From Candidatus Ratteibacteria bacterium (GTDB lineage Bacteria > Ratteibacteria > UBA8468 > B48-G9 > JAFGKM01), in NCBI GenBank assembly GCA_028697565.1, contig JAQVEU010000002.1, positions 1 to 25,784 on the forward strand: a stretch of DNA of 25,784 nt. Reading direction: 5' to 3'. Each line of letters starts with the position of its first letter. The first letter of the stretch is position 1. Below are positions 1 through 25,784 of the stretch, piece by piece. The notes beneath the pieces are model-generated. The model did no database searches. It was not told where the DNA came from and saw only the letters and a program-made list of their open reading frames with translations. A program made the position numbers and the translations under genes.

Positions 1-1
1 G

Positions 2-196
2 GTTTCAGGTGGTGGGCCATCAGGTCAGGTGGATGCTGTAAAGTTAGGAATTTCCAGGGCAATTGCCAAGTATAACCCTTCTCTAACTTCAAAGTTAAGG
101 GAGTATGGACTGCTTACAAGAGACCCGAGAATGAAGGAAAGGAAGAAGTACGGGCAGAAGGGTGCGAGAAAGAGGTTCCAGTGGACAAAGAGATAA
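2..196 (+). CDS. rpsI: 30S ribosomal protein S9, 3' part (5' end outside window)
   Basis: Manual translation of frame 2 gives [20 protein letters not shown]...[28 protein letters not shown], containing the GGG-x-x-GQ and TRDPR-x-KERKKYG-x-x-GAR motifs of uS9. Stop TAA at 194-196. Not in the supplied ORF track. Confidence 0.97.
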
Positions 197-241
197 TGTA
201 GATAATCAGTTAACTATGTTGCCTGTGAAGTATAGAGTAGC

Positions 242-358
242 AAGTAGCGAGATATAAAGAAATCCCCAATATCCTCTTTATTAAAGGTTCTCCCCTTTGG
301 AAAAGGGGAGAAAGGGGAGGGAGAAGGGATTTATCTATCTACTTACTACTCGCTACTT
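242..358. repeat. Nested inverted-repeat element (REP/MITE-like), copy 1
   Basis: Outer IR AAGTAGCGAG (242-251) / CTCGCTACTT (349-358); middle IR AAATCCC (260-266) / GGGATTT (326-332); inner hairpin TTCTCCCCTT (288-297) / AAGGGGAGAA (303-312); interrupted palindrome CTTTATTAAAG (276-286). Confidence 0.8.
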
Positions 359-383
359 ATAGTATAAATGAGGTTTAATAAAT

Positions 384-1406
384 ATGTACAGGGTAGGTAT
401 ATTTGGAGTTTCCGGGTATGCGGGACAAAAACTTGTAGAACTTATTGTCTCTCATCCTGAAGCAGAGATTACTGCTGGCTTTGTCGCTTCTGAAGAAGGG
501 ACACCCGAGATAACAGAGATAATGCCACGTCTGAAAGGACTTATCCGTTTAAGGTGTAAAAATAGCCCCGACTGGAAAGACATAGAGAAAAACTGTGATG
601 TTGTGTTTCTTGCACTTCCTCATTCTGTCTCAATGAAATTTGTCCCACCACTTGTAGAGATGGGGAAAAAAATTATAGACCTCAGTGCTGACTTCAGGTT
701 TGATGACATCAAGACATATGAACGGTGGTATGTGAAGCATACCTGCCCCCAGTTAAACAGTAGATTTGTATATGGCCTTCCCGAACTAAATAGAGAAGAG
801 ATAAAGAATACGGACTTTGTTGCCAACCCCGGGTGTTATCCTACATCGGTAATATTGGCACTTTATCCTCTTGTAAAAAACAACCTTATAGATAAGAAGG
901 TATTTGTAGACTCAAAAAGTGGTGTGACAGGTGCGGGTAGAGCTCTCTCTTTTGGTAACCTTTTTGTTGAGTGTAATGAAAATATAAAGGCATACAAGAT
1001 AGGGGAGCACAGACACTCTCCTGAGATGGAAGAAGTAATAAACAGGATAGGTGGGGGGACAGGGTATTCTATAGTATTTGTTCCACACCTTGTTCCCTAT
1101 AATCAGGGAATACTCTCTACCTGTTATGTAATGCTTACAAGTGAAATGGCAGAAGAGAAGATACAGGAGATTTATGAAGGGATATATGAAAATGAGCCAT
1201 TTGTAAGGGTTATGGACTATGGTCTGTCTCCCTCAGTGAAAAATATCGTGAATACCAATTTCTGTGATATAGGGATTAAACTCGTAGATAACAGAACACT
1301 CGTTGTCATATCATCTATTGATAACCTTGTGAAAGGTGCAGCGGGCCAGGCAGTCCAGAATATGAACATAATGCTTGGGCTTAAAGAGACGATCCCATTC
1401 TTTTAA
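384..1406 (+). CDS. argC: N-acetyl-gamma-glutamyl-phosphate reductase
   Basis: N-terminal GVSGYAG dinucleotide-binding loop, FLALPH, IDLSADFR, YGLPE, catalytic ANPGCYPT, SGVTGAG, HRHSPEM and IDNLVKGAAGQAVQNMN. SD-like GAGG at 370-373. Confidence 0.97.
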   Translation: MYRVGIFGVSGYAGQKLVELIVSHPEAEITAGFVASEEGTPEITEIMPRLKGLIRLRCKNSPDWKDIEKNCDVVFLALPHSVSMKFVPPLVEMGKKIIDLSADFRFDDIKTYERWYVKHTCPQLNSRFVYGLPELNREEIKNTDFVANPGCYPTSVILALYPLVKNNLIDKKVFVDSKSGVTGAGRALSFGNLFVECNENIKAYKIGEHRHSPEMEEVINRIGGGTGYSIVFVPHLVPYNQGILSTCYVMLTSEMAEEKIQEIYEGIYENEPFVRVMDYGLSPSVKNIVNTNFCDIGIKLVDNRTLVVISSIDNLVKGAAGQAVQNMNIMLGLKETIPFF

Positions 1407-1436
1407 TGCCAGATTGATTTCATTATAAGCATAGTG

Positions 1437-1640
1437 TCTCTTCTGAAAGAGAGTATACTCTCTAAATTCTTCTCCCTTTGAGAGGGGGTTCCTTATATTT
1501 CCCCTTTATTAAAGGGGGATGAAAAGGGGGGATTCTAAAAATCCATCCTGACCTTCCTTTAATAAAAGAAGGAGAAACATAGTTCCTCCCCATATGAGGG
1601 ACGAGGATATAGATTTTTCCCTCAAGTCGAGGGAATAAAA
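1437..1640. repeat. Array of short hairpins, including two further degenerate copies of the AATCC...GGATT element
   Basis: TCTCTT-ctga-AAGAGA (1437-1452); perfect palindrome AGAGAGTATACTCTCT (1448-1463); CCCCTTT-att-AAAGGGG (1501-1517); GGATT-ctaaa-AATCC (1530-1544); CCTTC...GAAGG (1552-1572); TTCCCTC-aagtc-GAGGGAA (1617-1635). CTTTATTAAAGG at 1504-1515 is identical to 276-287. Confidence 0.8.
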
Positions 1641-1669
1641 ATTCTAACACTGGCGAACTCAATTGGTAT

Positions 1670-1701
1670 TGCTATAATTTTTGGATGCAAATTACTATAA
1701 T
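1670..1701 (+). promoter_or_regulatory. Candidate sigma70-type promoter: extended -10 (TGCTATAAT) plus a second TATAAT
   Basis: TGnTATAAT at 1670-1678 and TATAAT at 1696-1701, upstream of the gmhB-like ATG at 1717. No good -35 seen. Confidence 0.5.
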
Positions 1702-1716
1702 AAAGTAAAAACTAAA

Positions 1717-2280
1717 ATGAAGACAGTATTTCTTGACAGGGATGGTGTTATTTCTATATTTACACCCGATGACTATATAAAGAACTGGGGTGAGTTCAGA
1801 TTTATAGATGGTGCTATTGATGGACTGAAAAGGTTGTACAATAGTGGATACCAGATTATTATAATTTCCAATCAGGCGGGGGTGAATAAGGGACTGTTTA
1901 CATTAGACGACCTTAATGATATTACAGAGAAGATGAAGGATGTCTTAAAGAAGGAAGGCATTGAACTGGCAGGGGTCTACTACTGCACACATACTGCCGA
2001 AGAGAACTGCGGGTGCAGAAAACCAAAGCCGGGGCTGTTCTACAAGGCGATTGAAGACCTAGGGGATATAAAATTTCACAACGTATTTTTTATAGGGGAC
2101 TCAGAGATAGATGTAAAAGCAGGAAAAGAGGTAGGACTTAAAACCATACTAGTTCTATCCGGTAAAACAAGGAATGTTAAGGAAACCGAAAATTGGGAGA
2201 TAAGACCCGACTTTATTTTTAATGATTTAAATGAAGCGACCGACTTTATAATCAAAGGGGAAAAAGATGGAAAGGTATGA
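1717..2280 (+). CDS. gmhB: HAD-superfamily phosphatase, GmhB (heptose 1,7-bisphosphate phosphatase) / histidinol-phosphatase-like
   Basis: FLDRDGVI (DxD motif I), ISNQAGV, CTH-x5-CGCRKPKPG Zn/motif III and IGDSEID motif IV. Start moved from TTG 1681 to in-frame ATG 1717 (MKTVFLDRDG), the usual family N-terminus. Substrate is not provable from sequence. Confidence 0.75.
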   Translation: MKTVFLDRDGVISIFTPDDYIKNWGEFRFIDGAIDGLKRLYNSGYQIIIISNQAGVNKGLFTLDDLNDITEKMKDVLKKEGIELAGVYYCTHTAEENCGCRKPKPGLFYKAIEDLGDIKFHNVFFIGDSEIDVKAGKEVGLKTILVLSGKTRNVKETENWEIRPDFIFNDLNEATDFIIKGEKDGKV

Positions 2281-3586
2281 TGTTATAGTTGTGGGAGGGG
2301 GGCCTGCAGGTTATCCCTGCGCTATAAGATGTTCTCATGCAGGGAAGAGGACTATTCTTATTGAGGAACTTGCTCTTGGAGGGGTATGTCTTAACAGGGG
2401 ATGTATCCCGACAAAGGCACTATACGGCGTTTCTGAAGAGGCCTCTCCTTCAAGATATAGATGCATTGAGAAGAAAGTATATTTTGACTGGAGCAAGGTT
2501 TTAGATGAGGTGCTCAACGAAGTAGTTCTAAAACTAAGGACAGGTATAAGTATGCTCCTTAAAAGTTATGGGGTAGAGGTAATAAAAGGGAAGGCGAAGT
2601 TTTTGGATATAAAAACAGTTGAGGTCAACGGAAAGACATATACAGGAGATAATGTTGTAATTGCGACAGGTGCCTCCTCTTTTGTTCCTGACTGCTTCAA
2701 AAGTGATGGCAGGGTGATTGTTTCAGACCATATCTGGCAGTTCCAGAAACTTCCTGAAAGTGTTGCCATCATAGGAGGCGGATTTATTGGATGTGAGTAT
2801 GCATCTATATTAAATAAGTTTGGGGTGAAGGTAAAAATTTATGAGATGATGGATACCCTTCTTCCTGGGAAAGACAGAGAGCTCACAGATATTCTAAAAA
2901 GACAATTTGAGAAAAGAGGAATTGAGGTACATCTTAACCAAAAACTTACCGGGTGTGAGATGATTGAGGCAGAAAAGGTCTTTGTATCCGTTGGGGTGTC
3001 ACCTAATATACCGGAACTTAATGGCATCATAGCAGATAGAAAGGGAATTAACACAGATGAGCGATTGAGGACAAATATAGATGGGGTCTATGCAGTCGGA
3101 GATGTAAATGGGAAGTATCAACTTGCCTATGTTGCCACACGGGAAGGAGAGATTGCTGCGGAAAATATCTGCGGGAAAGATGAAGTTATTGACTATGGTG
3201 TTATCCCTGAGGTTATATTTACAGACCCTGAGATAGGTGTGTGTGGACTTACTGAAGAAAAGGCAAAAGAACAGGAGATTGATGTAGTTGTTGGTAAATT
3301 TCCCTATTCTGCACTTGGCCGTGCATATGCTGACAAAAAAACAGATGGGTTTTTTAAGGTGATTGCCGAAAAGGGGACGGAAAGGATAGTGGGGATTCAT
3401 ATCATAGGGAAAGGAGCCACTGAACTTGTATGTCTTTCCACCATAGCAATTTCAAATAGACTAAAGATAAATGACCTTGAGAAGATATTATACTGTCATC
3501 CGACCTTTGCAGAAGGTATTATGGAAGCCGTACATAGCCTGCACAAAGGAAGCGTGCACCTCCCACCAAAAAAGAGAGTTGTATAA
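2267..3586 (+). CDS. lpdA: Dihydrolipoamide dehydrogenase (E3)-family flavoprotein disulfide reductase
   Basis: GGGPAG FAD loop, redox disulfide GGVCLNRGCIPTK, ATG, IIGGGFIG NAD loop, YAVGDV and C-terminal HPTFAEG His-Glu pair. Overlaps the upstream gene by 14 nt. Confidence 0.88.
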   Translation: MERYDVIVVGGGPAGYPCAIRCSHAGKRTILIEELALGGVCLNRGCIPTKALYGVSEEASPSRYRCIEKKVYFDWSKVLDEVLNEVVLKLRTGISMLLKSYGVEVIKGKAKFLDIKTVEVNGKTYTGDNVVIATGASSFVPDCFKSDGRVIVSDHIWQFQKLPESVAIIGGGFIGCEYASILNKFGVKVKIYEMMDTLLPGKDRELTDILKRQFEKRGIEVHLNQKLTGCEMIEAEKVFVSVGVSPNIPELNGIIADRKGINTDERLRTNIDGVYAVGDVNGKYQLAYVATREGEIAAENICGKDEVIDYGVIPEVIFTDPEIGVCGLTEEKAKEQEIDVVVGKFPYSALGRAYADKKTDGFFKVIAEKGTERIVGIHIIGKGATELVCLSTIAISNRLKINDLEKILYCHPTFAEGIMEAVHSLHKGSVHLPPKKRVV

Positions 3587-3682
3587 AAGTACTAAAAGGT
3601 GGTAACTTTTTTATAATACTATCCCGAATGTTTGTAATTATTAGCGTCGGTTTTTATTTGTCTCTTCCTTGTTCAGAGGGTA

Positions 3683-4825
3683 TTATTGTGAAGGGAAGAG
3701 AATCTGACGGGCGACAGATAACCCTTTTTCAATGTCAATCTCACAACCCATTTCTTTAAGGCCTACACCCACGCCAGTTATTGCAGTAAGGACATCAAAC
3801 TCATCCTGCCATCCGAGGTGTGAGATTCTTATGATTTTACCTTTGAGGTGGTCCTGTCCACCTGCTATAGACATACCATACTTTGTCCTCAAAACCTTTA
3901 CCAGTTTCTCTCCGTCTATACCTTCTGGAAGGACTACTGCTGTTACTGCGTCAGAGGGAGATTCTGAAAGGAGTTTAAGTCCTGCTGCTACCATTGCCTG
4001 TCTTGTTGCCTCACCGCGGAGATGGTGTTCTTCCCATATCTTTTCAATACCGGTTGTCTTGATGATATTCAATGACTTTCTGAGACCCACCACAAGGGAC
4101 ACAGGAATGGTAAACGGGAAGTCATTTTTGGCAAGTGTCTTTTTATACTTTTTGAGATTAAAGTAATACTTTGGCAGATTTGATGTTTCTGCCTTTTTCC
4201 ATGCCTTCTCACTTACAGAGATAAATGAGAGACCTGGCGGTAGCATAAACGCTTTCTGGGAGCCAGTAACCACAACATCTATCTTCCACTCATCTGTGAG
4301 GCAGGGGATAGCACCAAGGGAACTTATTGTATCCACAACAAATAACGTGTTCTCATAATGTGATACTATCTCGCCAAGGCATTTTATATCAAAGTGTGTT
4401 CCTGTGGATGTTTCACATAGTGTTCCAAAGACCGCCTTTACACTAGAGTTCTTTTCAAGGAGGTCCTTTATCCTGTCAGTGCTCATTTTTTTGCCCCACT
4501 CAAGTTCCACAGGGATTACATCTAATTTATAGGCAAGGGCTATATCCTTGAACCTTTCTCCAAACTTTCCACCGGATATTACTATTACCCTGTCTCCTTC
4601 AGAAAGAAAATTTACCACAGATGCTTCCATTGCACCTGTCCCTGATGAGGCAATGATAAACACATCATTCTTTGTCTGGAAGACATACTTTAGGTCTTCA
4701 AACACCTCCCCTGCAATTTTAATAAACTCGTCTGTCCTGTGGTGCATAACAGGGGAAGCCATCTCTAACAGGACCTCTTCAGGAACAGAGGTTGGCCCTG
4801 GCGTAAAAAGTCGCTTCTTTAACAT
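3683..4825 (-). CDS. Class V PLP aminotransferase (alanine-glyoxylate / serine-pyruvate family)
   Basis: LFTPGPT, HHRT, SSGTGAME, ETSTG, VVDTISS and PLP lysine in GSQKAFMLPPG; AGGQ and IRISHLG at the C-terminus. SD AGGAGG upstream. Confidence 0.9.
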   Translation of the reverse strand: MLKKRLFTPGPTSVPEEVLLEMASPVMHHRTDEFIKIAGEVFEDLKYVFQTKNDVFIIASSGTGAMEASVVNFLSEGDRVIVISGGKFGERFKDIALAYKLDVIPVELEWGKKMSTDRIKDLLEKNSSVKAVFGTLCETSTGTHFDIKCLGEIVSHYENTLFVVDTISSLGAIPCLTDEWKIDVVVTGSQKAFMLPPGLSFISVSEKAWKKAETSNLPKYYFNLKKYKKTLAKNDFPFTIPVSLVVGLRKSLNIIKTTGIEKIWEEHHLRGEATRQAMVAAGLKLLSESPSDAVTAVVLPEGIDGEKLVKVLRTKYGMSIAGGQDHLKGKIIRISHLGWQDEFDVLTAITGVGVGLKEMGCEIDIEKGLSVARQILFPSQ

Positions 4826-4842
4826 AGTGTCTCCTCCTTTTG

Positions 4843-5652
4843 TTATAAAAATTTTTTGATGTAGTTGATACTGTTTTTTGCTATAACTTCTGGCCCGGGG
4901 GAAAAGTCAAACACCTCCACCGAGAGCCATCCATCATATCCTATCTCCTTCAGTGTGTCAATAATTGGTTTGTAGTCAATATCTCCTGAACCAGGTCCCC
5001 CTAAATTTTTGTCATTTATATGGAAGTGTTTAAGATGCTTTCTCCCTTCTTTTATTATCTCGGGTATCGGTTTTTGTTCATCACTCATTGCCTTTACATC
5101 CAGGTGAAGTTTAAGGTAGGGATGTGACATTTCTTCTATGATATCTATCGCCTCTGCTGCGGTATTTATAAAGTTTGTTTCTGTCCTTGCCAGTGGCTCC
5201 AGACATAAAAAAATATTTTTTTTCTCGCAATCTTTAAGAACCTTTTTTAGTACCTCTTTTACATTTTCCTTGACCTCTTCTGCTGTTTGCCCTTCCTGGA
5301 TATTTCTCTGTTTGGGTGAGCCAAATACCATAATGGAACCACCTATATTAGCGGTGAAGTATATCAGTTTAGAGAGATATTCTGCTGTTTTATGCCGTAG
5401 TTCTTTATTACTTGATGAGACAGAGAGCCCCTCAGGTTTTGTCAGTAGCCAGTGTGTTCCTATAACTGCAAGATTATATCTGCTGGAAAGTTCCCTTATT
5501 TTTTTAACAGTTTCTACTGGTATTACATCTACTGAGTCCCCGAGAGTGAATGGGGCTATCTCAATACCCTGGTAGCCCACTTCTTTCACAAAAGAGAATA
5601 TCTTTTCCAGTTCCCACCCCTGAAACATCTCATTGCATATACCTACCTTCAT
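4843..5652 (-). CDS. Sugar phosphate isomerase/epimerase (xylose-isomerase-like TIM barrel, tagatose/psicose 3-epimerase-like)
   Basis: GIEIAP, CLEPL-x4-TNFINT, LHLDV, HFHIND, PGSGDID and LSVEVF give the E/D/H/E metal-ligand pattern of the family. Confidence 0.85.
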   Translation of the reverse strand: MKVGICNEMFQGWELEKIFSFVKEVGYQGIEIAPFTLGDSVDVIPVETVKKIRELSSRYNLAVIGTHWLLTKPEGLSVSSSNKELRHKTAEYLSKLIYFTANIGGSIMVFGSPKQRNIQEGQTAEEVKENVKEVLKKVLKDCEKKNIFLCLEPLARTETNFINTAAEAIDIIEEMSHPYLKLHLDVKAMSDEQKPIPEIIKEGRKHLKHFHINDKNLGGPGSGDIDYKPIIDTLKEIGYDGWLSVEVFDFSPGPEVIAKNSINYIKKFL

Positions 5653-5654
5653 TA

Positions 5655-6749
5655 TTATCCCCTTCCTTGTTTTTTTCTCAATGACGGAGCGAGATCATCA
5701 TCATAGGGCTCGCTTTCTACTTTACCTAATGGCAACTCTTCGTTGCTTTTTGTTTCCTGTATGTGCTTTTTTGGCTCTTTTGGTATGCTTCCAATACCTG
5801 TGGCAATAAGGGTAATCTTTACCTCGTTGTCAAGAGAGGGGTCTATTGTTATTCCTAACTTTTTTGATGGTGAGGATATCCTGTTCTGAATGATGGCCAT
5901 TGCTTCCCCAAACTCTTTCAGGGTAAGGTCTTTACTCCCTGTGATGCTTATCAAGACATTTCTTGCTTCCATTATGTCATCCTTCTCTATCAGCGGGTCG
6001 TTTATCGTATCTCTGGCAGCATTTTCTATTCTGCCTTCACCCTTTCCGTAGCCAAGTCCTACTATTCCTCTTCCAGCATTTTCTACTACTGTGCATATAT
6101 CAGCAAAGTCAATATCAAGAAGTTTTGGTTTACAGATAAGGTCAGAGATGGCTGTAATAATATTCAATATACGTTCATCAATCCTGCCGAATGCATCTGC
6201 CATAGATATGTTATCCTCAACAATTTCATATAGTTTCTGATTGGGTATGTGTATAAGGGTGTCTACATTTGATTCAAGTGCAGAGATACCATTTGTCGCA
6301 AAGTTAATCCTTTTCTCTCCTTCAAAATCAAATGGAGTGGTAACGATGGCTATAACAATAGCACCACTTGAGATATTTTCCTTTGCCAATTTTGCTATTA
6401 CAGGAGAACTACCTGTCCCTGTACCACCTCCTAATCCTGCAACAAGAAAGACAATATTGGTATTTTTTAGTGCCTCTGATATCTTTTCTTTGTCTTCATT
6501 CGCTGCAAACTTACCTTTCTCAGGGTCCGTCCCTGTTCCTCTGCCATGCGTGGTCTTTTCACCTATCTGTATCTTAAGGTCTGCTTTTGCATATTTCAGA
6601 GCATTTGCGTCAGTGTTGAAAACAACAAATTTTACACCTTCTATCTTTCCATATATTCTGGAGACAATATTATTTCCAGCATTTCCCACACCTACAACCT
6701 TTACATTTATTACCCCATTACTTTCATTTTCCTCTATATATTTAGCCAT
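5655..6749 (-). CDS. ftsZ: Cell division GTPase FtsZ (divergent)
   Basis: Tubulin signature AGLGGGTGTG, NTDA, PFDFEG-x-KR, IPN, DFAD and IATG; lies directly downstream of ftsQ-ftsA. Confidence 0.95.
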   Translation of the reverse strand: MAKYIEENESNGVINVKVVGVGNAGNNIVSRIYGKIEGVKFVVFNTDANALKYAKADLKIQIGEKTTHGRGTGTDPEKGKFAANEDKEKISEALKNTNIVFLVAGLGGGTGTGSSPVIAKLAKENISSGAIVIAIVTTPFDFEGEKRINFATNGISALESNVDTLIHIPNQKLYEIVEDNISMADAFGRIDERILNIITAISDLICKPKLLDIDFADICTVVENAGRGIVGLGYGKGEGRIENAARDTINDPLIEKDDIMEARNVLISITGSKDLTLKEFGEAMAIIQNRISSPSKKLGITIDPSLDNEVKITLIATGIGSIPKEPKKHIQETKSNEELPLGKVESEPYDDDLAPSLRKKQGRG

Positions 6750-6786
6750 TTATGGTCTTCCTTTAGCCCTTTTATCCATACTACAT

Positions 6787-8034
6787 TTAGAACCATTTTT
6801 CAAATATTCTTTTTATCTTCTGTAAGGAGTCTTTCTTTTTGTGTTGTCTTACCTGTTTTGATGCCAGTATAATAAGCCCTATTCCGGTACTGAATTCTGG
6901 CTGATGGTAGGCGGGGTCTATATCCAGAATGTTCTTGGGTATCCCTATTCTGGTAGGTAGTCCAAGCACCTCTTCTGAAAATATTGTTATGTCTTTTATT
7001 TTTGCCCCTCCTCCTGTTATTACTGTGCTTGCACCTGCGAGACAGGCCTCACCAGTACGCATAATAATGGGTTTTATATATCTTGTAAAAATGTCGTTAA
7101 GTCGGTCATAGACGATGTTTGATATCTGTCCAATAGTGACATTTTTTGTAAGTTTACCGGAAGTGCTGATGATCTCAACTGTCTGTGAAAGAACAGCATT
7201 GTTATCTTTTTTAAGTAAAGGGTAGCTGGCAAATCCATAATTCTTTTTAAGTTCTTCTGCGTAGTTTAAAGGAGTATGTAAAATTTTTGAGAGGTCATTA
7301 TCTATGTTCCATCCACCAAATTTTATTGAACTTGTGGCTATAATAATACCTTCTGTAAAAAAACATATATCAGTTGTTCCTTTCCCTATATCAATAAGGA
7401 GACATCCGACCTTTTTTTCTTCTTCTGTAAGGGCTGCCTCTGCGGATGCCCATGAGTGTGGATATGTGTCTGCATCATCAACCTGTGCACCTGCGCTTTG
7501 TATACAGTTTTTGATATCCTTGTGTGGATTTGCATCTACTGTGATACTGTGGACAGACATCTCCAGTACATTTCCATGCATCCCCACAGGTTCTTTCTTT
7601 TTTATGTTCATATCATCTATCTTATAGTACTGTGGTGTGGTATAGAGTATTTTTTTGTCTGGTCCTTTTTCAGCGATTACGGCACTGTTTATCTCTCTCC
7701 TTAGAAGTTGCAGGTCATTTTCATTTATCTCTCTGCCAGCAGGTTCTATAGAGATACTTTTTGTATAATTTTCCCCTTTGAGGTGACCTCCTCCTATTCC
7801 TATGTTAACCCAGTTAATACTTTCTCCTATTTTCCCCTCAAGGTTTTTTAATACGGAATATATAGCATTAGTTGCCTCTTCCATATCCACAACCCTGCCC
7901 TTTATTATTACCTCTTCGGGAAGATTCTGGATATCGGTGGCAATAATCTCAATCCCTGTATCTTTTATAAGAGCAGAAGCTCCAAAGATTTTACTTGTTC
8001 CTATGTCAAGTGCGGTAATGATATTGTCATTCAT
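6787..8034 (-). CDS. ftsA: Cell division protein FtsA
   Basis: ALDIGTSKI, GRVVDME, PVGMHG-x-x-LE, DIG-x-GTTD, VITGGGA, RIGIP, PEFSTGIG and amphipathic C-terminus LQKIKRIFEKWF; lies between ftsQ and ftsZ. Confidence 0.95.
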   Translation of the reverse strand: MNDNIITALDIGTSKIFGASALIKDTGIEIIATDIQNLPEEVIIKGRVVDMEEATNAIYSVLKNLEGKIGESINWVNIGIGGGHLKGENYTKSISIEPAGREINENDLQLLRREINSAVIAEKGPDKKILYTTPQYYKIDDMNIKKKEPVGMHGNVLEMSVHSITVDANPHKDIKNCIQSAGAQVDDADTYPHSWASAEAALTEEEKKVGCLLIDIGKGTTDICFFTEGIIIATSSIKFGGWNIDNDLSKILHTPLNYAEELKKNYGFASYPLLKKDNNAVLSQTVEIISTSGKLTKNVTIGQISNIVYDRLNDIFTRYIKPIIMRTGEACLAGASTVITGGGAKIKDITIFSEEVLGLPTRIGIPKNILDIDPAYHQPEFSTGIGLIILASKQVRQHKKKDSLQKIKRIFEKWF

Positions 8035-8836
8035 TGGTTTGTTGTTTTCTGTATTTTACTGCTGGGTTTTGAAATCTTGCATCAATGTATTCAAAGTCCT
8101 TTCCCGTTTTTCCACATTCCTCAAGGATAATCTGTATTTTTTGAAACTGCTCTTCTGTATTATCACCTGTTATTATAATTTTTCTGTTTTTTTCCATATT
8201 TTCCGTATTAGTCAATATGACTTCTGTGGGCTTTATTATTGTTATCTTATCCATTTTGAAATATCTCTGGATATTGTAATAATTATACCATCTTTCAATC
8301 TCCTGTAAAACATCAAGTTTCCATATCTCATTTTCTGCAATACTGTCTTTCCCTACATCTATTCCCTCAACCTTTATAAGATGAGCAGGACTTTCAGATG
8401 CCTCAATAATTTTCCCTTCCCTGTCTATGAATATTATACCTGATGGTTTTTCTATAAGCGCCCATGGTTTTCTCAGAATAACATCAATCCTTAATGTAGA
8501 TGGAAACTCCTTTGTTATATAAGAACTTTCCACCTCTTTTATTTTTGATACCCTGCTATGTAGTTCATCTATATCAAGAAAAAGGAGATTTCCGAGATTT
8601 TCTATCTCAAGTGTTCCTGTGAGCAATGGCCGTGCCTTCTCCGGGGTGACCTTTACTTCCTTTACCTTAAATATCTCCATATTCCAGAAGACATCTGTTA
8701 GAATCTTTTTTCCGTTTAGTATCACCATAATCAGCAGGATAACTCCTAAAATAGAGGAAACTGTTTTGAGCCTTTTCTTCCGCTTTTTCCATATCTGCTG
8801 TCTTACCTCTTTTACTCTTTCTTCTGTTTTTGACAT
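8027..8836 (-). CDS. ftsQ: Cell division protein FtsQ/DivIB
   Basis: Basic cytoplasmic N-terminus, single TM (ILGVILLIMVIL), POTRA-like region (FKVKEVKV...KEFPSTLRIDV), C-terminal YIDARF motif, and position between ddl and ftsA. Confidence 0.85.
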   Translation of the reverse strand: MSKTEERVKEVRQQIWKKRKKRLKTVSSILGVILLIMVILNGKKILTDVFWNMEIFKVKEVKVTPEKARPLLTGTLEIENLGNLLFLDIDELHSRVSKIKEVESSYITKEFPSTLRIDVILRKPWALIEKPSGIIFIDREGKIIEASESPAHLIKVEGIDVGKDSIAENEIWKLDVLQEIERWYNYYNIQRYFKMDKITIIKPTEVILTNTENMEKNRKIIITGDNTEEQFQKIQIILEECGKTGKDFEYIDARFQNPAVKYRKQQTNE

Positions 8837-9732
8837 CTTTCAATCCCAAGTTTTACTATTTTCTCGCACAGTTCATCAAACGAAATTCCTTTTGCCCGCG
8901 CAGCATCAGGCAATAAACTTGTATCTGTCATTCCTGGTATGGTATTTACATCAAGAACATAAGGTGTGCCTTTCCTTACAATAATCTCCATTCTTGCAAA
9001 TCCGGAGCATCCAAGTATTTTATATGTATTAAGAGCAATACATTCTATTTTTTTCACAATTTTTTTGTCTATCCTTGCAGGTATTATGTGCCTGCTTCCT
9101 CCGGGTGTATACTTTGCCTTATAGTCATAAAAACCTGTCGCTGTCTCTATCTCAATCACAGGTAATAACTCTGGCTTTTGATTACCCAGTATACCCACTG
9201 TGACCTCAGTTCCTTTTATATATTCCTCAATAAAGACCTCACTATCAAGTTTGAAGCACTCTTTTATTGCAGTCAACATCTCTTTTTTATTATGTACAAC
9301 CTTTATCCCTATGGTTGAACCCATATTCGCAGGTTTTACAACGGCAGGAAAAGAAAATGGTAATCTGGGACACTTATCTTTCTGTACCTCTACAAATGCA
9401 GGTGTTGGAATTTTGTGGTATGTGAGTATTTTTTTTGTGACAATTTTGTTCATACATATGGCTGATGCACGAACACCCGAGCCCGTATATGGGATATTAA
9501 GTGTTTCAAGTAGTCCCTGTACTATCCCGTCTTCCCCTCTTTCTCCATGGAGTGCTACAAAAACACAGTCAGGACTTGCCTTGAGAATGTTTTTAACAAA
9601 GGTATTTTTTGCTGTATCAAGAAGTAGTATATTATGTCCTTTCCTTCTCAGTGCCTTTCCCACTGCTTTCCCTGAAAGTAAAGAGACCTCTCTTTCAGGA
9701 CTATTACCACCATACAGTACCACTATTTTCAT
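8812..9732 (-). CDS. ddl: D-alanine--D-alanine ligase
   Basis: GGNSPEREVSL-x-SG, HGERGEDG, PYTGSG, MNKIVTK, KPANMGSTIG, EEYIKGTE, omega loop FYDYKAKY (Tyr type, D-Ala-D-Ala) and NTIPGMT-x-TSLLP. Confidence 0.95.
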   Translation of the reverse strand: MKIVVLYGGNSPEREVSLLSGKAVGKALRRKGHNILLLDTAKNTFVKNILKASPDCVFVALHGERGEDGIVQGLLETLNIPYTGSGVRASAICMNKIVTKKILTYHKIPTPAFVEVQKDKCPRLPFSFPAVVKPANMGSTIGIKVVHNKKEMLTAIKECFKLDSEVFIEEYIKGTEVTVGILGNQKPELLPVIEIETATGFYDYKAKYTPGGSRHIIPARIDKKIVKKIECIALNTYKILGCSGFARMEIIVRKGTPYVLDVNTIPGMTDTSLLPDAARAKGISFDELCEKIVKLGIERCQKQKKE

Positions 9733-9735
9733 ATT

Positions 9736-10638
9736 TTACTCCCCGAAGTTGCCTATAAGTTTTATTTCCGTTTCAAGTTCTATATTATACTGTATTTTCA
9801 CCTGTTCTTTAACAATAGATATAAGTTTGTATATCTCTTCTGATGTGGCTTTGCCTTTATTTATTATAAAATTGGCATGTTTCTCAGATATGCAGGCATC
9901 TCCTATGCTATATCCTTTCAGTCCACATCTTTCTATAAGGTTCCCGGCAAAAAGGCCGGATGGGTTTTTGAATATACTGCCAGCAGAAGGATAGTTAAGT
10001 GGCTGGGTCTCTATCCGCTTTTTCATATAGGTTGCTATAACACCTTTTATATCTTCCTGTTTCCCCTTGTTCAGATGAAGTAGTATACCTGTGATAAAGT
10101 ACCCTTCCAGTCCGCTTTTTCTATAGTCAAAGTGTATCTCTTCTCTTGTCAGTGCCTTTTCTTCAATATCTGAAAGTGAAAACACATCAACCCTTAAAAT
10201 TCTGTCTGATAGCCACTCTTCTTTAAGCCCTGCATTTGATATAGCAGCACCGCCTGCTGTTCCCGGGATACCTGATAAGAACTCCAATCCTTTAAGAGAA
10301 TTTCTGATGCATTCCTTTAATATCGTTGAAAGCAGGACCCCTGGCTGGCAGTATATATCATCTCCATCTACCGTAATCCTGTTGATGTCTTTTGTGGATA
10401 TTACCACACCATCAAATCCTTTATCACTTATGAGGATATTTGTCCCACTGCCGATGACTAAGAAAGGGACATTATGTTCCAGACATAGGGCAACTATTGT
10501 TTTTACTTCTTTTATATCTAAAGGTGAAATAAAGAATCTTGCGGGTCCCCCTGTCCTGAAACTTGTTATAAGAGATAACGGAAAGTTTTCCCGAAAACTG
10601 CTACACTTCTTTGCCAGTATCTTTTTAATATCATCCAT
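9736..10638 (-). CDS. murB: UDP-N-acetylenolpyruvoylglucosamine reductase
   Basis: FRTGG, IGSGTNIL, GLEFLSGIPGT-x-GGA, DYRKS, PSAGSIFKNP, SEKHANF and LETEIK. Confidence 0.95.
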   Translation of the reverse strand: MDDIKKILAKKCSSFRENFPLSLITSFRTGGPARFFISPLDIKEVKTIVALCLEHNVPFLVIGSGTNILISDKGFDGVVISTKDINRITVDGDDIYCQPGVLLSTILKECIRNSLKGLEFLSGIPGTAGGAAISNAGLKEEWLSDRILRVDVFSLSDIEEKALTREEIHFDYRKSGLEGYFITGILLHLNKGKQEDIKGVIATYMKKRIETQPLNYPSAGSIFKNPSGLFAGNLIERCGLKGYSIGDACISEKHANFIINKGKATSEEIYKLISIVKEQVKIQYNIELETEIKLIGNFGE

Positions 10639-10639
10639 T

Positions 10640-11398
10640 TTAATAGAGCACCTTTTTCAGATATAGCCCTTCAGGGGGTGCTGTTGGTGGAACTTTCTTC
10701 CTGTCACCTGAGGCAATAAGTTCTGGTATATCTTCTGCTGAAAGTTTCTCGAGACCAGCATGGATAAGTGTTCCTGCTATATTCCTTGCCATCTTGTACA
10801 GAAAACCATCTGCGGTGATTTCTATTGATATAACATTTACTTCAGGGGCAATGGTAAACTTTTCTTCCCTGATAGTAATCCTATATATCCTTCTTGTTGC
10901 GTCTTTTATACTGCTTCCTGCTGCCTGAAAGGCAGAAAAGTTATGTTTGCCTATAAAGTGTTTTGCTGCCCTCTTCATAAGATACATATCAGGCCTTTCT
11001 TTGATATAACAGGCAAGTCCATTTAAGAAAGGACTTTTTTCACTGCAAATAATGAGATATCTATATGTCTTTTTTTTGGCAGAGTACCTGCTGTGAAAGT
11101 TAGAACGTACCAACTCAGCACTTTTTATATAGATATCAGCAGGTAGGATGGCATTGAGTGCCTTTTTAATCTGTAGAGGTGTGAGGCGAGACCTTGTTTT
11201 AAAGTTTGCATTATATGACAGGGAATGAACTCCACTATCAGTTCTACCACAACCAATAATTTTTATATCTTCTTCTGTTATTTTTTTAAGTGCTTTTTCA
11301 ATGGTTCCCTGTATGGTACTTCCTTTTTTCTGTTTCTGCCATCCAGAAAATGTTGTTCCCTTGTAGGCAATAGTCAATTTTATATTTTTTTCATCCAT
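10640..11398 (-). CDS. truA: tRNA pseudouridine(38-40) synthase
   Basis: AYKGT-x-FSGWQ-x-Q, GRTDSGVHS (catalytic Asp), FHSRYSA, G-x-HNFSAF, DGFLYKM-x-R and PTAPPEGLYL. Confidence 0.96.
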   Translation of the reverse strand: MDEKNIKLTIAYKGTTFSGWQKQKKGSTIQGTIEKALKKITEEDIKIIGCGRTDSGVHSLSYNANFKTRSRLTPLQIKKALNAILPADIYIKSAELVRSNFHSRYSAKKKTYRYLIICSEKSPFLNGLACYIKERPDMYLMKRAAKHFIGKHNFSAFQAAGSSIKDATRRIYRITIREEKFTIAPEVNVISIEITADGFLYKMARNIAGTLIHAGLEKLSAEDIPELIASGDRKKVPPTAPPEGLYLKKVLY

Positions 11399-11401
11399 TC
11401 T

Positions 11402-12211
11402 TCAAGCAAGGACTCCCTGTTTTTCTTTCAGAGAGGCATCAAATATAACCTTTTTAGGACACTCTTCTACACACCTTCCGCAGTTGTCACACTTATTATA
11501 GTCAATGACAGGTAGGTTGTCTTCCATTGTTATTGCCTGTTGGGGGCAAACCTTTACACATCTACCACATCCTATACATCCTGTTTTGCAGGCCTTTATT
11601 ACTATGGGTCCTCTATCATGAGATGAACAGGCAATATAGATATTTTTGTCTGCTGATATAAGTTTTATGATATTTTTGGGACATATGGCAACACACTTAC
11701 CACACCCTGTACATTTTTCACTATCTATTACAGGAAGGTTGTTATCATCCATATAAATTACATCAAAAGGACATATCCTTACACAATCACCCATTCCGAG
11801 ACACCCATAACTGCATTCAAGGTTTGTGTTAAAGAGGCCACTAACTGCATTACATGTCTGAATGGTCTTATATTCAAATCTTCTCTTTGCATTGTTGCCT
11901 CCTGAACAAAGTACCCTTGCCACCTGTCTTTCTCTTTTTTCTGTTTCTATACCTAACAGTGAACATATTTTTTGAATACTTTCATCGGTCATCAGCACAC
12001 ACCTTGATGGTTCTATTTTGCCTTCAGCCATTGCCTCTGCAAAGGCACTACAGCCAGCAAGTCCACAGGCACCACAGTTAGCGTTGGGCATAAGTTCATA
12101 GAGGTTTTTTAATAAAGGGTTTTCCTCTGTTTTGAATTTTATACTAAAGTAGGTAAGAAACGTACCAAAAAAAATTCCCAGACATCCAAGTATAATTACT
12201 GGTATCCACAT
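11402..12211 (-). CDS. rnfB: RnfB-type polyferredoxin subunit (Rnf electron transport complex subunit B)
   Basis: N-terminal TM anchor, PNANCGACG-x-x-GC Fe-S motif, then CSYGCLGMGDCVRICP, CTGCGKCVAICP, CIGCGRCVKVCP and CDNCGRCVEECP. Confidence 0.9.
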   Translation of the reverse strand: MWIPVIILGCLGIFFGTFLTYFSIKFKTEENPLLKNLYELMPNANCGACGLAGCSAFAEAMAEGKIEPSRCVLMTDESIQKICSLLGIETEKRERQVARVLCSGGNNAKRRFEYKTIQTCNAVSGLFNTNLECSYGCLGMGDCVRICPFDVIYMDDNNLPVIDSEKCTGCGKCVAICPKNIIKLISADKNIYIACSSHDRGPIVIKACKTGCIGCGRCVKVCPQQAITMEDNLPVIDYNKCDNCGRCVEECPKKVIFDASLKEKQGVLA

Positions 12212-12214
12212 CTT

Positions 12215-12319
12215 TTATTCCCTCCTGTCCCCTTTAAATATCTTTAGTATACAGAAAATTGTAATATAGAGGATACTACACCATGATAAAACCATAAAGA
12301 AAATTCCACTAGTCCTCAT
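12215..12319 (-). CDS. Unannotated 34-aa single-TM microprotein, probable NSS transporter small subunit (MetS-like)
   Basis: Manual translation MRTSGIFFMVLSWCSILYITIFCILKIFKGDRRE*. The ATG overlaps the NSS stop (ATGA, 12319-12316); the stop ends 3 nt before the rnfB ATG; hydrophobic core of about 22 residues followed by a charged tail. Confidence 0.75.
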   Translation of the reverse strand: MRTSGIFFMVLSWCSILYITIFCILKIFKGDRRE

Positions 12320-13848
12320 ACCTTTTTCTTCTCCCATGCTTTCTTTACCAGAAAACATATTATCAGAAACAGCAACAGAAGAGTAATCCTTGTAAAAATA
12401 ACGACAGGGATATTCTCTTCAGGAATTCCTTTTAGCATAAGTGTTGGTATTGCCTGCTGGTATGTCCAGAAGGCGAGTATAAATAGTAGGAAGAGAGGTG
12501 TTATATACCGGATAATAAATTTATATATCAAAGGAATTTGTATGTCAGAACCGGAATGCATCTCCTCCCATGCCTTATCAATACCGAAGATCCAGGCAAA
12601 GAGTATAGTTTCCACTGTGGCAAATACTACGAGTGCAAATGTTCCCCCCCAGAAGTCAAGTTCATCTACCGCCCCTTTTGAAAGAAAGATGATTGAAATG
12701 TGTGAGAGTATAAAGCATACTACTGCAAATATGGTCACCGCCTTCCTTTTAGAGATATTAAACTCATCCTCAAGGAATGCAATGGCTGGCTGTGCAAGAG
12801 ATATAGAAGATGTAATTCCTGCAAGAAAAAGAAGTAAGAACCATAAAAATGCAAAGAACATTCCTACAGGTAATGTTTTCAATATCAGTGGCATAGTAAC
12901 AAAACCAAGGTCAAATGCACCCTGCTGTGCTACCTCTGATATACCATAAGGACCGAAAAATACATATGCAGCAGGTATCACGATACTTCCGCCCAGTATT
13001 ACCTCGGCAATCTCGTTTGTACTTGCTGCTGTAAGCCCTGAAAGTAATACATCATCATTTTTTGTAAGGTAGCTTGCATATGTAAGTATAACCCCTATTC
13101 CAACGCTGAGTGTAAAAAATATCTGACCTGCTGCTGCCAGCCAGACTCTTGCATCTTTGAGGGCACAGAAATCAGGATTCCAAAGAAATCCAAGTCCATT
13201 GTAAGGTGTCCAGGATATATCAAAAGGGGAGTGAAGAGTGAATGTTCTAACCATAATAACAAGTGCAAGTATGAAGAGTGTTGGAAAGGCTATTCTACAT
13301 ACTCTTTCAATACCTCTTTTAATTCCGAAGAGTACTATAAGGATATTTAAAGCAAATGTTATCAGAAAAAATATATAGGCAGTTATAATTCCTGAAAAAA
13401 ACTCATTTTTTACAATTCCCTGATATCCCCGCAAAAAAGAAACCATCCCTGTTTTATCCACAATACCGGCATATCTTCCTGTGATGGAAAAGAAACTGTA
13501 TCCAAGTAGCCACGACTCTATGTAGATGTAATATATAAATATAACTATAGGTCCAAATATGCCTATTACTCCGAAATACTTTATAAATCTGTTTTTCTGC
13601 CAGAGAGTATGAAATATCCCTGGTGCTGTACCATGTCCAAATCCTCCTCCAAACCTTCCGATGGTCCACTCAATCCACATAAGGGGAATGCCCATGAGAA
13701 AAAGGGCAACAAAATATGGAATCATAAATGCACCACCACCATTTCTTGCTGCCTGAACAGGGAACCTCAAAAAATTTCCCAGACCTATAGCACTCCCTGC
13801 CACTGCCAGAATTATTCCTAATTTACTTCCCCAACGTTCCCTTTTCAT
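12316..13848 (-). CDS. Sodium-dependent amino acid transporter, NSS/SNF family (LeuT-like)
   Basis: RERWGSKLG, AGSAIGLGNFLRFP, NGGGAFMIPY, GIPLMWIEW, GQIFFTLS, NE-x-AEVILGGS and AGITSS. Start reassigned from 13896 to ATG 13848 (GGAGTGG SD, avoids overlap with the upstream gene). Confidence 0.93.
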   Translation of the reverse strand: MKRERWGSKLGIILAVAGSAIGLGNFLRFPVQAARNGGGAFMIPYFVALFLMGIPLMWIEWTIGRFGGGFGHGTAPGIFHTLWQKNRFIKYFGVIGIFGPIVIFIYYIYIESWLLGYSFFSITGRYAGIVDKTGMVSFLRGYQGIVKNEFFSGIITAYIFFLITFALNILIVLFGIKRGIERVCRIAFPTLFILALVIMVRTFTLHSPFDISWTPYNGLGFLWNPDFCALKDARVWLAAAGQIFFTLSVGIGVILTYASYLTKNDDVLLSGLTAASTNEIAEVILGGSIVIPAAYVFFGPYGISEVAQQGAFDLGFVTMPLILKTLPVGMFFAFLWFLLLFLAGITSSISLAQPAIAFLEDEFNISKRKAVTIFAVVCFILSHISIIFLSKGAVDELDFWGGTFALVVFATVETILFAWIFGIDKAWEEMHSGSDIQIPLIYKFIIRYITPLFLLFILAFWTYQQAIPTLMLKGIPEENIPVVIFTRITLLLLFLIICFLVKKAWEKKKV

Positions 13849-13865
13849 CAACCACTCCCACTCTT

Positions 13866-14663
13866 TTATATATTTTTCTTTAACCACTCCACACACTTTT
13901 TATAACCATCTGCCCCTTCTTTTCCTTCATATTCTGCACACCATACACCATCATAACCGCTATCTTTAAGTATATTTATGGCATCCAAGAGTGGTATCTC
14001 TCCTTCACCTAAAACAGTGCCTTTGTAGTTTTCTCTGGAGCCGGTTCCGTCTTTTATATGCGTATGAAAGGCATAAGGGGCAACCTTTCTGTAGATATCA
14101 GGAAGTTCATCAACTTCATATCCATACCATCTGTAGTTCATTGTATCAAGGTTTGTCCCTAAGTGTTTTGAGTTCACCGTTTGTAGAATATCAAGGAGAA
14201 AAGGGTAGTTATTTGTTAGTGTCCCATGGTTATCTAATGCGAGATATACATCTTCCTTTTCTGATATCTCTGTAACCATTGATACACCTTTCAGCACAAG
14301 TGCCTTATAGTCCTTTTCATCCACACCTTCCTTAGGCCACCCGCCATCTATCCGCAGCTGGCTAAATCCAAGGTCTTTTATCATCTTACACATCTCTCCT
14401 ACCATCCATATCTGTCTGTTAAGTTCATCATCTGTTTTTTGTAGAAAGTCACTGCCACTGGATATCTGGGATATTTTGACACCATATTTTTGAAGTAGCC
14501 GTGCAACCTCTGATATGCTATTTTCTGACTTTGCAATATCTGCCCATACATCTTTTCTTTGCAGTTCAACATAACCCACATTGTTTTCATTACACCATCT
14601 AAAAAGTTCTTCAAGTGTTAGATTGGAGATGTTATAGTTAATTACCCCTATCTTCTTATTCAT
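13866..14663 (-). CDS. Sugar phosphate isomerase/epimerase (xylose-isomerase-like TIM barrel)
   Basis: YVEL, ALDNHG, NLDTMN, HTHIKDG, LGEGEIP and CAEYEG. Start reassigned to ATG 14663 (GGGGAG SD). Confidence 0.85.
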   Translation of the reverse strand: MNKKIGVINYNISNLTLEELFRWCNENNVGYVELQRKDVWADIAKSENSISEVARLLQKYGVKISQISSGSDFLQKTDDELNRQIWMVGEMCKMIKDLGFSQLRIDGGWPKEGVDEKDYKALVLKGVSMVTEISEKEDVYLALDNHGTLTNNYPFLLDILQTVNSKHLGTNLDTMNYRWYGYEVDELPDIYRKVAPYAFHTHIKDGTGSRENYKGTVLGEGEIPLLDAINILKDSGYDGVWCAEYEGKEGADGYKKCVEWLKKNI

Positions 14664-14676
14664 TTTCTCCCCCTTT

Positions 14677-15780
14677 TTATGTAAAAAGTCGGGCAATAAA
14701 ACTCTTCTTTACTTTAATCGCTTTATAAGGACAGGCCTCAAAACAGCATAGACAATTTATACACCTTTTGCTGTTAAATTGCAAGTTTTCTGATATTGCC
14801 TTTACAGGACAGACCTCTCTACAGGCATAACACTTCCTGCATATAGCAGGGTCTATAACAGGTATGGCACTGAAATATCGTGCAAAGAAATGTAGAAATG
14901 GCTTAAAAACTCTGGTGGAAAACAATCTGCTGCTCTTCCTTCCTTGGACAATAAAATTTTTCACAGGGATAAGTGTATCACCTACAACTTCTACATCGGG
15001 CAGTCCATATAGGTCTTTGTATATTTTAAGATATGGGACATCATTCGGTTTTACTCCTATCAGATAACAGCATACCATATCCACTGCAACTGCATCACTC
15101 CCTCCGATGAGATAGTTCGTATGCCTTAGGTTTCCCGCAGAAGGTCCATCTCCCTCCATAGAGATAACTGCATCAACCATATTGAAGAACACATATCTTC
15201 TGATTGCTGTATAGTAAGAAACAAGAAAATCAGAAAACTCAAAAGGAGAGACAAATTTGCTGTGCAGTACACTTTTGTGGAATCCAGGTATGAGCCCATA
15301 CAGGTTTTTCAAGGCAGAGGTTATAACTGTAAGGTTGTGCGTCTTCAGTTTGCCTATATTAAATATCTTAAAGTCACGCACATAGTCAGTGACAGGCACC
15401 TGTATTTTTTTACCGGATACATATAGTTCTATCAGTATTGACTTACTGAATTTTACAAGTGGAATACCTGTAATTTCTGATGCATTTTTATATCCACACC
15501 TTTCCCAGTATAATTCTATTGGTTTGTTTATATTGGCAGGGCTATCACCTATGACCTTTTGTGGACAGGGACATAGCCGTACACTTGTTTCAAGCACAGC
15601 AGGATGTGTTGTCACCCCTTCTTCTGGGTACCTTGCTGACAGCATATTGGGCTTGAACAGGACCTTTTCAGGATGTATGGACTGAATACCGGCGAGATGA
15701 AAAATCCTGTTTACTGCCTCTTCAACTACATCTTTTTCATAAGACTCACACCTTGCTACTATAACCTTTTCTTTCATCAT
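14677..15780 (-). CDS. DUF362-domain protein with C-terminal 2x[4Fe-4S] ferredoxin domain
   Basis: VLFKPNML, TTHPAV, GDSP, KLKTH, ALKNLYG, DAVISMEG-x-GP-x-x-G and DAVAVD; C-terminal CRKCYACREVCP and CINCLCCFEACP. Confidence 0.85.
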   Translation of the reverse strand: MMKEKVIVARCESYEKDVVEEAVNRIFHLAGIQSIHPEKVLFKPNMLSARYPEEGVTTHPAVLETSVRLCPCPQKVIGDSPANINKPIELYWERCGYKNASEITGIPLVKFSKSILIELYVSGKKIQVPVTDYVRDFKIFNIGKLKTHNLTVITSALKNLYGLIPGFHKSVLHSKFVSPFEFSDFLVSYYTAIRRYVFFNMVDAVISMEGDGPSAGNLRHTNYLIGGSDAVAVDMVCCYLIGVKPNDVPYLKIYKDLYGLPDVEVVGDTLIPVKNFIVQGRKSSRLFSTRVFKPFLHFFARYFSAIPVIDPAICRKCYACREVCPVKAISENLQFNSKRCINCLCCFEACPYKAIKVKKSFIARLFT

Positions 15781-16616
15781 AATCCACTTATAAGACCCAT
15801 AAGTTTTTTCCCGTAGGTGATATATGTCTGATATGTAACCTCAGGGTCTCCCACTTTACCTTCATGGACTACACTTGCAAGGTGCGGCTCTATAGAAATA
15901 AAACTATTATACCCTGATTTTTTCAATTGTTGCAATATCTCCTTTACCTTTGCCTTCCCTTCTCCGGGATAGGTTGCCTTACGATTTCCATCTTCAAGGA
16001 TTGTATAGTCCTTTATGTGGACATACTCAATATATGGCCTTACCTTCAGATAAAATTCCATAGGGTCTTCTGATGTGTCAAACACGACATTTCCTGTGTC
16101 AAAAAGCAACCTGAAGGCAGGTGAGTTTATCTCCTGTGCAAGAACTACCATATTATTTGATGGTTCTCCCCAGCCACTGCAGTTTTCATGGACAAGTACT
16201 ACTCCACCATCCTCAGCAATTTTTGTCAGTTCTTTCATCCTTTTTATTGCCTCTTTTCCCCACTCTTCATCTGGTAGGGGGTCTTGTTTATTATTGGGCC
16301 AGGACATCACCCTTATATACTTTGTATTGAACCTGTGCATCCGTGGTATAGACATCTTGAGTTCATCCACATCTTTCTGGAAGTTCCCTGAGATTTCTGT
16401 TGCCCAGTTGGCGATACAACTGGCAAAACAGGATACCTTTAGTCCTGATGCCACTACCTTTTCAAAGATACCATCAAACTTCTTATCTGGCATCAGTGTA
16501 ATTGCCTCTCCATCAACATTCCGCAGTTCAAGATATTCCCATCCAAGTTCTTTGTGTGCCTGTATCTGTTTCTCTATTGCCTGTCCTGCCTCATCACTTA
16601 TCCCTGAAAGTTTCAT
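15777..16616 (-). CDS. Sugar phosphate isomerase/epimerase (xylose-isomerase-like TIM barrel)
   Basis: GISDEAG, YLELR, VHENC, LFDTGN, YVHIKD, PGEG and ISIEPH; SD AGGAGG upstream. Confidence 0.87.
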   Translation of the reverse strand: MKLSGISDEAGQAIEKQIQAHKELGWEYLELRNVDGEAITLMPDKKFDGIFEKVVASGLKVSCFASCIANWATEISGNFQKDVDELKMSIPRMHRFNTKYIRVMSWPNNKQDPLPDEEWGKEAIKRMKELTKIAEDGGVVLVHENCSGWGEPSNNMVVLAQEINSPAFRLLFDTGNVVFDTSEDPMEFYLKVRPYIEYVHIKDYTILEDGNRKATYPGEGKAKVKEILQQLKKSGYNSFISIEPHLASVVHEGKVGDPEVTYQTYITYGKKLMGLISGL

Positions 16617-16640
16617 ATCTCCCTCCTATGTTTTGCTTAA

Positions 16641-16669
16641 ATTTTACAACAAATATTTCCACTTGACAA
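16641..16669 (-). promoter_or_regulatory. Candidate sigma70 promoter for the 16616->3683 run
   Basis: On the minus strand, TTGTCA (16669-16664), 17 nt, TAAAAT (16646-16641), about 25 nt upstream of the ATG at 16616. Confidence 0.6.
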
Positions 16670-16694
16670 AATTTTTGTACAAGTTGGGTATATA

Positions 16695-16716
16695 GGTAAC
16701 ACTTTGGTAACACTTT
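16695..16716. repeat. Perfect 11-bp tandem direct repeat (GGTAACACTTT)x2, candidate regulator site
   Basis: Read directly: ggtaacacttt (16695-16705) ggtaacacttt (16706-16716), 25 nt upstream of the -35 above. Confidence 0.7.
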
Positions 16717-16781
16717 GCCCTCCCTGTTTTTGAGATAGACATTCCATAGGAGATAGATAGACCAACAACTGGTGTGGACGA

Positions 16782-16948
16782 TTAGGAATTATACTCTATC
16801 AGCCATTCAGTAAAAGATGGATTAAAAACATCTGGATTATCTATATAATTGCCCATTGTAAAAACTCCTCTTCCACTTATAAAATGCCTTTATCTGATAT
16901 CTTTTCCAGAACTATGGAGGTGTTACCTACATATCTCAACTTCTGCAT
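16782..16948 (-). other. Two tiny ORFs with SD sequences (23 aa and 24 aa), or one frameshifted gene remnant
   Basis: 16948-16877 MQKLRYVGNTSIVLEKISDKGIL* (preceded by TAAGGAG); 16856-16782 MGNYIDNPDVFNPSFTEWLIEYNS* (preceded by GAGGAG). Confidence 0.3.
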
Positions 16949-16955
16949 TCTCTCC

Positions 16956-19088
16956 TTACTTCTTTAACAAAAATAGGTTCCATTCGCCTGGCTGTATTTT
17001 AAGCGGGATGTTCAATTTTGCTTTTCCTTTCCTCTCCGGGTATATCTTTTTCCCCTCTTTGATGTTAATAATGTATTTGTCTCTGATAATCTCTGAAGGG
17101 ACTTCAAGGAATGCCTTTTTGTTATCCGAGGGGTTAATAATAAAAAGGAGTTCTCCATTACTACTTTTGCCATATCTGTATATTAGATTCTTTCCATCTT
17201 TTTTATCAGTCAGATGTACACGGACATCAGGGATACACCCATGTTTTTCAAGTAAGTGCCATATGAGACCCGTAAAGTTTTTATCAAATATTCTGTCACC
17301 CCTGTTATAATGAGCCCCTATAAAGGTGCCAAGTCCATAGACCGTCCCTTTGCCTGTTGCTCCTGCTACTGCGATAACCCGTCCCTTACTGTCTCTCGCT
17401 AAAATCCTATGTCTATCAGTGGATAGAGGACTTATCCAAAACCCTGCCTTCATACGAAATATCTTACCGTCTATTTTTAAGGTAAAACTTTCGTGTTCAA
17501 TGGGCTGTCTTTCTATTTCTGAATATATTCCAAGTTTATAAGATGGTGTTCTCTCTTTCCCTGGATACCGATAAAAGCCCAGTGTGTCAAATGCCCCTGT
17601 ATCTGCTTCAGAGAGTATAACCCCACCGTTTTTAACAAAGTCCTCCAGTGCCTGTGATGTTTTTTCTGAAATGACTAAAGGGAAAGGGAGAAAAAGGAAC
17701 TTCAATTTTTTCAGAACTTCAAGATGGCTACTTTCAACAACTTCATAAGGGATATTTAGGTGCTCCAGTGCTTTGAGATAACCAGTTAAACTTCTCATTG
17801 CCATATCAACATTTCCATATTGCGACCATTCAAGATAGTAGTTTGATGGTTCAAACATTACACCTACAACTGGAGCTACTGGTTTATAACTATCAAGCAG
17901 TGGACTATATTTTTTAATAATCTCTGATGTCTCTTTAAGTGCCTCAAGTCGTTCATCTGCGAGTCCGTCGTTTCCTGCAATACCAAATCCACCGGATTCT
18001 CTGCCAAAGACCTCATCCCGCCAGCACCAGAATATTACTGCCTTTGCACCTCTACCGAAGGCATTCCATACCCATCTCTGCTGTGTATCTGCCTTGACAG
18101 GAGTATGAGCACATAGTCCATTCCTGGCTGCGCCTCCCTGAAGTTCGCTTACCCATAAAACTTTTTCAGAGACAGCAGAACGTATTGCCTCAACCCTCAC
18201 ACCAAACTCACTGTCATCAAACATTCCCCAAAAGGGGAAGTGTGAACAGCCAAACCCATCCAAAAACTCTATAAAGTCCCAGTCATTTCCTCTGCATAGT
18301 GGTTGTTCTGTTCCCCATCCACCAGAAAGTATTGAAGGAGCACCGCAGTGTGCAGATATAATACTTTCTACACCTGCCTTTCTCAGTGCCTGCGCACGGA
18401 ACCTCATTATATCCGATGCCCTCCATGTAAGGAATTTTAAAAATTCCATACACTCTGTATAGTTTCTTCCATCAGGGACTCTCCCTGGGTACACATCTGC
18501 CCAGTTAGTATAACGGCGCTTCCATGCTCTATTCAGTCCTTCTATCTCTCCATATTCTCTTTTCAAAAATTCCCGGAACCTGTTCAGTGTTTCAGGACAG
18601 TAGCATACATATCCATCCGAGTGAACACACCACCTTGTCTCATTCCAGCAGTCCCATCCAATAACTGTCTTTTGCTTTCCATATCTTTTACCAATCTTAC
18701 TCAAAAACCGGACCATATACTCCTTTACCTTCGGATGGTCAGTGCATCCACCCGGGGTTATGCCCACAATACACTCGCATCTTGTGGAGGAGAGTACCTT
18801 TCGTCCTGTGTGGTCAATCATAACACCTTCAGGGACAACACGTTCTATCCAGAATGGCTGGATTTCAGCAATGGTGCTTATTACCACTTTCAGTCCTTTT
18901 GCCTCTGCTTTTTCAATAAGGGTGTCATAGTCGTCAAAGATAAACCTACCTGGTGATGGTTCAATCCATCCCCAGCATGCCCAGAGTTGTACTACATCTA
19001 TTCCTGCATCTTTCATCCTGTTTAGGTCATCATCCCAGAATCTTTTCTCCGGGAAAGGTGGCCTGTAATACTGTGTTCCTATAAACAT
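16956..19088 (-). CDS. Beta-galactosidase, GH42-like (cytoplasmic)
   Basis: GTQYYRPP, W-x-DDL-x-x-MK-x-AG, W-x-WIEP-x-PG-x-F-x-F, acid/base WNE, nucleophile in SELQGG, GAKAVIFW-x-WR and a trimerisation-type domain. No signal peptide. SD AAGGAGG. Confidence 0.85.
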   Translation of the reverse strand: MFIGTQYYRPPFPEKRFWDDDLNRMKDAGIDVVQLWACWGWIEPSPGRFIFDDYDTLIEKAEAKGLKVVISTIAEIQPFWIERVVPEGVMIDHTGRKVLSSTRCECIVGITPGGCTDHPKVKEYMVRFLSKIGKRYGKQKTVIGWDCWNETRWCVHSDGYVCYCPETLNRFREFLKREYGEIEGLNRAWKRRYTNWADVYPGRVPDGRNYTECMEFLKFLTWRASDIMRFRAQALRKAGVESIISAHCGAPSILSGGWGTEQPLCRGNDWDFIEFLDGFGCSHFPFWGMFDDSEFGVRVEAIRSAVSEKVLWVSELQGGAARNGLCAHTPVKADTQQRWVWNAFGRGAKAVIFWCWRDEVFGRESGGFGIAGNDGLADERLEALKETSEIIKKYSPLLDSYKPVAPVVGVMFEPSNYYLEWSQYGNVDMAMRSLTGYLKALEHLNIPYEVVESSHLEVLKKLKFLFLPFPLVISEKTSQALEDFVKNGGVILSEADTGAFDTLGFYRYPGKERTPSYKLGIYSEIERQPIEHESFTLKIDGKIFRMKAGFWISPLSTDRHRILARDSKGRVIAVAGATGKGTVYGLGTFIGAHYNRGDRIFDKNFTGLIWHLLEKHGCIPDVRVHLTDKKDGKNLIYRYGKSSNGELLFIINPSDNKKAFLEVPSEIIRDKYIINIKEGKKIYPERKGKAKLNIPLKIQPGEWNLFLLKK

Positions 19089-19111
19089 ATTCTCCTCCTT
19101 ACATCCTTGCT

Positions 19112-19140
19112 ATTATAGATTAAACCTTAACCTCTCAGAA
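19112..19140 (-). promoter_or_regulatory. Candidate promoter for the GH42 gene
   Basis: Minus-strand TATAAT at 19117-19112; the hexamer 17 nt upstream (TTCTGA) is a weak -35. Confidence 0.35.
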
Positions 19141-19336
19141 GTTAAGTAATAGAGATATTTTACCACGCCTTTTTTAAGAAACCAAACCACCTGATTATCC
19201 ATTCTTTCATCTCTTCATCAAATCCCTTTAATAGAGATAATCTCCCACAGACAGATATTTTATTTTCTCTCGCCCTTTTTCCAAAAGTTCTATTTCTATA
19301 GGCACTTGACCTGATAAAAAAGGTGTAATATATATT

Positions 19337-19575
19337 ACTTTAAAGCACATGGAGATACACTGGGAAGATAGTTATCTCTCTGAGGTTTTCACAGGAGCAT
19401 CCTTAAGCAAGAATAGTTTACATCCTGTACTGGAAGATGTGGGACAGGATAGACAAGGCATAGCAGAGTTTTTAAGAAGTTTTGTGTGTGGGTATTTATG
19501 GATGATTGTCTTAGGACAGAGGAAGAAAGAGATTATCTTGGTCGGATAGAGACATTAGGACTACATATTACTTAA
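19337..19575 (+). pseudogene. Probable internally deleted transposase remnant (IS1634/IS4-like)
   Basis: Two fragments in different frames: TLKHMEIHWEDSYLSEVFTGASLSKNSLHPVLEDVGQDRQGIAEFLRSF (19337-~19485) and VFMDDCLRTEEERDYLGRIETL (19492-~19557). Both resemble, from memory, separate regions of IS1634-like transposases. No DDE core or terminal inverted repeats identified. Confidence 0.45.
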
Positions 19576-19620
19576 TAATTGGGAAGTTAGGGATTAAACT
19601 TTGAAAATTTTCCAGTGGAT

Positions 19621-19649
19621 TTGAAGAGAGAAAAGATATGCTGTAATAT
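19621..19649 (+). promoter_or_regulatory. Candidate sigma70 promoter for the hydroxyacid dehydrogenase gene
   Basis: TTGAAG (19621-19626), 17 nt, TAATAT (19644-19649); ATG at 19675 has an AAGGGGG SD. Confidence 0.35.
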
Positions 19650-19674
19650 AAAACTCGTAAAGGGGGAAAATACA

Positions 19675-20679
19675 ATGAAAAAAGTCAAGATATGTCTTCT
19701 ATTAACATATGAAGGGGTAGGAGGAAAAATTTTTGACAAGGATGTTATAGAAGAACTCAAAAAGATAGGAGATGTTTTTATATGGGATGGGAAGACACCT
19801 GTACCTGTATTTTGTAAAGATGCTGATATTATAGTTACCAGTTGGGGCTCTCCAAAATTAGATGTTTCTATACTGAAAGTTGCCCCATCTCTTAAGTTTA
19901 TATTCCATGCCGCAGGAACAATCAAGACAGTGGTTGACCCGGAGTTGATGAAAAAAGGTGTAAGGGTCAGTTCTGCCTCAAATATACTTGGCAGGAATGT
20001 TGCAATTACAACTTTTGGATTAGTTCTTATAGGAGTGAAAAAGATTCCATGGTGGAATGAATATATAAAAAGCACAGGAAACTGGCGAGAAAATAATTTT
20101 CTGCTAACTTATACAAATGAGATTGGAACATCTACTGTGGGTGTTATCAGTATGTCCAATGTAGGAAAAAACCTTGTTTTGTTACTTAAAAATGTGACAG
20201 ATAATATTCTTGTTTATGACCCTTTCTGGACAAGTGGTGATATAGAAAAATTCGGTGGAATAAAGGTTGAAATTCTTTATGAGATTGCGGAAAGGTGTGA
20301 TGTTATTGCTTTATGCACCCCATTTTTGAAAACAACAGAAGGGATGATAGACAGAAAATTTTTCCAGAATATGAAGAATGGGGCAGTATTTATTAATACA
20401 GCAAGAGGGAAAATAATTGATGAGGCAGCACTTATAGAGGAACTCAAAAAGGAAAGGATTTTTGCCTGTCTTGATGTGACAGATCCTGAAGAACCACCAC
20501 CTCCTGACAGTCCTTTAAGAAAACTAAAAAATGTTTTACTCTCTCCTCATATTGCCGGTATTGTAAATTCAGGTATGAAGGATATAGGAGTATTTTGTGT
20601 TGATGAGATAAAAAGATTTATAAAAAAAGAGGTACTTGTAAACGAGATATTATTAGAAAAACTTGACATTACTGCCTGA
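19675..20679 (+). CDS. D-isomer-specific 2-hydroxyacid dehydrogenase family protein
   Basis: TSWGSP, LKFIFHAAGT, YDPF, FINTARG (Arg), LDVTDPEEP (Glu) and LSPHIAG (His). Start reassigned from GTG 19615 to ATG 19675. Confidence 0.9.
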   Translation: MKKVKICLLLTYEGVGGKIFDKDVIEELKKIGDVFIWDGKTPVPVFCKDADIIVTSWGSPKLDVSILKVAPSLKFIFHAAGTIKTVVDPELMKKGVRVSSASNILGRNVAITTFGLVLIGVKKIPWWNEYIKSTGNWRENNFLLTYTNEIGTSTVGVISMSNVGKNLVLLLKNVTDNILVYDPFWTSGDIEKFGGIKVEILYEIAERCDVIALCTPFLKTTEGMIDRKFFQNMKNGAVFINTARGKIIDEAALIEELKKERIFACLDVTDPEEPPPPDSPLRKLKNVLLSPHIAGIVNSGMKDIGVFCVDEIKRFIKKEVLVNEILLEKLDITA

Positions 20680-20690
20680 TGCCATTAGTG

Positions 20691-21884
20691 TTATCTCTTT
20701 TTTGCACGCAGGCCTTCAAGTTTTGAAGGAAGCCCAAATATCTCAAGGAATCCCTCTGCTGCTTTATGGTCAAACATATCTTTTTCAGTATAGGTTGCCA
20801 GGGTCTCACTATATAGAGAATAAGGCGACTTCCTTCCTGTTATGATACAGTTTCCTTTGTGTAGTTTTAGTCGGACCTCACCTGTAACAAACTTCTGGCT
20901 TTCCTTCACAAATGCGTCTAAACACTCCCTTATATGTGAAAACCACTGTCCAAAATAAACAAGTTGTGAATATCTCTGGGCAACCATCTTTTTGAATTCA
21001 AAAAGGTCCCTTGAAAATACGAGTTTTTCAAGTTCGTTATGTGCAGTGTGAAGTATAACCGCAGCAGGTGCCTCATATATCTCTCTTGACTTAATTCCTA
21101 CCAGGCGGTCTTCTATCATATCAATCCTCCCGATGCCATGTTTTCCCCCTATGTCTGTCAGCGCCTCAATAAGTTTTATTGTTTCTATCTTTTTCCCATT
21201 GAGGGATGCAGGGACACCCTTTTCAAAGCCAATGGTGATATATTCTGGCTTTACTGGTGATTTCTCCGGAGAGGCAGTAATCTGATAGGCATCATCAGGT
21301 GGTTCATTCCATGGGTCTTCAAGTTTGCCACACTCAATAGATATTCCCCAGAGGTTCCAGTCAATACTGTATGGCTTTGCCTTTGTCACAGATACAGGGA
21401 TATTGTGTTTTTTGGCATATTCTATCTCTTCTTCCCTTGACATAAACTCCCATTCCCTTACAGGTGCTATAACCTTTAGTTCAGGTGCCAGATACCTTGT
21501 TGTGAGTTCAAATCTTACCTGGTCGTTCCCTTTTCCTGTACAGCCATGTGCAATTGCCTGTGCTTTCTCTTTCTTTGCTACATTTACCATCCCTTCCACA
21601 ATAAGTGGCCTGGATAAGGCGGTGGCGAGTGGATACTTGTCCTGATATACTGCCCCTGCCTTCAGTGCAGGGATGATATACTCGTTCACAAACTTCTGTC
21701 GCAGGTCATCAAAGTATAGTTTTGAGGCACCTGTATTTATGGCTTTTACCTTCAGTCGTTTTTCATCCTCTGTCTGCCCTATATTTGAGGTGTAACATAT
21801 AATCTCCGCATGATATTTCTCTTTCAGCCACCTTATTGCTACTGATGTATCAAGTCCACCTGAATAGGCAAGTACTATCTTCAT
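20691..21884 (-). CDS. argG: Argininosuccinate synthase
   Basis: [38 protein letters not shown]-x-NLWG-x-SIE-x-G-x-LEDP and [11 protein letters not shown]. Confidence 0.98.
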
Positions 21885-21901
21885 CTTTCTGTCCTCCTTT
21901 T

Positions 21902-23002
21902 TCAGAGTATTTTTTCTTCTCTAAGCCGTTTAAACATCTGTATCCTTCCTGAAGAAAGTGCTCCACAACCAGCAGGAATACAGATGATGTTCATAATAAT
22001 CTTTGCTGGTGGATATATTGAGATGGTAGTGAAAAGAAATGTTCCTATAAGTGTAGCAAGTATCCATGTAGATGTTTTGTCCCTCATCTTAAAAAGAATC
22101 TTCCTGCCTATGAATATGGCGGGAAATACCCTTGATATATATATAAGTGCAGAGAAAAATACAGAGAGAATAAGTCCAAGTGGTACACCTATAATGGTAA
22201 TAAAAGATATGAGTATAAAGAAGATGGTTGCTACTATCATAACAAGCCCTGCAAAAAATGAGGAGATAAATCTTTTGCCTGACACATCAACGGTCTGTTG
22301 GAATAGGTTCGGGAAAAACAGAAGTGTGAATAATACAGGAATTAGTAAAGAGAAGAACCCATAAAAACGTTTCAGTGTCCTCAAGTGTAATTTTTCTTTC
22401 ATATGCTCATTTAGGGGTTTTTTCCATTCGGTTGTCCCGTAGACCTTCAGGTTTGAGATATCCACCTCTTCAGGTATGCTATATGTAAGATTACCTTTAA
22501 TAACCGTTTCAGGAGTGAAGTGGAAGTATGTGCCATAGATGGAGATATCATTAAAATCTCCGGAAAGGACTATATTTTTCCCCCACAGGATTGTTTTTTC
22601 TTCTACCGTTCCTTCTATCTCTATATTTTCCGCACTTACCCGCATGTTACCTTTGCAGTACCCTTTTATCTTTACATTTCTTCCTAAAACAGTAACACTT
22701 CCACCGAAATTTCCTTTTACGGTTATATTATTGCCTAATATGTAGATATCATTTGCAGCGTTGCCGGAGAAGGCGGTGTTATAGCCAATGGAAATGAGGT
22801 CGCCTTTTATATCAGTAAAGATATTTATATTTCTGCCGATACCAATGAACTCACTTTGAAGGATAGAACTTACTTCAATCTTATCACCTATAAAAAGCAC
22901 CTCTTCCTCTGATGGTTCTTTAACAGAAACATTGTCTCCTATGAAAATTTTTGCTTCTACTGCAATAGTTAGAATAAATAAAAGTAGTAATATCTTTTTC
23001 AT
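21902..23002 (-). CDS. Hypothetical membrane protein: signal peptide, 17-aa beta-solenoid (bactofilin-like) repeats, multi-TM C-terminus
   Basis: [17 protein letters not shown] signal-like N-terminus; seven consecutive 17-residue repeats; about 4-5 hydrophobic segments after residue ~210. Confidence 0.7.
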
Positions 23003-23466
23003 TTTTTTAGAACCTTCAGCATTGCTGTCTCATCACACCTTGGGAATTTAGGACAGTTGATACAGTCACTCCATACCTTATGTGGCAGTTTTGACTTTAT
23101 AATCTTCTCAAACCCCAACTTTCCAAAAAATTCAGGGATATAGGTAAGTGTGAAAACCTTTTTTATTTCCAGTAGTTCTGCCTCTTCCAGCGCTTTTTTC
23201 ACAAGGTTCTTTCCATAGCCACTTCCCTGATGTTTCCTTGCTATTGCGACAGACCTTATCTCACCAAGGTCTTTCCAGACAATTTTTAAAGCAGCACATC
23301 CTGCAACCTTTTTATCTATCTCTACTACCCAGAAGTTTCTCAGCCGTTCATAAAGCATATTTAAGGACACAGGGAGCATCTTCCCTTCATTTGCAAAACT
23401 GTTTATAAGCCGCCTTATCTGATTTACATCCCCCATCTTTGCCTTTCTGATAATAACTTTTTCCAT
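22999..23466 (-). CDS. argA: GNAT N-acetyltransferase, short ArgA-like (amino-acid N-acetyltransferase)
   Basis: IRKA, G-x-ML, LYERLRNFWV, GCAAL, EIRSVAI, QGSGYG acetyl-CoA motif, FTLTY-x-x-EFF-x-KLGF and LPHKVWSDC-x-x-C. The ArgA function is inferred from family and from other arg genes nearby. Confidence 0.7.
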   Translation of the reverse strand: MEKVIIRKAKMGDVNQIRRLINSFANEGKMLPVSLNMLYERLRNFWVVEIDKKVAGCAALKIVWKDLGEIRSVAIARKHQGSGYGKNLVKKALEEAELLEIKKVFTLTYIPEFFGKLGFEKIIKSKLPHKVWSDCINCPKFPRCDETAMLKVLKK

Positions 23467-23480
23467 TTGATTTTCTCCGT

Positions 23481-24092
23481 TTAACTTGTGATATATACCT
23501 TTCTTCCTGATATACTAAGTTTTCCTTCTGCTATAAGTTTTATTGTAAGGGGATATATAATATGTTCCTTTTCCTGTATCCTTTTATGCAATGTTTCCGG
23601 TGTGTCATCCTTAAGGACAGGGACTACTGCCTGGAGGATGATAGGTCCTGAATCAATATCTGCCTCCACAAAGTGGGTAGTACAACCAGTAAATTTTACT
23701 CCATAGTTTAGTGCCTGTTTCCATGCCTCAAGTCCAGGAAATGCAGGCAGGAGTGATGGATGTATATTGATAGTTCTTCCTGTGAAACTTCCTAAAAGTT
23801 CCTCTTTGATAACCCTCATAAAACCGGCAAGGCATACAAGGTCCACCTTATATTCTTTTAATACCCTTACATACTCTTTTTCTGTTTTCTGTGAGAGGAT
23901 TGTTTTATATTTTTTTTCTGGTATACAGTGGTGTTCTATCCCCTCTCTTTTTGCTATCTCAAGGGCTCCTGATGAGGGATTGTCAGTTAATACCACTCCT
24001 GGTTTTATAGAAAGTCCTTCAGTTTTTATATATTCTATGATTGCCTGAATATTACTGCCTTTTCCTGATGCAAGAAGTCCTATTGTAAACAT
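23481..24092 (-). CDS. purN: Phosphoribosylglycinamide formyltransferase
   Basis: LASGKGSN, CLAGFMRV, INIHPSLLPAFPG, GCTTHFV-x-x-x-IDSGPII and EH-x-IYP. Confidence 0.96.
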   Translation of the reverse strand: MFTIGLLASGKGSNIQAIIEYIKTEGLSIKPGVVLTDNPSSGALEIAKREGIEHHCIPEKKYKTILSQKTEKEYVRVLKEYKVDLVCLAGFMRVIKEELLGSFTGRTINIHPSLLPAFPGLEAWKQALNYGVKFTGCTTHFVEADIDSGPIILQAVVPVLKDDTPETLHKRIQEKEHIIYPLTIKLIAEGKLSISGRKVYITS

Positions 24093-24406
24093 TTTTTAAT
24101 CTCCTTTATCTCCTGTAAGATGTCCTCAAGAAATTTTTTCATATCCTTTCTATTTTCTTTTTTATTATTCTCCCTCAATTTCTTTTTGGCACCCTTTATC
24201 TTATATCCTTCATTATAGACCAGAAATTTTACTCTGTTAATTTTTTCAATATCTTTTTCTGTATATATCCTGTGTCCTTTCTGGTCTCTTAATGGCTTTA
24301 TAAAAGAGAGTTCTTTTTCCCAGAACCTGATTATATGTGGAGGTACTTCAACTATCTTACTTACCTCACTTATATAATAAAATTTTTCTTCTTTTTTATT
24401 CTTCAT
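24080..24406 (-). CDS. MerR-family HTH transcriptional regulator
   Basis: YYISEVS-x5-PHIIRFWEKE, P-x-R-x-x-x-GHRIY and GYKIKGAKK; short Lys-rich coiled C-terminus with no metal-binding Cys cluster. Confidence 0.85.
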   Translation of the reverse strand: MKNKKEEKFYYISEVSKIVEVPPHIIRFWEKELSFIKPLRDQKGHRIYTEKDIEKINRVKFLVYNEGYKIKGAKKKLRENNKKENRKDMKKFLEDILQEIKEIKKCLQ

Positions 24407-25392
24407 TCTTTCTTGGGTCTTCTCGTCATCAGTTTTTTAATTTCTATTTCAGGGCTGACGTTTTTATATATAATTTTATATATTGATTCAGTAATAGGCA
24501 ACTCAATATTCATTTTTCTGCTTAATCTATAAAATGTCTTTGTTGAAAAAAGTCCTTCTATGACCATCTTGTTTTCCTTTAGGTATTTTTCCTTACCTGT
24601 TCTAACGATTGCCTCTCCAAATGACCTGTTTCTGCTGAAAGGACTGAAAGATGTGGTTATTATGTCGCCAATGCCTGAAAGTCCCCTGAATGTTTTTTCT
24701 CTGCCTCCCAGTCGGCATCCTATCTTAATCATTTCATTGAGTCCTCTTGTAAGATATGCGGACTTTGTGTTGATACCTAACCCCAGTCCGTCAACAATTC
24801 CTGCACCAATGGCAATAACATTCTTGAATGCACCACCTATCTCAACTCCCTTTATATCTGTGGTGGTATATATTCTTAGTGTCTCACAACCAAGCATTTT
24901 CTGAAAAAGTATGCCGATATTTTTTTTATAGGTTGCCACAACCGCTGCTGATGGCATCCCTTTTGCTATCTCCTTTGCAATGGTTGGCCCTGACAGAATA
25001 GCAAAAGGGATATCTCTTCCAAGTTCAGATATCAGAATCTCCGACATACTTTTTTCTGTTGATATTTCAATACCTTTCGTGCCTACAAGTATGGGTTGTC
25101 CCCTATAAAACTTTTTTAGATGCTTCACTGCCTTTCTAAAAAAGGTTGACCTTACCACAAGTATAATAATATCTGAGCAAGAGATGACTTCTTTTATAGA
25201 ACCAGTTATATAAACACTCTCCGGGATTTTAAAATCAGGGAAGTAGTCAGGACTTTCTCGCTTCTTTTTCAGTATAGATAGATTTTTTTCTACTGGCTCC
25301 CAGAGTATGAGCCGGTGTCCCTGCTTTTCTAACAGAAGGGTGAGTGTTATTCCCCAGCCACCTGCGCCCAGCACACCTATATTTTTTTCCAT
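24403..25392 (-). CDS. gpsA: NAD(P)H-dependent glycerol-3-phosphate dehydrogenase
   Basis: LGAGGWG, TKGIE, LSGPTIA-x-E, GVEIGGAFKNVIAI, GLSGIGD-x-x-x-T, SRNR and EG. Confidence 0.96.
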   Translation of the reverse strand: MEKNIGVLGAGGWGITLTLLLEKQGHRLILWEPVEKNLSILKKKRESPDYFPDFKIPESVYITGSIKEVISCSDIIILVVRSTFFRKAVKHLKKFYRGQPILVGTKGIEISTEKSMSEILISELGRDIPFAILSGPTIAKEIAKGMPSAAVVATYKKNIGILFQKMLGCETLRIYTTTDIKGVEIGGAFKNVIAIGAGIVDGLGLGINTKSAYLTRGLNEMIKIGCRLGGREKTFRGLSGIGDIITTSFSPFSRNRSFGEAIVRTGKEKYLKENKMVIEGLFSTKTFYRLSRKMNIELPITESIYKIIYKNVSPEIEIKKLMTRRPKKE

Positions 25393-25784
25393 GGTAATTT
25401 AATTTTATGTTCTTCCTTTTTCAACAGCCGCTTTATGTTACTCTTATGGGCATAGATAATTAAGAGAGATATTATAATACCTGTATAGATAGAGGGGAGG
25501 TTGTTTTGAAATAGGTATATAAAGAGAGGAAGAAATATAGAGGCGGTGATTGCCCCAAGAGAAACATATCTGGTTGTAATAACAATGACAATCCATATAA
25601 TAAGAGAGAATAATGCAGGTATAGGGAAAAGTCCTATAACCACTCCAAATCCAGTGGAAACCCCTTTGCCTCCTTTCCCTTTCAAAAATATAGAGAAGTT
25701 ATGTCCTATAATGGAAGCAATTCCTGCTGATATGGCATAGTAGAAAGGGAAGGGCAGTTGTTTCGTGAACAAGACAGGAAGAAG
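25377..25784 (-). CDS. plsY: Glycerol-3-phosphate acyltransferase PlsY, 3' part (5' end outside window)
   Basis: IGHNFSIFL-x-x-KGGKGVSTG-x-G, RYVSLGAI and H-x-x-NI-x-RL-x-x-x-x-E. The frame stays open to the window edge; the supplied ORF start at 25772 is internal. Confidence 0.93.
   Translation of the reverse strand, partial: LLPVLFTKQLPFPFYYAISAGIASIIGHNFSIFLKGKGGKGVSTGFGVVIGLFPIPALFSLIIWIVIVITTRYVSLGAITASIFLPLFIYLFQNNLPSIYTGIIISLLIIYAHKSNIKRLLKKEEHKIKLPWKKI

Follow-up and report, generated by a model that had tools for sequence, protein, structure and literature searches.

For the NSS/SLC6 family, LeuT serves as the reference in both structure and mechanism, and it has always been studied as a single chain. 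Single-pass partners are known for eukaryotic SLC6 transporters, such as collectrin and ACE2 with B0AT1, and other Na+ symporters also have small subunits. In bacteria, MetP of Corynebacterium glutamicum is the closest described case; its activity reportedly requires the small protein MetS, as Trotschel and coworkers are said to have found in 2008. PMC3219685 presents MetPS as a two-subunit NSS importer of methionine and alanine, and PMC5105988 and PMC3219685 cite Trotschel et al. 2008 (doi 10.1021/bi801206t), the primary paper. Curated models for such small subunits are NF033494 (MetS), NF033493 (MetS-like), and PF16951 (MaAIMP_sms).

The locus described here lies in a stretch of 25,784 nucleotides from a Candidatus Ratteibacteria genome (the window). 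As in C. glutamicum, a tiny single-helix protein is encoded beside an NSS (PF00209) gene. Unlike the MetPS pair, the transporter in the window belongs to the LeuT clade, and the microprotein does not match NF033494. The comparison with collectrin or ACE2 and B0AT1 is one of concept: each consists of a LeuT-fold transporter with an accessory single TM helix, but collectrin and ACE2 have large extracellular domains and a trafficking role, and no sequence relation to them is expected. The original prediction had proposed a two-component LeuT-type transporter at this locus. Conservation across phyla and a controlled complex prediction now support that proposal, and we regard it as quite probable that the microprotein is the small subunit of the transporter.

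A small open reading frame at the end of a LeuT-type transporter gene

We located the features of the locus on the minus strand of the window, as listed in Table 1. The transporter, P0002, was placed in the NSS/SNF family by its match to PF00209 (E 4e-59). When compared with the PDB, it matched LeuT chains at an E value of about 7e-155 (~520 bits), and the next group, the MhsT-type 4US3, scored 148 bits. The identity to the native Aquifex aeolicus LeuT was 53% over 481 residues, which bears out the earlier description of the transporter as LeuT-like. By likeness to LeuT, its substrate is assumed to be an amino acid. A mechanical list of ORFs puts the transporter start at GTG 13896; we consider ATG 13848 most likely instead, because the alignment with LeuT and the orthologues supports it. 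With the latter start, 17 nt separate the stop of the upstream gene from the transporter, instead of an overlap. At its C terminus, the transporter ORF reads ...K-K-V, followed by TGA at 12318-12316.

Table 1. Features of the transporter-microprotein locus in the window
Feature	Position	Strand	Basis
rnfB-like membrane-anchored polyferredoxin gene (context only)	11402..12211	-	Pfam FeS and several 4Fe-4S domains
34-aa single-helix microprotein gene (P0001), TAA included	12215..12319	-	Translation, orthologues, and A5 profile
AGGAGG, SD of the rnfB-like gene, in microprotein codons 32-33	12221..12226	-	Read directly
TM stretch of the microprotein, codons 6-25	12245..12304	-	Translation; complex model
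ATGA stop/start overlap of transporter and microprotein	12316..12319	-	Also the commonest junction among orthologues
LeuT-type NSS (SNF, PF00209) transporter gene (P0002, 510 aa)	12316..13848	-	Pfam, PDB search, and LeuT identity
Purine-rich SD-like GGGAG...AAGG, in the last transporter codons, 5' of the microprotein start	12320..12335	-	GGAG-type motifs in orthologues

According to the original prediction, an uncalled ORF fills the gap between the transporter and rnfB, overlaps the transporter stop as ATGA, encodes one TM-length stretch with a charged tail, and carries the rnfB SD in its last codons. All four statements held on direct reading of the minus strand from 12319 to 12215. The microprotein ATG (12319-12317) and the transporter TGA (12318-12316) are joined as ATGA (12319-12316), and 34 codons lead to a TAA at 12217-12215, so that the 104-nt gap up to the rnfB-like gene is taken up entirely. 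Residues 6 to 25 are hydrophobic without a break and are followed by a basic tail (K26, K29, R32, and R33). The AGGAGG at 12226-12221 forms codons 32 and 33; the ATG of the rnfB-like gene (12211-12209) begins 3 nt past the microprotein stop and 9 nt past this motif. Two more in-frame ATGs lie 5' of the microprotein start, at 12337 and 12358 on the minus strand, within the C-terminal codons of the transporter. Starts at these positions would yield products of 40 and 47 aa; they are probably unused, since the ATG at 12319 is where the alignment of ~100 orthologues begins.

The exact microprotein sequence was absent from ~15 billion predicted proteins, in agreement with an ORF that has gone uncalled. 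None of the RNA runs searched for the locus contains it; one run carries the label RNA-Seq but is probably DNA, so that its contigs show only that DNA of the locus exists elsewhere. DNA nearly identical to window positions 11400-13786 is present in runs from landfill metagenomes and in one from a biogas fermenter (sampled-word shares of 0.96 and 0.71); the run with the best match may represent the sample from which the MAG was assembled.

The original prediction further proposed that the microprotein relays translational coupling to rnfB. The part of this claim that stands is the position of the SD within the last codons in the window. As a general role it did not hold up, since only 10 of 110 loci have an rnfB-like gene behind the peptide, and one contig, fetched twice, accounts for two of the 10. 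All of these loci belong to the family of the window, in its own genus and two neighboring genera. Because of this small share, we regard the rnfB linkage as a local feature of a tightly packed operon and not as part of a module. No other rnf genes lie within the window.

Conservation and gene neighbors of the microprotein

An open frame of 34 codons after a given ATG has a chance of ~0.085 at the GC content of 38.7%. The ORF in the window is thus not convincing by itself, and conservation decides. In the genome of the window, a 1.09-Mb, 79%-complete MAG, the family profile (A5) retrieved the microprotein (E 4e-12) as its sole strong match. A whole-genome search of 40 relatives recovered orthologous transporters of 64 to 86% identity in three families of the order. 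A conserved ORF behind orthologous transporters, as the original prediction would have it, was found in all 27 order loci with downstream DNA: 26 of them have a collinear ORF of 30 to 47 aa at the transporter stop, detected by pattern, and the 27th (L019) was found by HMM. In L019, the peptide is intact, with its own start, and lies ~650 nt beyond the transporter stop (reverse strand); the insertion between the two contains an ORF for a zinc-ribbon/TM2-domain-like membrane protein.

We extended the comparison with a scan of one genome per species, which gave at least 585 relatives of the transporter, and examined the best 80 (58 to 79% identity). A collinear peptide of 30 to 50 aa was present in 77 of these loci, 74 by pattern and three more (L038, L047, and L105) by HMM. 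The peptide is degenerate in L071, and the flanks of L081 and L085 contain none. The 80 loci come from Omnitrophota, Planctomycetota/Sedimentisphaerales, Zixibacteria, Ignavibacterium, Syntrophales, Elusimicrobiota, Margulisiibacteriota, Auribacterota, and Ratteibacteria, and represent about ten phyla in all.

The orthologue alignments share the consensus M-x-x-S/A-G-W-I-F-M-x-x-S-W-x-x-I-x-x-L-x-x-F-C-x-x-R/K plus a basic tail, in which G5 and W13 are near-invariant. The start codon is ATG, GTG, or TTG, with the first residue always in register, and GGAG-type motifs lie 6 to 14 nt 5' of the start in most orthologues. One variant occurs in one or two genera of the family of the window (L010, L011, L012, L013-L016, and L029); there, a TTG start precedes the transporter TAG by 8 nt, an AAGGAGA motif lies upstream, and there is no ATGA overlap. 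A different arrangement was seen in an Omnitrophota MAG (L105:1489-3129, contig JAQTMD010000093.1), in which transporter and peptide form one ORF of 546 aa reading ...KLAWKK-TTGWIFIVLSWGF..., the ATGA junction having seemingly been deleted in frame. Fusion at the cytoplasmic C terminus would place the peptide the opposite way round from the N-out/C-in orientation that the model predicts. Possible explanations for this ORF are a misassembly, an inactivated gene, or a genuine exception.

Substitution patterns were then compared among the peptide genes. Variable sites follow the order 3>1>2 by codon position in four separate groups. The dN/dS of closely related pairs, a value that the original prediction had listed among its checks, is 0.12 to 0.15; over 324 unsaturated pairs the median is 0.54, and 94% of the values are below 1. 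Across all pairs, pS is 0.80 versus a pN of 0.38, so the DNA is saturated and the amino acid pattern is kept. Judged from these patterns, the microprotein is a protein-coding gene under purifying selection. The contrary reading, that the ORF is a chance frame or a spacer that couples the ribosome to the next gene, can draw on the chance value given above for the window alone and on the SD of the next gene in the last codons of the ORF. It has to contend with the retention of G5, W13, F-C, and the basic tail across phyla, with the coding signature just described, with the number of peptide clusters in metagenomes (see below), and with peptides that are kept despite a different downstream gene or separation from the transporter. 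Moreover, the transporter/microprotein junction matched no Rfam family and showed neither a promoter-like nor a terminator-like site. We therefore consider a nonfunctional ORF highly improbable; conservation across orthologous loci, together with the coding signature, makes it almost certain that the microprotein is a real gene.

A profile built from 25 orthologues matched 658 clusters at E<=0.001 among 1.84 billion representatives. Among the 150 best of these clusters, most members have 30 to 55 aa and align from residue 1. Of the members looked up, the few with a name are labelled "hypothetical protein," and the others are unnamed. A word-index search with the 47-aa alignment row returned six proteins, none of them named. 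In the Protein Atlas, the nearest clusters are again "hypothetical protein" (0.85 to 0.87); one cluster at 0.79 contains 22% PF16951 members, which we treat as a lead only. The curated MetS models do not reach the hundreds of peptide clusters in this family, which have consequently stayed uncalled or "hypothetical."

Six members were also looked up from the peptide side. An NSS gene precedes the peptide in L127, L128, and L132 and probably in L131; no NSS gene comes before it in L129 and L130. In L129 (820-978), member P0046 lies 88 nt behind the gene of an unidentified membrane protein and beside an SSF (PF00474) symporter gene on the opposite strand, with no NSS gene within the 3 kb examined. 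In L130 (72-1000), member P0131 overlaps the end of an S49/SDH-type protease gene. Adjacency to an NSS gene is therefore the rule, but with these two members behind non-NSS genes, the peptide family may extend beyond NSS transporters. An S49-type gene adjoins the L130 member and, in Aquifex (L116:4029-4880), also leuT, a parallel that may be fortuitous or may preserve a vestige of an earlier arrangement.

A further observation concerns a genome (G008, contig C28, L030/L032) in which another NSS transporter, of 34% identity, occupies the same slot and is followed by a canonical MetS-like peptide. The slot is preceded by a conserved gene for a 276-aa protein (13866-14696 in the window), which is 58% identical in G008. 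Judged from these alignments, transporter and peptide appear to have been swapped as a unit, as expected of a cognate transporter-peptide pair.

These neighborhoods bear on the possibility that the microprotein is real but has a role independent of the transporter, as a membrane or stress peptide or as the partner of a downstream product, its adjacency reflecting operon packing. The two members behind non-NSS genes (two of the six approached from the peptide side) would fit such a role, as would the junction to the rnfB-like gene in the window, which is equally tight. The downstream gene varies, however, whereas the NSS gene upstream is constant in the ~105 loci, from many phyla, that have the tight or overlapping arrangement. 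In G008, the different NSS transporter brings its own type of peptide. Furthermore, the complex prediction described below passes, and its controls score zero. A role independent of the transporter is therefore very unlikely in our judgment, and we favor that of a transporter subunit.

Relation to MetS

We compared the microprotein with the curated small-subunit models. P0001 gave nothing at E<=10 with the MetS models, and a six-frame search of the genome of the window with NF033493 and PF16951 did not recover the microprotein locus. None of 25 orthologues matched the curated models, nor did any of five genomes from other phyla at the locus. At the curated cutoffs, the microprotein falls outside NF033493, NF033494, and PF16951. 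The positive controls behaved as follows: the canonical peptide of L030 matched NF033493 at 4e-11, and five of five canonical peptides matched PF16951, though below the gathering score. Because the comparison with the curated models fails, the microprotein is not assignable to NF033493; its kind, the NSS small subunits, is already catalogued. The claim of an undescribed system thus survives in part: the family is one that the curated models miss, but small subunits of NSS transporters were on record in the form of MetS.

In size and topology, the microprotein resembles these subunits, with a length in the range of about 30 to 60 aa, one TM helix, and a basic C-terminal tail; its gene overlaps that of an NSS/SNF transporter in the window and adjoins one in ~105 loci. 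NF033493 and PF16951 peptides likewise have ~30 aa, an M-x-x-[SGA]-[GA]-[WI]-I start, one helix, a basic tail, and a gene that overlaps the end of an NSS gene. They differ in having an invariant mid-helix GG, and their partner transporters are only about 30 to 34% identical to P0002. In the profile of canonical peptides (A6), G12, G18, and G19 are invariant, versus S12-W13 and hydrophobic residues at 18-19 in the clade of the microprotein, which has S-W...I..L in place of the mid-helix G...(W/Y)GG motif. A6 comprises five sequences only (L030 and L123-L126), because canonical MetS-like peptides are rare in the genomes searched: they were found in 1 of 65 genomes of the phylum and in 4 of 151 of the phylum to which G065 belongs.

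A profile-profile alignment by hhalign of the family (A5) with A6 gave a probability of 94.6 and a score of 36.9, with the two aligned collinearly all the way from M1 into the basic tail; the orthologue alignment A2 gave a probability of 95.0 against A6. Among 80 column-permuted controls, the mean score was 11.3 (standard deviation, 3.0), the maximum score was 23.0, and the maximum probability was 52. The reversed control scored 15.6.

Convergence can also make short hydrophobic helices look alike, in which case the microprotein would be a real transporter subunit that is not a MetS homologue but a single-helix partner evolved independently. The failed matches to the three curated models and the mid-helix S-W in the place of an invariant GG point in this direction, as does the score of only ~13 bits that A5 gives to canonical MetS-like peptides. 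Convergence does not account well for an end-to-end hhalign match beyond every permuted and reversed control. In addition, among 140 wider relatives of the microprotein, 14 match NF033493, weakly but as their top and commonest family, and the microprotein shares its gene position, length, orientation, and basic tail with MetS-like peptides. We consider independent origin unlikely. The profile comparisons suggest that the microprotein is probably a remote relative of MetS, on a divergent branch with a changed core motif.

Predicted complex, Aquifex LeuT, and proposed role

To our knowledge, there is no solved complex of an NSS transporter with a small subunit that a prediction could simply reproduce. 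The original prediction had named structure prediction of the complex as one way to evaluate the pairing, and the result supports binding. With alignments of the transporter (A4) and the peptide (A2), three runs scored 0.81, 0.81, and 0.80, and the best of three controls scored 0.00; the value of 0.81 is model confidence from our own alignments and not a measurement. In calibration, 58 of 80 solved complexes passed the mark for this score, as did 2 of 110 mismatched pairs, a scale that is approximate with our own alignments. The runs agreed in at least 98% of contacts, with a partner pLDDT of at least 81.

In the model, peptide residues 5-27 run along transporter TM7. Peptide residues 5-9 contact transporter residues 219-225 in the EL3/TM6a turn on the outside, residues 12-13 contact 42, 46, and 283-284, residues 16-20 contact 276-280, and residues 23-27 contact 269-273. 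The interface also includes the cytoplasmic transporter residues 8-13, 266, and 435-436 and peptide tail residues 30-31; from the orientation, the tail would face these cytoplasmic elements. The modeled orientation is N-out/C-in and fits the positive-inside rule.

By alignment, transporter residues L10, I13, L269, and I280 correspond to L12, I15, L277, and K288 of LeuT. These LeuT residues form a membrane-facing patch on TM1a and TM7 (PMC4052241). According to the calculations there, water that penetrates around K288 imposes an energy cost on the movement of TM1a during inward opening, and this cost was used to explain why K288A improves LeuT transport (PMC4052241). In the peptide-bearing clade, 106 of 108 transporters have F, W, L, V, I, or M at the position equivalent to K288, and two have T (5 of the 108 loci are without an intact separate peptide gene), whereas five LeuT genes of Aquificota that lack a peptide have K or T; since related sequences are not independent, we take this contrast as a signature of the clade, without the weight of a statistical test. 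A hydrophobic residue here fits a helix that covers this face. We also tried clade-specific interface residues as a signal of coevolution and rejected them, as about one-quarter to one-third of the 29 positions differ versus 47% protein-wide. Among the interface positions, only 280/K288 is physically telling.

The original prediction had implied that leuT of Aquifex stands without a small ORF, and we indeed found no family-like ORF within ±2.5 kb of leuT in A. aeolicus VF5. There, an S49 peptidase gene overlaps the end of leuT by 14 nt, and a near-identical Aquifex MAG has the same gene order. Besides VF5, four further Aquificota loci have no peptide beside the transporter: that of this MAG and three others, at which a DUF4149 gene lies 5 to 9 nt downstream of the leuT-type gene. 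Aquifex LeuT (PDB 2A65), which is 53% identical to P0002, keeps most of the predicted binding-face residues, including L12, I15, and L277; it differs in having no peptide gene and, together with its Aquificota relatives, Lys or Thr at 288 versus the large hydrophobic residues of the peptide-bearing clade. In the free tree, the LeuT group of Aquificota, which has no peptide, pairs with the peptide-bearing transporter of L132 as its sister (98/99). The AU test did not reject a topology that gathers every peptide-bearing transporter on one side (p 0.168).

According to our model, the microprotein would act as a 34-residue single-pass "13th helix" of the upstream LeuT-type Na+/amino-acid transporter. 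We infer from the ATGA or tight junction that it is made from the transporter mRNA by termination-reinitiation, so that both chains would arise together and in roughly matched amounts. The complex model and the positive-inside rule suggest that the helix inserts N-out/C-in. It would then pack on lipid-facing TM7, where it is predicted to touch the N-terminal segment/TM1a, TM1b, and the EL3/TM6a turn and to cover the patch equivalent to L12, I15, L277, and K288 of LeuT. By analogy with MetS, which MetP reportedly needs, the likeliest role of the microprotein may be stabilization of the bundle domain, tuning of inward opening, or both. LeuT works alone, so an accessory helix is not intrinsically required by the fold.

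A broader proposal, which we put forward tentatively and hold to be possible but rather doubtful, is that most natural LeuT-type transporters have two subunits and that a family-specific 13th helix at the TM1a/TM7 patch tunes or permits the movement of TM1a. Aquifex LeuT, free of a peptide and with a snorkelling Lys, would then be atypical. For annotation, a new family model would capture the peptide clusters that are now uncalled or "hypothetical." The predicted TM1a/TM7 site matters because LeuT transport rates have already been linked to membrane interactions there (K288A). If the proposal is true, the transporter with and without its 34-aa peptide would offer a simple and testable system. 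And if the closest relatives of LeuT normally carry an accessory helix, gating energetics in vivo may differ from those of the textbook model.
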